From positions 122,514-186,513 of the forward strand of contig JAFSNK010000021.1 in assembly GCA_017447445.1 (NCBI GenBank): a stretch of DNA of 64,000 nt, in the 5' to 3' direction. The first letter of the stretch is position 1. Every line of letters starts with the position of its first letter. A model generated the notes under the pieces. It had not been told where the DNA came from, made no database searches, and worked only from the letters and a program-made list of their open reading frames with translations. This document shows positions 1-64,000 of this stretch, one piece after another. A program made the translations under genes and the position numbers. Source of the DNA: Clostridia bacterium. GTDB taxonomy: Bacteria > Bacillota > Clostridia > Oscillospirales > CAG-382.

Positions 1-469
<469 letters not shown>

Positions 470-557
470 TTATTTTTTTATTACGTTGTAATTATAACAT
501 AAGCGTTTTGGGTTTTCAACAATCAAAATGAATATATTTCTTTGCTTTTTACGCGTT

Positions 558-3500
558 TCAGTTGACCGATATAACCACTTCCATCGGTTCGGACCAGTCA
601 AGGTATTCGCTGTACGAGAAAGTGAATCTTACTTCGCCGGTATAATCCTTTTCGGGATAGTAATCGAACGAGCCGTCGTCGTTCACGCTCACGCTACCGT
701 GATCCGCGGCGATCTCCACGCGCATCTTGCGCATCACGCCGTCATCCGTAAAATTGAATTCGCCGTGGAACGGAACGTTCTTTTCGGATTTGTATTTTTC
801 CAGTTTGATCTTATCGGGGACCGTCTTAAGTTCCTGCTTTATGAAATGATACGTGCTGTCGTAAACGGTACGTCCCATATAGGTGTCGGAATTCGCCGCA
901 TCGTAATAGATCATACCGCCCTGATAGTACATATGTACGGCGTCCTTCATATACCCGTATTCTGTGCCGTAGCTTAGATACGCCATATATTTATCGAAGA
1001 ACAGCTCGTTGAACAGAGCTTCGTCGCAGATCTCGATCTCGATGCCCATATTGTAAAGCGCGGTAAGCTTTGCGCAGCTTATGAGGTTGGTTATCGGGGT
1101 GTGCGCTTTGAACACGTAGTTCGGCTGCATGCAGGCGATATCGAACCCGTACTGATCCCACGCGTCGTACCCCGGCGCGGTGAAATACGGGATCCAGTAG
1201 AAGGACTTCCCTACGCTGTGCGCCTTGTCGGCTACGGCGTTCATCAACTCTTTCGCGTTGGGATCTTTAAAGGTTATGTCCTCGTTCATCCAGTAATAGC
1301 CGACAAGCTTAAGGTTTTTGTAATTCGCTTCGGCAAACCGCTTTTCGCATTCATCTATGAACCAGTCGATGACCTTAACGCGGTTTTCGTAGACCGTAAG
1401 GTCTTCCGAAACTCCGTCGCCGTCTATATCGCCGAAGTTCGTGCGCTCCCAGCTCGGATACATAACGGTAAGCGTTACCTTATATTGGAAATCCTCGGGC
1501 AGCTTAAGCGCTTCTTTCACTTTTCCCGCGGCGGTCTCGAGAGCGTTCATATTGGATTTCTGGTCGTCAAACACGTCGACCATATACCAGTTCATATCGC
1601 CCTTTGTAACGTCCGCATAGGTCTTGTTTCCGGTGGGAAGCGAACCGGGCAGGAAGAGGAAGCTGTCGAACATAACGTCCTTAATATTCCCGTCTTTGTC
1701 GACATACGCGAGGTACGGGATAAGATGCTCTTCTTTATATTTTCTTTCCGGGGTGTTGTAAAGCAATACAAGATCGGTCAGACCGTCGAGAATATCCGCG
1801 GAAGGCGCCATACGCTCGCCCGAATAAACGTTGTAGGGCTCGAATCCCGCGCTTGCGAGCGCGGCGGCGCCGCCGAGCGATTTTGTGCCGTATACCTCGA
1901 ATTCATCTGCGCCCGCCCAGCCGTTAACGCCGAATTCGAACGCAACGTACCTCGCGCAGACGCTTCTGCCGAGATCGAGCTCGCGCTTGATCACCTGGCT
2001 GCCGGCGCCGGAAAGGTCTATCGTTCCGCAGTTATACCAGTTCTTCGCGTCTTCGGACAGCAACACGTTTACAGTCCCCGGTGCGTGGACAGCCCAATCC
2101 GGGAAATCCACGAAGCTCACGGTAAAGCTACGCACCGCGCTTACGTGTCCGAGGTCGAAATAGATCTTTCTGCCGGTGCCGCTCCAGAATTTAAAGAACC
2201 TGCCGTTGTGGATATCCGTATTCGGCGAATACTCGCCGTCGGTAAGCACCGGGCTGGTGATCGGGGTGTTGTTGTGGTCGCTGTATACTCCGGGATCGGA
2301 AAGCGCGCTTATCTGCGGATAAATACCTTTAATAAGGTTTTCCGTGTTTCCGGAAGCGTCCGGCCACGCGCCGGTATCGGTCTCGTCAAGCTTCACGTCG
2401 GGATAAAGCAGCGAGTCCTGATATTCGCGGTAGGCGTAGACCGCGCATTCTTCAATAAGCGCCGTCTTCGTATCGCGGGCGTAAACCGTCAACTCTATAT
2501 ATCTCGCGCTCACCGCGCCGTTCAGCGGAAGCACAAACGAATACGCGCCAATACTTTTAGTCGCCGACGGGAAGATATTGCCGAGCACGGTCGCGTTTTT
2601 ATCCTTGTCGAGCGCTACGACGCCGACAGCGGCGGGAAGGAAAGTACCCACGGCTGCGTTTGTGTAGCATTTTACTTCGACGGTCGCCACGTCGTTTACG
2701 GTCTCGCCCAGATCTATCGTTATCTTAACGTTCTGATTGCCTTCGAATCCTACCCAGGTGCCGCCTTCGTACACGCCGGAATAACGTCCGTCCGTAAGCA
2801 TCTCGTTTTTCTCGTCCGGGAAGTTCTTGTCCAGCTTGCCGTCTATTTTATAACTCTTGTTGCGTGAAACGAGCACTGGGAAAAGAGTGCGGTCGATAGC
2901 GGTCGTGCTGACCGGCGATCTCGGCGCGCCTATTTCGGAGTATACCTCCATTATCTGTTCGGCGAACGCGCTGTTGATATCGCTGCCCTCCACGTCGGCG
3001 ATGACCATCGCTTCGTCGAGGAACAGCCAGTAGCTCGAACCGCGAACGGAAAACCTTACGTATCTCGCGGCGACGTAGCTTTTAAGAGCGACGCTCGCTT
3101 CCTGGCGCTTGCCTTCCTCGAACTTGGCTCTCTTAAGCGTAACGGCTTTGCTCCAGTTCTCTCCGTCTTCGGAATACTGCGCCTTTACGTAGGAGGGAAT
3201 GTTTATCCCCGCCTTTGTGGTTGCGAGATACCCGAGCTTGAACATATAGATCTTATCGCAGACGCTGCCGAGGTCGATCTCTATCGTGAGCTCCTGGGCG
3301 CTCACCGCGTAGCCGCTCAACGATTCGTCGAAGTAGTTGTCGCTTTCCCCGTCAAGAAGTATTCCGTCGGTAAGCTCCGTACCGTAGGTATCGGGATAGG
3401 TGCCCTCATGCGGTTCCACGGATTTTTTATATGCGCATCCGGCCGAAATGACCGTCTGATACGCGCCTTCTCTTACAGACGTCGGCGAAGGCCCGTCGGG

Positions 3501-3650
3501 ATCAGAAGTTTCTCCTCCGGAAACGTTCCCTCCGGATTCCGCTGCTGATTGTTCGCCGGATTCGCCGCCGTCTGCGGGGCCGTTTTTGCAGGAGATCAAA
3601 AACGCCGGAAGCAGCAAGAGAACGGCGAGTAATAAAGCGATCTTTTTCAT
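558..3650 (-). CDS. Large lipoprotein: ~3 discoidin/F5-8C-like repeats + DUF4855-like domain + C-terminal Ig/Big_9-like module
   Basis: Lipobox LISC; three LTDG...IDLG/FDLG...ARY repeats; GYYWMNE, ACMQPNY, GIEIE motifs; HGSVSVNDDGSFDYYP at C-terminus. Confidence 0.75.
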   Translation of the reverse strand: MKKIALLLAVLLLLPAFLISCKNGPADGGESGEQSAAESGGNVSGGETSDPDGPSPTSVREGAYQTVISAGCAYKKSVEPHEGTYPDTYGTELTDGILLDGESDNYFDESLSGYAVSAQELTIEIDLGSVCDKIYMFKLGYLATTKAGINIPSYVKAQYSEDGENWSKAVTLKRAKFEEGKRQEASVALKSYVAARYVRFSVRGSSYWLFLDEAMVIADVEGSDINSAFAEQIMEVYSEIGAPRSPVSTTAIDRTLFPVLVSRNKSYKIDGKLDKNFPDEKNEMLTDGRYSGVYEGGTWVGFEGNQNVKITIDLGETVNDVATVEVKCYTNAAVGTFLPAAVGVVALDKDKNATVLGNIFPSATKSIGAYSFVLPLNGAVSARYIELTVYARDTKTALIEECAVYAYREYQDSLLYPDVKLDETDTGAWPDASGNTENLIKGIYPQISALSDPGVYSDHNNTPITSPVLTDGEYSPNTDIHNGRFFKFWSGTGRKIYFDLGHVSAVRSFTVSFVDFPDWAVHAPGTVNVLLSEDAKNWYNCGTIDLSGAGSQVIKRELDLGRSVCARYVAFEFGVNGWAGADEFEVYGTKSLGGAAALASAGFEPYNVYSGERMAPSADILDGLTDLVLLYNTPERKYKEEHLIPYLAYVDKDGNIKDVMFDSFLFLPGSLPTGNKTYADVTKGDMNWYMVDVFDDQKSNMNALETAAGKVKEALKLPEDFQYKVTLTVMYPSWERTNFGDIDGDGVSEDLTVYENRVKVIDWFIDECEKRFAEANYKNLKLVGYYWMNEDITFKDPNAKELMNAVADKAHSVGKSFYWIPYFTAPGYDAWDQYGFDIACMQPNYVFKAHTPITNLISCAKLTALYNMGIEIEICDEALFNELFFDKYMAYLSYGTEYGYMKDAVHMYYQGGMIYYDAANSDTYMGRTVYDSTYHFIKQELKTVPDKIKLEKYKSEKNVPFHGEFNFTDDGVMRKMRVEIAADHGSVSVNDDGSFDYYPEKDYTGEVRFTFSYSEYLDWSEPMEVVISVN

Positions 3651-3713
3651 TGAATGTCGCTCCTTTTGAAATTTGTACTTACATTATAACACATTATTTT
3701 GCGTTTGTCACTA

Positions 3714-4814
3714 TTAATTTGCGCTTATTTCTTCATCGGAAGGGGGTATCACTACGGTGAATCGGCTTCCCCACCCCTTCTTGCTCTCGACGGAAATACT
3801 GCCGCGATGAAGGTCCGCGATGCTTTTTACTATCGCCATCCCCAATCCGCTGCCGTCGGAAGACGAGCTGTTCTTTCCGCGGTAAAACCTGTCGAACACG
3901 TGCTCGCGCGTTTCATCGTCCATTCCGGCGCCGTTGTCGCTGATAATAAACACCGTGCCCTTTTCATTGTTGAAAAGCCGTATGGAGATCGTCCCGCCGG
4001 TCTCGCTGTACTTAACCGCGTTGTCGATGAGATTGCTCCACGCCTCCGCTATAAGGTCGGGATTGCCGTAGCAGGTCGTATTTCGTATATTAAGGTCCAG
4101 ATTAAGGTCCTTTTCTTTCAGCTTTTCGTCAAAGGTGATAAGCGCTTTATACAGCCGTTCGTCGGCGGCGAATTCGGACATCGCGCAATCCTCGCTGCCG
4201 CGCTCGATTTTTGAGATTTCAAGTATGTTGTTTACAAGACGCGAAAGCGCAAGCGATTTTTCGCGAATGATCGCGACGTATTCCCTGCGCTGTTCTTCGC
4301 CGAGATCCGGATCCTCCAGAAGCTGCGAATAGCCGACTATCGAGGAAAGCGGGTTGCGGAACTGGTGAGAAACGTTCGAAATAAAATTGCGCGAGATCAT
4401 TTCGTTCCTGCCTAGTCTGTCGACCATTTCGTTGAACGATTCGCATATCTCGGCGGTCTCTTTTTCTTTCGCCGGCTTCAGTCTTTGGGTAAAATCGCCG
4501 GCGGCGACCGCTTTGGAAGCGTCTTTTATCTGCCTTAAACTGCCGAACAGTATCCGGTTGCCCAGGCCGCCGACAAGACTTGTAGAAATAACGACGCAGA
4601 ACAGCAGCATAAGCACCGCCGCCCACATAAAGTTCAGTTCGAAAATTATCCCGAACCTGAAAAGGATGTAATAAACGAGCAGCAGTATCCCGGAGGTGCC
4701 GCCGACGACGGCGAGAATGAACAGCGTGAGATAAACGACCATCGGCGTTTTATTCTTCACGTTGCCGAACTGCTTTGCGATCGCTTCTTTTCTGGAGGTA
4801 TGATTCTCTTTCAT
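3714..4814 (-). CDS. Sensor histidine kinase (HAMP-HisKA-HATPase), HssS-like
   Basis: 2 TM, NVSHQFRNPL H-box, NLIDNAVKY, DNGAGM, GSGLGMAI. Confidence 0.9.
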   Translation of the reverse strand: MKENHTSRKEAIAKQFGNVKNKTPMVVYLTLFILAVVGGTSGILLLVYYILFRFGIIFELNFMWAAVLMLLFCVVISTSLVGGLGNRILFGSLRQIKDASKAVAAGDFTQRLKPAKEKETAEICESFNEMVDRLGRNEMISRNFISNVSHQFRNPLSSIVGYSQLLEDPDLGEEQRREYVAIIREKSLALSRLVNNILEISKIERGSEDCAMSEFAADERLYKALITFDEKLKEKDLNLDLNIRNTTCYGNPDLIAEAWSNLIDNAVKYSETGGTISIRLFNNEKGTVFIISDNGAGMDDETREHVFDRFYRGKNSSSSDGSGLGMAIVKSIADLHRGSISVESKKGWGSRFTVVIPPSDEEISAN

Positions 4815-5485
4815 TTTATCACTGCCTTGTAACCGATGCCGCGCACCGTCTCTATCGAAAAATCGGGATTGTTCTCATAACGCGATCTAAGCTTGCTTAT
4901 ATGGACGTTGATCGTTTTCTCGTCGCTTTCCGATTCATAACCCCATATCTCGTCCATTATCTCGAATCTCGTAAACACCCTGTCCGGATAGGAAAGCAGT
5001 TTGAACAGCAGCAAAAATTCTTTCTGCGGCAGAGTCACGCTCGCGCCGTCCGCCTCGGTAACGGTGTACGCGTCGGAATCAAGCACGGTAGAACCGATAA
5101 CTATCCTGCGTTCGTTGGATATTTTGCTTCGGCGCAGGAGCGCGTTCACGCGAAGCACGAGCTCCTTTATGTCGATCGGCTTTACCATATAATCGTCCGC
5201 GCCGAGATTGAACCCTTTGCTTTTATCGCTGAACGTCCCTTTCGCCGTGATGAAAAGCACAGGCAGGTTGTTGTTCACCGAGCGCAGGGATTCCAGAAGC
5301 TCGTATCCGTCTATTTCCGGCATCATTATATCGCTCACGAGCATATCTATATGCGCGCAGTCGAACTGCATAAGCGCTTCCCTGCCGTCGAACGCGGCGA
5401 TAACGTTGTGCCCGTCGTTCCTCAGTACGGTGGAAATAAGGTTGTTAAGCGATTTGTCGTCCTCGCACACGAGAATATTCGGCAT
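4811..5485 (-). CDS. OmpR-family response regulator, HssR-like
   Basis: CEDD, DIMMP, KP, winged helix ETVRGIGY; overlaps kinase start. Confidence 0.92.
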   Translation of the reverse strand: MPNILVCEDDKSLNNLISTVLRNDGHNVIAAFDGREALMQFDCAHIDMLVSDIMMPEIDGYELLESLRSVNNNLPVLFITAKGTFSDKSKGFNLGADDYMVKPIDIKELVLRVNALLRRSKISNERRIVIGSTVLDSDAYTVTEADGASVTLPQKEFLLLFKLLSYPDRVFTRFEIMDEIWGYESESDEKTINVHISKLRSRYENNPDFSIETVRGIGYKAVIK

Positions 5486-5553
5486 TCCGGACCTCCTTCG
5501 TCAATTTCAAAACGAACGGGTGCTTTGCCGATAACAAAGCACCCGTACCGTTG

Positions 5554-5778
5554 TCATACGTTTTCTTCGAGATAAGCGGCGACGTCGCCCACGGTAAGAA
5601 GACCGGGAAGCGCCGTTTCGTCGAACACGACGTTGAATCTTTCTTCGCAGAGGACCACGAGATCCGCGAGTTCAAGCGAGTTGAATCCAAGGTCGTTCAT
5701 CAATTCCGCGTCAGGGTTGATCAGATCGGCATTGATATCCATTTCTTCAACGAGCAGCTCTTTAAGTTTTGAATACAT
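5554..5778 (-). CDS. Acyl carrier protein
   Basis: Small acidic protein, DLGFNSLE pantetheine-site motif; start set at MYSKL. Confidence 0.85.
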   Translation of the reverse strand: MYSKLKELLVEEMDINADLINPDAELMNDLGFNSLELADLVVLCEERFNVVFDETALPGLLTVGDVAAYLEENV

Positions 5779-5796
5779 ATGTAGTTTCCCCACTCC

Positions 5797-7509
5797 TTAA
5801 GATAACTTATATCGTATTATTTTTTGCGTAGTTGTTTTTTCGAACTCGCTCTTTTTGAGCTCGATATTGCGCACCTGCTTGAATATCGGGAGCTTTTTGT
5901 TTATCCCCGCGACGCGTGCGCGTATGCAGTCGACTATCTCATCCTCGGACTTGCCCTTGAATTTATCGAAATCGGGGTAAATAAGCGCGGTAAGCACGAC
6001 TTCGCCGCCCTCTTTCGTCCTTCCGACGACGACGCACTCTTTGATTTCCTCGATCTTTTCGAGATATTCCTCTATCTCCTCCGGGTAAACGTTCTTGCCG
6101 TTCTGCAGAACGATAATGTTCTTTTTGCGCCCGGTGATGAAGATATATCCCTTTTCGTTAACGTAGCCGAAATCGCCGGTCTTGAAATAGCCCTCTTCGG
6201 TGAAAGAAGCGACAGTCGCTTCCTCGCTGTTATAATAGCCGATCATAACGTTGCGGCCTTTAACGCAAATCTCGCCGATCTCGCCGCATGAAAGCTCGTA
6301 TTCGTTGCCGCTTTCGTCGGTATCTATTATTTTTACCTTGCTGCCGGGTATCGGCATTCCGACGCAGGCGGGATCGAGCGTTACAAGCGGATTTACCGCG
6401 ACAAGCGGGGCGCATTCGGTAATACCGTACCCCTGCGAGACCTGGATGCCTATATCCGCGAACCAGTTGATCGTATCGGCGTCTATCGCGGCGCCGCCGA
6501 CGATTATATCCTTTAATCTGCCGCCGAGCGGAGCCCTTATCTTGGAAAACAGGAGCTTGCGGGTATCCAGCCCGATCTTTCCTATCAGGCGCGAAGTTTT
6601 GACACCGGCGTTCACGAGCTTTTCGAGTTTGCGCTTTTTGATCTCTTCCTGTATCTTCTTGCGTATCGTCACGACGAACAGCGGGACCAGCACCATGGCG
6701 GTCGGCTGGAACAAAGCGACGTTCTTCATGAAATACTTCAAGCTGTTGTTGATGCAAATGGTGAGCCCCAGACGAAGCGCAGTTAACTGCCCGCAGGACG
6801 TCTCGTAAGTATGGTGCATGGGAAGCACGCTCAACAGCACCGTATCCGGCGAAAAGCAGATCATATTAGAAGCGGCGTAGATGTTTTCGAGCAGGTTGTC
6901 TTCCGAAAGCATAACTCCCTTGCTCGTTCCGGTGGTACCGGAAGTGAATATAAGCGCCGACATTTTGTTTTTGTCGAACCGTATCGTCCTGAAATGATTG
7001 TCGTCTGTATCGGCGCGCGCGGTGAGCTCGGAGAAATAACGTATGCGTTTATCGGACCCGCCTTCTTCGGGGCTGCCGTCGAACGAAATGATGTATTTCA
7101 ATCCGGGCAGATCCATCGACATTACGGCCGAAATATATTTATCCGAGCAGATAACGGCTTCCGCGCCGGAATAATTTATAAAGTTTTCGACCTGCGCGGG
7201 CATAAGCTCTTTATCGAGAGGAACGATAACGTTGCCGCTGCTGATGCAGGAGCAATACGCGATTATCCATTCGGGGCGGTTTTCCGCAAGCAGCGCTATC
7301 TTTGTTTTGGAAAGCCCCAGGTTAAGAATACTTTCGCCGAACGCTTTGAAAAGCGCGTATACGCGCTTGTACGACATTTCGAGTATATTGTTGTTCTTGT
7401 CGAAATATTTATAGGCGATCTTGTCGCCGTTGTTTATCGAAGCGTCGCGCAGGACGGCGCGTATGCTTTCCGGTCTTTCCAGTTTTTCTTCTATAACGAC
7501 GTTTTTCAT
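5797..7509 (-). CDS. Long-chain fatty acid-CoA/ACP ligase (AMP-binding)
   Basis: FTSGTTGTSKG, QGYGITE, FKTGD, NGKNVYPEEIE; start may be 7524. Confidence 0.88.
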   Translation of the reverse strand: MKNVVIEEKLERPESIRAVLRDASINNGDKIAYKYFDKNNNILEMSYKRVYALFKAFGESILNLGLSKTKIALLAENRPEWIIAYCSCISSGNVIVPLDKELMPAQVENFINYSGAEAVICSDKYISAVMSMDLPGLKYIISFDGSPEEGGSDKRIRYFSELTARADTDDNHFRTIRFDKNKMSALIFTSGTTGTSKGVMLSEDNLLENIYAASNMICFSPDTVLLSVLPMHHTYETSCGQLTALRLGLTICINNSLKYFMKNVALFQPTAMVLVPLFVVTIRKKIQEEIKKRKLEKLVNAGVKTSRLIGKIGLDTRKLLFSKIRAPLGGRLKDIIVGGAAIDADTINWFADIGIQVSQGYGITECAPLVAVNPLVTLDPACVGMPIPGSKVKIIDTDESGNEYELSCGEIGEICVKGRNVMIGYYNSEEATVASFTEEGYFKTGDFGYVNEKGYIFITGRKKNIIVLQNGKNVYPEEIEEYLEKIEEIKECVVVGRTKEGGEVVLTALIYPDFDKFKGKSEDEIVDCIRARVAGINKKLPIFKQVRNIELKKSEFEKTTTQKIIRYKLS

Positions 7510-7718
7510 TAATTCACATCCCATTCCTTATAGAATTATACTTATTCTCGCCCCGTTGTCAAGTATGAATCGCAAAAAAACGAAATACGGCGAAAAATAC
7601 AAAACAAAATTCAACGGATACCATTGTAGTTTCGTATTGTTAACTCTTGATTAACTATCCGCGAATAAAAAAACTTTCGCGTGAAAGAATACTAACGAGA
7701 AAACGCAAAGAGGTAGAA

Positions 7719-8153
7719 ATGGACAACAAACAGTACGGCGAATACGTAAAATCGCGCGAGAAGCGTTCCCCGATCGTGAAAAACTGTTTCAACGCGTTTA
7801 TAACCGGAGGAACGATATGCCTTGCGGGCGAGCTTCTGGCGTTCGGCTACGAAAGCGCGGGCGCTTCAGCGGAAGACGCGCCGCTTTACGTGCTTTTAAC
7901 GCTTATTCTCTTATCGGGCGTGTTCACGGGGATCGGTTTTTACGATAAGATCGCGAAGTTCGGCGGCGGAGGGGCGCTTGTGCCGATAACGGGGTTTGCC
8001 AACGCGATGGCGGCTTCGGCGACCGAAAGCCGCACGGAGGGGCTGGTCAACGGGACGGCGGTAAATCTTTACAGAATAGCCGGCCCCGTGATAGTGTTCG
8101 GCACCTCGGCGTCGGTGATATACGGCGTGATATATTATTTTTTCGGAGGTTGA
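7719..8153 (+). CDS. spoVAC: Stage V sporulation protein AC
   Basis: NCFNAFITGGTIC, GGGALVPITGFAN, IAGPVIVFG; GAGG RBS. Confidence 0.9.
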   Translation: MDNKQYGEYVKSREKRSPIVKNCFNAFITGGTICLAGELLAFGYESAGASAEDAPLYVLLTLILLSGVFTGIGFYDKIAKFGGGGALVPITGFANAMAASATESRTEGLVNGTAVNLYRIAGPVIVFGTSASVIYGVIYYFFGG

Positions 8154-8162
8154 AAACCGTTT

Positions 8163-9161
8163 ATGCGCGACGCTCTTCTGGAATTCAGCAAGACCTTTCT
8201 GAAAGCTGAATGCTCCACCGTAGGCAAAAAGGAATACGAAGGACCGCTTTCGGATTATTTCGACTCCTGGGAAAAGGATGAATATTTCGGCTGCAGGAGC
8301 TTCGACGAGGCGGAAAGCGAAATGTCGCGCAGGAATATAAACTTCCTGCTTTCCAAGGCGCGGTATTCATACGGTGATATCGACGTTATCTGCGGCGGCG
8401 ACCTGCTGAACCAGTGCGTCGCGACAAGCTTTGCCGCTTCCGGCACGGGGATACCGTATTTCGGTCTTTACGGCGCGTGCAGTACGATAGCGGAAGCTTT
8501 TATATGCTCGGCGCTGTTTATCGAAACCGGAGGCGCGCACAACGCGGTGGGCTTCGCTTCATCGCATTTTTGCTCCGCCGAACGGCAGTACCGCTTCCCT
8601 CTTGAATACGGCAGTACGCGCACTCCCACGGCGCAGAACACGGTTACGGGGTCGGGGGCGTATCTGTTCACTTCGGACAGATGCGGCGTTCGCGTTAAAA
8701 ACGCGCTGATAGGCAGGATAATCGACAAAGAGATAACCGACGCCAACAATATGGGCGCGGCAATGGCGGGCGCGGCGGCGGACACCGTTTTGCGTTACCG
8801 CGCCGCCTCGAAAGACGAAATGGATTCGTTCGACTATATAATAACGGGAGATCTCGGACGGGAAGGACACGAAATAGCCGCGGAGCTGCTGCGCAGGCAG
8901 GGATTCACCGCGGGGAGCAGATTCGTGGACTGCGGTATGCTCATATACGACGCCGAAAAGCAGGACGTGCATTCGGGAGGTTCCGGAGCGGGATGTATGT
9001 CTTCGGTGCTCGGTGCGTATTTTATAAGCAGGATGCGGCGTGGCGAGATAAAAAGGATACTCGCGGTAGGTACCGGAGCGCTGCTCAACCCGAACAGCGT
9101 CCTGCAGAAAAAGACCATACCCGCCGTCGCACACGCGGTATGCTTTGAGAGGGAGGATTGA
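8163..9161 (+). CDS. spoVAD: Stage V sporulation protein AD (DPA-binding)
   Basis: GDLLNQC, GLYGACST, AERQYRFPLEYG, NNMGAAMA, GGSGAGC. Confidence 0.93.
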   Translation: MRDALLEFSKTFLKAECSTVGKKEYEGPLSDYFDSWEKDEYFGCRSFDEAESEMSRRNINFLLSKARYSYGDIDVICGGDLLNQCVATSFAASGTGIPYFGLYGACSTIAEAFICSALFIETGGAHNAVGFASSHFCSAERQYRFPLEYGSTRTPTAQNTVTGSGAYLFTSDRCGVRVKNALIGRIIDKEITDANNMGAAMAGAAADTVLRYRAASKDEMDSFDYIITGDLGREGHEIAAELLRRQGFTAGSRFVDCGMLIYDAEKQDVHSGGSGAGCMSSVLGAYFISRMRRGEIKRILAVGTGALLNPNSVLQKKTIPAVAHAVCFERED

Positions 9162-9517
9162 ATATGCGTTTTCTGCGGGCGTTTTTGATCGGCGGAGCGC
9201 TTTGCGTTCCCGCGCAGATACTCATAGATAAAACAAAGCTTATGAATTCGCGCATACTCACCGGGTACGTCGTTTTGGGAGTAATACTCGGCGGCGCGGG
9301 TATTTACGGAGCTTTTGCCGATTTCGCGGGCAGCGGCGCTTACGTACCGCTTTTCGGATTCGGGAACACGCTGGCGAAAGGCGTTAAGGAAGCGATAGAC
9401 AGCGACGGCGCCATCGGGATCCTCACGGGAGGTCTTACGGGAGCCGCCGCGGGGATAACCGCCGCGACTTTTTTAAGCGTTTTGTGGTCGCTTATCTTCA
9501 AAAGTCGACAAAAATAA
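9158..9517 (+). CDS. spoVAE: Stage V sporulation protein AE(b)
   Basis: AFLIGGALC..AQILIDKT; GAYVPLFGFG; follows spoVAD. Confidence 0.88.
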   Translation: MNMRFLRAFLIGGALCVPAQILIDKTKLMNSRILTGYVVLGVILGGAGIYGAFADFAGSGAYVPLFGFGNTLAKGVKEAIDSDGAIGILTGGLTGAAAGITAATFLSVLWSLIFKSRQK

Positions 9518-9538
9518 TACAAAAACGCGCATTTTCTA

Positions 9539-9567
9539 TTGACCAAATCCCTACGATGTTTTATAAT
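9539..9567 (+). promoter_or_regulatory. Sigma-A promoter of MMPL gene
   Basis: TTGACC-17-TATAAT. Confidence 0.7.
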
Positions 9568-9598
9568 CTTTTCATCAGCAGCATATCAGAGGAAAGTT

Positions 9599-11896
9599 AT
9601 GAACGCAAAAAATAAAAACGGCGGCGCCCTCGAACGGTTTACGACGGCTCTCGCTTCCTACATAATAAAATACAGATTTATCATTTTTGCGCTGTTCGCC
9701 GCGGCGGCGGTATACTGCGCGCTTTCGGCGGGCAAAGTCCGCGTCAACAACGAGCTCACCGCCTTCCTCCCGCCCGAATCGGAAACGCGGCGCGGGATAT
9801 CCGTTATGAGCGACGAATTCATAACGTACGCCTCCGCAAGCGTGATGCTCGAAGACGTCACCGCGGATGAGGCAAAAAGCGCGGCGGACGGCATCGCCTC
9901 GCTTGCACACGTGGCGGAAGCGGATTTCGACGAAACTCCGGCGCATTACCGCGGCGGTTCCGCGCTTATAAACGTATCGTTCGACTGCGCTGAAACGAAC
10001 GCCGCCGTTTCCGAAACGATGGACGAGATCAAACAGATCGTCGGAAAATACAAGTATTACACTTCTTCTTCGTTTCTGCATAACTACGGAAAACAGCTTG
10101 CCGACGAAATGATAGTCGTAATGCTCATCGCCGTGATCGTTATCCTGGCAGTACTGCTGTTCACTTCCAGAAGCTATTTCGAAGTTATCATTTTCGGGAT
10201 AGCGTTCGTATTCGCCGCGTTGCTCAACCTCGGGACGAATTACTGGCTGGGCGAGATCTCGACGATAACGAATACCGTTGCGGTCATACTCCAGCTTGCG
10301 CTTGCGATAGATTACGCTATAATATTCGCGCACAGATATCAGGACGAGCTGCTTAAAGGCGGCGGCGAACGCGAAGCGCTCACAAGTTCCCTTGCAAAAT
10401 CGATGGTCGAAATTTCTTCCTCGTCTCTTACCACGATATCCGGTCTCGCCGCGCTCACGCTTATGCAGTTCCGGCTAGGATACGACCTCGGCACCGTGCT
10501 TGCGAAAGGCATAGTTTGCAGTATGCTCACGGTGTTCCTTCTTATGCCCGGACTTATATCGCTGTTCCCGCGGATACTCAAAAAGACCGCGCACCGCAAG
10601 CTATTGCCGAATATCGAAAAATGGGGCGGGATCTTAATGAACTCAAAATACGCGTTCGTTATTCTCTTCGCGCTGCTGCTCCCGTTCGCGGTTTATTTCT
10701 CTCAGAACGCGGTATACGCGTTTTCCGACCAGTCCGTAAGCGAGATAGTCACATCCGAGCGCCGCACCGCTTTACATAAGATAAACGATACTTTCTCGCC
10801 AAACACCTCGATAGCCGTTATAGTGCCGAAGGGCGATTATAAAAAAGAAAAAAACGTGCTCGATTCGGTCTCGTCGCTTGAAGGCGTAAAAAGCGCGCTC
10901 GGCATAGCAAGCATAGAATACGCTCCCGGAAAACCGATAACGGAAGAATACGGCAGCGCCGAGTTCGGCGGAATGCTCGGAATATCCGAGGAATACTCTT
11001 CCCTGCTTTTCGCCTCGTATGCGACGAGCAAGGGCGACTATTCGTCCTTCGCTTCACCGGACTACAAAGTGCCGCTTGTCGATATGGCTTCTTATCTTTT
11101 CGGAATAATCGACGAAGGGCTTGTGAATCTTACGCCCGAGCAGCGCGCGGTCCTTGCGGAAGTCCGCCCGCAGCTTCAGCGCGCGACCGACCAGCTTTGC
11201 GGTACCGCCCACGACAGACTGATAGTGTCCTCTTCCTACGCGGTGGAAAGCGCAGAAGCGTCCGCGCTGGTGGAAAGCATACGCGCCGCCGCGGCAAAAG
11301 AGTATCCCGCCGAGGAGATAATAATTGCCGGCGACGTTACGAGCGCCCGCGACCTGCGCAATTCCTATAAGAGCGATTCGGTGCTGATACGCATACTCAC
11401 TATCGCTTTCGTGTTTATAATACTGATGTTCACGTTCCGCAGCTTTGCCGGAGCGGCGATACTTGTATTCGTGATTCAAGGCAGTATCTGGATAAACTTT
11501 TCATTTACTTACCTGTTCGGTTCGCGTCCCTCGTTCGTTACCGATATGATAGTCTCCGCCATACAGATGGGCGCGACCATAGACTACGCGATAGTGCTTT
11601 TCAGCCGCTACAAGGCGCTTCGCGAAAAATACGAAAAGAAGCGTGCAATGTCGCTTGCCGTGAACGAAAGTTTCCCCACGGTCATCACGTCCGGCGCTAT
11701 AATGGCCGCCGCGGGACTGCTTATAGCGTTCCGTATAAGCGACGTATACGTCGGTCATATAGGGCTCGCCGTCGGGCGCGGCGCGATAATTTCCGTTATA
11801 CTTGTGCTGACCGTTCTTCCTCAATTGCTCGTACTGCTGGATAAAGCGATAGAAAAAACCACTATCCGGTTCAAACGCCGCGAAAAAACAGAATAG
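9599..11896 (+). CDS. MMPL/RND family transporter
   Basis: Two TM bundles with LAIDYAII and GATIDYAIV motifs; start 9599 with GAGG RBS. Confidence 0.88.
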   Translation: MNAKNKNGGALERFTTALASYIIKYRFIIFALFAAAAVYCALSAGKVRVNNELTAFLPPESETRRGISVMSDEFITYASASVMLEDVTADEAKSAADGIASLAHVAEADFDETPAHYRGGSALINVSFDCAETNAAVSETMDEIKQIVGKYKYYTSSSFLHNYGKQLADEMIVVMLIAVIVILAVLLFTSRSYFEVIIFGIAFVFAALLNLGTNYWLGEISTITNTVAVILQLALAIDYAIIFAHRYQDELLKGGGEREALTSSLAKSMVEISSSSLTTISGLAALTLMQFRLGYDLGTVLAKGIVCSMLTVFLLMPGLISLFPRILKKTAHRKLLPNIEKWGGILMNSKYAFVILFALLLPFAVYFSQNAVYAFSDQSVSEIVTSERRTALHKINDTFSPNTSIAVIVPKGDYKKEKNVLDSVSSLEGVKSALGIASIEYAPGKPITEEYGSAEFGGMLGISEEYSSLLFASYATSKGDYSSFASPDYKVPLVDMASYLFGIIDEGLVNLTPEQRAVLAEVRPQLQRATDQLCGTAHDRLIVSSSYAVESAEASALVESIRAAAAKEYPAEEIIIAGDVTSARDLRNSYKSDSVLIRILTIAFVFIILMFTFRSFAGAAILVFVIQGSIWINFSFTYLFGSRPSFVTDMIVSAIQMGATIDYAIVLFSRYKALREKYEKKRAMSLAVNESFPTVITSGAIMAAAGLLIAFRISDVYVGHIGLAVGRGAIISVILVLTVLPQLLVLLDKAIEKTTIRFKRREKTE

Positions 11897-11916
11897 CCGG
11901 AAACCGGCCGCATATC

Positions 11917-11946
11917 AAAAACCCTCGACTTCGGTCGAGGGTTTTT
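11917..11946. terminator. Bidirectional intrinsic terminator
   Basis: AAAAACCCTCGAC-TTCG-GTCGAGGGTTTTT between convergent genes. Confidence 0.85.
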
Positions 11947-12042
11947 CTGTTTGACAGCATGTAAAACGATACGTCATTATTCCGATAGCTCATATTGCCA
12001 ACATCATAAAAAGAGCTTTACGCCACGAATCTGTTTACGTAT

Positions 12043-12825
12043 TTATCCGAGCGCCACGTCGAGCGCCATCATAACCGTGAATCCGAGCGCGAACATAACG
12101 ACTCCGGTATTTGAATGCTCGCCCGCCGACATTTCGGGGATCAGTTCCTCCACGACGACGTAGATCATCGCGCCCGCAGCGAACGAGAGCAGATAAGGCA
12201 TCGCGGGAACGAACAGCCCGGCGAACAATACCGTTAAAAGCGCGCCTATCGGCTCGACGGCGCCGGACAGCGCTCCGCCGAGGAACGCCTTGCCTTTCGT
12301 CTTTCCCTCCGCGTGAAGCGGCATGGAAATGATCGCGCCCTCCGGGAAGTTCTGTATCGCGATACCGATGGAAAGCGCCAGCGCGCCGCCCGCCGTGATC
12401 TCGGCGGAGCCGGAGAGGAGCCCTGCGAATACGACGCCGACCGCCATCCCCTCGGGAACGTTGTGCAGCGTGACCGCGAGCACCATCATAGTGGTCTTCT
12501 TCGCTTTGCTTTTTAATCCCTCCGCCTGTTCTGCGTTAATATGCAAATGCGGGATGATCTTATCGAGCAGGAGCAAAAACAGAATTCCGAGCCAGAAGCC
12601 GATGAAAGCGGGCAGAAACGCCCATCTGCCTTTGTCGGCGCACTGATTCATAGCCGGGATAAGAAGACTCCAGATCGACGCCGCGACCATCACCCCGCCC
12701 GCGAAACCGGTCAGCGCGCGCTGTACCGTGCGGCTCAATTGTTTTTTCATAAAGAACACGCACGCCGAGCCGAGCGCCGTTCCTATAAACGGGATCGCTA
12801 TCCCTTCAGCAACTTTCAGCCACAT
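12043..12825 (-). CDS. ZIP (ZupT/GufA) family metal transporter
   Basis: TLHNVPEGMAVG, IAIQNFPEG, FAAGAMIYVVVEELIPE; AGGAG RBS before MWLK. Confidence 0.92.
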   Translation of the reverse strand: MWLKVAEGIAIPFIGTALGSACVFFMKKQLSRTVQRALTGFAGGVMVAASIWSLLIPAMNQCADKGRWAFLPAFIGFWLGILFLLLLDKIIPHLHINAEQAEGLKSKAKKTTMMVLAVTLHNVPEGMAVGVVFAGLLSGSAEITAGGALALSIGIAIQNFPEGAIISMPLHAEGKTKGKAFLGGALSGAVEPIGALLTVLFAGLFVPAMPYLLSFAAGAMIYVVVEELIPEMSAGEHSNTGVVMFALGFTVMMALDVALG

Positions 12826-12913
12826 TGATGATCTCCTGTCAGCCGGCGCTGACTTGTGACGCAAATAATAAAGAGCAAAACTCTTGAATTCCGTCGTACG
12901 GTGAATAATTTCG

Positions 12914-12959
12914 GTTAGCCACCGCTAACAATTATATTGAAAAGTCCTTTGTTTGTCAA
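12914..12959 (-). promoter_or_regulatory. Consensus sigma-A promoter with palindromic operator over the start site
   Basis: TTGACA-17-TATAAT (12959-12931); GTTAGC-CACC-GCTAAC at 12914-12929. Confidence 0.75.
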
Positions 12960-13074
12960 TGGGTTTTGACTAAAAAGTCAATGATCCGTATTTTATACTG
13001 TTCAAATCCCGTATTTTGCCCCAAATGCGAAAAGAAACGCCTTTTATCGTGGTAGACAAAAGACGTTTCTATTA

Positions 13075-13150
13075 TGGCCCGCCCTAAGGGACTTGAACCC
13101 CCGACACCCGGAATCGGAATCCGGTGCTCTATCCGCTGAGCTAAGGGCGG
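13075..13150 (-). tRNA. tRNA-Arg(CCG)
   Basis: Cloverleaf; acceptor CCGCCCT/AGGGCGG, anticodon arm CCGGA-TTCCGAT-TCCGG, encoded CCA. Confidence 0.96.
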
Positions 13151-13312
13151 ATGTGCAAGGATTAATATATCACCAAATGATTAAAGTGTCAAGACATAAA
13201 TCAAATATTCGTAAACGGTTTTTGAAAATTTACTGATAACTGAATGAACCGAACGGTACGGAATAAAACGGCGGAGCACGAAAGCCCCGCCGTTCGGCGT
13301 TTATGTTGCAGG

Positions 13313-13984
13313 TCACAACTGATTCTGCGTTTCGGTATACGGCAGAAGCGCGACTTCAAGGTTTCCGTTTTTAGTCCGGAGCTCGTCGATAAACGCCTTT
13401 TCCTCCGCCGGATTCTTTAACTGCACTTTATAAGAAAGCCGGAACATACTGCCCATACCGGTCGTTTTAACGCCAGCGTTCTCGAACTTTTTAAGATAGT
13501 GGGCGAAGACGTCTTCGAAAGTGCCGTTGTATTCGAGCGATTCGGGTATCGTGATGCGCAGAAGCTGATCCGCCGCCATATTTTTATGCTCGAACAGAGG
13601 CACAAGACCGAGGACCGCGAAAAGCGCCGCGAGCGCGAGCAGGATCACTACGCCGTAGCCGATATATCCCATTCCGAACGCTATGCCGGAGCCCATCGCA
13701 ATGAGTATCGCGGCGATCTCTTCCGCGCTGCCCTGAGCCGAGCGGAAGCGTATGAGACTGAACGCGCCGCCGATAGCCACGCCGGCGCCGATATTGCCGT
13801 TGACGAACGTGATGACCGCCGCTACTACGAACGGGATCATTGCCGTTACGATGAAGAACCGTTTGGTCGAACGGATACGGAAACTCATTATCCAGGAATA
13901 CAGAAAACCTACCGCGAGCGCGACGCCCGCCATAATGAAGAACTGCGACGGCGTCACGGTGGAAGAATAAATGGAATCAAACAT
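13313..13984 (-). CDS. DUF4956 family membrane protein
   Basis: GNIGAGVAIGGAFSLIRFRS, LRITIPESL, IDELRTKNGNL; follows VTC gene. Confidence 0.85.
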   Translation of the reverse strand: MFDSIYSSTVTPSQFFIMAGVALAVGFLYSWIMSFRIRSTKRFFIVTAMIPFVVAAVITFVNGNIGAGVAIGGAFSLIRFRSAQGSAEEIAAILIAMGSGIAFGMGYIGYGVVILLALAALFAVLGLVPLFEHKNMAADQLLRITIPESLEYNGTFEDVFAHYLKKFENAGVKTTGMGSMFRLSYKVQLKNPAEEKAFIDELRTKNGNLEVALLPYTETQNQL

Positions 13985-13999
13985 AATCAATTCTCCTTC

Positions 14000-14698
14000 T
14001 TAAAAGTTTTGTGCCTTGAGAAGCTGTTTGCGGTACGCTTCTCCGTATTTTGAAAAACTGCCTTTGCGGATCCCGCCTTCGGAAAGGATGCCGCACAGCC
14101 ACAGCGGCATAGCGTCCTGGACCTTTATTTCAAGAACCGTCCATCCCTCGTCAAGGAGCGAAATGCCGTCCATCGATTTCGTAAGAGTAAGATCGTCGAG
14201 GCGGTAACGGGGATTTTCGTCTATGGTCAGGCGAAGGTCTCCGCACGGCTCGAAATACGCCGTCCGGTCGTAGATTATCATACAGGACGGAACCAGAGTT
14301 TTATAGTGATCGCGGAATACCGTTATCTCTTTGTTTATCTGTCCGGGAGCGCAGATATCGCCCTCCCCCGAAAAGAATTTGCCTACAAGCGGTATCGTCG
14401 TCTGCACGCGTCGCTTATATACGATACCGTACGCTTTGCGTTTCAGTTCGAGGAACACGGGGGATTCGTCCGTCGCGAGACCGTAGGAGCGCAGGCGTAT
14501 TTTCTCTTTGAACTCCGGTTTTTCCACGCTCGTGCGGATAAGCTGATAGGTCGGCGTATCGTAGTAAAGCGACGCGATCGAGGTCTTTCCGTACTGATCG
14601 ACCTCCATATGACCTTTCAGACGTTCGCGAAGGAAATCCGTTTGTTCGGCGGTGAGCAGGTACTTCAGCTCATACCGCTTCATTACCGTGATCGCCAT
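14000..14698 (-). CDS. VTC-domain (polyphosphate polymerase/CYTH-like) protein
   Basis: RYELKY, SLYYDT, KEKIRLRSYG, LRLTID, LEIK, FSKYG. Confidence 0.9.
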   Translation of the reverse strand: MAITVMKRYELKYLLTAEQTDFLRERLKGHMEVDQYGKTSIASLYYDTPTYQLIRTSVEKPEFKEKIRLRSYGLATDESPVFLELKRKAYGIVYKRRVQTTIPLVGKFFSGEGDICAPGQINKEITVFRDHYKTLVPSCMIIYDRTAYFEPCGDLRLTIDENPRYRLDDLTLTKSMDGISLLDEGWTVLEIKVQDAMPLWLCGILSEGGIRKGSFSKYGEAYRKQLLKAQNF

Positions 14699-14714
14699 AT
14701 TATCACCTCCGCCG

Positions 14715-15944
14715 TCATAAAGCTATGCGGATCGTGAATACCCCGCCGGAGACCGACGCGGACGCGCGTCCGTTGTGCGCTTTTACGGTCTGTTTTACGA
14801 ATGAGAGCCCGAGTCCCGCGCCGCCTTCCTTCGCGTTCTGCAGCGTCGTGAACCTGTCGAACGCCTGGTCCGCGGGGCCGTCCGGAAGGTCGGTATCGTT
14901 GCTTGCTTCGATTATGACAGATCCGTTTTCCCGGTTCAGCTTGAAGCACGCTTTCGTTAATGCGAATTTAAGCGCGTTTTCTATAAGCTCGTCCGTGAGT
15001 TTGCTCATCCCTTCCGGATCGGCAATGACCGTAACTTCCGGCGCTATTTCCGACGTCAGTTCGATGCCGCGGGATGAGAAGCTTATCGCCGCGCGGTCAA
15101 GAGCTTCGGCAAGCTGATCCGAAAGAGAGATTTCGGCGGCGCTCATCTTTTCTTTGTCGAATATCCCGACGGAACCGAGCTTATCGACAAGCTCGTTCAT
15201 TTTTGCGACCTGGCGATGCGTCGAGCGCGTCTGGTCGTCCGGTCCGTATCTGCGTTCCGTAAGTTCGGTGTTTCCGTCTATGATCGTAAGCGGGACACGG
15301 AATTCCTTGTTTGCGTTGGCGATAAAGTTCTTCTGTTTTCTGTCCGCTTCCTCAAGAGGCGCGTATATCTTTCTGCCGATGGCGAGAAGCACGAACCAGC
15401 CGATAACAAGCACCAGGACCTCGCCTATCGCGGATATTATCAGTATGCGGAAGGACGGAAGCAGCTCGCGCCCCTGGTCGATGACCGTTACGTAGGTCGT
15501 CCCGTGCTCCTTATAAACCCGATAGCGGTAGGTTCCCCTCGTCCATCCGGTCTTCTGCTTCATAAGCCCGTAAGCCCATTCTTTGGCTTCTTCCTCGGTT
15601 ACTGCGGAGATATGGAAAGCGACCGTTTCGGCTTTCTCGCCGTTTTCGGAGAAGGCGACGGTGAAATACCGCAGGGATTCGTTCATCTCGGGCGAGTCGG
15701 GTCCCATCGGTCCCATTCCGAAATCCTTGTTCCGCGGCTGATCCGGCTGGAACTGTATCCCGTCGGGCAGATTCTCCCTGTGCTCGAAAGAGCCCTGCTT
15801 ATCGGCGAGCTTCTGCGTCAAAACGTCCGCGTCGCTCGCCGCCATCGTGAAGTTCACTCCGTTAATGACCGCGAGGAGCAGCGTAAGCAGAACGAATATC
15901 ACGAGTATAGCGTACAGTCTGAATTTCTTTTCCGCTTTATTCAT
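14715..15944 (-). CDS. Histidine-kinase-like membrane protein lacking the phospho-His
   Basis: H-box reads NANKEFRVPL (K at the H position); N-box ENALKF and G2 GAGLGLS retained. Confidence 0.8.
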   Translation of the reverse strand: MNKAEKKFRLYAILVIFVLLTLLLAVINGVNFTMAASDADVLTQKLADKQGSFEHRENLPDGIQFQPDQPRNKDFGMGPMGPDSPEMNESLRYFTVAFSENGEKAETVAFHISAVTEEEAKEWAYGLMKQKTGWTRGTYRYRVYKEHGTTYVTVIDQGRELLPSFRILIISAIGEVLVLVIGWFVLLAIGRKIYAPLEEADRKQKNFIANANKEFRVPLTIIDGNTELTERRYGPDDQTRSTHRQVAKMNELVDKLGSVGIFDKEKMSAAEISLSDQLAEALDRAAISFSSRGIELTSEIAPEVTVIADPEGMSKLTDELIENALKFALTKACFKLNRENGSVIIEASNDTDLPDGPADQAFDRFTTLQNAKEGGAGLGLSFVKQTVKAHNGRASASVSGGVFTIRIAL

Positions 15945-16326
15945 CTTTTTTCACCGCTTCTTTCCTTTCTTTACCGATATTGCTTTCAAGCGTATGGCGC
16001 ACGGCGTCTTTTACGCTGTCAAACGTGAACGGATATGAGAGCATACCGTCCGGAACGGGCTCGTCCGCTTTGTTCCGCAAACCGGCGGGACCGTCGGTCA
16101 GTACGACTACCGGGACGTTTTTCGCGTTCGCGCGTTCGATTATCGTTTTATGGTCGACGCGCGGTAGATTCCGGTCGAGCAGCGCGATATCGAAGCTTTC
16201 TGTCGAAAGCAGCGTTATGACCTGCGTTCCGTCGAACGCGGTGACCGTTTCTCCGAGATCGGTCTCAAGCAGTTTTTTGTAGCACTCGAGCAGGTCTCTG
16301 TCCGGTGCGGCAAAAAGTATTTTCAT
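15937..16326 (-). CDS. Stand-alone atypical receiver-domain protein
   Basis: REC-like pattern (ILFA, AFDG, LLDRNLP, VPVVVLT) but AAPD for AEDE and LSYPF for LTKPF. Confidence 0.75.
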   Translation of the reverse strand: MKILFAAPDRDLLECYKKLLETDLGETVTAFDGTQVITLLSTESFDIALLDRNLPRVDHKTIIERANAKNVPVVVLTDGPAGLRNKADEPVPDGMLSYPFTFDSVKDAVRHTLESNIGKERKEAVKKDE

Positions 16327-16345
16327 GGTTCGTTCCTCGTTTCTT

Positions 16346-18001
16346 TCAAGCCGAAACGGTCACGTCGCTGTAGCAGGCGGTGCTTCCGTATGCGTTCGCG
16401 TTCGTGAAAGTGTAGGCGACGCCGTCGATATTGACGGTGTGGCTTCCTGCCGAATGCAGCGAGAGCGAATAGTTCTTTACGCCGCCGCTTGCGCTTATTC
16501 TGCCGTAGCCGAGCACTATCAGCGTACCGCCCGAGATGCTTATGGAGCCGTCCGCGTCTATCGCCGCCATATTCTGATTATTCGGGCCTCTGGTGATAAC
16601 CACGCCGCCGGTCTGATTGTAAGTGCCGTTACTGTCTATGCCGTCGGTGTCGCCGTTCGGAGATACCGTCACGTCGAGATATCCGCCCGTCACGTTGACC
16701 GAGGGAGTCGATACGCCTTTGCAGGCGTTCACTCCGTCGTCGTTCGCGGCTACAACGGTTTTGCCGCCGGAAACGTTTATCACGTTTGCTTCAAGCCCTT
16801 CGTACGCGCTGTCGACGGTTATGGTACCGCCGGAGATATTCAGGATGTTGTCCGCGTGGATCGCGTCCGCTCCGGAGACTGTCTGCTGTCCGCCCCATCC
16901 GCCGCGTCCGTCGGGGCCCTGCCTTCCGCCCGCGGTCTTGTTTTCGGGCGCGTAGACGCTCATATTGACGGTGCCGCCGGAAACGTTTATCGTGCCCTTC
17001 CCTTTCGTTCCGTCTTCGAACGACGCGCCGTAATCTGCGTGAAGTCCGTCATCGTAGGTGTGAAGCGTTATTGCGCCGTCTTTAATATTCAGCTCGTTCT
17101 GTACCTTAACGCCCTTATATGAGGTCGTCGATGCGTTTGAAGCGGTGTATCCGCTGTAAGATCCGGTATATACCGTAACTGTCGGAGCCGCGCCTTCTTC
17201 GCCCGCTGACAGCTCAAAGTTACGCGCCGCCTGGAAGCCGTCGCCCGCCGCGTAGACGGTTACCGTGCCTCCGGTAATAACGATATCGCCTCTTGTAACG
17301 CCGTTTTTGCTGACGTCGGTGTTTTCGGTCTTAACGCCGTCGCCGTTGGTCGAGATCGCAACGACCGTTCCGCTTGTGATCTTTACGGAATCGTTGCCTT
17401 TAAGCGCGTTGTTGTACGCGGTGACCTTCAAAGCGAGATTCTGTATCTTCAGATCGTCGGTCGTGTGGATACCGTTGTTGTACCCGGCGTTTACCACCAA
17501 AGTGCCGTTTCCTTTTATCTTAAGATCGCACTTCGCGCAGATCGCGCCCTCGCCCTGATCCGCGTCGTCCGTGGTCTTTGCGGAGCGAGTGTCGTTTATC
17601 ACGTTTTCCGTGCCTTTCTTTGCGGATATATCGACGCTGCCTGCGGAAACGATTTTTATCGGCGAATCGGCGCCGTAACTTACCGTCGCGCCGGATAACT
17701 CGATGACTACTTCGTCGTCCTCTCCCGCGTCGACCAGGATCTGTCCTTCAAGAAGCCCGGTCGCGGTGTAGGTTCCCGCCGAGGTGATCGTGTATACGTT
17801 TCCGGAATTCGAAAACGTTCCGTCCGCGGAAGTCATTTCAAAAGTTCCCGTCGCTTCCTGCGCAGAAATATCACTGTCCACCGCCGGCTCCGCAATTTCG
17901 TTTGCCGAGCTTGCCGTGCCGTCCGTAACGGCGCCGTTCCCGCACGCCGCAAGCCCCAGCGCAAAGATCATCGCAATGATCATGGCAAGTATCTTTTTCA
18001 T
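16346..18001 (-). CDS. Cthe_2159 (DUF4353) beta-helix carbohydrate-binding lipoprotein
   Basis: Lipobox LAAC; repeated ISGGTV..DG/DA motifs, DGIDSNG, YEGLEA. Confidence 0.85.
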   Translation of the reverse strand: MKKILAMIIAMIFALGLAACGNGAVTDGTASSANEIAEPAVDSDISAQEATGTFEMTSADGTFSNSGNVYTITSAGTYTATGLLEGQILVDAGEDDEVVIELSGATVSYGADSPIKIVSAGSVDISAKKGTENVINDTRSAKTTDDADQGEGAICAKCDLKIKGNGTLVVNAGYNNGIHTTDDLKIQNLALKVTAYNNALKGNDSVKITSGTVVAISTNGDGVKTENTDVSKNGVTRGDIVITGGTVTVYAAGDGFQAARNFELSAGEEGAAPTVTVYTGSYSGYTASNASTTSYKGVKVQNELNIKDGAITLHTYDDGLHADYGASFEDGTKGKGTINVSGGTVNMSVYAPENKTAGGRQGPDGRGGWGGQQTVSGADAIHADNILNISGGTITVDSAYEGLEANVINVSGGKTVVAANDDGVNACKGVSTPSVNVTGGYLDVTVSPNGDTDGIDSNGTYNQTGGVVITRGPNNQNMAAIDADGSISISGGTLIVLGYGRISASGGVKNYSLSLHSAGSHTVNIDGVAYTFTNANAYGSTACYSDVTVSA

Positions 18002-18068
18002 CTTTCCTTATCCCCTTTTCTTAGTTTTCAGTATAAAACAACAACCCTCATCCGTTTGCTGTGGCCTT

Positions 18069-18101
18069 ATCATAACGGATGAGGATTGAAGAAAGATTGA
18101 A
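18069..18101 (-). promoter_or_regulatory. -10 box with tandem 11-bp-period repeats (putative OmpR-type RR site)
   Basis: GATTGAA at 18084 and 18095 (+ strand); TATGAT on - strand at 18069-18074. Confidence 0.6.
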
Positions 18102-18121
18102 AGATTTTCAGTTTTTGAAAT

Positions 18122-19393
18122 TTATTTTTTGACCGGGAGCGATACCGTAAATATCGCCTTTCCGTCCCTGTATTCCGCGTTTATCCGCCCGCCGTGCGCT
18201 TCCGTCACGGCTTTGGCGATGGAAAGCCCGAGCCCGTAGTGCGCGTCCGCATCGTTACGCGCCTCGTCCGCGCGGTAGAAGCGTTCAAACAGATGCGGCA
18301 TCTGCTCCGCGCTCATCTCCGGCGCTCCGTTCGAAACGGCAAGCACCGCGTGATGCTTTTCTTTATGAAGCGAAAGCCCTATAACTTCGGTCGTTCCGTG
18401 TGACAAAGCGTTGTCGAGCAATATCGAAACAAGCTGGCGTAACTGATTCGGGTTCCCTTCGATCAACAGCCCGGGTTCGATATCCGTTTCGATGCTTTTT
18501 CCTTTTTCGTAAGCCAGCGTTTCAAACGGGAGCGCCTCGCCGTCCGCAAGCTTCGAAAAATCGACCGTTTCCTTGGGCATTTCGCCGTTTTCCGCTTTGG
18601 AAAGCGCCAAAAGCTGTTTTACCAGGTCGGACATACGCTCGTTTTCGTAGTCGATATTATCTAGCCATTCGCTTTGTCCGATCTCCCGTTTCAACAGTTC
18701 GCTGTTTGCGGAAATAACGGCTATCGGCGTTTTCAGTTCGTGCCCGGCGTCGGATACGAACCTTTTCTGCCGTTTGTCGTTCTCTTCGAGCGGACGGACT
18801 ATGCGGCGGGCTATGAAGATCGAAATGATCAATATCACGACCGTCGCGGCAGAACCGATGATAAGCATCTGGCGGAAAAGCAGCGATTGATTGTTATCGT
18901 TTATCGTTCCGTCTATCATCGCGACTAGCGTATAATCGCCGCGCTCCTCCACAAGATAAGTCATATTCCCGGATTTGCCGCTTTTCTTACCGTTTTTAAG
19001 TATTGCCGACGCTGTCTCCAGCAGAGCTTCCTCGCTTTGCAGACCGTTGCTGCCGTTGTTTACCGCAAGCACCTCGCCTTCGCTTGAATAAGCGACGGAA
19101 TAAAAGGTGGAAAGACGGAATTCGCGCTCGTCTTTTACGGGCCTGTCGCCGCGCGGTTCGTTTATTTCGCCCGGGCGGAATTCCGGCGCGTCGTCCGGGC
19201 GCTTTTCCCCGTCCGGAGGCGGCGTTTGTTCGTCAAGCGCGTACCTTTCGGCAAAGGTCCTTAGCATTTCCCTGCTGTCGCGGTCGAGCGCGGCGCGGTT
19301 GGAAATATAGATCGTCGTCAGCGTGACGACCATAAGCGCAAGCAGCGAAAACACTACCGTAAAAACAATATTTCTTCGTGTTTTATTGAACAT
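18122..19393 (-). CDS. Sensor histidine kinase
   Basis: DAGHELKTPI, LLDNA, FERFYR, GLGLSIA. Confidence 0.92.
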   Translation of the reverse strand: MFNKTRRNIVFTVVFSLLALMVVTLTTIYISNRAALDRDSREMLRTFAERYALDEQTPPPDGEKRPDDAPEFRPGEINEPRGDRPVKDEREFRLSTFYSVAYSSEGEVLAVNNGSNGLQSEEALLETASAILKNGKKSGKSGNMTYLVEERGDYTLVAMIDGTINDNNQSLLFRQMLIIGSAATVVILIISIFIARRIVRPLEENDKRQKRFVSDAGHELKTPIAVISANSELLKREIGQSEWLDNIDYENERMSDLVKQLLALSKAENGEMPKETVDFSKLADGEALPFETLAYEKGKSIETDIEPGLLIEGNPNQLRQLVSILLDNALSHGTTEVIGLSLHKEKHHAVLAVSNGAPEMSAEQMPHLFERFYRADEARNDADAHYGLGLSIAKAVTEAHGGRINAEYRDGKAIFTVSLPVKK

Positions 19394-20066
19394 CGCGGCA
19401 CCTCAGTTCGTACCCTATCCCGCGCAGCGCCTTTATCTCGCATCTTGATTCTACGAACGCGAGTTTCTTGCGCGCAAAGGACATATATACTTCAACGTTG
19501 TTATACTCCGAATCGCTCTCATAGCCCCATATTTTCAACGCTATCTGCTCGCGCGTAAGCACCCGCCCCTGATTGGCGATAAGGTATTCGAGTATGCGAA
19601 GCTCCTTTTCGCCGAGCCGCACGCTCTGGCCGTTATCGCATTTCAGCACCGCGTTCTTCACGTCGAGAGTAAGGTCTTCGTATTTCAGACTTCCGTCGTT
19701 CGTCGGGAGATTCCGGCGCCCGAGCGCGCGCAGCCGGGCAAGCAGCTCTTTGGTCATAAACGGCTTTGTCAAATAATCGTCCGCGCCGCTGTCGAGCCCT
19801 TCGACCTTGTCGTCAAGCTCGCTTTTCGCGGTGAGCATTAGGATCGGCGTGCGTATGCCCGCCTCTCTCGCCTTTTTTGCCACGGCGAATCCGTTCATCC
19901 CGGGCATCATCACGTCGAGCACGCAGATATCGTATATATCGCTCTCTATCTCGTAAAGCGCGTCCTCCCCGTTGTCGACGGCGGTCACCTCGTATCCCTC
20001 CTGGCGCATTATCTCGCATAACGCGCGGTTCATTCTTTTTTCGTCTTCCGCAAGCAATACTTTCAT
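19383..20066 (-). CDS. OmpR-family response regulator
   Basis: AEDE, LDVMMP, LTKPF, ALRGIGY; GGAGG RBS before MKVLL. Confidence 0.92.
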   Translation of the reverse strand: MKVLLAEDEKRMNRALCEIMRQEGYEVTAVDNGEDALYEIESDIYDICVLDVMMPGMNGFAVAKKAREAGIRTPILMLTAKSELDDKVEGLDSGADDYLTKPFMTKELLARLRALGRRNLPTNDGSLKYEDLTLDVKNAVLKCDNGQSVRLGEKELRILEYLIANQGRVLTREQIALKIWGYESDSEYNNVEVYMSFARKKLAFVESRCEIKALRGIGYELRCRDVQ

Positions 20067-20090
20067 ATTTTCGTCCTCCGTTACAACGCA

Positions 20091-20122
20091 ATTATACGGA
20101 CAAATCTTGAAACAAGATTGAA
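20091..20122 (-). promoter_or_regulatory. -10 box with the same tandem repeat (probable autoregulation)
   Basis: TATAAT (- strand, 20091-20096); TCTTGAA/GATTGAA at 20105 and 20116. Confidence 0.6.
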
Positions 20123-20215
20123 AAACGGGCTTTTTTCCGCGAATGCGGCACTGGGTTCCGCCGCGCGGCTCCGTTAAGATCAAAAGCCACGTTGTACCGT
20201 GGCTTTTGCAATATC

Positions 20216-20620
20216 TTATTTCCCGTCGGCGGCTTTATAAAGCAGCCAGAACACCGCGGATATTATCACAAACACAGCGGCGAACACCAAAGTGATAAAA
20301 CCGTCCGCCGCGCCTCTTCCCGCGGAAAGCACAATTACCGTCTCGGTGATTATCATTCCGGCGCAAGCGGGCAAAAGGCAGCACAGCGCGTCGAGCTTTA
20401 TCGCCTTTTTAATGCCGGATACGCGGTATTTTTTAATATACGACAGCGTTACCCAAAACGGGATAGTATAAAGGCAGGCGACGATAAGCACGGGGACCGT
20501 AAGGTTGAAATACATATGTTCTATTTCGATCAGCGCGTTGAGCGCCGCGTAAAAAGGCCCTAGCAGCGCACAGCACGAAGCTTTTATCGCAAGCGCTTTT
20601 TTCGAATACAGTTTATCCAT
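20216..20620 (-). CDS. Hypothetical 4-TM membrane protein
   Basis: Hydrophobic ORF overlapping the upstream ligase stop. Confidence 0.6.
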   Translation of the reverse strand: MDKLYSKKALAIKASCCALLGPFYAALNALIEIEHMYFNLTVPVLIVACLYTIPFWVTLSYIKKYRVSGIKKAIKLDALCCLLPACAGMIITETVIVLSAGRGAADGFITLVFAAVFVIISAVFWLLYKAADGK

Positions 20621-22268
20621 TTTTGTGATCGTTCGCGCGGATCTCGGCGCGCTTTATTTTTCCGCTGGTGGTTTTCGGCAGTTCCGAAACAAATTCGACG
20701 ATTCGAGGATATTTATACGGCGCGGTAACGTGCTTCACGTGGTTCTGGAGCTCTTTTTTGAGCTCGTCGGAAGCCGTATAACCTTTCGCAAGGACAACGG
20801 TAGCTTTAACGACCTGCCCGCGCACGGGATCCGGCGCCGCGGTAACGGCGCATTCGAGCACGGAGGGATGCGTCATAAGCGCGCTTTCCACCTCGAAAGG
20901 ACCTATCCGGTAGCCGGAGCATTTAATAACGTCGTCGTTCCTGCCGACGAACCAGTAATATCCGTCCGCGTCGCGCCAGGCGGTGTCTCCGGTGTTATAG
21001 CTGTCGTTCACAAAAGCGCGCGCGTTGGCGGCGTCGTCCTCGCGGTAGCCCAAAAACAGTCCGGCGGGATAGTGTTTCGAAAGATTCTTTATTACAATGG
21101 AACCGACTATACCGTCTTCACAACTGTTGCCTTCGGCATCGACTATATCGACGTCGAAATCCGGCGACGGCTTTCCGGTGGAGCCGGGCTTTATGGGTAT
21201 TCCGTCGAAATTCGCGATAATAACGGGCGTTTCCGACTGGCCGAACCCCTCGGTAAGCGTGAGCCCGGTCAGCTCGCGGAACTTGTAAAACACCTCCGGG
21301 TTAAGCGGTTCTCCGGCGATACAGCAGTGTTTTATAGTCGAAAAGTCGTATTTCGCGATATCTTCTTTTATAAGGAACCTGAAGATCGTAGGAGGAGCGC
21401 AGAAGGTTGTAAGCTTTATCTCTTGAATAAGCTCCAGCGTGTTTTTCGCGTTGAATTTCTCGTTATCGTAGGCGACCACTACGGCTCCGCATATCCACTG
21501 GCCGAATATTTTGCCCCATCCGAACTTCGCCCATCCGGAATCGCTCATCGTAAGATGCAGTTTCCCGTCCTCGACGTGCTGCCAGTATTTCGCGGTGATG
21601 ATATGCCCCAAAGGATAGTTGAAGTTATGCATTATCATTTTGGGCATACCGGTGGTGCCGGAGGAAAAATACATAAGCATTACATCGCCGTTCTTATTCG
21701 GAACGCGTTTGAATTCTCCGGGGAACGCTTCGCACTCCCTGCGGAAATCGCGCCAGCCGTCCGGAATATTCTCGCCCACCATAAGGACCTGCTCCAGCGA
21801 ACGGCATTCGGGAACGGATTCGTTCACCGCTTCGATAACGTGCGCGTCCTCCGCGGCGATTATCATCTTCACCCCGGCGGCGTTGCAGCGGTATACGATA
21901 TCTTTTTTTGTAAGCTGATAGGTTGCGGGGATGCATATTGCGCCGATACGGAAAAGCGCGAGCATTACCACCCACACCTCCGCGCGCTGTTTCAACATCA
22001 GCAGCACCGAATCGCCTTTATTTATCCCGAGCGACACGAAATAGTTCGCCGCCATGCACGACATGCGGCGCATATCCCCGAACGTATACATACGGCGCAC
22101 GCCGAAATCGTTGCAGTAAAACAAGGCGGGCTTGTTTACGTCCTGCCTTGCCCACTCGTCTACGACGTCGTAAGCGAAATTGAACCCTTCGGGTATATTG
22201 AGTTTGTAATTTTTCTTCAGGTCCTCGTAGGAATCGAATTCCGTACGCGGGAGAAATCTTTCGATCAT
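20613..22268 (-). CDS. Short/medium-chain acyl-CoA synthetase (AMP-binding)
   Basis: FSSGTTGMPK, EGFGQSET, YNTGD, GYRIGPFEVE, PKTTSGKIKR. Confidence 0.9.
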   Translation of the reverse strand: MIERFLPRTEFDSYEDLKKNYKLNIPEGFNFAYDVVDEWARQDVNKPALFYCNDFGVRRMYTFGDMRRMSCMAANYFVSLGINKGDSVLLMLKQRAEVWVVMLALFRIGAICIPATYQLTKKDIVYRCNAAGVKMIIAAEDAHVIEAVNESVPECRSLEQVLMVGENIPDGWRDFRRECEAFPGEFKRVPNKNGDVMLMYFSSGTTGMPKMIMHNFNYPLGHIITAKYWQHVEDGKLHLTMSDSGWAKFGWGKIFGQWICGAVVVAYDNEKFNAKNTLELIQEIKLTTFCAPPTIFRFLIKEDIAKYDFSTIKHCCIAGEPLNPEVFYKFRELTGLTLTEGFGQSETPVIIANFDGIPIKPGSTGKPSPDFDVDIVDAEGNSCEDGIVGSIVIKNLSKHYPAGLFLGYREDDAANARAFVNDSYNTGDTAWRDADGYYWFVGRNDDVIKCSGYRIGPFEVESALMTHPSVLECAVTAAPDPVRGQVVKATVVLAKGYTASDELKKELQNHVKHVTAPYKYPRIVEFVSELPKTTSGKIKRAEIRANDHKNG

Positions 22269-22284
22269 CTTGTTATACCGTGAA

Positions 22285-22932
22285 TCAATAGGTTATTGTT
22301 ATCTTCTTTATCTTTTGTTCCTTTAACGGTTTGTCGTTCGCGTCGGTCTGCACCGCGGCTATCGCGTCCACAACTTCCATACCTTCGGTGACCTTGCCGA
22401 AAGCCGCGTATTTTCCGTTCAGACTCGGATAATCCTTGTGCATTATAAAGAACTGGCTTCCCGCAGTGTCGTAATACTGATCGTCGTAATAAGGATGCCC
22501 CTGACGCGCCATGGAAATGACTCCGCGTTCGTGCTTTATGGTGTTGTTAACGCCGTTGGCGGTGAATTCACCCTTTATCGTGTACCCCGGTCCGCCGGTC
22601 CCGTCGCCTTTAGGGTCGCCGCCCTGGATCATAAACCCGGAAATGACGCGGTGGAATATAAGCCCGTCGTAGAACCCGGACTCCGCAAGGTTAACGAAAT
22701 TTTCGACGGTTATCGGAGCGACGTTATGATAAAGCTCCAGTTTTATAATCCCGCCGTTTTCCATTTCTATCTCGGCGTGAACGATATCGCCCAAAACCTT
22801 TTCTTCGTTTGACATAGTGCTTACCTCGTTACTTTTTGAATTCGTTTTGTCCTTTTCGCCGGAGCACGCCGCGAAAGAAACCGCGGTAACGCATACCAGC
22901 AATGAAAGTATTGCAAAAAACGCTTTTCGCAT
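22285..22932 (-). CDS. Cyclophilin-type peptidyl-prolyl isomerase (lipoprotein)
   Basis: [29 protein letters not shown]; lipobox FAAC. Confidence 0.92.
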
Positions 22933-23142
22933 ATTTACCTCCGTAATGTTATTAAACGCCGCGCAGCGCGCCTGCGCTTAATATTTATACAAAATAGTTT
23001 TATATCACAATTCATTTGATTTGTCAAGACGCACGGGTGCATAGCGTTGAAAAAGCATGGCGGTAAATCAAAAGACCGCGCCACCGTTTCCGAAAGCGCG
23101 GTCTTTGGTTATTTACGTTTTGGATTATCGGCGCGGTCTTTT

Positions 23143-23607
23143 TTATTTATCATCTTTATCCGGGTCCGTTTTTCGGAGTATTTCTTTCTGGATCCGGTTC
23201 AGCTCCGCCGTTTCCTTTCTGTATTTCAGGTACATTATAAGCCAGATCAGGAAAAACGCCGCGATCTGGCAGGACGTCATAATAAGCACTTCGCCGGCAC
23301 TTGTATACCAGCCGAGGAAAAGCGAAAGCGGAATAAACGGCACGATGCATATGACGCAGTGCAGAAACGTCGCCGCGGTAACCGGCAGACGGTCCAGATC
23401 GTACAGTATCGTAAATCCCATACAGCAGGCGCCGTAGATCCCCGACAAAAGCAACTGCAGGATAAGAGCCGTTCTCATACTCTCCGTTTTTGTTACAAGG
23501 TGCTCCGATACACCCGCGGGATCGCCTGAAACAGCAGTTATGAAAGCACATATCGTAACGCCGAGCAAGAACCCTATGCCGGCGAGTTTCAAAAACTTTT
23601 TCAGCAT
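23143..23607 (-). CDS. DUF3021 family membrane protein (LytTR regulatory system inhibitor type)
   Basis: 4 TM, TFLH..I, LGW, IWLIMY...ELN; follows LytTR gene. Confidence 0.75.
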   Translation of the reverse strand: MLKKFLKLAGIGFLLGVTICAFITAVSGDPAGVSEHLVTKTESMRTALILQLLLSGIYGACCMGFTILYDLDRLPVTAATFLHCVICIVPFIPLSLFLGWYTSAGEVLIMTSCQIAAFFLIWLIMYLKYRKETAELNRIQKEILRKTDPDKDDK

Positions 23608-23613
23608 TACACG

Positions 23614-24075
23614 TCACTCCTTTTCTGTAAGTTTTTTACGGATCAGCGGAATGCTCCGCCGGGACGCCCACGTCTCCATTCCGCCCGCCAGCTCGAGCCG
23701 CAGCGTGCCGCCGAGCGTGAAATCGTATTTTTTGATTTTTCCGATATTTACTATTTCGTAACGCGATATCCGCACGAAGTTTTTTGCGTCCAGCTTTTCT
23801 TCAAAATCGTGAAGCGACTGCCGCACTATATATCGGTCTTTTTCGGTAACTATCTGCAGATACTTTCCGTTCACCGAGACCGAAACGATATCCGCGGTAG
23901 AGATCTTTATAAAAGCGCCGTCCGCACCGGTCGCCGTTATCATTTCCGGCAAAGCCGCGGAAATGCTCGCTATCAGTTCGTCGATCCCCTGGTCGCGCTT
24001 CAAAGCGCGTATGCATATTTCAATGCAGTTCGCTTCCGGATCCTCTTCAAACCGTATTTTTACTTCGCGGTTCAT
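23614..24075 (-). CDS. LytTR-only transcription factor
   Basis: FVRISRYEIVN, GGTLRLEL, ASRR; AAGGAG RBS, start MNREV. Confidence 0.88.
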   Translation of the reverse strand: MNREVKIRFEEDPEANCIEICIRALKRDQGIDELIASISAALPEMITATGADGAFIKISTADIVSVSVNGKYLQIVTEKDRYIVRQSLHDFEEKLDAKNFVRISRYEIVNIGKIKKYDFTLGGTLRLELAGGMETWASRRSIPLIRKKLTEKE

Positions 24076-24275
24076 CTTTCGGCATGCTCCTTTCGTCTCA
24101 TTATCGGGTGCGCGCATTCGCTTTTGCTTTCGTCATAATAATGGCAATCCATACAGCCCGGCGCGGTTTTTTCCGCGTTCGCGCACCAGTGCTGATGCGG
24201 CCATCCGGTCTTCGTCCTGCATAAACGGCAGGCGAACAGCCGGCATTCGGATTTAATGTTCTTTATTATATTCAA
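24072..24275 (-). CDS. Small Cys/His-rich protein
   Basis: 67 aa, 7 Cys, two CxxC motifs; TTG start with GGAGG; ATGA overlap with lytTR. Confidence 0.6.
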   Translation of the reverse strand: MNIIKNIKSECRLFACRLCRTKTGWPHQHWCANAEKTAPGCMDCHYYDESKSECAHPIMRRKEHAER

Positions 24276-24322
24276 AGCTTGGTCTTCGCCTCCGCGTTTT
24301 TAATTTATAAATATCAAATAAT

Positions 24323-24390
24323 AGTATATTTATTTCCCGTCAAAACACAAGACCGGCGGCACAAACGGTATAAATAACGGCGCAAACGGC
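24323..24390 (-). promoter_or_regulatory. LytTR-type direct-repeat promoter
   Basis: GCCGTTTGC-N12-ACCGTTTGT, 32 bp before TATACT. Confidence 0.75.
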
Positions 24391-24454
24391 GTTTCGGCAA
24401 TAACAAAAAGTCCCTCAAACATAAGGGATTTTCGTATAGTGCTATGAAAACCGA

Positions 24455-24489
24455 AAGAGACCTGATCCGGCGAACGGATCGGGTCTCTT
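24455..24489 (-). terminator. tRNA-Lys terminator
   Basis: AAGAGACCCGATCCG/CGGATCAGGTCTCTT hairpin. Confidence 0.75.
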
Positions 24490-24492
24490 CAG

Positions 24493-24568
24493 TGGTGATC
24501 CATCGGAGAATCGAACTCCGGACACCATGATTAAAAGTCATGTGCTCTACCGGCTGAGCTAATGGATC
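24493..24568 (-). tRNA. tRNA-Lys(TTT)
   Basis: Cloverleaf; anticodon arm CATGA-CTTTTAA-TCATG; CCA end. Confidence 0.96.
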
Positions 24569-24671
24569 GTACGGCGCGTTTTCAAACCGCCCCGATAGAA
24601 TATCACAAAACGATTGCAAAAGTCAATAGTTTTTTCAAAAAAACTTAAAAAATACAATAATCCTTATTTGC

Positions 24672-25280
24672 TCAATAAAAACGGAAATTCGCTATCACCT
24701 TACCGAGTACGGTAACGTCGCGGCTGTAGATCGGCTTCATGGTATGGTTCGCGGGCTGAAGGCGTATGCGGTTTTCCTCGCGGAAATAGCGCTTCACCGT
24801 CGCCTCGTCGTCGATCATCGCGACGACTATCTCGCCGTCGTCTGCATATCTGCGGCTTTCGACCACAACTATGTCGCCGTCTAATATTCCGGCTTCTATC
24901 ATACTTTCGCCCATGACTCTCAGCGCGAAAAGGTTCGCCTTATCGCGCGCCATCGTAGCGGGAAAATCAACGTAGCCGTCGTAATTCTCCACGGCGAGTA
25001 CCGGCATTCCGGCGGTCACTCTGCCGAGTATCGGGACCTTCTTCATACGTCTTGTATCGACGGCGCCGTTGTTTTCGATTATCAGCGCGCGGCTTTTGCC
25101 GGAAGATTTCTTTATATATCCCTTCGCATCCAGCTTACGCAGATATTCATGCACCGAAGAAGTGGATTTTATACCCAGCGCTTCGCAAATATCGCGCACA
25201 GAGGGCGCGTATCCGTCTTTTTCAAGGCAGTCGTTTATATATTCATAAACCGCCTTTTCTTTTTTCGTAAGTTCAATCAT
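24672..25280 (-). CDS. lexA: SOS repressor LexA
   Basis: PSVRDIC HTH, VTAG cleavage site, GESM, ATVKR; GAGGA RBS before MIELT. Confidence 0.95.
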   Translation of the reverse strand: MIELTKKEKAVYEYINDCLEKDGYAPSVRDICEALGIKSTSSVHEYLRKLDAKGYIKKSSGKSRALIIENNGAVDTRRMKKVPILGRVTAGMPVLAVENYDGYVDFPATMARDKANLFALRVMGESMIEAGILDGDIVVVESRRYADDGEIVVAMIDDEATVKRYFREENRIRLQPANHTMKPIYSRDVTVLGKVIANFRFY

Positions 25281-25686
25281 CGATTTCCTCCTGCTTGTGT
25301 TCCCCGGCTGCGGCAACGGAAAACAGCTCCCTCGCCCGGTCAAGCATCCCCGAAAGATACAGATATCCGAAAAGGCATTCCAGCCCAGTCGCCCTTCTGT
25401 ATTCAAGCGCCTGCGCGCTTTTCGAGCGGTGACTGTTGTGCGCGTTGCGCCCGTATCTGAAAAACTCCGCTTCCGTTTCGTTAAGATAAGGAAGCATCAG
25501 CGCGGCGATCCGGCTTTGCGACACCGCGGTGACGTAATCCATTATGCGCCTGTTTATTTCGGATATGCTGCAGTTTCCGTCGCCGATAACGTGTTCGCGC
25601 GCAAGCGTTTCATAGAAAGAATCGCCCAGATAAGCGAGCGCGAGCGCGCTGTAGCCGCGCTTTATCAGCTCTGTGCTTTTTTCCAT
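25273..25686 (-). CDS. mrnC: Mini-ribonuclease III
   Basis: LAYLGDSFYE, GRN, YRRATGLECLFGYLY; follows cysS. Confidence 0.9.
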   Translation of the reverse strand: MEKSTELIKRGYSALALAYLGDSFYETLAREHVIGDGNCSISEINRRIMDYVTAVSQSRIAALMLPYLNETEAEFFRYGRNAHNSHRSKSAQALEYRRATGLECLFGYLYLSGMLDRARELFSVAAAGEHKQEEIDD

Positions 25687-27062
25687 TTTACACCCTGGGG
25701 AGTGTCCTCAAGTATGATCCCCTTTTCTTTAAGCTCGTTCCTTATGGCGTCCGCCTTCGCGTAATCCTTCGCCTTCTTTGCCTCGGCGCGCAGCGCGATC
25801 ATTTCTTCGATATACGCCGTGTCCTCGGTTCCTTCTTCCCTGCCGAACCCGAGCAAATCGCACAGCGGAATGTATATTTCTTCGACCTTATCAAGGAATT
25901 CACGCGAGCAGTTATGCGCGACCGCCGTGTTTATCGCGCGGGTCATTTCGAAAAGGAACCCGATCGCGTCGGCGGTGTTCAGATCGTCCTCCATCGCGTC
26001 GATGAAAGCCGCCTTCTTTTCCTCCATGAACGCGACGCATTCTTTTTCTTCGGCAGAATACTCGCCGGCGGCGTTCTTTTCCGCAAATTCAACGTTGGAA
26101 AGGCAGTTCTGAAGCCGTTCTACCGCCGCTTTTGATTGAAGCAGCGTATCTTCCGTGTAGTTTATCGGGCTGCGGTACTGCGACGAGAGCAGGAAGAACC
26201 TCACTGCCTTATAGCCGTATTTCGCCGCCGCGTCCCGCACGAGGAAGAAGTTTCCGGCGGATTTGCTCATTTTCTTGTTGTCGACGTTAATATGGCCGTT
26301 GTGCAGCCAGAAGCGCGCAAGCGGCTTGCCCGTGGCGCATTCGCTCTGCGCTATCTCGTTTTCGTGATGCGGGAAAATAAGGTCCACTCCGCCGCCGTGG
26401 ATATCTATTTCCGTACCGAGAAAGCGGTTTACCATAGCGGAGCATTCGATATGCCAGCCCGGGCGTCCCTCTCCCCACGGCGAAGGCCAGGATATCTCGC
26501 CTTCCTCTTTTTTGCCCTTCCAGAGCGCAAAATCATAGGGGTGCTTCTTTATTTCGCTGACGTCGATGCGGGCGCCCGCTTCGAGCTCGTCCATATTGTG
26601 ATGCGAAAGCTTGCCGTATTCATTGTCGCTCTGCGAATCAAAATACACGTCGCTGCCGGAAACGTAGGCGTGTCCGGTCGCGATAAGCTTTTCGACGATC
26701 TCGATTATCTTATCGATGTTTTCGGTAGCGCGCGGATGCACCGTAGCGTCCCGGACGCCGAGACCGTGCGCGTCTTTGTAGTATTCTTTGATATATTTTT
26801 CCGCGATAGCCGGGACGGTGGTCCCTTCTTCCTTCGCCGCGCGTATCAGTTTATCGTCGACGTCGGTAAAGTTCTGAACGAACGTTACCTCGTTTCCCTT
26901 ATATTCGAGATAGCGGCGCAGCATATCAAAAACGACGAAGCAGCGCGCGTTTCCTATATGAAAATAGTTATATACGGTAGGCCCGCAGACGTACATACGC
27001 ACCTTGCCGTCTTTAACCGTAAATTCTTCTTTTTTCCGTGTGAGGGTGTTGAAAAGCTTCAT
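25665..27062 (-). CDS. cysS: Cysteine-tRNA ligase
   Basis: CGPTVY, HIGN, GRPGWHIEC, KMSKS. Confidence 0.97.
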   Translation of the reverse strand: MKLFNTLTRKKEEFTVKDGKVRMYVCGPTVYNYFHIGNARCFVVFDMLRRYLEYKGNEVTFVQNFTDVDDKLIRAAKEEGTTVPAIAEKYIKEYYKDAHGLGVRDATVHPRATENIDKIIEIVEKLIATGHAYVSGSDVYFDSQSDNEYGKLSHHNMDELEAGARIDVSEIKKHPYDFALWKGKKEEGEISWPSPWGEGRPGWHIECSAMVNRFLGTEIDIHGGGVDLIFPHHENEIAQSECATGKPLARFWLHNGHINVDNKKMSKSAGNFFLVRDAAAKYGYKAVRFFLLSSQYRSPINYTEDTLLQSKAAVERLQNCLSNVEFAEKNAAGEYSAEEKECVAFMEEKKAAFIDAMEDDLNTADAIGFLFEMTRAINTAVAHNCSREFLDKVEEIYIPLCDLLGFGREEGTEDTAYIEEMIALRAEAKKAKDYAKADAIRNELKEKGIILEDTPQGVKWKKAQS

Positions 27063-27073
27063 ATGATACCTTC

Positions 27074-27691
27074 TTATTTATTCGTGTTTATGAATTTCCA
27101 ATAGGTCTTTAAGTAATCTATGCCGGAAAGCATGGTGAAGAACAGCATTGCTACCGTCGTAACGGCGGAAAGCACGCCGTAGGTGAAAGGCATAACGACC
27201 GGTTCGAGTATCACCGCGGAAACGGCTATTATCTGAGTGGTGGTCTTTATCTTTCCGAGCTTGCTGGCGGCTATCACGGCTCCGTTGGAGGAAACGACCA
27301 CAAGCCGCATCGAAGTGACCGCGAGCTCGCGGAAGACAACTATAATGGCGGTCCAGAAGAACAGGTGCCTTATTACTGCCGCGGGGATTACCGTTTCGAA
27401 CGAAACCGCTTCGTAATCGAAAATATAACCGGAAAAGCAGATCGCGAACATGGCTCCGAGGATAAGGAATTTATCCGCAAGCGGGTCCATGAATTTGCCG
27501 AAATCGGTTATCATATTCTTTGCCCGCGCGATCCTGCCGTCTAAAAAATCGGTGATCGCGGCAATTATGAAAAGCGACGCGGCTATTATTCTGCTTATAT
27601 TCGGGTTTTCGAAAAAGTTATACGCCAGAAAAACCACGAATACCGGGATGATGAATATTCGCCCTAACGTTAGTTTGTTCGGAAGATTCAA
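27074..27691 (-). CDS. pgsA: CDP-diacylglycerol-glycerol-3-phosphate 3-phosphatidyltransferase
   Basis: NLPNKLT, DFLDGRIAR..ITDFGKFMDPLADK; TTG start with GGAGG. Confidence 0.92.
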   Translation of the reverse strand: MNLPNKLTLGRIFIIPVFVVFLAYNFFENPNISRIIAASLFIIAAITDFLDGRIARAKNMITDFGKFMDPLADKFLILGAMFAICFSGYIFDYEAVSFETVIPAAVIRHLFFWTAIIVVFRELAVTSMRLVVVSSNGAVIAASKLGKIKTTTQIIAVSAVILEPVVMPFTYGVLSAVTTVAMLFFTMLSGIDYLKTYWKFINTNK

Positions 27692-27714
27692 ACAGATCGC
27701 CTCCGTTTTAAGAA

Positions 27715-29040
27715 TTATACGAGCTTGCCCAGAAGGTCGTAATCGAGCACCTCGTCTATGCGTACCGTTACGAATTCGCCGGGACGCACCCTGCGCGACG
27801 CGGAAAAGTAAACTTTGCCGTCGATATCGGGCGCGTCGGCGTAGCTTCTGCCGTAGAAGCATTCGGATACTTCGTCGTAGCCTTCGCAGATCACTTTAAG
27901 TTCTTTGCCGACGAAACCGGCGTTGTACTCGTTGTGTATGCGGTTCTGTATCGACATAAGCTCGTCGCAGCGCTTCTTTTTGGTGTTTTCGGACACCTGC
28001 CCCGGGAAATCAAACGCCGGAGTGCCCTCCTCGCGAGAGTATTCGAAAACGCCGAGCCGTTCGAACCGCGTCTCTTTTATAAAATCGCGCAGCTCGTTGT
28101 ATTCCGCCGCCTTTTCTCCCGGGAACCCGACTATCACGGTGGTCCTGAGCACTATTCCCGGAACGTTATCGCGCAGCTTTTTGATTATCGCTTTTATCCC
28201 CGCCGAAGTATCGCGGCGGTTCATACGTTTCAATATCCCGTCGTTGATGTGCTGGATCGGCATATCTATGTATTTAACGAGCTTTTTATTGTTTTTGAAT
28301 TCCTCGATGAGCCCGTCTGTGATCCTGTCGGGATAGCAGTAAAGCACGCGTATCCATTCTATGCCGTCGATCTCCGAAAGTTCGGAAATAAGAGAATCGA
28401 GAGCATAGGTGCCGTAGAGATCCTCGCCGTAACGGGTGGTATCCTGCGCGACGAGGCAGATCTCTTTTATGCCTATCGAAGCGAGATTCCTTACTTCTTC
28501 CGTAATATCGGACATCTGCCTGCTGCGGAACCTGCCGCGGATAGAAGGTATTACGCAGTAGGTGCAGCAGTTGTCGCATCCTTCGGCGATCTGAACATAC
28601 GCGAAATGATCCGGCGTGGTGATTATCCTTTCGCCGCCGAGCGGCTGTTTGTCGATATCCCCGAAACTTGAATAGCTTTCGCCTTCATACGCGACTTCCA
28701 CCGCATGGCAGATATCGTCCAACGAGCCGGTGCCGAGTATGCAGTTGACTTCGGGAAGCTCTTTAAGCACTTCATCCTTATATCTTTGCGGAAGGCATCC
28801 GGTAACGACAATACCTTTTAACGAGCGGTTCTTTTTGAGCCACGCGATATCAAGTATATTCTCTATCGCTTCGTTTTTTGCGCTTTCGATGAACGCACAG
28901 GTGCTGATGACGATAACGTCCGCGTCGATCTCCTCGGCGACTATCTCCATACCGTGATCGACGAGTTTTGCTATCATGACCTCGGTGTTCAGAAGATTCT
29001 TCGGACAGCCGAGAGAAACGAAACCGACTTTTATGCTCAT
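27715..29040 (-). CDS. rimO: Ribosomal protein S12 methylthiotransferase
   Basis: SLGCPKN, TCAFI, EGCDNCCTYC, DAPDIDG. Confidence 0.93.
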   Translation of the reverse strand: MSIKVGFVSLGCPKNLLNTEVMIAKLVDHGMEIVAEEIDADVIVISTCAFIESAKNEAIENILDIAWLKKNRSLKGIVVTGCLPQRYKDEVLKELPEVNCILGTGSLDDICHAVEVAYEGESYSSFGDIDKQPLGGERIITTPDHFAYVQIAEGCDNCCTYCVIPSIRGRFRSRQMSDITEEVRNLASIGIKEICLVAQDTTRYGEDLYGTYALDSLISELSEIDGIEWIRVLYCYPDRITDGLIEEFKNNKKLVKYIDMPIQHINDGILKRMNRRDTSAGIKAIIKKLRDNVPGIVLRTTVIVGFPGEKAAEYNELRDFIKETRFERLGVFEYSREEGTPAFDFPGQVSENTKKKRCDELMSIQNRIHNEYNAGFVGKELKVICEGYDEVSECFYGRSYADAPDIDGKVYFSASRRVRPGEFVTVRIDEVLDYDLLGKLV

Positions 29041-29044
29041 AGAC

Positions 29045-29662
29045 TTACTCACTTTCGATATTTCTTAAAACGTCGGATACGTCGGATGACGAAAACCCGG
29101 CGCGCAGCAGACCGGAATAAACCTTCCGGCGGTATTTTTCGTCGGAAGCGATGCGTTCCCCGTCGTACTTTTTCGCGATATATTCCCTTATGCGTTCGTA
29201 CTGATCCTCTTCGGCGTATTTAGCCAAAGCGTTTTCGATATTCTCGCGGGAGATGCCGCGGCGGTACAGTTGTTCGCGTATCCTTCCGAGCCCCATGTTT
29301 TTATACTCGTAAAACGTTTCGGCGTACCGTTCGGCAAGGCGAGCGTCGTCTACGTAGCCGCGTTCGGCAAAAAGCGAAGCGACTTCCGCGCTGAGCTCCG
29401 CGGGGAACTTTTTTCTTAACTTATCGCGCAGTTGGCGTTCGGACAGATCGCCGTATTCAAGGTGCGTGAACGCTTTTTGGATGCAGGCGAGCCGTTCACG
29501 CGATTCGCACAGCGAGGCGTATTCGCTTTCGTCAATAACGCCGTCCTCTTCCAAACCGAGCGTGTCGACGTCGTGCGCGGTTATGCGGAAGCTTTCGCCT
29601 TCGCAGATAACTGTCACCTCGTTGCTGCCCTCGGCGCGTCTGATCGCGTTTATCCGGTACAT
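29045..29662 (-). CDS. recX: Regulatory protein RecX
   Basis: LRDKL, GYVDD, LYRRGI, LLRAGF; follows recA. Confidence 0.85.
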   Translation of the reverse strand: MYRINAIRRAEGSNEVTVICEGESFRITAHDVDTLGLEEDGVIDESEYASLCESRERLACIQKAFTHLEYGDLSERQLRDKLRKKFPAELSAEVASLFAERGYVDDARLAERYAETFYEYKNMGLGRIREQLYRRGISRENIENALAKYAEEDQYERIREYIAKKYDGERIASDEKYRRKVYSGLLRAGFSSSDVSDVLRNIESE

Positions 29663-29674
29663 ACTGAAAGCGGC

Positions 29675-30727
29675 TTACTGCTCTTCGTCGAAGTATTCGT
29701 CGGCGCTGACGGTTTCGGGACGGTGCCCGCCTTTGGCTCCGGTGCAGACCGCGAGTATCTTGGAAGCGAGCTCGTCCGCAAGCTCTTTGTTCTCCTCCAG
29801 CAGAGCGCGCACTTTATCCTTGCCCTGACCGAGCTTTTCGCCGTCGTAGGAAAGCCAAGAGCCGCTCTTTTCGATAAGGCCGTTGGCGATGCCGAGTTCT
29901 ATTATCTCGCTCTCGCGGGAAATGCCTTTGCCGTAAATGATATCGAACTCCGCGGTGCGGAAGGGCGGAGCGACTTTGTTTTTGACGACTTTGCATTTGA
30001 CGTGGTTGCCGATTATCTCGCTGCCGTTCTTAAGCTGTTCCGATTTGCGGACGTCGAGCCGCACGGACGCGTAGAATTTGAGCGCTCTGCCGCCGGTTGT
30101 GGTCTCGGGGTTGCCGTACACTATGCCCACCTTTTCGCGAAGCTGGTTTATGAATATGACGATGCAGCTCGATTTGGCGATGGCGCCGGAAAGCTTGCGC
30201 AGCGCCTGGGACATAAGTCTTGCGTGAAGACCGACGTGCGAATCGCCCATATCGCCGTCGATCTCGTTCTTCGGCACGAGCGCCGCGACCGAGTCTACGA
30301 CCACGACTTCGACAGCGCCGGAACGGACGAGCGCTTCGGTTATCTCGAGCGCCTGTTCGCCGTAATCGGGCTGGGACACGAGCAGAGCGTCGGTATCTAC
30401 GCCGAGCGCGTGCGCGTAGATCGGATCGAGCGCGTGCTCCGCGTCGATGAACGCGGCTTCTCCGCCCGCTTTCTGCACCTCCGCGATTATATGGAGCGCA
30501 AGAGTCGTTTTACCGGAAGATTCCGGGCCGAAGATCTCTATTATCCTGCCCTTGGGAACGCCGCCGATACCCAAAGCGATATCGAGAGAGAGCGAACCGG
30601 TGGGAACGCTTTTGACTTCCATACCCGCGTTTTCGCCCAAGCGCATAATGGCGCCTTTGCCGCACTGCTTTTCTATTTGTGCAAGAGCCGTTTCAAGCGC
30701 CTGTCTTTTACTGTCCTTTGTAGCCAT
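29675..30727 (-). CDS. recA: Recombinase A
   Basis: [27 protein letters not shown]. Confidence 0.98.
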
Positions 30728-30740
30728 ATTTTACCTCCGT

Positions 30741-30788
30741 CGAACTTTTGTTCTTTTTTATTATAACACGCCGCGTACGGTTTGTCAA
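30741..30788 (-). promoter_or_regulatory. recA promoter with LexA (Cheo) box
   Basis: TTGACA-17-TATAAT (30788-30760); CGAAC-TTTT-GTTCT at 30741-30754. Confidence 0.9.
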
Positions 30789-30945
30789 TCGCTTTTTCTT
30801 CATTTTCACGTCTTTTGTCGGTTTATACATTTTTCGTCAAAAGAACATAAAAAAAACTTTTGTTTTGTTGAAAAGACATATATACAAAACCGCGATTTTG
30901 AGATAAAATATTATCACAATGAAATAAACGGCAAGGAGAAACAAC

Positions 30946-32067
30946 ATGGCGGCTAATTCTCATCACGGCAAAATGGGTCTTATCGTAATGCAGAGCTGCA
31001 CGCAGCTCGGCACAGAGGTGGACCAGTTCATCAAGCAGTTGAGAAACGAGGATGAAAGCGAGGAAAGCTATATCATCCCCATTCAGGAGATCCGTTTCAG
31101 CAACGGCGAAGGCAAAGTAAAGATCAACGATTCGGTCCGCGGCAGAGATATCTATATTCTTTGCGACATAGGCAACTACAGTTGTACCTATAATCTTTAC
31201 GGACACGAAAACTTTATGAGTCCGGACGAACACTTCCGCGACATCAAACGCGTGCTTTCCGCCATAAACGGCAAAGCCGACAGGATAACCGTGCTTATGC
31301 CGCTCCTTTATTCCTCGCGCCAGCACAAGCGCAAAGGCAGAGAATCGCTCGACTGCGCGATGGCTCTTGAAGAACTGCAGGCGCTCGGAGTCGACTGCAT
31401 ACTCACCTTCGACGCGCACGACCCGACTATCTGCAACGCCATACCCAGCACTTCTTTCGAAAACATATATCCCACCTATTCAATGCTGAAGCGCTTTATT
31501 CAGAACGAGGGCGACGATATATTCAAGGATAATATGACGGTCATCAGCCCGGATACCGGCGCGATGGACCGCGCGGTGTATTACGCGAACGTGCTTGGGC
31601 TCGACGTAGGTATGTTCTACAAGAGGCGCGACCACACGCGAATAGTAAACGGCAAGAACCCGATAGTCCAGCATGAATACATAGGCGGTCCGCTTGAAAA
31701 CAAGCGCGTGCTTATAATCGACGATATGATCGCCTCCGGCGAATCGGTTATCGACGTTATCAACGAGATCCAGAAGCAGAACGTTTCCGACGTATACGCC
31801 GCGGTGACCTTCGCGTTTTTCACCAACGGGCTTGAAAAGTTCGACAAGCTTTACGAGGAAGGCAAGCTCAAAAAGATCTATTCCACCAACCTTACCTACG
31901 TTTCGCCCGAGCTTATGAGCCGCCCGTGGTTCGTTCCCGTCGATATGTCCAAGTTCATAGCGAAGATACTCAACACGCTGAACAACGACGAATCGATCTC
32001 CCCGCTGCTCGACAGCGCAGCGCGTATCCGCCGCCTGCTCAAACGCTATAATCAGCTCCCGGAATAA
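30946..32067 (+). CDS. prs: Ribose-phosphate pyrophosphokinase
   Basis: RFSNGE, SRQH, DAH, VISPDTG, IIDDMIASG. Confidence 0.9.
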   Translation: MAANSHHGKMGLIVMQSCTQLGTEVDQFIKQLRNEDESEESYIIPIQEIRFSNGEGKVKINDSVRGRDIYILCDIGNYSCTYNLYGHENFMSPDEHFRDIKRVLSAINGKADRITVLMPLLYSSRQHKRKGRESLDCAMALEELQALGVDCILTFDAHDPTICNAIPSTSFENIYPTYSMLKRFIQNEGDDIFKDNMTVISPDTGAMDRAVYYANVLGLDVGMFYKRRDHTRIVNGKNPIVQHEYIGGPLENKRVLIIDDMIASGESVIDVINEIQKQNVSDVYAAVTFAFFTNGLEKFDKLYEEGKLKKIYSTNLTYVSPELMSRPWFVPVDMSKFIAKILNTLNNDESISPLLDSAARIRRLLKRYNQLPE

Positions 32068-32090
32068 TAAAACGGCAAACCGAAAAACAG

Positions 32091-32115
32091 ATGCGCTTCG
32101 CCCGAGGCGCATTTT
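32091..32115 (+). terminator. Intrinsic terminator
   Basis: ATGCGCTTCG..CGAGGCGCAT + TTT. Confidence 0.65.
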
Positions 32116-32230
32116 GTTCTGTTTGATTTTGATAATATAAAATGTAAAAACATATGAAAAAATGCGAAATTTGTTGTTGACAAAGCAAAATAATTATGTT
32201 ATTATAACTGTGTATGAAAACTTATGTTTT

Positions 32231-32275
32231 CTCCTTACTCCGCACCTGTTGCGGGGTCAAAGTCCAAAAGGAGGT
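32231..32275 (+). ncRNA. S6:S18 ribosomal-protein leader (rpsF leader)
   Basis: CTCCTT pairs with AAGGAG RBS; inner hairpin and unpaired CCA before the RBS; promoter TTGACA-17-TATTAT at 32177-32205. Confidence 0.65.
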
Positions 32276-32280
32276 GTTAA

Positions 32281-32577
32281 ATGATGGAGCAGAAATCTTT
32301 GTACGAAACCGTGTTTGTCGTAAACAGCGCGCTTGGCGAAGAAGCAGTCCAGGCGATCTGCGACAAGTTTACCTCTCTCATTGAAGCGAACGCAGAAGTC
32401 GATTCGGTCAATGTTTGGGGCAACCGGAAATTTGCGTACCCCATCGAGGATCTTACCGAAGGTTACTACGTTCTCGTCAAATTCAAATCGGCGCACGACT
32501 TCCCGACCGAGCTTGACAGAATTTATAACATAACCGACGGCATTCTTCGTTCGCTCATCGTTAAGTGCGAACAGTAA
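32281..32577 (+). CDS. rpsF: 30S ribosomal protein S6
   Basis: YETVFV, WGNRKFAYPI, EGYY, ILRSLIV. Confidence 0.95.
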   Translation: MMEQKSLYETVFVVNSALGEEAVQAICDKFTSLIEANAEVDSVNVWGNRKFAYPIEDLTEGYYVLVKFKSAHDFPTELDRIYNITDGILRSLIVKCEQ

Positions 32578-32608
32578 AACAGCTTCATTTCGAAAGGTGA
32601 GGTAAAAA

Positions 32609-33055
32609 ATGGCATTCAACAAAGTTATATTAGTAGGTAATCTTACCGCCGATCCGGAACTCAAAACCACTCCGAGCGGCGTCTCGCTTACAACGTTTTC
32701 CATTGCCGTTAACCGCCGTTTTGCAAAATCCGGCGAACAGGCGCAGACCGATTTCTTCAACATCACGGCCTGGCGCCAGACGGCTGAATTCGTCACGCGG
32801 TTCTTCACCAAGGGTCGTCCCATACTTGTTTGCGGCAGTCTGCAGACACGCACCTGGACAGACAACAACGGAACCAAGCATTACGCTACGGACATTATAG
32901 CCGACGAGGTTTCTTTTGTCGACAGGAAATCCGATAACCCCAACGCGGGCGGATACAACGCACCCGCGCAGAATGCCCAGCAGCCCACCTACAGCACCCC
33001 TACGGCGGATTCGGGATTCGAGGATCTTTCCGCGGATGACGAACTGCCCTTCTAA
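32609..33055 (+). CDS. ssb: Single-stranded DNA-binding protein
   Basis: [15 protein letters not shown]-terminal DELPF. Confidence 0.97.
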
Positions 33056-33078
33056 ACAATCTGACAAGGAGGAACACC

Positions 33079-33441
33079 ATGGATAACGAACAGGTCGTTG
33101 TAAACGAAGAAGAAGAGATTATCGAAGAAGCTCCCGTTTCGGAAGAGACCGAAGCCAAAGAGCCGAAAGAAAATAGAGAACCCAGAGAAGCGCGCGAACA
33201 GCACGACCCGGCAAAAGCCGCTTTCCGCAACAAAAGAAGGAAAAAGGTCTGCGCTTTCTGCGCCGATAAGATCGACTACATCGATTACAAGGATATCAAC
33301 CGTATAAGGAAGAACCTTTCCGAGCGCGCGAAGATACTTCCGCGCAGAGTTACCGGTACCTGTGCCCGCCACCAGAGGCAGCTCACCATCGCTGTCAAGC
33401 GCGCAAGGCATCTTGCTCTTATTCCTTATATCACCGACTGA
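33079..33441 (+). CDS. rpsR: 30S ribosomal protein S18 with acidic N-terminal extension
   Basis: [27 protein letters not shown]; AAGGAGG RBS. Confidence 0.95.
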
Positions 33442-33499
33442 TCTACGTCGCAAACGGGCAGGCATTATTGTCTGTCCGTTTTTTCGTTGAGGGAACGCC

Positions 33500-34309
33500 A
33501 TGCTTGAAAAGATAAAAGAAATACTTAAAGCCGAGGGGCTGGAAAGCGCGGGTATGCTTCCGATAAGCGAATGCGAGATAATAAACCCGCGTCTGCTGCC
33601 GGATTTCGCAAAAAGCGCCGTGATGTTCACGATCCCATACCGCACTTTCGATACCCCGGCTTCGGACGGGTTTTCGGAATACGCCCGGATGTACGATTAC
33701 CACAAATTCGCGCGCGGGCTTTACGAAAGGATAGTCCCCGCCGTCGAAAGCGCAACGGTCGCAAAAGTCCGCGGCTTCTGCGACCATTCGCCTATTAACG
33801 AAAAGCTCGCCGCCGCGAAATGCGGTTTGGGCGTTATAGGGCGCAATTCGCTGTTTATCGACAAACGCTACGGCAGCTTCGTTTTCCTCGGTTCGATGAT
33901 TACCGACGCGGAATGCGAAGAGCGCGCGAAGCCGGTGGAATACTGCGTAAACTGCGGCAGATGCGCCGAAAAATGCCCCGGCAAAGCGATAGGCGAAAAC
34001 GGGATAGCCCCCGCGAAATGCCTTTCGTCTATTTCGCAGAGCAAGCACCGGACCGAAGAGGAGCGCCTGTTGCTGCGCGAAAACGGCGTTATTTGGGGGT
34101 GCGATATCTGCCAGCTCGTCTGCCCTTACAACGATACCGCCGAAAGATCGAAGATAGCTTATTTCAAAGAGACGCGCAGAGAAAGAATAGACAAAGAATT
34201 CATCGAATCGCTTTCCAAGGAAGAATTCGAAAAATACGCGTTTTCTTACAGGGGCAGAAAGCTCGTGCTTGAAAATATCGAAAACGCAAGCGGCAAAACA
34301 CTTGACTAA
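33500..34309 (+). CDS. Epoxyqueuosine reductase (QueG)-like Fe-S protein
   Basis: DYH, GLGVIGRN, GSFVFLG, CxxCxxCxxxCP, WGCDICQLVCP. Confidence 0.8.
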   Translation: MLEKIKEILKAEGLESAGMLPISECEIINPRLLPDFAKSAVMFTIPYRTFDTPASDGFSEYARMYDYHKFARGLYERIVPAVESATVAKVRGFCDHSPINEKLAAAKCGLGVIGRNSLFIDKRYGSFVFLGSMITDAECEERAKPVEYCVNCGRCAEKCPGKAIGENGIAPAKCLSSISQSKHRTEEERLLLRENGVIWGCDICQLVCPYNDTAERSKIAYFKETRRERIDKEFIESLSKEEFEKYAFSYRGRKLVLENIENASGKTLD

Positions 34310-34363
34310 ACGCCGCCGGGATGATAGAATACATATTGTTATAAGGTTTTAACGGAGGACGCC

Positions 34364-34921
34364 ATGAGCGCAAACGAACAAATAAAGCAAATATCCCAGC
34401 GCATTTTTTACCTGCGCGACGCTTTGGATATTTCCGCCGAGGAAGTCGCGGAGCGGCTGAGCATTCCTTTGGAGGAATATCTTTCCTACGAGCGCGGCGA
34501 ACGCGATATACCCATAAGCATTATTTACGAAACGGCGGCGATACTCGGAGTCGATCCCACGGAAATACTTATCGGCGAAGCGCCGCGTATGTCCGAATAC
34601 TGCGTCACGCGAAAGGGCCACGGCGTTAAAGTGGAACGCTTCGCCGGGTATTCCTTCGAGGCGCTCGCGCACAACTTCATCGGGCGCGACAAGGAACCGA
34701 TGATAGTAACGATTAACGCTTCGGACAAGCACGCCGACCTAGTTTCGCATTCCGGGCAGGAGTTCAACTATGTGCTTTCGGGAAAGATCGGCGTTACCGT
34801 CGGCTCCCGCACCTTCGAGCTTTCGGAGGGCGATTCGATCTACTTCAAGCCGTCGATCCCGCACGGGCAGTACGCCATAAGCGAAACGGCGAAGTTCCTT
34901 ACGATAATAGATAAAGAATGA
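34364..34921 (+). CDS. XRE HTH-cupin transcriptional regulator
   Basis: YLSYERGERDIP HTH; HSGQEFNYV, EGDSIYF cupin; promoter TTGACT-17-TAGAAT. Confidence 0.88.
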   Translation: MSANEQIKQISQRIFYLRDALDISAEEVAERLSIPLEEYLSYERGERDIPISIIYETAAILGVDPTEILIGEAPRMSEYCVTRKGHGVKVERFAGYSFEALAHNFIGRDKEPMIVTINASDKHADLVSHSGQEFNYVLSGKIGVTVGSRTFELSEGDSIYFKPSIPHGQYAISETAKFLTIIDKE

Positions 34922-35730
34922 ACACGGGATTCCGCAAGAAAAAGCAATACGGGCAGAATTTTTTAACCAATTCCGCCATTCCGCGCCGCATCGCGCAGGA
35001 AAGCGGGATAACAAAAGAAGACGGCGTTATCGAGATCGGTCCCGGGTTCGGGATCTTAACGCGCGAGCTTTGCGCCGCCGCGAAAAAAGTGGTTTCGGTG
35101 GAGATCGACGGCGAGCTTACCGGAATACTTAACGAAAAGCTCGCGGACGCCGGCAATTTCAAGCTTATAAACGCCGACATACTCGAACTCGATATAAAAA
35201 AACTGATCTCGGAAGAGTTTGACGGCATGGAAGTCTGCGTCTGCGCCAATCTGCCGTATTATATTACTTCCGAAATAGTTATGAAGCTGCTGGAGGGCGG
35301 ATACGGCTTCCGCAGCATTACCGTTATGGTGCAGAAGGAGGTCGCGGAAAGGTTCACTTCCCTTCCGGGATCGAAGAACTTCGGCGCAGTTACGGCGGCT
35401 ATCAGCTACTACGCCAAAGTAAAAAAGCTTTTCACCGTAAAAGCCGGTTCGTTCGATCCGAAGCCGAAGGTCGACAGCGCGGTGATACGTTTTGACGTTT
35501 ACAAAAAGCCCCCGGTCGAAGTCAACGACGAAAAAACGCTTTTCGCGGTGATACGCGCCGCTTTCTCGCAGCGGCGCAAAACGCTTGCGAATTCGCTGTA
35601 TTCCGGCTTTGCGGAAAAATATTCGAAAGAAGAGATCGCGGGAATACTGCTCGCTTGCGGCGTTGATCCGAACGCCCGCCCGGAGGTTCTGGGTATAGAA
35701 CAGTTTGCGGGAATAGCGAACAGTTTTTAA
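34918..35730 (+). CDS. rsmA: 16S rRNA dimethyltransferase
   Basis: GQNFL, EIGPGFG, ANLPYYIT, FSQRRKTL. Confidence 0.95.
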   Translation: MNTGFRKKKQYGQNFLTNSAIPRRIAQESGITKEDGVIEIGPGFGILTRELCAAAKKVVSVEIDGELTGILNEKLADAGNFKLINADILELDIKKLISEEFDGMEVCVCANLPYYITSEIVMKLLEGGYGFRSITVMVQKEVAERFTSLPGSKNFGAVTAAISYYAKVKKLFTVKAGSFDPKPKVDSAVIRFDVYKKPPVEVNDEKTLFAVIRAAFSQRRKTLANSLYSGFAEKYSKEEIAGILLACGVDPNARPEVLGIEQFAGIANSF

Positions 35731-35849
35731 TATAAGCGATGCAAAGTGTTTTCTGCAAGCCAACCGTAAGCGCCGTAAGATGCTTTTCTTACAAACAAAA
35801 GGAGTCGATCCGTAACGGACCGGCTCCTTATATTATTTTCAATATGTGA

Positions 35850-36183
35850 TTAAACTCTCTTTTTGTTCCTGTCTTCAAGTATTTCGGCTTTTGTAAGCCT
35901 GTACTTTGCCGCTATATCGTCCGCGTAGCTTGCGGAAGAATCGCCTGGCAGTATCTTAAAGAACCTTTCGTGCGTGGCTTCATCCAGATGTAAAGTAGAA
36001 CGCGAACAAAAGCAGCGGTATGGTAATAATACTCAACATACCGAATGAACCCGTAAGCAGCGCGGTGAAAACGGTAAAGAACAGGATCAACCTGAACAGA
36101 AAACTCTTTGCCGGAGATAATATTAAACGTTTTTCATCGGCGGCGCCTATGATGATTTCGGTAATCGAAGCAAATTTATGCAT
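35850..36183 (-). pseudogene. Probably frameshifted small membrane protein
   Basis: 67-aa 2-TM ORF stops at 35980; another frame continues 50 codons (..DEATHERFFKILPG..KKRV) to 35850. Confidence 0.45.
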
Positions 36184-36189
36184 GATTCG

Positions 36190-36819
36190 TTAAAACGTAT
36201 TGTACCTTATGATCTCCAGCGAGGACGCGATAAGGCGCGCGGAACCCTCGACGCCGAAACGCCCGCTGTCGACCATAAGATCGAAGTTGTGCGGATCGCC
36301 CCAGTTTTTGCCGGTATAGAAGTTATAGTAAGAGGCGCGCTTTTTGTCCGCCTTCTGTATCGCTTTGCGGGCGGAGTTATCGTCCGAGCCCGGGAACCGG
36401 TTTTTATAATTCTCGACGCGTTTTTCAATGGAAGCGTATATGTAGACCCGCAGAAGTCCTTCGACTCCGGCAAGCACGTCGTCCGCGCAGCGGCCGATTA
36501 TTAAGCAGTCGCCCGCTTCGGCGATCTTTTTTATTTCCGCGGACTGTATGTTGAACACCCGGTCGGTAAGAATATCGTCGTGCGTGCCGAAATGGATAAC
36601 GCTGCCGCTGTAGTTGGACATCGCGAGCGAATAAAGGAAGCTTGAAGTCGCCTGCTCGTCCGCTTTTTCAAACGTTTCCCGCGGGATGCCGTGCTCCTGC
36701 GCGATACTTACGAGCGCTTCTCTGTCGTAAACCGGGATACCGGTTAGCTCGGATAGTTTTTGCCCTATCTCGGAGCCCATGGATCCGTACTGCCTTGCGA
36801 TCGTGATTATCCTTTTCAT
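36190..36819 (-). CDS. Cytidylate kinase-like family protein
   Basis: IITIARQYGSMG, IIGRCAD, DKKRASYYNFYTG. Confidence 0.85.
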   Translation of the reverse strand: MKRIITIARQYGSMGSEIGQKLSELTGIPVYDREALVSIAQEHGIPRETFEKADEQATSSFLYSLAMSNYSGSVIHFGTHDDILTDRVFNIQSAEIKKIAEAGDCLIIGRCADDVLAGVEGLLRVYIYASIEKRVENYKNRFPGSDDNSARKAIQKADKKRASYYNFYTGKNWGDPHNFDLMVDSGRFGVEGSARLIASSLEIIRYNTF

Positions 36820-36897
36820 TTTACGTTCTCCTTTCGGTATTGCAAAATCATAAAGATTATGATATAATAAATCAGTTATAATAACTATTATGAGGTA

Positions 36898-37557
36898 ATG
36901 ATGAAATACGAAATACTGCTGTTCGACCTTGACGGGACTCTTGTCGACACGCTTGAAGGCGTTGTAAAGTCCGCACAGTACGCGTTGAAGCACTTCGGCA
37001 TCGACGAAAAGATCGAAGATATGGACTTTTTCCTCGGCCCGCCGCTGCGCTATACGTTCACGACGCATTACGGTTTTTCCGACGAACAGGCGGCCCAAGC
37101 CATTGAAAAATACCGCGAGCGCTACCGCGTTTACGGCAAGCTCGAATCGCGGCTATTCCCCTGCTTCCCCGCGATGCTGGACGAACTGACCGCCGCCGGA
37201 TACCGGCTCGGAGTGGCTACTTCGAAATACGAAAACAGCGCGGTGGATATTCTTTCCTACCTCGGCGTTGCCGACAGATTCGAATATATCACCGGTTCGA
37301 ACGCGGACGAGACCATAAGCGAAAAGCACGAGGTGATTCTTGAGGCGTTAAGGCGGTTCGGCATTCCCGACGAAAAGAACAAAGCGCTTATGATAGGAGA
37401 TATGAAATACGACGATATCGGAGCGCGTAAGGCAGGGATCGATTGCTGCGGGGTTTACACCGGCACCGCTTTTCCGCCGGAGCACGAGCTTGCCGGCGCG
37501 ACATATATTATGAGCTCATTCGACGCGCTGCGCGAATTCCTGCTTTCCGCGGATTAA
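36898..37557 (+). CDS. HAD-family phosphatase
   Basis: FDLDGTL, GPPL, ATSK, MIGD. Confidence 0.88.
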   Translation: MMKYEILLFDLDGTLVDTLEGVVKSAQYALKHFGIDEKIEDMDFFLGPPLRYTFTTHYGFSDEQAAQAIEKYRERYRVYGKLESRLFPCFPAMLDELTAAGYRLGVATSKYENSAVDILSYLGVADRFEYITGSNADETISEKHEVILEALRRFGIPDEKNKALMIGDMKYDDIGARKAGIDCCGVYTGTAFPPEHELAGATYIMSSFDALREFLLSAD

Positions 37558-38083
37558 CGTTTTGCGGTATTGTTTTCCTCTTTTTCTTTTCTTTCCGCTT
37601 CCTTTGTTTCTCCGCGCGTGCGGAACAGCTCGTTTTCCCTGCCGGTTATGCGGCACATAAAGTCCGTATAACGGCGTTTTGTCCCGCGGTAGTTAAACAG
37701 AAGTAATATCCCTATGATTATTGCGGCGGCAAGTATAACGTTGGCAGTATACAGCGAGGCGCCGCGCGACTCGGCATAGAAGCGGACGATAAAAGCCAAA
37801 GCGTTATCAAAGCGGTGAAAATATAATCAAGTACGCTTTTGGTGAATATACCTTTTATACAGCTGCGCCCGCCTTCGCCGCTTATTTTTCCGCGAAAGAC
37901 CGCGGCATACGGTTCATGCACCTAATTGGATTTGCGGATAAGCTTTATCCTGTCGCCGTTTCGCTTTGATACAAAAATCAGATCCAGCGTTTCGTCGCTT
38001 CCGGCAAACCGTGCGGAGGAGGTATATTCATCCCGGCGGGATATAAGTTCTTCTTTTGAATAATCGCTTTCGAGCTCTACCAT
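37554..38083 (-). pseudogene. Disrupted membrane protein gene
   Basis: GGAGG-ATG at 38083, in-frame TAG at 37922-37924, frame continues, then shifts near 37800 into the 37554-37799 ORF. Confidence 0.6.
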
Positions 38084-38171
38084 CCGGTTTCCTCCGTTCG
38101 CAAATCTTATTCATAACTTATTTTATCACATTTTTTCCCGCAAGTCAATCACAAAGAAAGGAGAATAACGT

Positions 38172-38999
38172 TTGAAACGCCTGTGGAAAGCAATCAAGTA
38201 TTTCGGCAGAAAGGTATCCGCGAACCGCATGGGCGCCTATTCGGCGCAGACGGCTTTCTTTATGTTTCTTTCGCTTATCCCGCTTGTGATGCTTTTGCTT
38301 ACCATGCTTTCCAAATTCGGGACCACCTCCGAAGAGATAATAAGCAACGTCCAGAACGTCGCGCCGAGCTTCCTGCTGCGCTTTTTGAACATTTATCTTG
38401 ACGAAATAATCGACGTCGGGAGCATTTCGGTAACGATAGTTTCCGCCGTCGTGCTGCTCTGGTCCGCCTCACGCGGGGTGTTCGCCATAATCGGCGGGCT
38501 CAACTCGGTTTACGAGGTAAAAGAAAAACGCAATTTCTTTGTGCTTCGGCTGCTTGCGATACTTTACACCGTCGCGTTCATTGCGATGATGCTTATCGCA
38601 CTGCTGCTTATGGTGTTCGGCAACGCTATCGGCGAATACGTTTATTCGGTGATGACCGACCTAAAGGGACTGGTGTATATCATTTCCTCGCTGCGTTTCA
38701 TAATCGGCTTCGTTATGCTGGTGCTGTTCTTTATGCTCGTCTACAAAACGCTGCCCGGCGCGAAGGTGCGCTTTGCGGAGCAGATACCCGGCGCCGTTAT
38801 AAGCAGCGCGGGCTGGGTCGCGTTTTCGATACTCTTCTCCTTCTATATCGATAATTTCAGCAACTATTCGAACATCTACGGCTCACTAACGATAATAATC
38901 GTGCTGCTGCTGTGGCTTTACGGCTGTATGTATATTATGTTCATCGGCGCCGAGGTGAACTTTATACTTTCTTCCAAGCTGCGCGAAATAAAGCAGTGA
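38172..38999 (+). CDS. YihY/BrkB family membrane protein
   Basis: AQTAFF..LSLIP, WSASRG, IYGSL..LLWLY..GAEVN. Confidence 0.88.
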   Translation: MKRLWKAIKYFGRKVSANRMGAYSAQTAFFMFLSLIPLVMLLLTMLSKFGTTSEEIISNVQNVAPSFLLRFLNIYLDEIIDVGSISVTIVSAVVLLWSASRGVFAIIGGLNSVYEVKEKRNFFVLRLLAILYTVAFIAMMLIALLLMVFGNAIGEYVYSVMTDLKGLVYIISSLRFIIGFVMLVLFFMLVYKTLPGAKVRFAEQIPGAVISSAGWVAFSILFSFYIDNFSNYSNIYGSLTIIIVLLLWLYGCMYIMFIGAEVNFILSSKLREIKQ

Positions 39000-39042
39000 T
39001 TTACAATATATGGATTTCGCGCAAGAATTTTTATAATATCTA

Positions 39043-39071
39043 TTGCAACGTCTGATATTTAATGTTATAAT
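39043..39071 (+). promoter_or_regulatory. Sigma-A promoter of MBOAT operon
   Basis: TTGCAA-17-TATAAT with TG extension. Confidence 0.7.
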
Positions 39072-39100
39072 ATAATAACATATACTGTATGGAGTGAAAA

Positions 39101-40513
39101 ATGCTTTTTGCCGATCTTTTATTCGTTTTCGTTTTCTTTACTCTGTGTATCGCGTGCTACTTCATAGCGCCGAACATAAAGATAAAGAACATAGTGCTGG
39201 TGGTGTTTTCCCTGCTGTTCTATGCGTGGGGGGAACCGAAGCTCGTGTTCCTGTTCGTGTTCAGCGCGCTTGTGAACTATCTGCTTGCGCTGCAGATAGA
39301 TAAGCGGCGCGGCACAAAATGGAGCAAGGGTTTTCTGGCGATCGCGCTCGTATACGACATAGGGATGCTGTTCGTGTTCAAATACACCGATTTTATGATA
39401 AACAACATAAACGGCATATTCGGCACTTCCATCCCGCTTTCCAAAATAGCGCTTCCGCTCGGCATCAGTTTTTATACCTTCCAGATAATCTCCTATATGA
39501 TCGACGTTTACTGGGAAAAGGTGGCTGTGCAGCGCAACTTCGGCAAGCTTCTTATGTATATCTCGCTGTTCCCTCAGCTTGTCGCCGGTCCCATAGTTCG
39601 CTATGCGACCATCGCCGAGGAGATAGATGACCGGCGCACCACCGTCCAGGACGCGTACGACGGGTTCAAGCGGCTGATCATCGGTCTTACGAAAAAGGTT
39701 TTGCTTGCAAACAACCTCAACCTGATAGTCGAAGCGTGCTTCGGAAAGGATATCGCGCAGGCGACGGTGCTGGGCACCTGGATAGGCGTTATCGCCTATT
39801 CTATGCAGGTGTATTTCGACTTTTCGGGTTATTCGGATATGGCGATAGGTATGGGCAGGATATTCGGCTTCCATTTCGACGAAAACTTCAAGTATCCGTT
39901 CATATGCCGTTCAATAACCGAATTCTGGCAAAGGTGGCATATCTCGCTGGGCAGCTTCTTCCGCGATTACCTGCTTCCGGTGCCGATATTCGGCAAACGC
40001 CGCCAGACGCTTTCGCTGTTTTTGGTGTGGTTCACCACCGGTCTGTGGCACGGCGCGAGTTGGAACTACGTTATCTGGGGCTTGTATTTCGGGCTGTTCC
40101 TTTATATCGAAACGAAGATCGGCAAAAAACGGCTTAAAAAGGTGCCCGACGTACTGATGCATATTTACAACAAGATAGTTATCATAGTCGGGTTCGGAAT
40201 ATTCTATTTCACCGATTTCGGTATGCTCGGCAACTTTTTCAAAAACCTTGTCGGCGCGAACGGGAACGCTTTCGTCGACGGAAAGACGGTGCAGGCGCTT
40301 CAGGATCATCTGTTCATAATAATCATCGCGGTGATCGCCTGCTTCCCCGTCGCGAAGCTTCTGAAAAAGCTGTTCGACAAGACGAACCCGGCGGTGCAGT
40401 CCGCGGCGTATATATGCCTTACCCTCTTCCTTGTCGCGGCGCTGTTCACCGACACGGTGATACTCGTAAGAACGTTCAGTTCCAACAACCCGTTCCTTTA
40501 CTGGAAGTTTTAG
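39101..40513 (+). CDS. MBOAT O-acyltransferase (AlgI/PatA/DltB type)
   Basis: LPLGISFYTFQ, FDFSGYSDMAIG, FWQRWHISL, GLWHG, C-terminal NPFLYWKF. Confidence 0.93.
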   Translation: MLFADLLFVFVFFTLCIACYFIAPNIKIKNIVLVVFSLLFYAWGEPKLVFLFVFSALVNYLLALQIDKRRGTKWSKGFLAIALVYDIGMLFVFKYTDFMINNINGIFGTSIPLSKIALPLGISFYTFQIISYMIDVYWEKVAVQRNFGKLLMYISLFPQLVAGPIVRYATIAEEIDDRRTTVQDAYDGFKRLIIGLTKKVLLANNLNLIVEACFGKDIAQATVLGTWIGVIAYSMQVYFDFSGYSDMAIGMGRIFGFHFDENFKYPFICRSITEFWQRWHISLGSFFRDYLLPVPIFGKRRQTLSLFLVWFTTGLWHGASWNYVIWGLYFGLFLYIETKIGKKRLKKVPDVLMHIYNKIVIIVGFGIFYFTDFGMLGNFFKNLVGANGNAFVDGKTVQALQDHLFIIIIAVIACFPVAKLLKKLFDKTNPAVQSAAYICLTLFLVAALFTDTVILVRTFSSNNPFLYWKF

Positions 40514-40522
40514 GAGGCGGAC

Positions 40523-41890
40523 ATGAAAGAAAAAGTTCTTAAGATTTGCCTTATCCTCCTCGTGCTCGTGTTTGCTTTTATGTTCGTGTTCACGGTGTTC
40601 TTCAAGCATACGGAGGAATCGAATTACGACAAACTTTCCGAATGGCCGGAATTGAACGCGGACAGCTATTTCTCCAGCGAATATTTCAAAGGCGTTATGC
40701 ACTGGTTTACCGACCACATCCCCGGGCGCGATACGTTTATCGATTACGAAGCGCACGTCCGCGCGCTGTACGGGCTCCCGCGGGACGAGGAAGTGATCAA
40801 CCGCGGTGGCAACGACGTCACGGACGAATCGTCCGCGGCGGAATCCTCGGAAGCGGTCTCCGATCCCGTCGAATCGTCGGAAGCGCCCTCCAAGGACCCG
40901 GTGGAATTCAGCGAGGTCTCGTTTGAAGACACCTCCGGCGAGGTGAGCGAATTCTCGCAGCCGGACAGCGATCCGGAAGGCGACGTCGAGCTTTGCAACA
41001 CCGTGCTCGTTATCGGCCACCGCGGTCTGGAAGTGTTCTACGGCAACCTGCCCGGCGCCGAACGTTACGCCGGGATACTCAACTCGCTTGCCGAAAAGCT
41101 GCCCGAAAACGTTACGCTTTATTCGATGGTCATACCCAAGGCGGGCGCTTACTATATCTGGCAGTCGAAGCAGTTCGGTTATACCGCCAACGCGAATAAA
41201 GAGAATATCGACAGGATATCGGAACTGCTTTCCGACAAGGTGGTGGACGTGAACGTTTACAATACGCTGGGCGTTCACTCGGACGAACCGATCTATTACC
41301 GCACCGACCACCACTGGACGGCGCTCGGCTGCTATTACGGCACGCAGGTGTTCGCGCAGAAAGCCGGAGTTACCTGGCACGACCTTTCGGATTACGAAAA
41401 GCACACCCGCGAAGGATACGTGGGCACGCTTTACACGTTTTCGAACAACAGTCCGAAGCTGGGCGATTACCCGGAGGATTTCGATTATTACGTTCCAAAG
41501 ACCTCCTATACCGCCGAATACGGCAACAAAGAAGACCTTTCCGGCTTGTTCCCGCACGAGCAGGGGCTTTATTGGGACATTGCCGACAGCCAGAGAAGCG
41601 GCTGGTACTTCATGTTCATGTACGGCGATATCTTTTCGGCAAGGATAAGATCCGATACCTGCAAAAACGGACGCAAGCTGCTGGTTGTTAAAGACAGCTA
41701 CGGCAACCCGGTGCCGCAGTATCTGGTGGACAGCTTTGAAGAAATATACGTTGTGGATATGCGCGAATACAAACGCACCATAACCGAAACTGTTGAAACA
41801 TACGGAATTACCGACGTACTTGTCGCAGAATGTTCATTCTCGGCGGTCGGAGGAATAATACTTGATAAATTAGAAGGAATCTGCAAATGA
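40523..41890 (+). CDS. DHHW family (AlgJ/AlgX-like) membrane-anchored protein
   Basis: YYRTDHHWTALG, VVKDSYGN, VVDMR. Confidence 0.88.
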   Translation: MKEKVLKICLILLVLVFAFMFVFTVFFKHTEESNYDKLSEWPELNADSYFSSEYFKGVMHWFTDHIPGRDTFIDYEAHVRALYGLPRDEEVINRGGNDVTDESSAAESSEAVSDPVESSEAPSKDPVEFSEVSFEDTSGEVSEFSQPDSDPEGDVELCNTVLVIGHRGLEVFYGNLPGAERYAGILNSLAEKLPENVTLYSMVIPKAGAYYIWQSKQFGYTANANKENIDRISELLSDKVVDVNVYNTLGVHSDEPIYYRTDHHWTALGCYYGTQVFAQKAGVTWHDLSDYEKHTREGYVGTLYTFSNNSPKLGDYPEDFDYYVPKTSYTAEYGNKEDLSGLFPHEQGLYWDIADSQRSGWYFMFMYGDIFSARIRSDTCKNGRKLLVVKDSYGNPVPQYLVDSFEEIYVVDMREYKRTITETVETYGITDVLVAECSFSAVGGIILDKLEGICK

Positions 41891-43260
41891 ACGTTAAAAA
41901 AGCATTATCACTGATTATCGCGCTGTTTACCCTGCTTTCTTTCGCCGCCTGCGATTTTTCGGGCGAGAAGAACAATTCAGTCCCCGAATCGGGGATCAGC
42001 ACTCCCGCTTCTTCAAAAGCGGAAAGCACGGTTTCGCAAGACGAAAGCACCGGCCCGAACGTTATCGAAAAAACGTTTACCGGAGTAAACGTGCTTCTTG
42101 ACGGCACCGACGCGCTCGAGGATTCGGGCTACACGCTCGACAGCGTGTTCGACCGGCAGATAGACGTTACCGTCAGAGGCGCGGAAGAAGACGTCAACTC
42201 GCTTATGCTTGCCGATATTTCCGCGTATATAGACGTTGCTTCCGTCGCGGACGAAGGCGAAGCGGACTTTCTTATCTACGTAAACGTGCCGGATAAAGTC
42301 GATTTCGTTTCCGCTTCCGAAAGCACCGTTACCGTAAAGATAGTAAAACGCGAAGTCGAGATCGTTCCGGTCCAGGACGGCGACGCTTATATGCAGGGCG
42401 GCATAATCATTACCGGAAAACGCGGGATGGAACCGTTCGGAGGCACCGCGGCTTACGGCGCTGCCACCGCGAAAACGATAAACAACTTTAAGAAGGCGAT
42501 AGGCGACGGCGTTAACGTTTACGTGCTTGCCGAACCGCTTGCTTCCGCGTTCTACGCGCCGGAAAAATACGCGTACGCGATCAAGAACCACAAGGATTGC
42601 TTCGAAGGTCTGCGCGACGCGCTGGAAGACGTTAAATACGTCGACGCGCTCGGCGCTTTAAGTCTTCACATCGACGAAGATATTTATTCCCGCACCGACC
42701 ACCACTGGAACGCGCTGGGCGCCTATTACGCCTGCAAAGAGTTTGCAAAAACGGCGGGCACTCCGTTCGACGATCTTTCCACCTTCACGGTGCAGAGCGA
42801 AAGCGGTATCGTCGGATCGCTTTACGCGTTCTCCAAAGCTCAGGTGCTTAAAGACAACCCAGATACCTTCGTTTGGTACATACCCACGCGCAACCACAGC
42901 GTCAGCTATTACAACGTAAACAACTTTTCCGGCCCGATAATGTCCGATAAAACGCTGTTCTCCAACGCAAGCGGGTATATCAAATTCATCTACGGAGATT
43001 CCTACACCACCGATATAATCACCGACGTAGGCAACGGCAGAAGACTTCTCGTTTTCAAGGACAGCTACGGCAACGCGCTGGCTCCCTTCCTCGTTTCGAT
43101 GTTCGACGAAATAATCATCGCCGACTTCCGCGAGTTCCAGGTGGATACACGCGCGTTCATAAAAGAGCACGGCATAACCGACGTGTGCTTTGCGCTGTGC
43201 GCGTTCGCGACCGTCAACGCGGGCAGCTACGTCAACAAACTCGTTGCAAACATGAAATAA
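41887..43260 (+). CDS. DHHW family lipoprotein with YbbR-like domain
   Basis: Lipobox FAAC; VTVRG..DISAYID..VNVP..VTVKI; RTDHHWNALG, KDSYGN. Confidence 0.82.
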   Translation: MNVKKALSLIIALFTLLSFAACDFSGEKNNSVPESGISTPASSKAESTVSQDESTGPNVIEKTFTGVNVLLDGTDALEDSGYTLDSVFDRQIDVTVRGAEEDVNSLMLADISAYIDVASVADEGEADFLIYVNVPDKVDFVSASESTVTVKIVKREVEIVPVQDGDAYMQGGIIITGKRGMEPFGGTAAYGAATAKTINNFKKAIGDGVNVYVLAEPLASAFYAPEKYAYAIKNHKDCFEGLRDALEDVKYVDALGALSLHIDEDIYSRTDHHWNALGAYYACKEFAKTAGTPFDDLSTFTVQSESGIVGSLYAFSKAQVLKDNPDTFVWYIPTRNHSVSYYNVNNFSGPIMSDKTLFSNASGYIKFIYGDSYTTDIITDVGNGRRLLVFKDSYGNALAPFLVSMFDEIIIADFREFQVDTRAFIKEHGITDVCFALCAFATVNAGSYVNKLVANMK

Positions 43261-43272
43261 GGAGTTGATTCT

Positions 43273-45054
43273 ATGGCCTCGGCAGGATATCCTTTCGATC
43301 CCGCGGAAATAACCGAAAAGCGCAAACGCATCAAGCGCGAGCTTCTTGCCGACGGCACGAAGCGGATAAAAAAGAATATCGCGGTGCTCGGCGGATCCAC
43401 GACAAACGATATCGTTTCCGCGTTGGAGGTATTCCTTCTGCGCGAAGGTATAGAGCCCGCGTTTTACCAGTCGGAATACAACCGCTTCTGGCAGGACGCG
43501 ATGTTCGAAAACGCCGAACTGCGCGAATTCAAGCCAGACGTGATATTTATACACACGTCCTACCGTAATATCGCCGCGTTCCTTCCCGCGGCTTCGGCTT
43601 CCAAAGAGGATTGCGAAAGCGCGCTTAACGAACGGTTCGATTACTACCGCAGGATGTGGGACCGCCTGCTTTCGGAATACGCCTGCCCTGTCGTTCAGAA
43701 CAACTTCGAACTGCCGCCCTACCGCATAATGGGCAACCGCGATTGCTTCGATAACGCCGGGAGCGTGCGCTTTATAAATACGCTAAACGGTATGTTCGCC
43801 GACTACGCGCGCGAGCATCAGGGGTTCTATATAAACGATATAAACTACGTTTCCTCCTGCGTGGGGCTCGACAGATGGCACGACGAAAAGGCGTGGTGTA
43901 TGTATAAATACTGCTGCGCGGTGGACGTTATACCCTATCTTTCTTTCAACGTTTCGCGCATAATAAAATCGCTGTTCGGCAGGAACAAAAAGGTGCTTGC
44001 GCTCGACCTGGACAACACGCTTTGGGGCGGCGTTGTCGGCGACGACGGCGTGGAGGGGATCGAAATAGGCGAAGAGACCGGGACCGCCGAATGCTTCAAG
44101 GGTTTTCAGACTTACCTGAAGAAGCAAAAAGACATCGGCATAATGCTTACTGTCGCTTCCAAGAACGACCACGAAAACGCCGTTGCGGGGCTGAACCACC
44201 CGGAAGGCGTACTGCGTCCGGACGATTTTATAGTGATAAAAGCCAACTGGGAGACAAAGGACCGCAACCTTGCCGCCACGGCGAAGGAGATGGATCTCGG
44301 TATAGATTCCTTTGTATTCCTGGACGACAACCCCACCGAGCGCGCGCTCGTTTCGCGCAGTCTGCCCGCGGTTTCCGTCCCGCCGATGGATTCTCCGGAC
44401 GAATATATACGCACCGTTGATAAAAACGGGTATTTCGAAGTAACGAATTTTTCCGCGGACGACCTTAAACGAAACGATATGTATAAGGCGAACGTAAAAC
44501 GCGCGGAACAGATGACGGAGTTCACCGATTATCACGAATACCTGTTAAGTCTGGATATGCGCGCGGAGATACTTCCCTTCTCGCCCGTGTATATGCAGCG
44601 CATATCGCAGTTGACGAACAAATCCAACCAGTTCAACCTTACGACGCGGCGCTATACCCAGCCGGAGATCGAATCAGTCGCCGCGGACGGAAATCATATT
44701 ACGCTTTACGGCAAGCTGGAGGATACCTTCGGCGACAACGGAGTGGTCTCCGTCGTGATAGGCGCCGTCGACGGCGCGGTCTGCGATATCGAGCTGTGGC
44801 TTATGAGCTGCCGCGTGCTTAAAAAGAACATGGAGTACGCTATGCTCGATACCCTTGCCGGCGAATGCGCAAAGCGCGGGATCACGGAGCTTGTGGGGCA
44901 CTACTACCCCACCGCGAAAAACGGAATGGTAAAAGAGCTTTACTCCGATTTCGGTTTCACCAAGACTTCGGAGGACGAAAACGGCAATACCGAATGGAGA
45001 TTAAAGCTTGAAGGTTATAAGAACCGAAACGACGTAATAAAAATCAATCAATAA
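43273..45054 (+). CDS. FkbH-like HAD-IIIC glyceryl transferase/phosphatase
   Basis: DLDNTLWGG, ASKND, FLDDNP, KSNQFNLTT, LMSCRV. Confidence 0.92.
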   Translation: MASAGYPFDPAEITEKRKRIKRELLADGTKRIKKNIAVLGGSTTNDIVSALEVFLLREGIEPAFYQSEYNRFWQDAMFENAELREFKPDVIFIHTSYRNIAAFLPAASASKEDCESALNERFDYYRRMWDRLLSEYACPVVQNNFELPPYRIMGNRDCFDNAGSVRFINTLNGMFADYAREHQGFYINDINYVSSCVGLDRWHDEKAWCMYKYCCAVDVIPYLSFNVSRIIKSLFGRNKKVLALDLDNTLWGGVVGDDGVEGIEIGEETGTAECFKGFQTYLKKQKDIGIMLTVASKNDHENAVAGLNHPEGVLRPDDFIVIKANWETKDRNLAATAKEMDLGIDSFVFLDDNPTERALVSRSLPAVSVPPMDSPDEYIRTVDKNGYFEVTNFSADDLKRNDMYKANVKRAEQMTEFTDYHEYLLSLDMRAEILPFSPVYMQRISQLTNKSNQFNLTTRRYTQPEIESVAADGNHITLYGKLEDTFGDNGVVSVVIGAVDGAVCDIELWLMSCRVLKKNMEYAMLDTLAGECAKRGITELVGHYYPTAKNGMVKELYSDFGFTKTSEDENGNTEWRLKLEGYKNRNDVIKINQ

Positions 45055-45066
45055 AGGAGTACCGCC

Positions 45067-45303
45067 ATGGCAGATAACATCAACGAAAGATTAAACGAGG
45101 TTTTCAGAAACGTATTTGACGACGATTCCATTAACGTAACGCGTGAAACCACCGCCGACGACATAGAGGATTGGGACAGTCTGGAGCACATCCGTCTTAT
45201 CGGCGCGGTGGAACGCGAATTCGGCGTGAGATTCACAATGAAAGAAGTAAGCACGATGAAAAACGTCGGCGAGATGATGGACATAATCGCCGAACGCGGA
45301 TAG
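45067..45303 (+). CDS. Acyl carrier protein
   Basis: DWDSLEH motif, acidic, 78 aa. Confidence 0.9.
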   Translation: MADNINERLNEVFRNVFDDDSINVTRETTADDIEDWDSLEHIRLIGAVEREFGVRFTMKEVSTMKNVGEMMDIIAERG

Positions 45304-45314
45304 AGGTAAAATAT

Positions 45315-45575
45315 ATGGAAAATACAAATCAATATATCTGCCAGTGCTGCGGTATGCCGCTTGGCGAAGAAACGTTCAGCAAAGAGCCGGACGGCAGCGT
45401 AAACAAAGAATACTGCAAGTGGTGCTATGCGGACGGAAAGTTCAGGTATTCGTCCATAGAACAGCTTATGGATTTTATCGTTCCGCACATGACGAACGAG
45501 AATTATTCCGAAGAACAGGTACGCGAATACTTCGGAAAACTGCTTCCCCAGCTTAAGCACTGGAAGCAACAGTAA
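45315..45575 (+). CDS. Zinc-ribbon protein (Zn_ribbon_2-like)
   Basis: CQCCGMP, YCKWCY, LPQLKHWK; GAGG RBS. Confidence 0.82.
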   Translation: MENTNQYICQCCGMPLGEETFSKEPDGSVNKEYCKWCYADGKFRYSSIEQLMDFIVPHMTNENYSEEQVREYFGKLLPQLKHWKQQ

Positions 45576-45585
45576 CGCGGAATAC

Positions 45586-45616
45586 AAAAAAGCCCGAAAA
45601 CGCTTCGGGCTTTTTT
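45586..45616. terminator. Bidirectional terminator
   Basis: AAAAAAGCCCGAA..TTCGGGCTTTTTT. Confidence 0.85.
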
Positions 45617-45626
45617 ATTTGTTTGC

Positions 45627-46421
45627 TTAATCAAACGTATTCAGTTTTTTGCCGAAATACCCGGCGGTCTGTTCCAGCTCTTCTAACGAAGGAGCGTTAA
45701 GCGGTTCCCTGCCGGAAGAAATGATCTTCAGCCTTATCTCCGCCGCTTTTGCAACGGTGTGCGCCACCCCGAACGCGTCCTTTATCGACGTGCCGGAAGC
45801 GAACAGACCGTGGAACGCCCAGATCACCGCGTCGCGTTCGGGAATAAGCTCCGCGGTCGCGTCCGCAAGCTCCGGGCTGCCTGGGATACGGAACGGCACC
45901 ACTCCCACTCCGCGCGGGAATACGAACGGGCATTCCGTAAGAGCGCTCCAGAGCGCCGTGGTGAAGCTTTTGTCCTCTAACGGCAAGACGTTCGTTAAAA
46001 CGACAAGATCGGCAGGATGGCAATGATAGACCGCCCTGCGACCGTCTCCGGCGCGTTTGAACGCCGCAAGCGACAAAAGATGCCCGCAAAGCTCGCTCGT
46101 GGGCTTTTCGGCGCCCCAAACCACTCTGTAGCCGCTTCCTCCGCCGCACACTCTGCAAATACAGAAGCTTGTTTCGTCCATATCGGTGAAATAGCTCCCC
46201 GTCGCGGTGGTGAAGACGTATTCGCCGTCCATTTCCGGCACCGCGCGCGCAAGCTTGCGCGGGGGGCGCGTTTCATCAAAGCAGGGCGAAGCGGAAGCAA
46301 CCTCCTCCGGCAAGAGCCAAAGCGAGATATTCCCGGCGTTGCGCTCGTGCCAGCCGAAAGCCGCGCCGATAGATATAAACTTTACCACTTCGCGGTAGAA
46401 TCCGAGTTCCGTAATACCCAT
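45627..46421 (-). CDS. Class II aldolase, rhamnulose-1-phosphate aldolase-like
   Basis: GWHERNAGNIS, PTSEL, HCHP, WAFHG. Confidence 0.82.
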   Translation of the reverse strand: MGITELGFYREVVKFISIGAAFGWHERNAGNISLWLLPEEVASASPCFDETRPPRKLARAVPEMDGEYVFTTATGSYFTDMDETSFCICRVCGGGSGYRVVWGAEKPTSELCGHLLSLAAFKRAGDGRRAVYHCHPADLVVLTNVLPLEDKSFTTALWSALTECPFVFPRGVGVVPFRIPGSPELADATAELIPERDAVIWAFHGLFASGTSIKDAFGVAHTVAKAAEIRLKIISSGREPLNAPSLEELEQTAGYFGKKLNTFD

Positions 46422-46422
46422 A

Positions 46423-47043
46423 TCAGCCGTTCTCTATAAGGTCGCAGATCACGGGCGCGAGTATCTTCGCAATAAGCTTCCTTCCCTCCTCGGCGGGATG
46501 AACGCCGTCGGCGGAGATAAGCGCGGGCGCGATCGCGTTTTTCCCGGTGGACGCCTGAGCAAGCAGACCGTCAAGCGGAATGAATCTGTCGGCGTACTTC
46601 ATCGCCAGCGCGCGCGTTTCGTCCAGTTTCGGATCAAGGTCTTCGCGGTAATTATCCCGCCCCATACCGTATATAAGGAAACATTCGATCATCACGATCC
46701 TGGCGTGAGTTTTTTCTTTTATGGCTTTAAGTATCGCTTCGTAATTTTCGCGGAACTGTTCGGGCGTCGTCGGATCGTTCATATCGTACCTTCGCCAGGT
46801 GTCGTTCACTCCGATAAGGATGGTAACTATATCGGGATCAATATCGATTATATCCTTTTGAACGCGCGCCAGCACGTCCTTGGTGCGGTCGCCGCTTACT
46901 CCGCGGTTTATGAACTCCGCGTCCGGACAGCGCTCCTTAACAAGCTCCGCGGTGTATTTCGGGTAACCCTGCCCCAAATCAAAATGATCTTCTCTTATAC
47001 GCGAAGCGTCCGTTACGCTGTCGCCCTGAAACAGTATTCTCAT
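46423..47043 (-). CDS. SGNH/GDSL hydrolase
   Basis: FQGDSVTD, NRGVSG, IGVND, DGVHP; GGAGG RBS. Confidence 0.9.
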   Translation of the reverse strand: MRILFQGDSVTDASRIREDHFDLGQGYPKYTAELVKERCPDAEFINRGVSGDRTKDVLARVQKDIIDIDPDIVTILIGVNDTWRRYDMNDPTTPEQFRENYEAILKAIKEKTHARIVMIECFLIYGMGRDNYREDLDPKLDETRALAMKYADRFIPLDGLLAQASTGKNAIAPALISADGVHPAEEGRKLIAKILAPVICDLIENG

Positions 47044-47372
47044 ATTAAACCTCCGTTTGCAACGTTTTTTCTCGGTCGGATCCGAACGGCCGGTCGCCGG
47101 CTCGTTCGCAAATACGCCTTTTCCGTTACGCGCAGACATTATATCATTGTATAAAATATCTGTCAATACTTTAGTGAAGAAGATAACGGTCTCCCTGCTG
47201 TTCGTTTGCTTGTTTCAGCGCGTGAAGAGCCTGATTTTTGCATCGGAAAACAGTTATTTTTTCAAAAAATATTGCGTTTTTAAGTTTTTCTGTGATATAA
47301 TTACGCAAACGTTTCAACAATGCCGGCGCGGGAGTCCGGGCGCGGCGGATACAAACGGACGGGGTGATAAAT

Positions 47373-48737
47373 ATGGAATACAGAACGGAACGCGACAGCA
47401 TCGGCGAAATATCCGTTCCCGCAGATAAGTATTGGGGCGCTCAGACGCAGCGAAGTTACAACAATTTCCGTATCGGCAAAGAAAAAATGCCGGAGGAGCT
47501 TTTGCGTGCGTTGGCGCTTGTGAAAAAGGCGTGCGCGCGCGCAAACCGCGCCATGAACGTACTGGACGACAGGCGCGCTGATATCATCTGCCGCGTATGC
47601 GACGAGATACTGCAAGGCAAGCACGATTCGCAGTTCCCGCTTTCGGTATGGCAGACGGGAAGCGGCACGCAGACCAATATGAACTTCAACGAGGTAATAG
47701 CGAACCGCGGCAACGAGATTGCGTGCGAAAAGCTTATACACCCCAACGACCACGCCAACCGTTCGCAAAGCTCAAACGACGTCTTCCCCACCGCGATACA
47801 TATCGCGGCGGTGCTTGCTGTCCGCCGCCGGCTTGAACCCGCGCTCGAAAAAATGGCCGGCGCGCTCCTGCGGCTTGAAGAAGAGAACAAAGGGATCATT
47901 AAAGTCGGGCGCACACATATGCAGGACGCCGTGCCTATTGCCTTTTCGCAGGAAATAAGCGCCTGGAGAGTGATGATCGAAAGGTCTTCGGACGCGGTAC
48001 ACAAAGCTTCGGAGTGTCTGCTCGACCTTGCGCTCGGCGGCACCGCGGTCGGCACCGGGATAAACTGCCCAAAGGGTTTTGCCGAAGAAGCGATAAGGAT
48101 GATTTCCGAAGAAACAGGGATATGCTTCCGCCCGGCGAAGAACAAATTCCACGCGCTTTCCGCAAAGGACGATATCGCTTTCTCGCACGGCGCGCTCAAA
48201 TCACTTGCCGCCGATCTTATGAAGATCGCAAACGATATCCGCCTGCTTTCTTCCGGCCCGCGCAGCGGTATCGGCGAAATAACGATCCCCGTGAACGAGC
48301 CCGGCTCTTCAATAATGCCGGGCAAGGTGAACCCCACGCAGTGCGAAGCGCTCACAATGGTCGCCGCGCAGGTTATGGGAAACGACGTTACGGTGGGCAT
48401 CGCGGCCTCGCAGGGGATATTACAGTTGAACGTCTATATGCCGGTGATCGCGTATTGCTTCCTGCAGTCGGTCGGCTTGCTCGCGGATGCGGCGGAATCT
48501 TTTACGGAGCACTGCCTTTCCGGTATCAAGGCGAACGGCGAAAAGATGGCATTTTTCCTTCGAAGTACGCTTATGACCGTTACGGCGCTGACGCCCCGCA
48601 TCGGCTACGACAACGCCGCCGCGACTGCGAAAGCCGCTCTTGAAAACGGCACCACGCTTAAAGAAGAAGCCGTGCGGCTGGGGTTTTTAACGCCGGAGGA
48701 GTTCGATGAAGTATTCAAACCGGAAGAAACGGTTTGA
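47373..48737 (+). CDS. fumC: Class II fumarate hydratase
   Basis: WQTGSGT, SQSSND, GSSIMPGKVNPTQCE. Confidence 0.95.
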   Translation: MEYRTERDSIGEISVPADKYWGAQTQRSYNNFRIGKEKMPEELLRALALVKKACARANRAMNVLDDRRADIICRVCDEILQGKHDSQFPLSVWQTGSGTQTNMNFNEVIANRGNEIACEKLIHPNDHANRSQSSNDVFPTAIHIAAVLAVRRRLEPALEKMAGALLRLEEENKGIIKVGRTHMQDAVPIAFSQEISAWRVMIERSSDAVHKASECLLDLALGGTAVGTGINCPKGFAEEAIRMISEETGICFRPAKNKFHALSAKDDIAFSHGALKSLAADLMKIANDIRLLSSGPRSGIGEITIPVNEPGSSIMPGKVNPTQCEALTMVAAQVMGNDVTVGIAASQGILQLNVYMPVIAYCFLQSVGLLADAAESFTEHCLSGIKANGEKMAFFLRSTLMTVTALTPRIGYDNAAATAKAALENGTTLKEEAVRLGFLTPEEFDEVFKPEETV

Positions 48738-48755
48738 ACCGAAAGGAACGGTAAA

Positions 48756-49928
48756 ATGAATTACGCCGAAGAATCGTTAAAAAAGCATTATGAATGGAAA
48801 GGCAAGCTGGAAACCGTGCCGAAAATGGCGGTCAATAACAGCAAAGACCTTTCGCTTGCATATACTCCCGGCGTGGCGAGCGCCTGCTTAGAGATACAGA
48901 AGGATCCCGAAAAGTCCTACGCCCTTACCGGGCGCGGGAATCTTGTGGCGGTCGTTACGGACGGCACGGCGGTGCTCGGATTGGGAGATATAGGTCCGGA
49001 AGCCGGTATGCCCGTAATGGAAGGCAAATGCGTACTTTTTAAGACCTTCGGCGGCGTCGACGCGATCCCGCTTTGTATCCGCAGCAAAGATACGGATGAG
49101 ATAGTGAACACCGTTGCCCTGCTTGCGGGCAGCTTCGGCGGTATAAATCTGGAGGACATCGCGGCTCCGCGCTGCTTCGAGATCGAAAAAAAGCTTAAAG
49201 AAAGATGCGATATACCGGTCTTTCACGACGATCAGCACGGCACGGCGGTGGTGGTGCTGGCGGCGCTGTTAAACGCGCTGAAGGTCTTGGGCAAAGAGAT
49301 CGGCAGAATAAAAGCCGTGATAAACGGAGCCGGGTCCGCCGGGATAGCAATAGCAAAACTGCTTCTGTCCGCCGGACTTAAAAACCTTGTTTTGTGCGAT
49401 AAACAAGGGATTCTCTGCGAAGGCGACGCCTCGCTCAATCCCGCGCAGGCGGAAATGGCGAAATCCACCAACCGCGAGCATAAAAACGGAACGCTGGCGG
49501 ATGCGTTTGTCGGCGCCGACCTGTTCATCGGCGTTTCCGCGGGCAACCTCGTTACGCCCGATATGGTCCGCACAATGGCGCCGGGCGCCGTTGTGTTTCC
49601 GATGGCAAACCCCACGCCGGAAATAATGCCGGAGCTAGCGCTGGAAGCCGGAGCCGCCGTGGTGGGCACCGGACGCAGCGATTACCCCAACCAGATAAAC
49701 AACGTTCTGGCGTTTCCGGGTATTTTCCGAGGCGCGCTGGACGTCCGCGCACGCGAGATCAACGAGGAAATGAAGCTTGCCGCCGCCTATGCGATCTCCG
49801 GCCTCGTTTCGCCCCGGGAGCTTTCGGCGGATCATATCCTGCCGCTCGCCTTCGATCCGCGTATCGGGCCCGCCGTGGCTTCCGCAGTCGCCGACGCCGC
49901 GCGCAGGACCGGCGTCGCAAGGATCTGA
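48756..49928 (+). CDS. NAD(P)-dependent malic enzyme
   Basis: AYTPGV, INLEDI, FHDDQHGT, GRSDYPNQINN. Confidence 0.93.
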   Translation: MNYAEESLKKHYEWKGKLETVPKMAVNNSKDLSLAYTPGVASACLEIQKDPEKSYALTGRGNLVAVVTDGTAVLGLGDIGPEAGMPVMEGKCVLFKTFGGVDAIPLCIRSKDTDEIVNTVALLAGSFGGINLEDIAAPRCFEIEKKLKERCDIPVFHDDQHGTAVVVLAALLNALKVLGKEIGRIKAVINGAGSAGIAIAKLLLSAGLKNLVLCDKQGILCEGDASLNPAQAEMAKSTNREHKNGTLADAFVGADLFIGVSAGNLVTPDMVRTMAPGAVVFPMANPTPEIMPELALEAGAAVVGTGRSDYPNQINNVLAFPGIFRGALDVRAREINEEMKLAAAYAISGLVSPRELSADHILPLAFDPRIGPAVASAVADAARRTGVARI

Positions 49929-50026
49929 TATTATTTGCGGATAAGCGGGCTTTCGCCGAAGCCCGCTTTTAGCTTTGCGAATAAAATAAATAATTCGCCG
50001 ATATACAATCTTTTGCCGCAAATCAC

Positions 50027-50055
50027 TTGACAAGCGATATTGTTTATGCTATAAT
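50027..50055 (+). promoter_or_regulatory. tRNA-Pro promoter
   Basis: TTGACA-17-TATAAT. Confidence 0.85.
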
Positions 50056-50076
50056 TCACGCGTTGACGAAAAATAT

Positions 50077-50153
50077 CTGGGTGTGGCGCAGTTTGGTAGC
50101 GCGCTACCTTGGGGTGGTAGAGGCCGCTGGTTCAAGTCCAGTCACTCAGACCA
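50077..50153 (+). tRNA. tRNA-Pro(GGG)
   Basis: Cloverleaf; anticodon arm CTACC-TTGGGGT-GGTAG; CCA end. Confidence 0.96.
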
Positions 50154-50363
50154 TGCTGAGTGTTCATAACGCAAGTGAGTTATGGACACTCAGCTTTTTT
50201 ATATTTTTTATATTTGTTACTGCTTGCAGGCTCGATTGGGCCTGCTCTTTTTCTTTCAGCGGATATTGCAGGTTAAGCGGTTTTATAAAGCGCGTAACGT
50301 AACCCACTATGACACTTTCACCCGGGCTGAAAAGATTCAATTCGGTTTATATTGATAATTCTC

Positions 50364-50556
50364 TTGATTTTAGCAAAAATATGTGCTAAAATGAATGTGC
50401 GACACAATTCTATATCGCCTCTATTAATGAGAGACCGCATTTTTATTTGGTAAAAATGCACTCTCTTTTCGTGCGTCTCTCATAGATGGCGGAATTGTGT
50501 CGCAGCAATCGGAGTTGTGCGTTTTTCGGTGCGTAGCTCCGGCTGCGCACTTTTTT
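50364..50556 (+). promoter_or_regulatory. Promoter plus structured attenuator-type leader
   Basis: TTGATT-17-TAAAAT; 13-bp stem 50398-50410/50492-50504; terminator 50529-50556 with competing strand 50511-50520. Confidence 0.72.
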
Positions 50557-50577
50557 ATTCAATAAGGAGAAAGAAAA

Positions 50578-52416
50578 ATGCAAGAACTGAAACTGACGGG
50601 CTTTCCGTCCATCGACAAGCCGTGGCTGAAATACTATAAAGAAGGCGCTGAAGAAAGAGCGCTCAATATCCCTGAAAACAAAACCGTTTGGGACGTTATT
50701 GAAGAAAAACTATATGAGCATATCAACATTCCTGCAATCGAATACTTCGGCAGAGTCATTTCTCGAAAAGAGTTTATCGACCTTGTTTATACTTGGGCAA
50801 AGGCATTCAAAGCAATGGGCGTAGAAGAAGACGAGATCGTTGCGTATTACGGCCCGTTCTTTCCTGATGTTGGCGCGATGGCGTTTGCGCTGAATATGAT
50901 CGGCGCATGCGCGTATTTCTTAAAACTTGCCATATCACCCAAAGCGCTTGCCGAAGAAACTAAGAATTGTAGATTTGCGATATGCTTTGAGGATATGTGG
51001 AAGAATGTTGCTAATGAGTTTTCAAAAGACCGTTTTAAAAATGTTATCATAATAAACGCTATAGATGGAATGGCAACACCGAAAAAACAAATTGCTTTTC
51101 TTTTGAAAAAGTTAAAGTTCAAATCAAAGAATCAATTCAATGGAGAAAAATACTTTTCTGTCAGAGAGGCAAAGAAACTAGCAAAGACATATACGGGCGT
51201 TGTTAAAGCACAGTTCGCTCCCGATCGCCCCGCTTTTATTACTTCTTCAAGCGGAACTACCGTTAATGGAGTGGTAAAGGGGTGTGTAGCAACCAACGAA
51301 TCGATTGTTTCTCAAATTTTCATAAATGTTAATTCAGAAGCTAAATGCTCCCCCGGGGATACGTGTATGACAAATTTTCCCCCAACAGCTTCGACATCTT
51401 TGGACTGCCTCTTTATAATCCCACTGTTTGAAGGGTTAACGACTATTTTTGATCCACGTGTTTCCGAAAACGATTTTTACAATCAGCTTACCCGCAAAAA
51501 GCCAAATTTAGTCATCGCCACAGGAAGTATGTGGGAAGCTTTCTTTAATACTATTTCTCAAAAGAATCATAAAAATATTGATTTAAGCCATAGTAAATCC
51601 TGGATTATTGGTGGCGAAGGAACAGATATTCAAAAATTTCGAAAATGGAATAATATAGTTTTAAAATCTAACGGAGATAAACTAACATGCGGTTATGGAT
51701 CGTCTGAACTTTTTTCTGCCATTTGTCGCTGGATGTCGTTCATTGAAAATGATTATTCAAAACCAATTATGAGCGTTGGAATTCCATATGTAGGAATTAC
51801 AGTGGGAATATTCGACAAAAACGGAAACGAGAAAAAATATAATCAACGTGGTGAACTATGGATAAAAAGCAAATCCGCGATGAAGTGCTACTACAACAAA
51901 CCGGAACTAACTTCACAGACAAAGATCGACGGCTGGATTCATACCGGTGACCTTGCAGAAATAGATGAGAACGGCTTTGTCTATATTTGGGGCAGAGTAA
52001 AAGATACTGTTGAAGACAATGTAGGAAATAAGCTGTATTTGTTCGATATAGCATATAAAATAAAAGAAAAAGACTTTATTGATGACGCGATCGTTCTGCA
52101 AATGAAAACAAACAAGGAGACTGTTTCGCTTGTTGCGCATATTGTTTGGGACGGAAATCCTTCTGTTGAGGAACAAAAAAAGCATTTTAAAGAACTCAAT
52201 GCGCTTATGGAGGACTACCTTCCGTCGACTTTTGAAATGGCGGCGTATTCCGTCCACAATATTATGCTGCCGTATTCGCCGACTACCTTGAAAAAAGACA
52301 AAAACCGCCTGTCAAAACAAACAGACGGATATATTCAGGTGATTGACGGCGAAATCAAAAACATTAATTTCGTGATGGGTGATAACGATAAATACAAAAT
52401 GATTATCAAGGATTAA
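50578..52416 (+). CDS. Class I adenylate-forming (AMP-binding) enzyme
   Basis: TSSSGTT..KG, GYGSSE, WIHTGD, GR.KD; AAGGAG RBS. Confidence 0.85.
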   Translation: MQELKLTGFPSIDKPWLKYYKEGAEERALNIPENKTVWDVIEEKLYEHINIPAIEYFGRVISRKEFIDLVYTWAKAFKAMGVEEDEIVAYYGPFFPDVGAMAFALNMIGACAYFLKLAISPKALAEETKNCRFAICFEDMWKNVANEFSKDRFKNVIIINAIDGMATPKKQIAFLLKKLKFKSKNQFNGEKYFSVREAKKLAKTYTGVVKAQFAPDRPAFITSSSGTTVNGVVKGCVATNESIVSQIFINVNSEAKCSPGDTCMTNFPPTASTSLDCLFIIPLFEGLTTIFDPRVSENDFYNQLTRKKPNLVIATGSMWEAFFNTISQKNHKNIDLSHSKSWIIGGEGTDIQKFRKWNNIVLKSNGDKLTCGYGSSELFSAICRWMSFIENDYSKPIMSVGIPYVGITVGIFDKNGNEKKYNQRGELWIKSKSAMKCYYNKPELTSQTKIDGWIHTGDLAEIDENGFVYIWGRVKDTVEDNVGNKLYLFDIAYKIKEKDFIDDAIVLQMKTNKETVSLVAHIVWDGNPSVEEQKKHFKELNALMEDYLPSTFEMAAYSVHNIMLPYSPTTLKKDKNRLSKQTDGYIQVIDGEIKNINFVMGDNDKYKMIIKD

Positions 52417-52501
52417 ATCGATTACCACGCACTTGAAAAACAGGTGGAAGAAATGAGCAAGAGATGAGAAATTTTCACTTGCGTTATGAACAATCGGACC
52501 A

Positions 52502-52538
52502 AAAATCCTCGGATCCGTCTGGGATCCGGGGATTTTTT
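52502..52538 (+). terminator. Intrinsic terminator (probably the original tRNA-Pro terminator)
   Basis: AAAATCCTCGGATCC-GTCTG-GGATCCGGGGATTTTTTT. Confidence 0.8.
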
Positions 52539-52630
52539 TGTTTTGAGAACTTTTTTCTTTGCTATTAGATTTTACCTCTTGCCCCAAAAAACTCAGCGCC
52601 GCCGGGCGCAGTCAAAATGCCGGAAACAGA

Positions 52631-52659
52631 TTGACTTTTCGCCGGAAAAACGTTATACT
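52631..52659 (+). promoter_or_regulatory. Sigma-A promoter
   Basis: TTGACT-17-TATACT. Confidence 0.7.
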
Positions 52660-52843
52660 GTTTTGGTATAAAAGGTTTTTAACAGGTGTCAGCCGGATCC
52701 CGCGGAGCGGGGCGATCACATCCCCGGAGCGGGATAAAACCGTAAGGGCGCAGCCGGTTTTATGACTGATGACAGCGAAGAGATATACAAATGCAACGCG
52801 ACGCATCGTCCGTATATTCAACTATGTATGGGGGAATTGAAAC

Positions 52844-54556
52844 ATGAACAAGAATCCAACCGACAGCAATGCAAAAAAGAGCAATCGTCTGCCCGTTATA
52901 ATCGGAGCGGTCGTATTATTGATCATCATCATTATAGTTCTTGCGGTCTGTCTGAACAAATGCGGCGGCGAAACGAACGATCCGTCCGGAGCTCGATCCG
53001 ACGGATCGATAACGGATGATTCCGGATCCGCCGCGTCCGCGGAAACGCCGGGCGCGGAGTCCGGTACGGAGACCGGTACGGAGTCTGAAACGGTTTCCGG
53101 CACTTCTTCCGACGACTCGCCGGCTCACGTTCACACTTTCGGGGACTGGACGGTTTTGAAGGAGCCCGACTGCCTTACTCCCGGCGCGCGCGAGCGCGTT
53201 TGCTCCGCCTGCGGCGAGAAACAGACCGAGGAGCTGTCGCCGCTGGGGCACGAAGGGCACAATAACGAATGTATAAGATGCGGCAAAAAGGCGCTGACGG
53301 CAGATCATATTGGTTTTGCGCCCTATCCCTACGGCGACGGGATGTGGATAACGAGCGTTCACGGTCTGGACGATTCCGATCTGCTGATCCCGGACGTTCT
53401 GGACGGGCAAAGCGTTACCTGCATCGCGGCGCAAGTCTTTGAAGAGAACGAAACGATCGAGACGGTCTCGCTGCCCGACAGCGTCACGCAATTGGGGACC
53501 TTCACGTTTTACCTCTGCCCGAACCTGCGGATGATCCGTTTCGGCAAAAACATCGGCAATCAGTACACCTCGATCACCGGATACTGTCCGAATATCGATT
53601 ATCTGGTCGTCCCGCCCGAAAACACGCTGCTCCACAGCGATCACAACTGCGTGATCGAGACCGAGAGCAAAAGGCTTTTGTACGGGTGCCGCAACAGCAT
53701 CATCCCCGACGACGGAAGCGTTTTGATCCTCGAATACACGTCGTTTCAAGACTGCACGGGACTGACGTCGATAGTCGTTCCGTCGCCCGTGACCACGATC
53801 GAGAATTGCGCTTTCAACAGTTGTGAGAGTCTCGTTTCCATCGAGATCTCCGACAGCGTCACGTCGATCGGAGAGGAAACGTTTTTATTCTGCAAATCCC
53901 TGAAAAACGTGCGCCTGCCCGCGCACCTGAAGGAACTGAATACAGAACTGTTCGAGTTCTGCGAATCACTTGAAGAGATCACGATCCCGGACGAAGTCGA
54001 AGAAATCTACAGCGGGTGTTTCTACGGATGCACGGCGCTCAAAACCGTCCGTCTGCCGGAAAGTCTGAAAACGATCGGCAATTATGCGTTCCAGAAATGT
54101 TCGTCGCTCGAAAGCATCACGCTTCCCTCGGGGCTCACGCATCTCGGAGAGGCGTTCAAGGAGTGCTCGTCGCTGAAATCGATAGTCATTCCCGACGGCG
54201 TGGAGGAACTGTTCACCGGCGCGTTCATCGACTGTACGTCGCTGACCGACGTAAAACTGCCGAAGGACCTGATCAGGGTCCCGAGACTCCTATTCAGCGG
54301 CTGTACGTCGCTGACCTCAGTCGCAATCACGAACGGCAACGAGATCGAGGAGTACGCGTTTTCCGGCTGCACGGCGCTTAAGAGCGTTACGATACCCGCG
54401 TCGGTCAAATACATAAAACAGGACATTTTCGAAAACTGCACGTCGCTTAAAAGCATTAACTATAGGGGCAGCGCGGAGGACTGGACGAAGATCCGCATCA
54501 GCTCTTCCAACGACGTGCTTGAACGCCTCTCGATCGTATACGATTATAAGGAATAA
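52844..54556 (+). CDS. BspA-like (LRR_5) surface protein with N-terminal TM anchor
   Basis: Repeated FxxCxSLxSIxxPxxVxxI; HVHTFGDW..C..RVCSACGE module. Confidence 0.88.
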   Translation: MNKNPTDSNAKKSNRLPVIIGAVVLLIIIIIVLAVCLNKCGGETNDPSGARSDGSITDDSGSAASAETPGAESGTETGTESETVSGTSSDDSPAHVHTFGDWTVLKEPDCLTPGARERVCSACGEKQTEELSPLGHEGHNNECIRCGKKALTADHIGFAPYPYGDGMWITSVHGLDDSDLLIPDVLDGQSVTCIAAQVFEENETIETVSLPDSVTQLGTFTFYLCPNLRMIRFGKNIGNQYTSITGYCPNIDYLVVPPENTLLHSDHNCVIETESKRLLYGCRNSIIPDDGSVLILEYTSFQDCTGLTSIVVPSPVTTIENCAFNSCESLVSIEISDSVTSIGEETFLFCKSLKNVRLPAHLKELNTELFEFCESLEEITIPDEVEEIYSGCFYGCTALKTVRLPESLKTIGNYAFQKCSSLESITLPSGLTHLGEAFKECSSLKSIVIPDGVEELFTGAFIDCTSLTDVKLPKDLIRVPRLLFSGCTSLTSVAITNGNEIEEYAFSGCTALKSVTIPASVKYIKQDIFENCTSLKSINYRGSAEDWTKIRISSSNDVLERLSIVYDYKE

Positions 54557-54672
54557 ACCGTTAAAACACCTGCAAAACGGCTGCGCGCCGTAAGAAAACA
54601 GCGCTCCCGCCGCACGGCTCCGCCGGAAGGCGGCTTTGGGAATCGCTGAACTTTGCGAAGGAGGAACGATAT

Positions 54673-54996
54673 ATGAAAAAGACAATAATGCTGAAACCGA
54701 TCGCGCTTTTACTTGCGGCAGTAATGCTGCTGTCGCTTTACGCCTGCGGATCGGAAAAAAAGCCCGGCGGCAAGACCGAACAAGCAAGTATAAGCTCGCT
54801 GTACGATTACGCCAAGAGTCTGGAAGCGGCGGGCAACAGCGAAGCCGCGGCGGCGGTATATGAACTGATCGCCCGGGGCGGCGGCGCGGAGCTTATTGAA
54901 AAAGCGCACGATGATATCCCGGCGGTAAGGTCCTCCGACGAGATCGGACAAATCGAAGAAGTGTTCGACCACGTGAAAGGAGGCGGCGGAAAATGA
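54673..54996 (+). CDS. Small lipoprotein, helical/TPR-like
   Basis: Lipobox LYAC; GGAGG RBS; overlaps next gene. Confidence 0.65.
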   Translation: MKKTIMLKPIALLLAAVMLLSLYACGSEKKPGGKTEQASISSLYDYAKSLEAAGNSEAAAAVYELIARGGGAELIEKAHDDIPAVRSSDEIGQIEEVFDHVKGGGGK

Positions 54997-56561
54997 AAAA
55001 AGTTTTCGCGCTCCTTGTAACGTTTTTCTTGCTCTTTTCCGCTTTTGCGGCGTCTGCCGTTTGCGTTTCGGCGGCGGACGGCGACGAAGGGATCGGCGTT
55101 CCCGACGATGCGTTCGACGGCGGTTATACCGAGTATAAAGGCAGCGACGGATCGGTAACGCGGGTGTTCGATAACGGCAGCGTAAGCACCAAAAACAAGG
55201 ACGGCTCCGTACACGCGGTCGATTATAAAGGAAACACTTATTCCGAAAATACCGACGGCAGCTCCACCATCCGCACTACCGACGGATTTGTCGCCACGGA
55301 ATACAATGACGGCAGGAAGAGTCTGACCGAACCGAACGGAAAGACGACGACGGTGAACAGCGACGGTTCGTTTTCGGAAAGCTACGGCGTGGGACTGACG
55401 CTTGATTATGACGCGGACGGCGGACTGACCGGCGTCGGGATAACCGGAAGCGACGAACGGATAGGTACCGACGAGAACGGTTATTATAAAAACGGCGTAA
55501 TAATCGGCCCGAACGGTTCAATGCTTACCGTTACCGACGAAGGGATGCGGTTTGTGAACAAAGACGGCACCGTTTATGACCACACCGATCTCGGGAACAA
55601 ACAAACGACTTCCATCGAATGGAAAGACGGGTCCCATTGCACGTCGGAAACGACGGTTTCGTGGAACGGCAATGAAAAAACCGAAAATACCGATTTTTCG
55701 CTTACCGACGCAAACGGCGAGCAGTGGAATGCAAACGTCCAAACGAGTTTTGATGAAAACGGCGAGCCGAAATATATTAAAAACAACGTGGTGCAGTGGA
55801 CCAGCTCCGACGGCTCGTCGCTCTGGATGGACAACAATTCCGAGGCGATGAACTTCCGCGGCAAGGACGGGACCGTTATGGTCGTCGACAGCAGCGGCAA
55901 CCTTACCGAATATAAGGACAGTAATACCGTATGGAACGTTAAGTATGACGAAAACGGAAACGTCGAATCGGCGGATATTACTTTCTCCGACGGCGCCAAG
56001 ATGATAAAGAACGCCGACGGAACCGCGTCGTTTACATTGCCGGACGGCACAAAATATGAGTCCGACTCCGACGGAAACGTTTTTAAAAACGGCGAGCAGA
56101 TCAAAAAAGACGGTCAATGGCTGCCCGGAAAGGAAGAAAGCGAAAAAGCGCCGGATGAAAGCGGTCAAAGCGAGCAAAGCAGTCAAAGCGAGCAAAGCGG
56201 GCAAAGCGAACTTGCCGGATGGAACGGCACATTTAACGGAACTGCGCTCCCGAAGCCCGAAACTAAAGGCACCATTACAGAATGGACGGTAAAACGCGAT
56301 TCGGTCACGATCCGCATCGACGGGATGAGCTATCAGGAGTATATCGACTATTGCCGGAAGCTCGAAGCACTTCCGGGCTGGACAGTCTACGGAGGCGAGG
56401 ACACGGCGCATTTGCCAAACGACTACAACGAACGGGCGAAGGTCTATTTTACCGGTGAATACAGCAATCTGCCGCATATCTCCGTGCAGTATTACAGCGA
56501 CAAGACGTGTCAGCACAACAAGCTTCCGCACTTCTGTATGTTCGTATTCTACGAATGGTAA
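54993..56561 (+). CDS. Secreted protein with DG/NG beta-hairpin repeats
   Basis: Signal peptide; many ~11-aa xDG/xNG repeats; SGQSEQ linker; distinct C-terminal domain. Confidence 0.7.
   Translation: MKKVFALLVTFFLLFSAFAASAVCVSAADGDEGIGVPDDAFDGGYTEYKGSDGSVTRVFDNGSVSTKNKDGSVHAVDYKGNTYSENTDGSSTIRTTDGFVATEYNDGRKSLTEPNGKTTTVNSDGSFSESYGVGLTLDYDADGGLTGVGITGSDERIGTDENGYYKNGVIIGPNGSMLTVTDEGMRFVNKDGTVYDHTDLGNKQTTSIEWKDGSHCTSETTVSWNGNEKTENTDFSLTDANGEQWNANVQTSFDENGEPKYIKNNVVQWTSSDGSSLWMDNNSEAMNFRGKDGTVMVVDSSGNLTEYKDSNTVWNVKYDENGNVESADITFSDGAKMIKNADGTASFTLPDGTKYESDSDGNVFKNGEQIKKDGQWLPGKEESEKAPDESGQSEQSSQSEQSGQSELAGWNGTFNGTALPKPETKGTITEWTVKRDSVTIRIDGMSYQEYIDYCRKLEALPGWTVYGGEDTAHLPNDYNERAKVYFTGEYSNLPHISVQYYSDKTCQHNKLPHFCMFVFYEW
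56160..56211 (+). repeat. 18-nt tandem repeat x3 (SGQSEQ-like)
   Basis: AGCGGTCAAAGCGAGCAA-AGCAGTCAAAGCGAGCAA-AGCGGGCAAAGCGAAC. Confidence 0.75.
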
Positions 56562-56607
56562 AAACGAGCAGATACACTTTTAGCGCAAAATAAGAAGAAT
56601 AAATCAA

Positions 56608-56650
56608 AGAGCCGCAAAACCTTTTAGATTTCAAGGTTTTACGGCTCTCT
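56608..56650. terminator. Hairpin between convergent genes
   Basis: AGAGCCGCAAAACCTT..AAGGTTTTACGGCTCT; pairing extends imperfectly over ~56568-56690. Confidence 0.6.
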
Positions 56651-56699
56651 TATTCTATTGCGCGTTAAACGTATCTGTGCTTACGGAGCGATCACGCCG

Positions 56700-57974
56700 T
56701 CAGACTTTCAGAGCGCCCGTGCCGATGATCCGCCCGGAGATCCGGCTGAACAGCATGAGCCCGTTGCCCTTGAATCTTACGTTGACCTTGCTCCCGATTT
56801 CGTATGTAACGCCGCCGAAAACGACGCCGGTCAGCAGGAAGTTGCCTATACGGAGACGTACCGTAGTCTCCATACCGGTCGGCATCGCGCTGTAGATCTC
56901 GGCCTCTATCCCGCCGTCGTCACATATTTCGATCATTTCCGGACGCACGCCGATAACGTAATCGTTCTCAGTCGGCTCCGCGTCCTGTTTCGCGGAATCG
57001 TCGACCATAGCAACGTGATATTTGAATACGGTATCCTTGTTGCCCTTTTCAACGTGTTTTTTGTTCTTTGCGAGCTCCGCTTTCGCAGCTGCGCGTTCGG
57101 CGTCCGCCTTCTTTTCGGCTTCCCGCCAATTTGCGATGTCGATCGGTTCGGCAAAGCTGAAGGTCGCCTTTTTATCGTCCAGGACGGTGAAGTCCATACT
57201 GCCTTCGTTTTGCGTACCCACGGCGTCAATGAAATTGATCGACGGGCTGCCGACGAAGTCCGCGACGAACAGATTGTTCGGCTTGCCGTAGACTTTAAGC
57301 GGAGGATCGTACTGCTGAAGCACGCCGTTTTCGATCAGACATATCTTTGTCGCAAGCGTCATTGCTTCCATCTGGTCGTGAGTGACGTATACGAAGGTCC
57401 TGCCCGTGGTGAGGTGGAGACGCTGCAGCTCGGAACGCATTTCCAGGCGAAGCTTGGCATCGAGGTTGGACAGCGGCTCGTCCATAAAGATCACCTCCGG
57501 CTCGGGAGCCAGGGTACGGGCTATCGCGACGCGTTGCTGCTGACCTCCGGAGAGTTCGGACGGATATCTGTCAAGGAACATTTCGATCTTGACGACGCGC
57601 GCGACGCGCTGAACGATCTCGTCGATCTCCTGCTTGGTGTACTTTTTGAGGTTCTTCAAGCCGAAGGAGATGTTCTGATAAACGGTCATATTGGGCCACA
57701 AAGCGTAGTTCTGGAAGAGGAATCCCACGTGCCGCTTGTTGGCGGGTACGTTTATTCCCTTCTCGGAGTCGAATACCACGGTGTCGCCGATCTCGATGCG
57801 GCCCGAAGTCGGCGTTTCGAGACCCGCGATCATACGCAGGGTGGTCGTTTTGCCGCAGCCCGAGGGACCGAGCAGCGTAACGAAGGAGCAATCGTCGATC
57901 ACCAGATCGAGGTGGTCGACCGCATAAAAGTCGCCCCAGCGTTTTGTTATGTCAGTCAATACTATTTTCGGCAT
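56700..57974 (-). CDS. ABC transporter ATP-binding protein (FbpC/MalK-like)
   Basis: GPSGCGKTT, LSGGQQQR, FMDEP. Confidence 0.93.
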   Translation of the reverse strand: MPKIVLTDITKRWGDFYAVDHLDLVIDDCSFVTLLGPSGCGKTTTLRMIAGLETPTSGRIEIGDTVVFDSEKGINVPANKRHVGFLFQNYALWPNMTVYQNISFGLKNLKKYTKQEIDEIVQRVARVVKIEMFLDRYPSELSGGQQQRVAIARTLAPEPEVIFMDEPLSNLDAKLRLEMRSELQRLHLTTGRTFVYVTHDQMEAMTLATKICLIENGVLQQYDPPLKVYGKPNNLFVADFVGSPSINFIDAVGTQNEGSMDFTVLDDKKATFSFAEPIDIANWREAEKKADAERAAAKAELAKNKKHVEKGNKDTVFKYHVAMVDDSAKQDAEPTENDYVIGVRPEMIEICDDGGIEAEIYSAMPTGMETTVRLRIGNFLLTGVVFGGVTYEIGSKVNVRFKGNGLMLFSRISGRIIGTGALKV

Positions 57975-57975
57975 A

Positions 57976-59802
57976 TTATCCTCCTATTCCCTTGTCAAGA
58001 CTTGCGCCTGTTATCTTGTTGACGAGGGCGTTGCAAATAAGAATTGTTACGATCAGTATAAGGTTGATACCGCTTGAGAACGCGTACAGTCCCATCTCGT
58101 CGAAGTAGTCGAGCTGCGTTGAAAGGATAAGCCCCTGACCGCAGAGCAGCATAAACAGCGACAACTCGCGCAGACAGGTCATGAACGGCAGCAGAAAGCC
58201 CGATACTATCGAGGATTTCTGTATCGGCACGATGATGCGAGTCATCCTCTTGCGCCACGGGATATCCTGAATTATCGCCGCCTCTTCGATCTCTCCCGAG
58301 AGCTGCAGCATCGAATTCAGCGAGCTGCGGCTGGCAAACGGTATATACTTGACCGTACCTACTATGATCAGCAGCCAGTATGTATTGAAGAGGTTTATCC
58401 CGCTCGAGAAGAGCTTGAAAAACGCTATACTGACCGCTATCGAAGGCATCAGGTACGGCAGGAAGGCGACGCTGTTGACGTAGCCCGCCAGCTTTGAACG
58501 GCGTTTTTTCGATACGGCATAACCGATCAGCGTTCCTATCACGCCGGCGGCGAGGGCGCAGGCGACCGATACGAGCATCGTGCCTCCGAATCCGCGCCAG
58601 ATCATCTCGTTGAACAGCATTCCCTTCTGACCGTACATACCGTTTTCGGAAACGTTCTCGCTTGTGGTCCACCACTTCGTGGTTAAGTTGTCGGTGTTGA
58701 AGGTCTTTAGGAAGCTGTAGTCGCCCGGGTTAGGCAGGAAGGTCTCGAAGGCGAACGAAATGATCGGGAATATACTGGTGAAGAAGGTTATCAGCACCAA
58801 TATGATCGCTATTACGATCTTTCCGACCTTTCCGAGATTGATGACAGACGTCTGCCCGGACTTGCCGGTAACTGTGGTATAGCTCTTACGGCTCTTGAGC
58901 GAACGTTGGTTGAAATACATTATGCCGATGCCGAGCAGCATCATAATGACCGCGAGAATACTCGCCTGACCGGCCCGGCGGTCGTTGATCTCTATATACC
59001 TCGTCGAAAGAGTTGTCAACCCGAGGAAGTGAGGCACCGGGTAGGAGCCCATCGCGCTTCCGAAAACGAGGAGTATCGTCGAGAGAATGGCGGGACGTAT
59101 GAGAGGAAGCGTGACGTGCGTCATTATCTTCCACTTCGGCGTATTTAGTATGGTCGCCGCCTCCTCGAGGTTGGCGTCCATATTTCTGAAAATACCGCCT
59201 ATCAGTATATATGCGAACGGCGCGTAGTGAAGCCCCAGCACCAGAATGCTCGGGAACATCCCCGCACACCACCATTGAGGCATCGTTACGCCGAAAAGCC
59301 CCGCGAGAAGTCCGTCCCTGTTGCCGGTTACGGCAACCGAATCGAACATATTTTTCCACACGGTCGCCAGAGTCCACTGGGGCATTATGTATGGAAAAAT
59401 GAATATCGCGCTAAGGTATTTTTTGAATCTAAGGTTGGTCCTTGTGACCAAAAATGCAAACAGACCACCGTATAATATAGAAACGACGCAAGATCCGACG
59501 GCGAGTATCAGCGTATTTAGAAGCGGGTTCCACAGATTCTGCTTTGCGATAGTGCTGGTGAAAAGGTCGGTGTAATTCACTATCGTGAAACCGGACGATC
59601 TGCCCGTAAGATTTGCGTCTATCGTACCGGGATGGATCTTGAGGGTATCCTCTACGATCGCCACGATCGGCGCAAATGTGGTGAACGTGCAGATCACCGC
59701 CATGATCACCAGAATCGTATTCTGCGGCTTGGAAAAGAAAGTCTTGATCTTATTCCATATGACTGCCCGTCTGTTTGCCTGAGGAGAGAACGTCATCTGC
59801 AT
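57976..59802 (-). CDS. Fused ABC permease (FbpB-like)
   Basis: Two EEAA motifs, ~12 TM. Confidence 0.88.
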   Translation of the reverse strand: MQMTFSPQANRRAVIWNKIKTFFSKPQNTILVIMAVICTFTTFAPIVAIVEDTLKIHPGTIDANLTGRSSGFTIVNYTDLFTSTIAKQNLWNPLLNTLILAVGSCVVSILYGGLFAFLVTRTNLRFKKYLSAIFIFPYIMPQWTLATVWKNMFDSVAVTGNRDGLLAGLFGVTMPQWWCAGMFPSILVLGLHYAPFAYILIGGIFRNMDANLEEAATILNTPKWKIMTHVTLPLIRPAILSTILLVFGSAMGSYPVPHFLGLTTLSTRYIEINDRRAGQASILAVIMMLLGIGIMYFNQRSLKSRKSYTTVTGKSGQTSVINLGKVGKIVIAIILVLITFFTSIFPIISFAFETFLPNPGDYSFLKTFNTDNLTTKWWTTSENVSENGMYGQKGMLFNEMIWRGFGGTMLVSVACALAAGVIGTLIGYAVSKKRRSKLAGYVNSVAFLPYLMPSIAVSIAFFKLFSSGINLFNTYWLLIIVGTVKYIPFASRSSLNSMLQLSGEIEEAAIIQDIPWRKRMTRIIVPIQKSSIVSGFLLPFMTCLRELSLFMLLCGQGLILSTQLDYFDEMGLYAFSSGINLILIVTILICNALVNKITGASLDKGIGG

Positions 59803-59951
59803 GGTGAACGATTCCTTTCAGCTTAATTGCGTCCGCCGCCGTACTTTGCCGGCGGCGGACCGGAAACGCGGGCGGCGTTATTCGCCGCCCAGTAACATCA
59901 AAGGCGTCGAAAAGGACGCCTTTGATGGTTTAGGGTTTTTGCCGATTTATT

Positions 59952-61292
59952 TTATTTATCAGCGGCGGGGGTGTATTTGTCGAGAGTCTCGATCCAGGAG
60001 CCGACAGTGAACGCGACCTTTGCGCAGTATGCGGGATCCTCAAGAACGAGTTTTCCGTCGCCTACCCACCAGTCGTAGCCGCGGTCGTTCTTTACGGGGA
60101 ACTTGTTCTCGCCGTCTACATAACCGCCCTTGGCGTGGTTGTGGAGCTCTTCGTTCTCCTTTGCGACCTTAGGATTGGAGGAATAGCCGCCCATGTCTTT
60201 GCCCCAGGCCTCAAAGCCCTTCTGGGTGCAGGTCATGTACGCGATGAAAGCGCAGGCGGTCCAGGGCAGCGGGCTGTTGTCGGTGACGAACAGATAATGG
60301 CAGTAGCCGTAGCCGCCTATGCCCTCGTAATTGTCCTCGTAAGCCGCGACCTTAACGTTGTTCTTGGACTTGGTGTCGGATTCTTCGATGGAACGCAGCT
60401 TGGAGTAAACGAGCAGACCGAACTGGTCTACAGCGGAAGCGTCGACGAGGTTCTGGCAGATAGGTCCGTCGTCCTCAACCTTGTTGTAGGAGCCGACCCA
60501 CAGTTTGATCCAAGCGAGAGCGTATTTGCCGTTTTCGCCGAGTCCGAAATCTTTTGCGGTTTCAGCGAGCGCGTCGATAGTGGGCTGGAAGTATGCTTTT
60601 TCTTCGGCGGTGAGCTTATCGAAAGCATCCTTGAGATACTTGGAGTACTCATCCTTGGTCAGCATATAAAGGAAGTTCTTGCCGACGATCTCGGAGTCGA
60701 TGTCCATAAACTGACCGTGAGCGTCTTTTGCGACGAAATCCCAGCAGTTGTCGAAAGTCTTGGTTCCGACGGAGTTGAACATGAACACCTTATTAAGAGT
60801 CTGCAGCGGGAGATAGCCTTCATACTTGTCGGCCGAAACGCCCTTTGCCTCTGCCCATTCCTTCGGAATGAAGGTGTCGAGGATACCGGTCTGGACCATC
60901 TTGCTTTCGATCTGGTTGCCGTCCTGAATAAGAGTCATTGCGTAAGTACCGACAGTCTTCTTGGATTCTGCGGTCAGCTGGTCGAATATCTTGTTGTTCT
61001 TCGGCTGCTGCCAGTCAAATTCAAGAGTATAGGTGCTGTCGATAGTCTGGAGATACTCAATAAACACGGGAAGCGCGCTCTTGCCGCGGCTGGAGTTGCC
61101 GACGCCGTAGAAGGTCTTGCCCTTGGATTCTTCGATCGCCTTCTTGGCAAGCTCTTCAAGAGACATGCCCTGTGCCTGTTCGATGATCTTCTGAACTTCG
61201 CTCTGTTCCTTTTTGGGTGTGGAAGAGCAGGCGGACAGCACAAAGGGGATCACCATAAGTGCTACGAGTACGAGTGCCAGGAGTTTTTTCAT
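59952..61292 (-). CDS. ABC substrate-binding lipoprotein
   Basis: Lipobox LSAC; upstream of permease and ATPase; highly biased codon use. Confidence 0.75.
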   Translation of the reverse strand: MKKLLALVLVALMVIPFVLSACSSTPKKEQSEVQKIIEQAQGMSLEELAKKAIEESKGKTFYGVGNSSRGKSALPVFIEYLQTIDSTYTLEFDWQQPKNNKIFDQLTAESKKTVGTYAMTLIQDGNQIESKMVQTGILDTFIPKEWAEAKGVSADKYEGYLPLQTLNKVFMFNSVGTKTFDNCWDFVAKDAHGQFMDIDSEIVGKNFLYMLTKDEYSKYLKDAFDKLTAEEKAYFQPTIDALAETAKDFGLGENGKYALAWIKLWVGSYNKVEDDGPICQNLVDASAVDQFGLLVYSKLRSIEESDTKSKNNVKVAAYEDNYEGIGGYGYCHYLFVTDNSPLPWTACAFIAYMTCTQKGFEAWGKDMGGYSSNPKVAKENEELHNHAKGGYVDGENKFPVKNDRGYDWWVGDGKLVLEDPAYCAKVAFTVGSWIETLDKYTPAADK

Positions 61293-61614
61293 AATAAAAC
61301 CTCGCTTAATAAAATAATAAAATAAAGCCAAACCGCCGGACGAATATAGCAGTGGGATATTCGACCTTCCGGCCTGTTACTTACTGGAACATTTTACATC
61401 TAATTCGCTGTTGTGTCAATATTCTTGGCGATAAATATACACTGTAAATCTCATTTTTATCAAATAAGACTAATTACGAGATGATTTTTTGTGCATTTTC
61501 ACTATTAAATCTTTTTTACGACAAAAAACCGCGTCCGCTTCAAAACGCGTCGGATCTTTAACGCGGATGAAGAGCCGCTTTGATCGCGTATAAAGCGTTT
61601 GCAAACGAAACAAA

Positions 61615-61646
61615 AAGCCGCCGGTTCAATTTGGAACCGGCGGCTT
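61615..61646 (-). terminator. Intrinsic terminator
   Basis: AAGCCGCCGGTTC/GAACCGGCGGCTT with T-run on - strand. Confidence 0.75.
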
Positions 61647-61726
61647 GATGATCCTTTGTATCTGCCGAATATTGACCGAATCGCATTATATGTACGATTT
61701 GTTATTCGGGTTTATTACGTTTTGTT

Positions 61727-62290
61727 TTACGCCCAGGGATTGCTGCTTTCGGGTTTGCGGATATCGGGAAGCAGGAACTGATCCCACAGATACCACTTGC
61801 CGTCTTTTGCTTCGCGAAGAACGACTTCGCGGGGGTTGTCGGCGCCTCCGGAGCGGATGAACAGTTTAACGTATCCCTCGTTCTCGTAGGAATAAGGATT
61901 GGTGCTTACGGAGATCGTATAGGGTTCCGTGGGAACGTAATCGTTCTGCGGGGTAGCGCCCTTGAAATAGGACCTCGGAACGTAATCCTTATCCATAAAT
62001 CTGTCTTTAAGGAACTGCAGATCCATTCCGCTTAAAGGTCTGGGCCCGCGGAGATAGTTCAGCATTTCGATGGAAGCGTCTTTGTTTTCGGGATAGAAGC
62101 AAAGCGCGACAACGGTGAGAGCCGCGGTTTCGAACGGGCTGGTAAGCGCCGCCTGCGGAAGCGCTTTGAACCCGGCGACGTCATCCGGCAGCGCGGGAAA
62201 AACGATCTCTTCCGTCTTGTTGCCGACGTTGTTCATCGCTTTTTTAGCGGCCTGGTCAACTTTGTTTTTAAGATTATCAAAAAGTCCCAT
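61727..62290 (-). CDS. Conserved hypothetical protein (DUF6935-like)
   Basis: RSYFKGATP.NDY, SGGADNPR, GKWYLW; family recalled, not verified. Confidence 0.55.
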   Translation of the reverse strand: MGLFDNLKNKVDQAAKKAMNNVGNKTEEIVFPALPDDVAGFKALPQAALTSPFETAALTVVALCFYPENKDASIEMLNYLRGPRPLSGMDLQFLKDRFMDKDYVPRSYFKGATPQNDYVPTEPYTISVSTNPYSYENEGYVKLFIRSGGADNPREVVLREAKDGKWYLWDQFLLPDIRKPESSNPWA

Positions 62291-62369
62291 AGTTTATTCT
62301 CCTTTTATTTATTTGAGTATATTATATCATACGATTATCGGTTTTTCAAGTAGAATATATGATTTTGGT

Positions 62370-63128
62370 TCAAGAAAACATCCATTCGAGAACGTATTGG
62401 ATATATTCGTCCCAGAATTCCCAGGAATGGTTGCCGTGCGATTCGCGGTATTCGAGATCGTAACCGAGTTCGCGCAGCTTATCGCGGAAGCGGAGATTTT
62501 CGTTATAAAGGAAATCCTCGGTCCCCACACCCATAAACAGCGACGGCTTGTTTGGATCGTCCCTATGCTTTTCGGCGAGCTTGAACAAATCGTCGTCTTC
62601 GGGTACGGCGCCGTCCTCGCCGAATATCGGTACGGTAACGGGGTTTATCCCGCGCGAAGCGATATCGGTCGCGGAGGAAAGCCCGGCGCCCTTGCAGAAT
62701 CTTTCCGATTCGCGCAAAGCGATCTTCAAAGCGCCGTATCCGCCCATCGAAAGCCCGGCGACGAAGTTGTCTTCCCTTCTGTCGGACACGTTGAAAAATT
62801 CACATACGCGGGCGGTCAGCTCCTTTGCGATGAAGGTGTAATACTTCAGCCCGTATTTCATATCCGTATAATAGCTGCGGTGCGCGCAGGGCATTACTAC
62901 GCATATCCCGTATTTCGCCGCGTAACGTTCTATCGAAGTGCGGCGCATCCATATGGTGTGATCGTCGCTTAAACCGTGAAGCAGATACAGGACCTTGTAT
63001 TTTGAAGCATTCGTCTCCGCACCGTTTATACCGATCTCGCCGTAGGAGCTTTTTTGCGGTATAACGCAATAGCATTCGGTCTGCATTCCAAGCGCTTCGC
63101 TGAAAAAATTAAAAGTAAGAAAAGCCAT
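62370..63128 (-). CDS. Alpha/beta-hydrolase esterase (PF00756-like)
   Basis: LYLLHG, GLSMGG, GTED, GNHSWEFW. Confidence 0.88.
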   Translation of the reverse strand: MAFLTFNFFSEALGMQTECYCVIPQKSSYGEIGINGAETNASKYKVLYLLHGLSDDHTIWMRRTSIERYAAKYGICVVMPCAHRSYYTDMKYGLKYYTFIAKELTARVCEFFNVSDRREDNFVAGLSMGGYGALKIALRESERFCKGAGLSSATDIASRGINPVTVPIFGEDGAVPEDDDLFKLAEKHRDDPNKPSLFMGVGTEDFLYNENLRFRDKLRELGYDLEYRESHGNHSWEFWDEYIQYVLEWMFS

Positions 63129-63230
63129 ATTTCCCTCCTGCTCCCGCGGGGGGCCGGAAGCGATCCGCCGCGGACGTTCTTTCTGTTATACTTATAACAT
63201 ATTTTGCCGGACGATTCAATAGTTATTAAG

Positions 63231-63260
63231 AAAAAGCGCCCCCTTGCGGAGGCGCTTTTT
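63231..63260 (-). terminator. Intrinsic terminator
   Basis: AAAAAGCGCC..GGCGCTTTTT. Confidence 0.75.
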
Positions 63261-63273
63261 GATTGTTGCGTGA

Positions 63274-64000
63274 TTATGCGAGGTCTTCCCCGCGAGTGAA
63301 GTACGCACCTTCAAGCGCGGTATTGGGTTTTGCGGAAGCGCACGCTTCAAGGTCTACGTTTTCGAGTTCGATTATCGAACCGACCTCGATATCCGAGACA
63401 GCGTCACCGACAAGAGCGCCGGAGCCGATGGCGATTATGTATCCGCCTTCGGGTATTTCGGTATCGCCTTTTGCGGTGTTCTGATCGAAGTTGAGCGAAA
63501 CGACCTTATTGTCGGCGCCGACAACTATGAAGGCGAATTCTTTGTAATCCTTGCCTTCGCTTACCACCACAGCTTCCGGCTGCGGAATGGTGTAGCTGCC
63601 GAGCACGTTGCGTTTGATCTGTGCGTAATCCGCCACGTCGATCTTGCCGTTGCCGTTGACGTCGGCGCGTTTGAACTGCTCGGCGCTCAATTCATAAGAG
63701 CCGAGGAACGCGCGTTTCGCCATAGCGTAGTCGACAGCATCGATAGTGCCCTTGCCGTCTACGTCGCCGAGTATGTAATCCGGTTTTTCCTTGACTTCGG
63801 TGACCTCGTAAGGAGTATCCGCGTCCGCGTTGCCTACGATTATGGTTACGTCGGATTCGTTATACCCGTTTACGGTATCGATAGCGATGCACGTTTCGAT
63901 ATACTCTATCTTCTGGACGTTTGTATAAGTCTCGCCGTCGAGCTCTACCGACGCGGTGATAAGGGTATTTCCGTCTTCATCGTTGTCGTAATCGATCTCG
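63274..64000 (-). CDS. Dockerin-containing protein, C-terminal part (5' end outside window)
   Basis: Frame open to the edge; GDVDGKGTIDAVDY...ADVNGNGKIDVADY duplicated Ca-binding loops. Confidence 0.85.
   Translation of the reverse strand, partial: EIDYDNDEDGNTLITASVELDGETYTNVQKIEYIETCIAIDTVNGYNESDVTIIVGNADADTPYEVTEVKEKPDYILGDVDGKGTIDAVDYAMAKRAFLGSYELSAEQFKRADVNGNGKIDVADYAQIKRNVLGSYTIPQPEAVVVSEGKDYKEFAFIVVGADNKVVSLNFDQNTAKGDTEIPEGGYIIAIGSGALVGDAVSDIEVGSIIELENVDLEACASAKPNTALEGAYFTRGEDLA

Follow-up and report, generated by a model that had tools for sequence, protein, structure and literature searches.

FkbH-type glyceryl-S-ACP synthases are described from polyketide, tetronate and NRPS pathways (FK520 FkbH, the Mad7-type enzymes, the zwittermicin-cluster homologue). 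What, then, is the role of an FkbH-like loader that is encoded among membrane and extracytoplasmic acyltransferases? The question is raised by a 64,000-nt stretch of a Clostridia bacterium (CAG-382) genome, analyzed here as the window (assembly GCA_017447445.1, contig JAFSNK010000021.1, positions 122,514-186,513, forward strand). ORF and domain analysis identifies six tightly packed plus-strand genes at 39101-45575, in the order MBOAT, DHHW, YbbR-DHHW lipoprotein, long-form FkbH, ACP and zinc-ribbon gene, with intergenic gaps of +9, -4, +12, +12 and +11 nt; the catalytic motifs of the MBOAT, both DHHW proteins, FkbH and the ACP are intact. An earlier note, made from the sequence alone, had described an MBOAT-DHHW-DHHW-FkbH-ACP operon with tightly packed genes, one promoter and one terminator. 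The packing and the five genes stand; the sixth gene, unnamed there although it lies within the same span, encodes an 86-aa Zn_ribbon_2 protein (45315..45575, + strand, PF12674 E=3.2e-28; the ATG at 45315 is the most likely start). A tblastn search found no homologue of this protein in 80 FkbH loci and 20 further loci, and the gene belongs to the transcription unit, outside the conserved cassette. The single terminator is matched by a hairpin (45586..45616, + strand; 13-pair stem, 5-nt loop, T run), the strongest terminator-like site of the region, 10 nt past the last stop codon. The best plus-strand promoter-like site of the region (39043..39071; TTGCAA-17 nt-TATAAT with an extended -10 TG, 10/12 matches) lies about 30 nt ahead of the MBOAT start, but the seven such sites found are not in excess over the 7.1 expected from shuffles, so that a single promoter is plausible but unproven. 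The neighbors of the operon encode a BrkB-like protein, an aldolase and a GDSL hydrolase.

The 593-aa long-form loader (43273..45054, + strand; FkbH_N PF21211) consists of an N-domain, a HAD phosphatase and a C-terminal Cys domain that resembles GNAT folds. It scores 261.4 bits against TIGR01686 (cut-off 146.65) across profile positions 3-320 of 323, and is covered by PDB 3SLR over residues 18-395 (E=5.8e-50). The DxDxT, SKN, DD and LMSCRV motifs are all present, with D245, D247, T249, S296, K323, D351, D352 and C513 invariant in 12 homologues, so the SCR motif that had been noticed initially is genuine. A 359-aa HAD-IIIC protein encoded in an NRPS/PKS cluster of Bacillus thuringiensis, 28% identical, has the same HAD and Cys motifs, with LMSCRV unchanged, and SCRV recurs in the Sinorhizobium meliloti FkbH. 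The predicted structure has a mean pLDDT of 71, with residues 248-270 below 50; the C-terminal-domain Cys is reportedly the acyl acceptor, as follows from the work on OzmB. A Streptomyces gene from a KSIII-FkbH-ACP-E2-hydrolase set encodes the same full-length architecture, with 31.5% identity across 91% of the protein, and this set matches the tetronate 'glycerate-utilisation' kind as described in the available part of PMC7489565. Starting 12 nt downstream of FkbH, a dedicated 78-aa ACP (45067..45303, + strand; PF00550, 22.6 bits, cut-off 20.8) carries the Ppant site Ser38 within W36-D37-S38, invariant in 17 orthologues, and the genome encodes one AcpS.

The likeness to the known FkbH synthases thus comprises the TIGR01686 match, the motifs, the adjoining stand-alone ACP and the long-form architecture. 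In the known pathways, however, the downstream user is an assembly line. This genome, with a completeness of 99.93% for the absence searches, contains no Condensation domain, no ketoacyl-synthase domain and no FabH-like partner, which extends genome-wide the initial remark that PKS/NRPS genes are missing from the locus. DltD (PF04914) has no match in the genome either, and the best match to DltA (TIGR01734) lies away from the operon and scores 122.1 bits (cut-off 559.85). Given the lack of DltD, of DltA above the cut-off, and of condensation and ketosynthase domains, the genome offers no competing consumer of the acyl-ACP.

The candidate user is the 470-aa MBOAT encoded in the operon (39101..40513, + strand; PF03062 E=1.5e-20, 74.2 bits, gathering cut-off 27). 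Its best PDB matches are to DltB (6BUG/8JEM, E=3.6e-24), and His280 and His317 align with His289 and His336 of DltB, the residues named in PMC11035591. An assignment as a DltB orthologue was rejected (TIGR04091, 145.6 bits against an equivalog cut-off of 375); judged by its sequence, the protein is DltB-like, yet no DltB orthologue. It ends in FLYWKF, a fused acyl-shuttle hexapeptide of the F-x-Y-x-x-F type defined in the available text of PMC12148441. No substitution of H280, H317 or Y467 occurs among 17 orthologues, FLYxxF terminates all 19 of the type A orthologues listed, and a C-terminal Tyr motif is kept in 74/74 MBOATs compared, in full agreement with the original observation of this motif. 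Its attribution to DltB, AlgI and PatA alike holds in part: the fused form is the PatA/AlgI arrangement, but in Dlt the acyl-Tyr is carried by the microprotein DltX and not by DltB (PMC12148441, available part).

Two outside transferases follow. DHHW1 (455 aa, 40523..41890, + strand; PF14286 E=8e-56, 190.4 bits) is a membrane-anchored AlgX/PatB1-like SGNH-type O-acyltransferase with an N-terminal hydrophobic helix, whose PDB matches include 4NZK (E=6e-57) and Bacillus cereus PatB1 (5V8D, E=6.2e-11); the latter homology sustains the AlgX/PatB-type assignment made initially. DHHW2 (457 aa, 41887..43260, + strand), a probable lipoprotein with an N-terminal ...LLSFAAC that we take to resemble a lipobox, combines a YbbR-like domain (PF07949 E=1.2e-7) with a second DHHW domain (PF14286 E=6e-31, 108.5 bits; cut-off 25 for both proteins). 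D262-H263-H264-W265, S392 and D412 of DHHW1 are invariant in 31 family members, and D271-H272-H273-W274 and S393 of DHHW2 are conserved in 31 sequences; the D-H-H-W and Ser residues presumably form the catalytic triad.

The co-occurrence of loader, carrier and transferases could be incidental or regulatory, with the MBOAT and DHHW proteins O-acetylating from acetyl-CoA like PatA/PatB1 and FkbH-ACP serving a separate cytoplasmic pathway. Indeed, two further MBOAT-DHHW pairs are present elsewhere in the genome without any carrier protein, and the C-terminal Tyr motif is common to all MBOATs compared. Against this possibility stands the linkage across genomes, where the earlier note had expected its reading to fail if fkbH-acp and MBOAT/DHHW were not conserved together; the neighborhood comparison that it suggested reveals the opposite. 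In 76/80 FkbH loci the distance from FkbH to an ACP is at most 4 kb; an MBOAT is found on the same strand within 5 kb in 58, and one lies within 10 kb in 61, with linkage preserved across three cassette gene orders; these loci were picked by FkbH and the compared genomes are kin, so that the counts overstate independence. The MBOAT-DHHW-DHHW-FkbH-ACP order is retained in all five close relatives fetched. In the clade of FkbH with 37% identity, ACP and MBOAT are both present in 10/10 loci fetched, with the order FkbH-ACP-MBOAT-DHHW in eight, FkbH-ACP-MBOAT in a truncated locus (L103), and ACP and MBOAT apart from FkbH in the tenth (L108), a layout that L109 shares (two of the ten). Farther afield, pSymB of S. 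meliloti encodes VOC-MBOAT(...FLYQGF)-unknown-ACP-FkbH. Among 150 same-family genomes, 54 encode an MBOAT with 55% identity or more to that of the operon, each of these 54 also has an FkbH homologue, and 85 have neither gene; the FkbH gene is found in 69 of the 151 genomes of the window's family. The linkage is not universal: an MBOAT is absent within 10 kb in 19/80 loci, including 11 of the 48 whose flanks each extend for 5 kb or more, which implies that FkbH-ACP can occur apart from MBOAT and lends some support to an incidental association. Regarding selection, synonymous to non-synonymous changes number 8:1 in MBOAT, 2:0 in FkbH and 1:0 in ACP (three DNA runs).

Two further lines of evidence bear on whether the ACP feeds this MBOAT. 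The loop after the first His has the form P-[LIV]-G-G-[NSG]-[RK] in all nine MBOATs that do not adjoin FkbH, as opposed to one of the 60 FkbH-adjoining ones (A 0/23, B 1/26, Bup 0/3, C 0/7, S. meliloti 0/1); it is found in 0/5 distal MBOATs. The type A MBOATs retain P..G.R (PIFGKR), so the change is a modest variant rather than a loss of the motif. The co-folding of ACP with MBOAT that the note had proposed predicts docking, with ipSAE of 0.65, 0.63 and 0.65 in three runs and 0.00 for the best control (the docking mark is attained by 58/80 solved complexes and 2/110 mismatched pairs). The runs share at least 93% of the contacts, with partner pLDDT of at least 84, and bring ACP residues 34-46, including Ser38, against MBOAT residues 288-306, the segment that aligns with the DltC-binding helix HC of DltB, with Lys312 and Arg317 (PMC11035591). 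The ACP may therefore dock where DltC binds DltB, although the model may echo memory of the solved DltB-DltC complex. With the donor-site loop changed only in FkbH-linked MBOATs, a docking model that beats its controls, MBOAT-FkbH co-occurrence in 54/54 genomes, linkage that survives three gene orders and extends to S. meliloti, and no condensing enzyme in the genome to use the acyl-ACP, we regard an incidental association as highly improbable.

We consider it fairly probable that the operon encodes an MBOAT/SGNH-type relay that depends on a carrier protein and attaches a small hydroxy-acyl group, by ester linkage, to an extracytoplasmic envelope polymer; glyceryl (2,3-dihydroxypropanoyl) would be the most likely group. 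By analogy with the biochemistry of the family, FkbH would load 1,3-bisphosphoglycerate onto Cys513 of the GNAT-fold domain, the HAD domain would remove the 3-phosphate, and the Ppant arm that the ACP carries on Ser38 would accept the glyceryl. As the docking model and homology suggest, the glyceryl-ACP would bind the MBOAT on its cytoplasmic side, at a DltC-DltB-type site. His280 and His317 would then pass the acyl to the protein's own Tyr467 at the outer face, as in PatA and DltB/DltX. From there, on the AlgJ/AlgX and PatB1 precedent, the catalytic Ser of DHHW1, of the YbbR-DHHW2 lipoprotein or of both would receive it for transfer to the hydroxyls of a wall polymer, with secondary wall polysaccharide, a teichoic-like polymer and peptidoglycan as candidates.

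The idea of a dlt-like pathway in which FkbH takes the place of DltA is supported in every part that is open to computation, including the kept FkbH motifs, the co-conservation and the lack of a DltA above the cut-off. In the Dlt pathway, teichoic acids are D-alanylated by DltA, DltC, DltB, DltX and DltD, and the likeness lies in a carrier protein that hands the acyl to the MBOAT on the cytoplasmic face, the operon ACP being modeled at the DltC site, and in the relay from acyl-Tyr to an SGNH-type transferase (PMC12148441, as far as its text was available). The differences are that the loader is FkbH, with HAD and a GNAT-fold Cys, instead of an adenylating ligase; that the acyl is a predicted hydroxy acid instead of D-alanine; that the MBOAT itself ends in the Tyr hexapeptide, which in Dlt resides on the DltX microprotein; and that the outside transferases are DHHW/AlgX-like, unlike DltD.

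The glyceryl identity of the acyl is suggested by the 28-35% identity to FkbH homologues from natural-product clusters. The same level of identity leaves some room for a relay with another acyl group, in which a different acyl phosphate is used or glyceryl-ACP is altered (e.g., to lactyl or pyruvoyl) by enzymes encoded elsewhere. Tailoring genes adjoin FkbH-ACP-MBOAT in other cassettes, namely, a MaoC dehydratase in 16/80 loci, SDR in 8, VOC in 6, a split transketolase in 8-9 and an aldo-keto reductase in 6, so the acyl group delivered probably varies within the family as a whole. In contrast, such genes are found in 0/28 DHHW-type loci, the present operon among them. Moreover, the intact phosphatase favors a phosphorylated acyl substrate, and full conservation of the HAD phosphatase and Cys motifs is what would be expected of a 3-phosphoglyceryl route. 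For this operon, we deem a non-glycerate acyl possible but unlikely, and glyceryl the preferred identity.

As for the acceptor, a wall polymer appears most plausible, but the relay might instead acylate a membrane lipid head group, a surface protein or another non-glycopolymer target. The domain search detected no polysaccharide synthesis genes flanking the operon and, to our knowledge, the YbbR domain has no role in sugar binding, both of which fit such a target. Conversely, the solved homologue PatB1 is named as a B. cereus O-acetyltransferase, and MBOAT-SGNH pairs are classed as systems for acylation of polymers (alginate, cellulose, secondary wall polysaccharides and peptidoglycan) in the available part of PMC12148441; a non-glycopolymer target accordingly seems improbable. 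Within the preferred wall-polymer reading, LTA of the LtaS type is an improbable acceptor because the search for PF00884 returned no match.

AlgJ and AlgX are the two outside transferases of the alginate system, and two are likewise encoded in the operon. The PatA/PatB, PatA1/PatB1 and AlgI/AlgJ/AlgX systems, which O-acetylate peptidoglycan, secondary wall polysaccharide and alginate, share with the operon an MBOAT with a fused C-terminal F-x-Y-x-x-F and an AlgX/PatB1-like extracytoplasmic partner. They differ in that here the MBOAT is inherited together with an ACP and the loader of that ACP, and the loop after its first His is unlike that of the unlinked paralogues. PatA/PatB- and AlgI-type systems are reported to use acyl-CoA without a carrier protein, and PMC12148441, a 2025 mechanistic paper, states in its available part that the carrier is missing from MBOAT/SGNH pathways other than Dlt, a generalization to which the cassette runs counter. 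In the cyanobacterial aeruginosin clusters, the varlaxin proteins AerO, AerP and AerQ (A domain, PCP and MBOAT) are proposed to involve cooperation of a carrier protein with an MBOAT, and FkbH domains occur in the same clusters; there, however, the FkbH domain belongs to an NRPS module and the target of the MBOAT is a small peptide, with neither an SGNH partner nor an envelope polymer mentioned in the part of PMC10143770 that was available.

Our literature search returned no paper describing an FkbH-ACP-fed MBOAT/DHHW cassette, and we predict a glycerate-type ester on a surface polymer, itself undescribed, which would add a new neutral ester with a diol to the walls of anaerobes that are abundant in rumen and gut. 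Envelope acylation, such as D-alanylation and O-acetylation, governs surface charge, resistance to lysozyme and antimicrobial peptides, phage adsorption and immune recognition. The genes for glycerate-type glycan substituents were reported as unknown in 2017 (PMC5378307), and the cassette is a candidate genetic basis for them. At least 598 FkbH stretches are present among species-representative genomes. It is about an even call whether the operon belongs to a large, unstudied family of carrier-fed MBOATs, the second kind after Dlt, that would place hydroxy-acyl esters derived from glycolysis on the envelope polymers of Clostridia from gut and rumen, of some Bacteroidota-labeled bins and of S. 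meliloti, with glyceryl here, with groups of the lactyl type or others in cassettes that also encode MaoC, SDR, VOC or transketolase, and with the change in the loop that follows the first catalytic His as the hallmark. This loop signature could offer a means of separating ACP-fed from CoA-fed MBOATs by sequence, and tractable hosts are at hand in S. meliloti (pSymB) and the cultured Ruminococcus flavefaciens 007c and Eisenbergiella tayi DSM 26961.

Six tightly spaced genes on the plus strand make up the operon at positions 39101-45575 of the window, with intergenic gaps of +9, -4, +12, +12 and +11 nt. These genes encode an MBOAT (470 aa, PF03062), a DHHW protein (DHHW1, 455 aa, PF14286), a protein that combines a YbbR-like domain with a second DHHW domain (DHHW2, 457 aa), an FkbH-like protein (593 aa) with an FkbH_N domain and a TIGR01686 score of 261.4 bits (cut-off 146.65), an ACP (78 aa, PF00550) and a Zn_ribbon_2 protein (86 aa). 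The ORFs and domain matches confirm the MBOAT-DHHW-DHHW-FkbH-ACP set recognized in the earlier note, from whose gene list the Zn-ribbon gene was absent. This last gene was ruled out as a member of the system, given that tblastn produced no match to it in the 80 plus 20 related loci. The single promoter claimed for the operon is plausible as a predicted site: the best-scoring promoter-like site of the region is located at 39043-39071, but the number of such sites does not exceed that expected from shuffles. The strongest terminator-like hairpin of the region follows at 45586-45616. A gathering-threshold Rfam search of the window matched three tRNAs, all away from the operon, and no riboswitch or other structured RNA within it. 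A hint of transcription, contigs in an RNA library being no proof of it, comes from the gut metatranscriptome run X20, where a 334-nt contig (45056-45389, no mismatches) connects the ACP and Zn-ribbon genes and a 191-nt contig (40853-41043, one mismatch) lies inside DHHW1; the remaining parts of the operon are not covered by X20 contigs.

The best solved-structure match of the MBOAT is DltB (6BUG, E=3.6e-24), and the score against the DltB equivalog model TIGR04091 is 145.6 bits, far below the cut-off of 375. His280 and His317 align onto DltB His289 and His336, which are named as active residues in PMC11035591. Both histidines and Tyr467 are invariant among 17 orthologues, and the protein ends with FLYWKF. 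According to PMC12148441, PatA self-acetylates the Tyr of such a hexapeptide at its C-terminus, which in N. gonorrhoeae reads FIYANF, and then passes the acyl group to its SGNH partner, whereas in Dlt the same Tyr motif is carried by a separate microprotein, DltX. Homologues of DHHW1 among solved structures are PatB1 of B. cereus (5V8D, E=6.2e-11) and 4NZK (E=6.2e-57), an uncharacterised protein. Both DHHW proteins retain the D-H-H-W residues together with one Ser and one Asp, all of which are invariant across 31 family members.

In the FkbH-like protein, D245/D247/T249 (DxDxT), S296, K323, D351-D352 and Cys513 (LMSCRV) are invariant among 12 homologues with 58-100% identity. These motifs, with LMSCRV unchanged, recur in a 359-aa HAD-IIIC protein (28% identity) encoded in an NRPS/PKS cluster on B. 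thuringiensis pBMB400. A Streptomyces FkbH has the same long architecture (31.5% identity across 91% of the protein) and is encoded in a KSIII-FkbH-ACP-E2-hydrolase set that resembles the tetronate 'glycerate-utilisation operon' of PMC7489565. The AlphaFold model of the FkbH-like protein has a mean pLDDT of 71, with residues 248-270 and 383-397 below 50; its N-terminal and HAD domains match 3SLR, and its C-terminal domain matches GNAT folds (Foldseek E ~2e-6). In the ACP, W36-D37-S38 is invariant among 17 orthologues.

Under the mechanism that we propose, the FkbH-like protein would take 1,3-bisphosphoglycerate to form, with dephosphorylation, glyceryl-S-Cys513 and would pass the glyceryl group to the ACP, yielding glyceryl-S-ACP. 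The MBOAT would then shift this group onto its own Tyr467, from which it would move to the catalytic Ser of DHHW1 and/or DHHW2 and, finally, to a hydroxyl of a wall polymer. The analysis itself establishes the gene anatomy, the conservation of the motifs, the linkage and the phyletic coupling; we infer the acyl group, the acyl-Tyr step and the acceptor from what is known of these families. The order in which the two DHHW proteins act would follow by likeness to AlgJ and AlgX.

Genes of this cassette are linked well beyond the window. A scan of species-representative genomes identified at least 598 related FkbH stretches, of which the best 80 (52-66% identical) were examined. The co-conservation of fkbH-acp with MBOAT/DHHW, on which the earlier note had staked its dlt-like relay, holds: an ACP is encoded within 4 kb of FkbH in 76 of the 80 loci, and an MBOAT within 10 kb in 61; in 58, a same-strand MBOAT is no more than 5 kb away. 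Flanks of 5 kb or more are available on either side in 48 loci, of which 34 encode an MBOAT up to 5 kb away and 37 one up to 10 kb away. Three loci (L021, L035 and L059) contain DHHW-DHHW-FkbH-ACP without an MBOAT within 10 kb, and have housekeeping genes upstream, such as that for peptidyl-tRNA hydrolase.

Three gene orders recur: MBOAT-DHHW(-DHHW)-FkbH-ACP, as in the window (type A), FkbH-ACP-(tailoring genes)-MBOAT-SGNH-like protein (type B) and FkbH-ACP-MBOAT-DHHW (type C). Carriers in culture include Ruminococcus flavefaciens 007c, with the architecture of the window (L071), and Eisenbergiella tayi DSM 26961, with type B (L055). The tailoring genes, by Pfam match MaoC dehydratase, SDR, VOC, split transketolase, aldo-keto reductase and small HAD, are confined to loci other than the DHHW type (0 of 28 DHHW-type loci). 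In type B loci, including L027, L034, L039, L049, L070, L080, L087 and others, MaoC, SDR, VOC/glyoxalase-like, split transketolase or aldo-keto reductase genes lie between FkbH-ACP and the MBOAT. With such genes present, glyceryl may be converted on the carrier into a different small acyl group, such as lactyl. The protein of about 355 aa encoded after type B MBOATs (cluster c4) was considered as a DHHW relative and rejected (hhalign probability 6%). It shows a weak GDSL match (E=2.6e-5, below the cut-off), a weak DltD match (E=0.033) and SGNH-like block I and V motifs, and is accordingly termed 'SGNH-like' here, not DHHW.

We retrieved 20 further regions: five containing close relatives, ten with FkbH of a clade at 37% identity and five with homologues at 26-34% identity. 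The five-gene order of the window is kept in all five close relatives, and 8 of the 10 loci from the 37%-identity clade are of type C, with one truncated locus retaining FkbH-ACP-MBOAT. Neither an ACP nor an MBOAT was found near the FkbH homologues of 26-34% identity in any of the five regions. In two loci from genomes of the same genus (L108 in G140 and L109 in G026, one of them among the ten), MBOAT-DHHW-DHHW-ACP is followed, after 3.6 kb, by an FkbH gene belonging to the 37%-identity clade, the spacer encoding, on the opposite strand, a GDSL/fn3 and a PHP protein; it looks as if the loader has been replaced. Beyond the Bacillota, on S. meliloti pSymB (CP140948.1, 1057766-1063654), the order is VOC-MBOAT-409-aa protein-ACP-FkbH, adjoining GT4 and capsule genes; this FkbH shows 35% identity across 463 residues, the MBOAT ends with FLYQGF, and the 409-aa protein has no Pfam match, though annotated 'TonB-dependent receptor'.

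Docking of the ACP on the MBOAT is supported by a model of the complex, with ipSAE values of 0.65, 0.63 and 0.65 and a best control of 0.00 (alignments A2 and A3); 58 of 80 solved complexes attained this ipSAE mark, as did 2 of 110 mismatched pairs. Between runs, at least 93% of the contacts agree, and the partner pLDDT is at least 84; ACP residues 34-46, including Ser38, and 58-63 are brought against MBOAT residues 138, 140, 273, 288-306 and 334-343. MBOAT residues 292-300 align with DltB 304-317, a segment that, according to PMC11035591, contains the DltC-binding helix HC, Lys312 and Arg317. Because the DltB-DltC complex has already been solved, the docking pass may reflect model memory; the model indicates likeness to DltB-DltC, not binding.

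The same site stands out in comparison of the MBOATs from loci L013-L122. The signature P-[LIV]-G-G-[NSG]-[RK] after the first catalytic His is present in all nine MBOATs without an FkbH neighbour, where it reads PLGG(N/S)R, in 1 of 60 that adjoin FkbH and in none of five located at 4.5-8 kb in extended type B clusters. The type A loop, PIFGKR, is a modest variant resembling KVFKNR of DltB, and types B and C carry a Lys/Arg-rich insertion of about 17-21 residues. This loop, MBOAT residues 291-306 (about 39971-40018 in the window), matches the site at which DltB binds DltC. As a lead from sequence comparison, the signature appears to separate FkbH-linked from unlinked MBOATs, within few clades of low independence. 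In a quick, unrooted MBOAT tree, from which the order of events cannot be read, type A is a clade (SH-aLRT 100) with type C as its sister (SH-aLRT 97), the unlinked paralogues from the genome of the window (G000) fall just outside this pair, and type B makes up a large clade of its own.

FkbH and MBOAT genes are gained and lost together, despite the kinship of the genomes sampled. Among 150 genomes of the family, the type A MBOAT (threshold of at least 55% identity; paralogues stop at 48%) is present in 54, all of which encode an FkbH homologue, a close one in 51 and one from the 37% clade in 3. FkbH occurs in the absence of the type A MBOAT in 11 genomes: 10 carry FkbH of the 37% clade with its own MBOAT type, and the eleventh is 84% complete, with FkbH at a contig start. 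The remaining 85 have neither. The trait is patchy, occurring in 34 of 47 genomes of the genus and in 10 of 15 genera, these being kin and hence not independent.

G000 itself (99.93% complete) encodes one FkbH, three MBOATs, six DHHW matches above the cut-off and one AcpS. The other two MBOAT-DHHW pairs (C22:8696-11254, ending FLYYIF, and C33:86726-89260, ending FLYAAF) have neither a carrier protein nor a loader alongside and provide natural internal contrasts to the FkbH-linked set. The absence of PKS/NRPS genes, originally noted for the operon, extends genome-wide, with no Condensation or ketoacyl-synthase domain found; judged by domain content, G000 is without another user of acyl-ACP. The ketoacyl-synthase family PF00109 is matched in 14 of 14 control genomes and not in G000, so this organism may lack type II fatty-acid synthesis. 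No match to LtaS-type PF00884 was found in G000, which makes LtaS-made lipoteichoic acid an unlikely acceptor; one TagF-like gene is present.

The operon resembles Dlt on the inner face, where a carrier protein feeds an MBOAT, and PatA/PatB1 and AlgI/AlgJ/AlgX on the outer face, with a fused Tyr shuttle and AlgX-like transferases. It belongs to neither class because, unlike in Dlt, no DltD and no above-cut-off DltA were found in G000 and the DltB equivalog score fails, and, in contrast to PatA/PatB1 and AlgI/AlgJ/AlgX, a carrier protein is present. Except for Dlt, MBOAT/SGNH pathways are stated in PMC12148441 to be without a carrier protein. No description of an FkbH-MBOAT envelope cassette was found in the main texts searched, which take in few subscription journals; in these texts, FkbH and MBOAT co-occur solely in aeruginosin-type NRPS clusters, in unrelated roles. 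Glyceroyl is known as an N-acyl group of pseudaminic acid, for which the genes were unknown in 2017, according to PMC5378307.

At least half of the sampled words of the stretch are contained in 14 sequencing runs, and runs with any of these words span nine studies; four runs of one study are a possible source of this DNA, and the others are mostly labelled bovine gut metagenome. In three DNA runs, synonymous to non-synonymous changes number 8:1 in the MBOAT, 2:0 in FkbH and 1:0 in the ACP, compared with 5:4 in DHHW1 and 5:6 in DHHW2; in these small numbers, synonymous changes predominate in the membrane and cytoplasmic proteins, and the outside proteins show a mixture.

G000 further encodes five carrier proteins and many AMP-binding enzymes. 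At 5554-7524 of the window (minus strand), a 575-aa AMP-binding enzyme is followed directly by a 79-aa carrier protein, possibly an acyl-ACP synthetase pair, with a two-component system adjoining; a similar ligase-carrier pair (C29:82729-84465) lies about 6 kb from the sole TagF-like gene. Also on the minus strand, at 558-3650, a protein of 1030 aa, containing DUF4855, F5/8 type C and cadherin-like domains, is probably a surface glycan-binding or glycan-degrading protein.

What the first reader, a model, noticed from the sequence alone, without database searches (positions are those of the whole stretch)
50146..52501. Integrase-less mini-element at tRNA-Pro with a reconstructable symmetric attP
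Seen: TGTTCATAACGCAAGTGA (50161-50178) and its exact reverse complement (52475-52492), each next to a copy of the tRNA end (TCAGACCA / TCGGACCA); a GC-rich terminator directly follows the right copy. Joining the ends gives TCACTTGCGTTATGAACA-ATCGGAC-CA-TGCTGAG-TGTTCATAACGCAAGTGA, a 52-bp site whose centre of symmetry is the CA of the tRNA CCA. Established: large serine recombinase attP sites are ~50-bp inverted repeats around a 2-bp crossover. Inference: a ~2.35-kb single-cargo cassette that is mobilised in trans or left by a reduced element. The left arm also forms a replacement tRNA terminator (50155-50198).
Basis: partly seen in the sequence, partly recalled or inferred. Interest (0 to 1): 0.85.

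Follow-up and report, generated by a model that had tools for sequence, protein, structure and literature searches.

The report
Recombinase-less hitchhiker cassette at tRNA-Pro end
A 2.35-kb single-gene insert sitting exactly behind a proline tRNA gene is a stripped-down member of a family of mobile elements moved by large serine recombinases; it keeps both recombination arms but has no recombinase of its own, so it probably relies on full-length relatives in the same genome to move.

Summary
An exact 18-nt inverted repeat (50161-50178 / 52475-52492) brackets a low-GC insert directly after the CCA of tRNA-Pro(GGG). The native tRNA terminator is displaced to the right end.

- The same left arm follows the CCA of two other tRNAs in this genome.
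- In many gut Clostridia contigs it follows tRNA-Pro, Leu and Gln genes, always 7 nt after CCA.
- In 17 of 43 informative left ends, a TnpX/TndX-clade large serine recombinase (Resolvase, Recombinase, Zn-ribbon, DUF4368) lies beside it.
- Right arms are the 18-mer plus 9 nt ending in CCA, so the arms are symmetric about CA.
- Full elements (for example L166, 11.5 kb) are Tn4451-like: recombinase, Mob_Pre relaxase and TnpV.

The window element lacks recombinase and relaxase. It keeps both arms, a few terminal recombinase codons and a segment that lies upstream of the relaxase gene in L166 (candidate oriT). At least five other elements share this deletion junction at other sites and carry other cargo. 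The reduced backbone has therefore spread and is not a one-off relic.

Mobility of this particular copy is not shown. It is a new variant of a known kind (CIME or ccr-less SCC logic). A conserved, unclassified attenuator-like leader RNA precedes the cargo.

The parts
50077..50153 (+). tRNA-Pro(GGG), the target. Its terminal CA (50152-50153) is the inferred crossover dinucleotide at attL.
   Evidence: ARAGORN; Rfam tRNA, 60.5 bits. In 28 of 28 ARAGORN-called tRNAs next to family left arms, the tRNA ends exactly 7 nt before the 18-mer.
50154..50178 (+). Left (P') half-site: a 7-nt inner segment (50154-50160) plus the 18-nt arm (50161-50178).
   Evidence: The same sequence follows tRNA-Leu(TAG) on G000:C25 and tRNA-Pro(CGG) on G000:C39.
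50155..50200 (+). Hairpin with U-run formed by the left arm and its complement. It serves as a replacement intrinsic terminator for the tRNA.
   Evidence: 16 pairs, then six T. (-27 kcal/mol, z -6.99).
50226..50270 (.). Second hairpin (50226-50245) and about 20 nt that align with the terminator and last codons of the recombinase gene of full-length relatives. This is the recombinase stub and the left side of the deletion junction.
   Evidence: Alignment A1. tblastn finds no recombinase coding remnant at E<1.
50271..50336 (+). Segment homologous to the region about 180 nt upstream of the Mob_Pre relaxase gene of L166 (L166 8240-8301). It holds an inverted repeat followed by a conserved 16-mer. 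Candidate oriT (inferred).
   Evidence: blastn, 79% over 67 nt. Hits in L166, L179, L187, L043, L195, L164, L176, L190 and L171. Alignment A1. The conserved motif lies 92-133 nt after the arm in 6 recombinase-less elements.
50364..50392 (+). Promoter-like site: TTGATT, 17 nt, TAAAAT, with TG before the -10.
   Evidence: This is a consensus match only.
50396..50558 (+). Structured leader with a closing stem (50398-50410 / 50492-50504), an apical hairpin, alternative pairings and an intrinsic terminator (50528-50551 plus U-run) just before the ribosome-binding site.
   Evidence: I15, I16, I18; z -5.35; 8 of 22 pairs with compensatory changes.
50578..52416 (+). Cargo ORF of 612 aa, an adenylate-forming (AMP-binding / acyl-CoA-ligase-like) enzyme of unknown substrate.
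   Evidence: Pfam PF00501, 1.1e-35. NCBIfam matches lie below curated cut-offs. The nearest solved chains are FadD5/FadD8 and 4-coumarate-CoA ligases, E about 1e-15. At least 120 homologue clusters at 57-82% identity.
52417..52467 (+). In-frame 16-codon relic after the stop codon. It matches the C-terminus of another AMP-ligase that ends right before the right arm in L200. It is the remains of an earlier cargo gene.
   Evidence: Translations. The same relic sits in the same position in L190.
52475..52501 (-). Right (P) half-site: the 18-nt arm (52475-52492), a 7-nt inner segment (52493-52499) and CA (52500-52501).
   Evidence: About 32 family right ends have the 18-mer plus 9 nt ending in CCA.
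52501..52545 (+). Displaced native terminator of tRNA-Pro(GGG): A-run, GC hairpin, T-run.
   Evidence: Unoccupied tRNA-Pro(GGG) genes of five other species carry the same kind of terminator directly after CCA.

Best explanation
Window 50154-52501 is a non-autonomous derivative of a family of Tn4451/Tn5397-like integrative mobilizable elements. It has no recombinase and no relaxase.

The family's large serine recombinase (TnpX/TndX clade, with DUF4368) inserts elements exactly behind the CCA of tRNA genes, mainly Pro, Leu and Gln. The element-borne site is two 18- to 22-nt inverted half-sites about 16 bp apart and centred on a CA. Recombination at that CA with the CA of the tRNA's CCA has two effects. 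One half-site lands directly after the tRNA, where with its complement it makes a new terminator. The other half-site lands in front of the displaced native terminator.

The window copy keeps both half-sites, the recombinase gene's terminator and last few codons, and a segment that lies upstream of the relaxase gene in full elements (candidate oriT). It also keeps a promoter, an attenuator-like leader and one cargo gene, an AMP-binding ligase.

The most likely mechanism is excision and reintegration by a recombinase supplied in trans from co-resident full-length relatives, and possibly transfer by their relaxase.

Shown: the anatomy, the family association, the shared deletion junction, and the spread of the reduced backbone. 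Inferred: the crossover at CA, oriT function, and present-day mobility of this copy.
For: Same arm elsewhere in this genome.
- The arm follows CCA of tRNA-Leu(TAG) on C25 and tRNA-Pro(CGG) on C39.
- Both contigs stop 140 nt into an identical repeat.
- That repeat ends with the last codons of a recombinase gene. I read these by eye against the L166 C-terminus printed.

Intact family recombinases in G000.
- C20 is 60% identical to the L166 recombinase and C5 is 55% identical. Both lie downstream of diverged arms that follow tRNAs.

Full-length element.
- L166 (11.5 kb, the same 18-mers at both ends) encodes a recombinase, Mob_Pre, AAA_25, cargo and TnpV.
- Its recombinase is 38.5% identical to annotated TndX.
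- Its best solved match is the TnpX catalytic domain, E 5.9e-36.

Junction geometry.
- 47 left-type junctions were examined. ARAGORN called a tRNA at 28 of them, and in all 28 the gap to the 18-mer is exactly 7 nt (Pro 15, Leu 11, Gln 2).
- About 32 right ends are the 18-mer plus 9 nt ending in CCA, often followed by an A-run terminator.
- Insertions at non-tRNA sites share only CA (L160, L164, L202).
- Tandem junctions of right half-site, CA and another element's left half-site occur in L169, L206, L171 and L191.

A spreading reduced backbone.
- The window (identical to L201), L190, L195, L043, L171 and L164 share the same join of recombinase stub to oriT-like segment, 92-133 nt after the arm.
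- They sit at different sites and, where the cargo region is on the contig, carry different cargo: AMP-ligases only 30% identical, a 739-aa protein with no Pfam match, and an N6 DNA methylase.
- Three further complete recombinase-less elements bounded by both arms occur in one Faecousia MAG: L157, L158 and L159.

Other support.
- Unoccupied tRNA-Pro(GGG) sites occur in five other species of the genus.
- Low GC, and no close homologue of the cargo in 0 of 400 (order) and 0 of 398 (class) other genomes at E<=1e-100, fit acquisition from outside.
- Literature: Tn4451 recombines through 2-bp identical sequences, and TnpX is the only element-encoded protein needed (passages of PMC5704250). DUF4368 marks the multi-targeting clade that includes TndX-like enzymes (passages of PMC10083194).
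Against: - No circle junction, empty site or excision product was seen for this copy.
- In contigs of three other studies that hold near-identical flanks, no contig joined across the insert.
- The interior of the C25/C39 elements is missing from the assembly. A cognate intact recombinase with identical arms is therefore inferred and was not read.
- The C20 and C5 recombinases belong to elements whose arms differ from the window's at 4-5 of 18 positions.
- The 7-nt inner segment of the window's right half-site differs at 2 of 7 positions from the commonest family form, which could lower activity.
- The oriT assignment rests only on position and conservation.
The proportions are therefore not population estimates.
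Confidence: 0.75

Rival explanations
1. This copy is an inert relic. A full-length element at tRNA-Pro(GGG) lost its recombinase-relaxase block by deletion, and the remnant is now fixed and immobile, vertically inherited chromosome.
For: No recombinase or relaxase lies inside the element. A recombinase stub is present. No excision product was seen. The only other copy of this exact element (L201, 99.7% identical over 3893 nt) sits at the same locus. That copy has T instead of C in the CA-bearing CCA at its right end, as expected if the site is no longer under selection there.
Against: The deletion junction is shared with elements at other tRNAs, in other hosts and with other cargo, so the deletion predates this insertion. 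Both 18-mers are still identical to those of full-length elements, while the backbone shared with L190 has diverged to about 70-80%. Arm-identical elements carrying recombinase-gene ends co-reside in the genome.
Confidence: 0.2
2. A remnant of a classical tyrosine-integrase tRNA island, with the tRNA-end copies (TCAGACCA / TCGGACCA) as its att core repeats.
For: tRNA 3' ends are the usual targets of tyrosine integrases (passage of PMC5704250). In L201 a tyrosine integrase (PF00589) lies just upstream of the last 14 nt of the same tRNA.
Against: The two junctions of this element share only 5 nt (GACCA). Insertions of the family at other tRNAs and at non-tRNA sites share only CCA or CA. The arms are inverted, symmetric about CA, and linked to serine recombinases at a fixed distance in 17 loci. 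The L201 tyrosine-integrase element is a separate neighbour with its own 14-nt tRNA-end repeat.
Confidence: 0.02
3. A transposase-driven element: a MITE-like DDE element with terminal inverted repeats, or an IS200/IS605-type element with end hairpins that targets ...ACCA.
For: Inverted repeats near both ends. A hairpin at the left end directly 3' of a fixed tetranucleotide.
Against: There is no target-site duplication next to the repeats. The flanking 7 nt and 9 nt differ and are element-borne. There is no hairpin at the right end. No transposase, TnpA or TnpB was found in the complete family members examined. The repeats are subterminal, with constant 7-nt and 9-nt offsets.
Confidence: 0.03

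Closest known systems
Tn4451/Tn4453 (TnpX) and Tn5397 (TndX) mobilizable or conjugative transposons of clostridia
   Same: Full-length relatives carry a large serine recombinase with DUF4368. It is 38.5% identical to annotated TndX, and its best solved match is the TnpX catalytic domain. They also carry a Mob_Pre (MobV) relaxase and TnpV. The inferred recombination runs through a 2-bp identity, and several copies and sites occur per genome. Passages of PMC5704250 describe the 2-bp mechanism and the multicopy state of Tn4451/3.
   Different: The crossover dinucleotide is CA, not the GA listed for Tn4451 (Table 1 of PMC5704250). Targets are overwhelmingly the exact 3' end of tRNA genes, not 'numerous sites'. 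The element-borne site is a near-perfect 21-22-nt inverted repeat that doubles as a tRNA terminator. The window element itself has none of the Tn4451 genes.
CIMEs (cis-mobilizable elements): decayed ICE/IME remnants that keep attL and attR
   Same: [quoted passage not shown] Tandem arrays with other elements occur in the family. 'Remnants' are also recorded in Faecalibacterium (passages of PMC12084326).
   Different: CIMEs are described as decay products mobilised in cis after accretion, mostly for tyrosine-integrase elements. Here one reduced backbone (arms, recombinase stub, oriT-like segment) recurs at different sites with different cargo. It therefore behaves like a propagating non-autonomous lineage served by a serine recombinase in trans.
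ccr-less SCC / pseudo-SCC cassettes of staphylococci
   Same: Cargo cassettes without their own large serine recombinase, bounded by that recombinase's sites, docked at one conserved chromosomal site, often in tandem, and moved by CcrAB/CcrC from other elements. The L166 recombinase gives weak NCBIfam matches to CcrA, CcrB and CcrC, far below their cut-offs.
   Different: The target is the tRNA CCA end, not the 3' end of rlmH. The recombinase clade, host group and sites are all different.
Dehalococcoides ssrA-specific genomic islands (PMC3146451; seen only as a search listing and abstract)
   Same: Islands integrated at a small stable RNA gene (the tmRNA gene ssrA) in a paper that also mentions serine recombinases and cis-mobilizable elements.
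   Different: I did not read the text, so the recombinase type and site structure were not compared. The host and target are different.

Membership tests
Large-serine-recombinase integrative element (Tn4451/Tn5397-like IME) | Encodes a large serine recombinase (Resolvase + Recombinase + Zn-ribbon domains) | tested here: not met
   The only long ORF in 50154-52501 is the AMP-binding protein. tblastn with two family recombinases gives nothing at E<1. The feature is met in relatives with the same arms.
Large-serine-recombinase integrative element (Tn4451/Tn5397-like IME) | Ends reconstruct an attP-type site: inverted half-sites about 20-25 bp long, symmetric about a 2-bp crossover shared with the target | tested here: met
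   Exact 18-mers lie 7 nt to either side of CA. The same geometry holds in 28 of 28 tRNA-adjacent left ends and about 32 right ends. The position of the crossover is inferred from symmetry and from junctions that share only CA.
Large-serine-recombinase integrative element (Tn4451/Tn5397-like IME) | Encodes a relaxase and carries an oriT | tested here: inconclusive
   There is no relaxase. A 66-nt segment is homologous to the region upstream of the Mob_Pre gene of L166. Nicking was not tested.
Large-serine-recombinase integrative element (Tn4451/Tn5397-like IME) | Excises as a circle and leaves an empty site | not testable with these tools
   Only contigs were available, and no joint across the element was listed. 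Raw reads of the source sample were not on hand.
CIME (cis-mobilizable element) | Lacks integration and transfer genes but retains attL and attR of a known integrative element family | tested here: met
   (no such genes). (both arms identical to those of recombinase-bearing elements). Definition from PMC5704250.
Tyrosine-integrase tRNA island | Tyrosine integrase plus direct repeats of the tRNA 3' segment that form the core | tested here: not met
   There is no integrase in the element. The junctions share only GACCA here and only CCA or CA across the family.
DDE transposon / MITE | Terminal inverted repeats flanked by a target-site duplication | tested here: not met
   The repeats are subterminal, and the adjoining 7 nt and 9 nt differ and are not duplications.
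IS200/IS605-type element | Subterminal hairpins at both ends and a Y1 transposase or TnpB | tested here: not met
   Only the left end has a hairpin. No such genes occur in the window element or in L157-L160 and L166.
ANL adenylate-forming enzymes (cargo protein) | AMP-binding domain with the phosphate-binding loop and a C-terminal lysine motif | tested here: inconclusive
   PF00501 matches at 1.1e-35. The alignment to the L190 protein shows two extra residues in the glycine-rich loop of the window protein, and K instead of G before the conserved lysine region. No NCBIfam cut-off is reached. The motif names are recalled.

The most novel reading that the evidence does not exclude
tRNA CCA ends in gut Clostridia serve as docking sites for a gene-cassette system run by serine recombinases. 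A minority of elements carry the TnpX/TndX-like recombinase and a relaxase. A larger population of recombinase-less cassettes consists of two palindromic half-sites, an oriT-like segment and often a shared attenuator leader with a single cargo gene. These cassettes are shuffled in trans, stacked in tandem and exchanged between species. In function this resembles integron cassettes or SCC, but it is built on a palindromic site centred on the CA of CCA that also restores tRNA termination.
Probability: 0.4. Interest if true: 0.75.

Novelty: new variant of a known kind. Interest (0 to 1): 0.6.

Why it matters
Three points would matter if this holds.

1. It defines, with sequence-level geometry, a serine-recombinase family whose natural target is the exact 3' end of several tRNA genes. 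In the IME review table I read, all serine-recombinase IMEs sit inside protein genes or at 'numerous sites'. The main text of the large recombinase survey does not mention tRNA.

2. Recombinase-less derivatives are not only debris. One reduced backbone recurs at different sites with different cargo. In the sampled left ends, 26 lack an adjacent recombinase gene and 17 have one (the sample is seeded by the arm and includes one chance match). This bears on how accessory genes move in gut Firmicutes and on how mobile elements are counted, because screens based on integrases miss these.

3. A short palindromic donor site with a defined 2-bp core, together with many natural target sites, is the kind of pairing sought for genome-engineering recombinases.

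Tried and rejected
Empty site or excision in the same species. I laid contigs of four runs from four studies. X5, X6 and X9 hold both flanks with few differences. None of their listed contigs covers most of the cargo, and no joint across 50154-52501 was listed. Right-flank contigs of X5 and X9 start to match at 52497, with 190 and 89 unlaid letters before that point. This fits an empty site, another element or a tandem equally well, so I draw no conclusion. X3 (same study as the likely source) holds the element in pieces.

Interior of the C25/C39 elements. No other contig of G000 continues the shared 140-nt tail.

Right end of the G000:C20 element. No inverted copy of its own arm was found downstream on the contig, so its right boundary stays unknown.

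Synteny-based empty site. The right flank (BspA-LRR gene) gave no listed match in 60 genomes of the genus, so only the tRNA side could be compared.

Cargo context in other genomes. There was no match at E<=1e-100 in 400 genomes of the order or in 398 scored genomes of the class. Many of them lie on 2-4 kb contigs, which fits assembly breaks at repeated arms but does not show it.

Recombinase remnant inside the element. tblastn found nothing. Only a stub of a few codons is visible in the DNA alignment.

Rfam. No family matches the arms or the leader. The weak His_leader, frnS and L20_leader matches lie far below gathering scores and are terminator look-alikes.

Literature. Searches found no description of a serine-recombinase element inserting at the tRNA CCA end, nor of a propagating recombinase-less derivative. 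Supplements were closed. The attachment-site tables of PMC10083194 and Tables S2/S3 of PMC12084326 may already list such elements.

Loose scripts. The first pattern script was too loose and only produced noise. In one search the right-half set was contaminated by chance matches, so I use only its left-half consensus.
Full report
OBSERVATION

The 18-mer at 50161-50178 recurs once in the window, as its exact reverse complement at 52475-52492. The chance expectation is 0.02 matches, and none of 100 shuffles gave two. With one mismatch the repeat is 21 nt long.

tRNA-Pro(GGG) ends at 50153. The left arm therefore begins 7 nt after the CCA. The right arm is followed by 9 nt that end in GGACCA at 52501.

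Directly after that lies an A-run, a 16-pair GC-rich hairpin and a T-run. The left arm and its complement form a 16-pair hairpin followed by six T. It folds at -27 kcal/mol with z -7.0. This is a plausible replacement terminator for the tRNA.

GC is 0.32-0.44 inside the insert and 0.55-0.65 outside it. The only long ORF inside is a 612-aa AMP-binding protein.

THE ARM IS A REPEATED, tRNA-LINKED SEQUENCE IN THIS GENOME

The window is G000:C17. The same 18-mer, with the same 7-nt lead-in and hairpin, follows the CCA of tRNA-Leu(TAG) near the end of contig C25 and of tRNA-Pro(CGG) near the end of C39.

Both contigs stop 140 nt into an identical sequence, and no other contig continues it. This is the signature of a multi-copy element that broke the assembly. 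By my reading, the shared tail ends with the last codons of a recombinase gene, identical to the C-terminus of the L166 recombinase printed.

Diverged versions of the arm follow two further tRNAs, on C20 and C5. Downstream of each, reading towards the tRNA, is a 566-580-aa protein with Resolvase, Recombinase, Zn_ribbon_recom and DUF4368 domains. On C20 it is followed by ParB, a MobA/VirD2 relaxase and NikA.

FAMILY ANATOMY FROM PUBLIC SEQUENCE

I ran two scans. The exact 18-mer against metagenome contigs returned 51 stretches.

Left ends.
- After removing duplicates there were 47 left-type junctions, meaning an arm followed by its complementary stem. One of them (L077) looks like a chance match.
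- ARAGORN called a tRNA at 28 of them. In all 28 the tRNA ends exactly 7 nt before the 18-mer: Pro 15, Leu 11, Gln 2.
- At least six more show a tRNA T-arm and acceptor end by eye.
- The rest lie behind non-tRNA sequence that still ends in CA, or behind another element's right half-site.

Right ends.
- About 32 right ends consist of the 18-mer plus 9 nt ending in CCA. One 9-mer is the commonest.
- They are often followed by an A-run and a hairpin terminator.

Putting the two ends together gives two 18-mers 16 bp apart with CA at the centre. In canonical members the inverted repeat extends to 21-22 nt. Insertions at non-tRNA sites (L160, L164, L202) share only the CA with the element.

Junctions in which one element's right half-site is followed, after CA, by the left half-site of a different family member show tandem stacking (L169, L206, L171, L191).

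This geometry is what large serine recombinases use. The association was tested directly. Of 49 distinct left ends, 6 had too little downstream sequence. Of the other 43, 17 have a family recombinase gene ending about 70-95 nt after the arm.

WHAT THE FULL-LENGTH ELEMENT IS

L166 is an 11.7-kb metagenome contig with the window's 18-mers at both ends. From the tRNA side it encodes:
- the recombinase (578 aa),
- a Mob_Pre relaxase,
- an AAA_25 protein,
- a LytTR two-component system,
- two ABC transporter proteins,
- TnpV at the right end.

The recombinase is 38.5% identical over 92% of its length to proteins annotated TndX in enterococcal plasmids. Its best solved match is the TnpX catalytic domain, E 5.9e-36.

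These are therefore Tn4451/Tn5397-like integrative mobilizable elements. Passages I read in PMC5704250 say that Tn4451 recombines through 2-bp identical sequences, that TnpX is the only element protein required, and that such elements occur in several copies. Passages in PMC10083194 place DUF4368 recombinases, including TndX-like ones, in a multi-targeting clade.

WHAT THE WINDOW ELEMENT IS

It has no recombinase and no relaxase. Aligned with L166, it shares four things:
- the left half-site and hairpin,
- the hairpin that terminates the recombinase gene and about 20 nt that cover its last codons,
- joined directly to that, a 66-nt segment (50271-50336) which in L166 lies about 180 nt upstream of the relaxase gene, 3.3 kb further in,
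- the right half-site.

The recombinase-relaxase block is thus deleted. The retained segment holds an inverted repeat followed by a conserved 16-mer. I call it a candidate oriT from position and conservation only.

After it come a promoter-like site, a structured leader, the ligase gene, and a 16-codon in-frame relic behind the stop codon. That relic matches the C-terminus of a different AMP-ligase that ends right before the right arm in L200.

THE REDUCED BACKBONE HAS SPREAD

The same join of recombinase stub to oriT-like segment is found in five other elements:
- L190, after another tRNA, in a 3.7-kb metagenome contig,
- L195, after tRNA-Pro(TGG),
- L043, after tRNA-Pro(TGG) in a Ruminococcus MAG,
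- L171, in tandem behind another element,
- L164, behind a non-tRNA site.

L190 is a complete second mini-element of about 2.25 kb. It has the same order of parts, including the leader, the first 20 or so codons and the 3' relic. Its backbone is about 70-81% identical to the window's in DNA. Its ligase is only 30% identical in protein.

L195 carries a 739-aa protein with no Pfam match, and L043 carries an N6 DNA methylase.

A shared junction at different sites, in different hosts and with different cargo means one ancestral deletion derivative has been moved repeatedly. It cannot have done that by itself. This is the main evidence for mobilisation in trans.

Independently, one Faecousia MAG holds three complete elements of 4.0-6.9 kb bounded by both arms and without any recombinase (L157-L159).

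In the sampled left ends, 26 (6 with the shared junction and 20 others, one of them the chance match L077) have no recombinase gene within 2.6 kb, against 17 that do. These proportions come from arm-seeded, capped scans and are not population estimates.

EMPTY SITE

No genome of the same species without the insert was available. In five other species of the genus the identical tRNA-Pro(GGG) is followed directly by an A-run, a GC hairpin and a T-run. In a sixth it is followed by a short terminator hairpin, and in a seventh by another member of this element family.

The sequence after 52501 in the window is of the first kind. This supports the predicted pre-insertion site by analogy.

A metagenome contig (L201) carries the same mini-element at the same locus, 99.7% identical over 3893 nt. 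There a separate element with a tyrosine integrase lies between the tRNA body and the last 14 nt of the tRNA. The CCA at that copy's right end reads CTA. If CA is the crossover, that copy should no longer recombine with its left end.

MECHANISM, WITH STATUS OF EACH STEP

1. The family recombinase binds two inverted half-sites on the circular element. This is inferred from the geometry and from family membership.
2. It exchanges strands at the central CA with the CA of a tRNA's CCA. This is inferred from symmetry, from junctions that share only CA, and from tandem junctions.
3. The half-site that lands after the tRNA supplies a terminator. The hairpin and U-run are shown; their function is inferred.
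4. The window element offers the same two half-sites and so can be excised and reinserted by a recombinase made elsewhere in the cell. This is inferred; it is supported by the spread of the reduced backbone and by co-resident elements with identical left ends.
5. Transfer between cells would use the retained oriT-like segment with a relaxase and mating pore supplied in trans. This is speculative.

COMPARISON WITH KNOWN SYSTEMS

It works like a Tn4451/Tn5397-family element but fails membership as an autonomous IME, because it has no recombinase and no relaxase.

It meets the published definition of a CIME. It differs in that it looks like a propagating lineage and not like local decay, and in being served by a serine recombinase.

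It resembles ccr-less SCC cassettes in logic.

The target choice differs from the serine-recombinase IMEs tabulated in PMC5704250, which sit at internal sites of protein genes or at 'numerous sites (GA)'.

My literature searches found no description of this target or of such derivatives. Supplementary tables that could hold them were closed.

VERDICT

The element is a new variant of a known kind. Interest is moderate to high at 0.6. The geometry is unusually clean and the recombinase-less lineage is informative, but non-autonomous derivatives of integrative elements are an established concept, and activity of this copy is unproven.

SIDE FINDING

The leader at 50396-50558 is a conserved structured RNA. 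Homologous leaders precede unrelated genes in other genomes. RNAalifold on 11 sequences gives 22 pairs, 8 of them with compensatory changes. No Rfam family matches. A covariance model finds 1-5 copies in 28 of 61 genomes of the genus, and G000 has only this one. Its alternative pairings look like a transcription attenuator with an unknown effector.

Noticed in passing
window 50396-50558 (+): A conserved structured leader lies in front of the cargo gene. It has a 13-bp closing stem, an apical hairpin with a conserved GGUAAAAA stretch, a downstream near-copy of the hairpin's 5' half, and an intrinsic terminator just before the ribosome-binding site. Homologous leaders precede AMP-ligases, a BspA-LRR protein, zinc-ribbon membrane proteins and lipoproteins. 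Of 22 predicted pairs, 8 show compensatory changes. There is no Rfam match. A covariance model hits 28 of 61 genomes of the genus with 1-5 copies each. It may be an unclassified attenuator or riboswitch-like element carried on mobile DNA.
   Followed up: partly
L201 1-2135 (metagenome contig, 99.7% identical to window 50136-54028): In this near-identical strain, a separate element lies between the body of tRNA-Pro(GGG) and its last 14 nt, directly upstream of the mini-element. It carries a tyrosine integrase (PF00589, 395 aa) and a ParB-HTH protein. The site is thus a tandem hot spot for two recombinase types. The same copy has CTA instead of CCA at the mini-element's right junction.
   Followed up: partly
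window 52417-52467; L190 2294-2344; L200 (reverse strand) just before its right arm: A 16-codon relic of an AMP-ligase C-terminus sits in frame behind the stop codon of two cargo ligases that are only 30% identical. Their leaders and first 20 or so codons are conserved. This suggests repeated replacement of the gene body between conserved flanks.
   Followed up: partly
L199, L202, L205, L164 (metagenome loci): Several family insertions lie in the CA at the centre of another conserved sequence that occurs in both orientations (...TCCTATTTCAACCGTC..CA..). It may be the palindromic site of a different element family used as a secondary target.
   Followed up: no
G088 (Faecousia MAG): L157 204-290: Two right half-sites lie in tandem 69 nt apart at one end of a 4-kb recombinase-less element. 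The tRNA-like left flank was not called by ARAGORN. This is possibly the scar of a lost neighbour.
   Followed up: no
L030 (G013:C19), directly after tRNA-Pro(GGG): An unoccupied-looking tRNA-Pro(GGG) is followed by a short terminator hairpin. Its first 11-12 nt equal the start of the family's consensus left half-site. This is either chance or a hint that the half-site mimics, or derives from, a native tRNA terminator.
   Followed up: no
window 52844-54556 (+): The gene to the right of the insert encodes a 570-aa BspA-type leucine-rich-repeat protein (PF13306, 2.5e-90). It has no listed DNA match in 60 other genomes of the genus. A related LRR protein is cargo of a recombinase-less element in another genome (L158).
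   Followed up: no

Follow-up and report, generated by a model that had tools for sequence, protein, structure and literature searches.

Upstream of a gene for a 612-aa AMP-binding, acyl-CoA-ligase-like enzyme (its NCBIfam matches to acyl-CoA ligases all fall far under the cut-offs), a Clostridia bacterium carries a leader that combines a promoter, a long hairpin and two mutually exclusive hairpins, one of which is a terminator. Does this leader control the gene behind it and, if so, what does it sense? The DNA analyzed here, which we call the window, is a whole stretch of 64,000 nucleotides, and an earlier note made from its letters had offered two readings of the leader: a ribosome-sensing attenuator read through a leaderless peptide, or an unnamed riboswitch. 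From comparison with related genomes, positions 50398-50556 are very probably a copy of a conserved Clostridia leader that is so far uncatalogued and acts in cis, controlling its downstream gene by transcription attenuation. The second of the two readings thus came closer, the leader being conserved and structured and belonging to no Rfam family.

Layout of the leader in the window

The features of the window copy are as follows.

50364-50392, + strand: promoter, TTGATT-17-TG-c-TAAAAT, sigma-70-type with an extended -10
50364-50369, + strand: -35 box TTGATT, followed by the 17-nt spacer
50384-50392, + strand: TG-extended -10 box, TGcTAAAAT
50397-50453, + strand: GTG reading frame of 18 codons plus stop, VRHNSISPLLMRDRIFIW, private to the window copy and without a Shine-Dalgarno (SD) site
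50398-50556, + strand: leader element, window copy
50398-50410, + strand: P1 5' arm UGCGACACAAUUC, starting at about the predicted 5' end of the transcript and pairing with 50492-50504
50411-50415, + strand: bulge UAUAU (5 nt) between P1 and P2; the family consensus is roughly A..UAU, with columns 16 and 19-21 conserved
50416-50491, + strand: sensor interior, comprising P2, P3 and P4 in the predicted fold
50416-50423/50483-50491, + strand: P2
50428-50435/50475-50482, + strand: P3
50437-50445/50451-50459, + strand: P4, with apical loop UUUGG at 50446-50450
50460-50466 and 50475-50482, + strand: direct repeat on the 3' side of the sensor, ACUCUCU and GUCUCUCA
50452-50466, + strand: acceptor, A5 run plus 3' flank AAAAAUGCACUCUCU, for long-range pairing with the tail
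50492-50504, + strand: P1 3' arm GAAUUGUGUCGCA
50505-50509, + strand: linker GCAAU
50510-50526, + strand: tail CGGAGUUGUGCGUUUUU (17 nt), the strand shared by the acceptor and the 5' half of the terminator
50505-50521/50530-50546, + strand: antiterminator hairpin, loop UUUUUCGG
50528-50537/50542-50551, + strand: intrinsic terminator stem, loop UCCG, with the U-tract (T6) at 50551-50556
50564-52416, + strand: putatively regulated gene, with RBS AAGGAG at 50564-50569 and ATG at 50578

The promoter, upstream reading frame, long and inner stems, terminator and competing hairpin listed in the earlier note all lie where it had placed them. As RNA, the segment 50393-50580 folds at -71.2 kcal/mol (z = -6.5), a stability reached by none of 200 shuffled sequences, and the competing hairpin 50505-50521/50530-50546 is part of the minimum-energy fold of the window copy. 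What the first reading had missed is a long-range helix between the apical acceptor and the tail: the apical AAAAAUGCAC.UCUC (50452-50466) is complementary to GGAG..GUGCGUUUUU in the tail (50511-50526), with a duplex energy of -14.5 to -14.8 kcal/mol. It had instead suggested that GGAGTTGTGC might swap partners onto the 5' arm of P1. Such a swap is possible in the window (-14.5 kcal/mol) but does not extend to the family, where the mean for cognate partners is -5.3, against -5.0 for shuffled ones.

A conserved leader family in Clostridia

When 61 related genomes were searched by BLAST with the leader (188 nt), 18 places matched at E <= 1.6e-4, spread over 16 genomes other than the window's own, and nearly all of them align to the 3' part of the leader. 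These loci share a common plan in which an extended -10 and a gap of about 5 nt precede a 5' arm of the form UGCCAAACAAA, UGCGACACAA or GCUACACA; the interior that comes next varies and has YGRU-AAAAA-YGC at its apex, and after the complementary 3' arm stand ACAAUCGGRGUUUGCGUUUUUCGG, a terminator whose loop is often UUCG, an RBS and a start codon. We built a covariance model, R1, from 13 copies. The window copy scores 136.5 bits against this model (E = 7.5e-31) and is the only one that R1 detects in its genome. In a sample of the order, R1 matched 56 of 151 genomes from 20 of 30 families, with up to eight copies per genome and with copies in tandem, as pairs and one triple (three on G105:C186; two, for example, on G048:C8). 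The class sample gave matches in 41 of 151 genomes, several of them with at least 16 copies, and in the phylum sample only 2 of 151 genomes matched, the window's own and a second genome from its class. Scanning species genomes for the motif gave at least 120 loci.

Among the 80 matches listed, the assemblies are MAGs or come from uncultured isolates, almost all labelled as Clostridia lineages and mostly as Clostridia, Eubacteriales, Acutalibacteraceae, Oscillospiraceae, Ruminococcaceae or Christensenellaceae; among those same matches a few named genera appear in single rows, and the sources are largely animal gut or rumen. In public sequencing runs, related sequence occurs in 19 DNA-type runs and one RNA run, always as contigs. 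Two metatranscriptome contigs carry related copies, although these contigs could be DNA and their ends are unreadable. The module 50495-50559 recurs in many organisms on contigs of three runs.

A check against Rfam, one of those that the earlier note had proposed, gave no match to the element. With Rfam 15, the region 49900-50900 yielded only a tRNA and noise at E values up to 10, and the whole window at gathering thresholds yielded three tRNAs and nothing at the element; other copies of the leader likewise gave no element match, in 18 loci at E up to 1 and in 20 loci at E up to 0.1. A freshwater-2 hit in the window (20.8 bits, E = 1.4) is noise, and a freshwater-2 hit in locus L039, which at 37.4 bits stays under the gathering score of 49.9 and lies 3' of the first gene of that locus, is unrelated. 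A full-text literature search found no description of this Clostridia leader RNA. The part of PMC11109978 that was available makes no mention of it, and in the available part of PMC8040213 we did not find the RNA, nor its motif in seven supplementary files, although the thousands of unnamed candidates of that study may include the leader. The leader is therefore a conserved RNA family with no counterpart in Rfam 15 and, set against the literature as searched, a new class of leader, though the kind of system is known.

To describe the anatomy of the family we fetched 80 further regions. The resulting alignment to the model comprises 104 matches on the sense strand, drawn from 100 loci; it does not include ten of the fetched loci (L136-L145), the 80 motif-scan loci or the class-level loci L266-L275. 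All 104 copies are distinct in sequence. Their lengths, from 135 to 236 nt, fall into two size classes, with 61 short copies that resemble that of the window and 43 long ones in which an additional hairpin makes a three-way junction. Promoter placement is strikingly regular: a -10-like box lies 3-11 nt 5' of the element in 101 of the 104 copies, and among these 101 it ends exactly 5 nt before the first base of P1 in 84 and bears the TG extension in 88. The usual spacing from a -10 box to the transcription start is 6-8 nt. With the -10 ending 5 nt before P1 in most copies, this spacing would put the transcription start at the first bases of P1, approximately at the base of the sensor hairpin.

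Covariation, another check that had been proposed for this locus, is present in all four helices (P1, the long-range helix, the antiterminator and the terminator). Compensatory changes occur at 13 of the 14 pairs of P1 (95.3% of cells paired) and at 8 of the 10 pairs of the terminator (97-99%). The long-range helix, in which the apical A-run and about 10 nt after it pair with the tail that follows P1, has compensatory changes at 11 of its 15 pairs (89-92% paired); at one of these, C-G in 43 copies is replaced by U-G in 40 and U-A in 18. In the antiterminator, formed by the tail with the 5' arm, the loop and the first bases of the 3' arm of the terminator, 7 of 11 outer pairs show compensatory changes (78-86% paired). 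The counts for the long-range helix and the antiterminator were not fitted, because both helices are absent from the structure of the model.

The compensatory types are many and spread over different subfamilies. With P1, long-range helix and terminator taken together, 94.3% of cells are paired, against 82.0% in shuffled alignments, and none of 500 shuffles reaches the observed value; for P1 plus antiterminator the figures are 90.2% and 75.6%, all these shuffle statistics being inflated by the kinship of the copies, which overstates their independence. Sliding the partners of the first structure by 1-3 columns leaves only 38-57% paired. In a bulge-tolerant test, tails preferred their cognate partners, both for the long-range helix (-16.4 for the copy's own partner, -12.3 for non-cognate and -5.4 for shuffled partners) and for the antiterminator (-22.0, -17.3 and -12.6). 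Columns 243-255, in which the UUGU of the P1 3' arm and the ACAA of the linker are 98% pairable, are also correlated; they may be a clade signature and were not used.

Conservation extends to nucleotides as well as pairing. The apical YGRU before the A-run and the AUA of J1/2 are conserved and unpaired, and within P1 the pairs A5-U, A7-U and C8-G recur in 102, 96 and 92 of the 104 copies. In the apical loop, column 115 is G in 101 of 104 copies, and the 4-mer before the A-run is most often UGGU (35), UGAU (21) or CGGU (15 of 104).

Competing helices and the proposed switch

The competition between terminator and antiterminator proposed in the earlier note is borne out by the family, since both helices covary over the 104 copies. 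An antiterminator, a terminator and a U-run are present in every copy, and in every copy a run of at least four U follows a stem of -10 kcal/mol or better. The leader thus has a GC-rich hairpin and U-tract 5' of its gene, as in an intrinsic terminator, together with an alternative helix on the 5' arm of that terminator that excludes it, as in an attenuator. A third helix sequesters the 5' strand of the antiterminator, as in three-helix attenuators, and the conserved, covarying sensor overlaps the expression platform, as is generic to riboswitches. Judged from these pairings, the leader is predicted to be a three-state attenuator of competing helices, because the tail can pair with either partner.

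In the mechanism that we propose, the transcript would begin at the base of the sensor (P1-P4), and the polymerase would then pass P1, the 17-nt tail and the intrinsic terminator. Pairing of the tail with the 5' arm and loop of the terminator would form the antiterminator and allow read-through. Pairing of the tail with the apical A-run and its 3' flank would instead form a long-range anti-antiterminator, leaving the terminator free and stopping transcription. A single unpaired base separates the long-range helix from the terminator, and the long-range duplex reaches -10 kcal/mol or lower in 100 of the 104 copies. The nested minimum-energy fold contains the antiterminator in 64 of the 104 copies; the state with long-range helix and terminator is on average 7.6 kcal/mol lower, a difference taken before any pseudoknot penalty. 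For the window the two states come to -66.4 kcal/mol (antiterminator) and -75.8 kcal/mol (long-range helix plus terminator), again with no pseudoknot penalty. The two states are predicted to be comparable in energy.

How accessible the acceptor is differs between size classes. In long forms, the A-run lies in a hairpin loop (probability of being unpaired 0.85) and its 3' flank forms a stem. In short forms, the A-run lies in a weak A5:U5 stem (0.28 unpaired), the flank is about half free (0.49) and is repeated a few bases further on, and the 5' strand of the inner stem can take either copy of the repeat; in the window, the alternative conformer with the inner stem on the other repeat costs 4.4 kcal/mol. 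The half-exposed acceptor could thus act as a toehold, with the tail invading the sensor stem by toehold strand exchange. The geometry of the short forms is demanding, since some 32 bp of rod separate the acceptor from the tail and the linker measures only 5-6 nt. For P1 and the long-range helix to coexist there, the rod would have to bend sharply, possibly at the conserved bulge that follows P1. In 53 of the 61 short copies the length of P1 correlates with that of the distal rod (r = -0.47), which is probably a boundary artefact.

At roughly 15 bp and roughly -16 kcal/mol, the long-range helix would be too strong to need a ligand. Because it would be stable without ligand, and because the tail is made before its antiterminator partner, we think that termination is the default state. 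An effector that held the apical hairpin closed, or covered its loop, would then give read-through, a direction that we favor slightly over the reverse.

A role for translation in setting the fold had been the first suggestion for this leader. According to that explanation, a ribosome translating the leaderless GTG frame over the 5' arm of P1 would decide which helix forms, and the window frame is indeed real, overlaps that arm and has the UAA within the apical GGUAAAAA as its stop. The family does not share it. An ORF of at least 10 codons starting within -6 to +10 of the element is found in only 36 of 104 copies, an end at the apical UAA in 13 and an ORF with SD and ATG inside the leader in one, and many copies begin UGCCAAAC, which holds no start codon; the family has no conserved short ORF with a start signal. 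Moreover, the window GTG lies 5 nt after the -10, nearer than a usual start site: given that spacing and the usual 6-8 nt, transcription would start at or after its final G. Leaderless GTG starts are poor in any case. The window frame is probably not translated, the small reading frame in the leader is incidental, and attenuation by a leader peptide is very improbable. Known attenuators of that type (trp/his, ermC) resemble the leader in having terminator and antiterminator within a short leader, and the window copy even has a short ORF over its first stem, but differ in that the ORF of the Clostridia leader is neither conserved nor preceded by an SD.

Two further explanations would detach the element from the gene behind it. 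A stand-alone small RNA of about 160 nt, acting in trans or as a protein sponge, would have its own promoter and terminator, its proximity to genes being secondary. Each copy does have a strong terminator and a promoter-like site (-10 boxes in 101 of 104), some copies stand in tandem arrays, and several lack, or seem to lack, a gene: three copies in genome G312 (L277, L278 and L282) are followed by 60-100 nt with a second terminator and no ORF, L293 and L295 by a similar stretch without an ORF, and L038 probably has no gene behind it. Yet 94 of the 104 copies have an SD and ORF at a median of 21 nt, which leaves no room for another promoter, and a conserved antiterminator is sensible only if read-through matters, so that a purely stand-alone RNA is improbable. 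A trans role is possible because a few copies have no gene behind them; some terminated riboswitch transcripts have dual roles, and by analogy a dual cis and trans role of this leader is possible. The least credible alternative, which we consider close to negligible, is a repeat acting at the level of DNA, MITE-like or an invertible segment, whose terminal inverted repeats mimic an RNA stem. Multiple copies bounded by inverted repeats of 13-16 bp (P1) would suit such an element, but the orientation is fixed to promoter and gene in 94 of 104 copies, and copies that are all distinct, rather than near-identical and in either orientation, are not what MITEs or invertons present. The compensatory changes include G-U pairs, which are workable only in RNA, and two further helices that are not palindromic also covary. 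Cis-acting attenuation remains our preferred explanation.

We compared the leader with known systems of similar design. T-box leaders (RF00230) are likewise 5' leaders of Firmicutes with a long sensor hairpin and mutually exclusive antiterminator and terminator, multicopy and sometimes in tandem. The Clostridia leader, however, has no match to the T-box model (E up to 10 in the window and up to 1 in the loci) and no T-box sequence; its apical 4-mer is too variable to pair with tRNA NCCA as a rule; the 43 of 94 downstream proteins with a Pfam name include neither aminoacyl-tRNA synthetases nor families of amino-acid biosynthesis; and a long-range helix to the sensor apex competes with its antiterminator. 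The PyrR-dependent pyr attenuators (RF00515) and similar three-helix systems share with it a strand common to the upstream structure and the antiterminator, and an antiterminator that overlaps the terminator. Unlike them, the leader matches no PyrR site and precedes no pyr genes, and its anti-antiterminator is not a local hairpin but a helix of about 15 bp between the sensor apex and the tail after P1.

In pseudoknot-type transcriptional riboswitches such as ZTP, preQ1-I and c-di-GMP-II, the sensor loop pairs with the tail of the expression platform, and the sensor loop of the leader similarly pairs with a 3' tail that belongs to its expression platform. It differs from them in the length of the helix, about 15 bp rather than a few, in having no Rfam match and in pitting the helix against a local stem, much as in toehold strand exchange. 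The leader thus belongs to none of the pyr, T-box and pseudoknot riboswitch groups: model matches or signatures are lacking, and the genes are the wrong ones. If the proposed mechanism is right, a long-range helix of about 15 bp that competes with both a local stem and the antiterminator would be an unusual design principle.

Downstream genes and candidate effectors

A same-strand ORF with an SD-like site lies behind 94 of the 104 copies, at a median of 21 nt after the element; several of the other ten copies are in tandem or at a locus end. By clustering, the 94 products form 64 groups. Those that Pfam names (43) are distributed as follows, in number of proteins.

BspA-type LRR_5: 9
Zinc-ribbon types: 5
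AMP-binding: 4
GLUG: 3
SHOCT: 3
Cu_amine_oxidN1: 2
SPFH: 2
HTH: 2
One protein each: LiaF, Big_2, CHAP, M23+SLH, NlpC/P60, cohesin, RHS, Flg_new, WG repeats, Branch glycosyltransferase, GYF_2 and DUF2130

The remaining 51 proteins have no Pfam family, and many of them are small, Cys-rich or lipoprotein-like. The downstream genes are diverse, mostly encoding envelope or surface proteins, small proteins and AMP-ligases. The most recurrent is a family of about 40 aa (M-x-D-Y-x-K-M-Y-x-x-L-F-N...) found behind ten copies in two orders, for which Pfam and NCBIfam gave no match. We considered this small protein as a universal trans factor and rejected it, since it was not found in the window's genome (best E = 0.13). 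Behind some other copies in G312, a further conserved hairpin follows the element.

If the leader senses a small molecule, the sensor would be an aptamer, and binding of its ligand would determine whether the tail can reach the acceptor. This is plausible, though we place it somewhat short of an even chance. Copies range from one, in the window's genome, to at least 16 per genome, which is the usual range for riboswitches; a dedicated protein for a single target would be less parsimonious. Tandem copies and the conserved, unpaired YGRU and J1/2 AUA point the same way. Against it, the 94 downstream genes reveal no transporter, biosynthesis gene or operon that would indicate a ligand, the pseudoknots that form on ligand binding in known riboswitches are far shorter than the long-range helix, and the interior varies so widely (135-236 nt) that few conserved positions are left for a binding pocket.

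Candidate ligands would not be nutrients but molecules that report physiological state, such as c-di-AMP or a precursor of the cell envelope. In the order sample, 147 of the 151 genomes, all carriers of the leader among them, have the DAC domain for c-di-AMP synthesis, and the known c-di-AMP riboswitch (ydaO, RF00379) occurs in just four of the 151, none of them carriers; ydaO gave no match to the element at E up to 10. Because DAC is also present in genomes without the RNA, these figures give no positive link. c-di-AMP is possibly the ligand in the sense that nothing counts against it, which is not evidence for it.

Attenuation that depends on a protein, which would bind the apical loop YGRU-AAAAA-YG or P1 and block or promote the long-range helix, is possible but doubtful. 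Analogues for such reading are the PyrR and TRAP leaders. In P1 and in the apical loop it is sequence, and not just pairing, that is conserved, the targets are very diverse, as in a regulon, and a 15-bp helix wants a blocker rather than a stabilizer. However, no candidate protein was found, the protein of about 40 aa being absent from the window's genome, and no Rfam protein-binding leader matches the element. On balance a small molecule is a more likely effector than a protein.

A more far-reaching possibility, which we consider less likely than not, is that the leader is a new and abundant orphan riboswitch class of gut and rumen Clostridia in which a signal of physiological state other than c-di-GMP acts through toehold strand exchange, linking sensor hairpin and antiterminator, to turn on a variable set of genes for surface, cell-wall and small proteins. 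The signal of such a riboswitch could be c-di-AMP, whose known riboswitch is nearly missing from the order, or a cell-envelope precursor. If this is true, a cis-regulatory RNA that ranks among the commonest in gut and rumen Clostridia has so far escaped the catalogues. It would precede the variable surface proteome of mostly uncultured organisms, including BspA-type LRR, GLUG, cohesin and collagen-like proteins, cell-wall hydrolases and many small proteins, and the identity of its signal would show how these bacteria time the display of surface proteins. For annotation, the family would mark promoters, transcript starts and regulated genes in MAGs, and would explain away apparent inverted repeats and short ORFs in such leaders.

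We also considered c-di-GMP. Riboswitches for this molecule are multicopy leaders before genes for surface proteins and adhesins in Clostridia, which makes c-di-GMP-I and -II (RF01051, RF01786) functional analogues of the leader, although it matches neither model. As a general ligand c-di-GMP was rejected: 37 of the 56 carrier genomes have no GGDEF match (E <= 1e-8), compared with 31 of 95 non-carriers, and many of the GGDEF-less carriers are 95-99% complete. The set of downstream genes would itself fit c-di-GMP. The window's own genome holds three c-di-GMP-I riboswitches and 13 GGDEF matches at the default threshold (E <= 0.001).

Genes behind the leader

The gene recurring most often behind the leader encodes a protein of about 40 aa with the pattern M-x-D-Y-x-K-M-Y-x-x-L-F-N-x-x-T-[DE]..., and it occurs in two different orders. 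This family corresponds to no Pfam or NCBIfam family, and a search of the window's own genome did not recover it. It lies in the following loci and, further, in L069, L095, L281, L284 and L286.

Loci encoding the protein of about 40 aa
L047:1306-1431, minus strand
L067:340-468, plus strand
L128:785-970, plus strand
L283:345-464, plus strand
L288:377-487, plus strand

BspA-type LRR surface proteins are the most frequent target class of the leader family in other places, and one is encoded downstream in the window (52844-54556). The 427-nt intergenic stretch that precedes this gene (52417-52843) contains neither a leader copy nor an Rfam match.

Extra hairpin and atypical copies

Four loci of one genome, G312 (L281, L285, L287 and L289), carry a second hairpin, also conserved, past the leader terminator and ahead of the small ORF. 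Its sequence is GUAGGG...(about 50 nt)...CCCUAC, and it had no match in Rfam at E up to 0.1. Five other copies (L277, L278, L282, L293 and L295) have no gene behind them. Each is followed by 60-100 nt beyond the terminator, a stretch that in some of these loci includes sequence resembling the P1 5' arm or the acceptor; in L277, L278 and L282 a second strong terminator and a convergent gene come after it. Possible readings of these five are small RNAs, orphan copies of the leader, or tandem copies that have decayed. The copy in L015 (G019:C22, oriented 1476-1562) is degenerate: P1 persists as a short hairpin, and the tail and terminator are retained, but neither the acceptor nor the interior of the sensor is present. 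This copy precedes an ABC-transporter ATPase gene.

In our alignment of leader copies (A4), columns 242-245, UUGU in the P1 3' arm, can pair with columns 252-256, ACAA in the linker, in 97-98% of copies (about 50496-50499 with 50505-50508 in the window), and the two change jointly among U-A, A-U and G-U. The joint variation may be no more than a clade signature, or it may reflect a base triple or a mini-hairpin that forms as an alternative.

Cyclic dinucleotides and neighboring elements

Across 151 genomes of the window's order, GGDEF proteins were rarer in leader carriers (19/56) than in non-carriers (64/95; odds ratio 0.25), an effect overstated by kinship among the genomes. The known c-di-AMP riboswitch is nearly missing from this sample (4/151), despite a DAC domain in 147 of the genomes. 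The window's genome carries three c-di-GMP-I riboswitches within 6 kb, outside the window.

c-di-GMP-I riboswitches on contig C12 of G000, the window's genome
22632-22705
23550-23626
28147-28220

A freshwater-2-like match in L039 (1161-1248, minus strand; 37.4 bits, under the gathering score of 49.9) precedes the second gene of that locus and is unrelated to the leader.

Upstream of the leader, the window holds a tRNA (50077-50150) whose promoter (50027-50055) is a perfect consensus, TTGACA-17-TATAAT with TG. Two terminator-like hairpins (50155-50194 and 50226-50245) lie 3' of the tRNA, directly upstream of the leader promoter.
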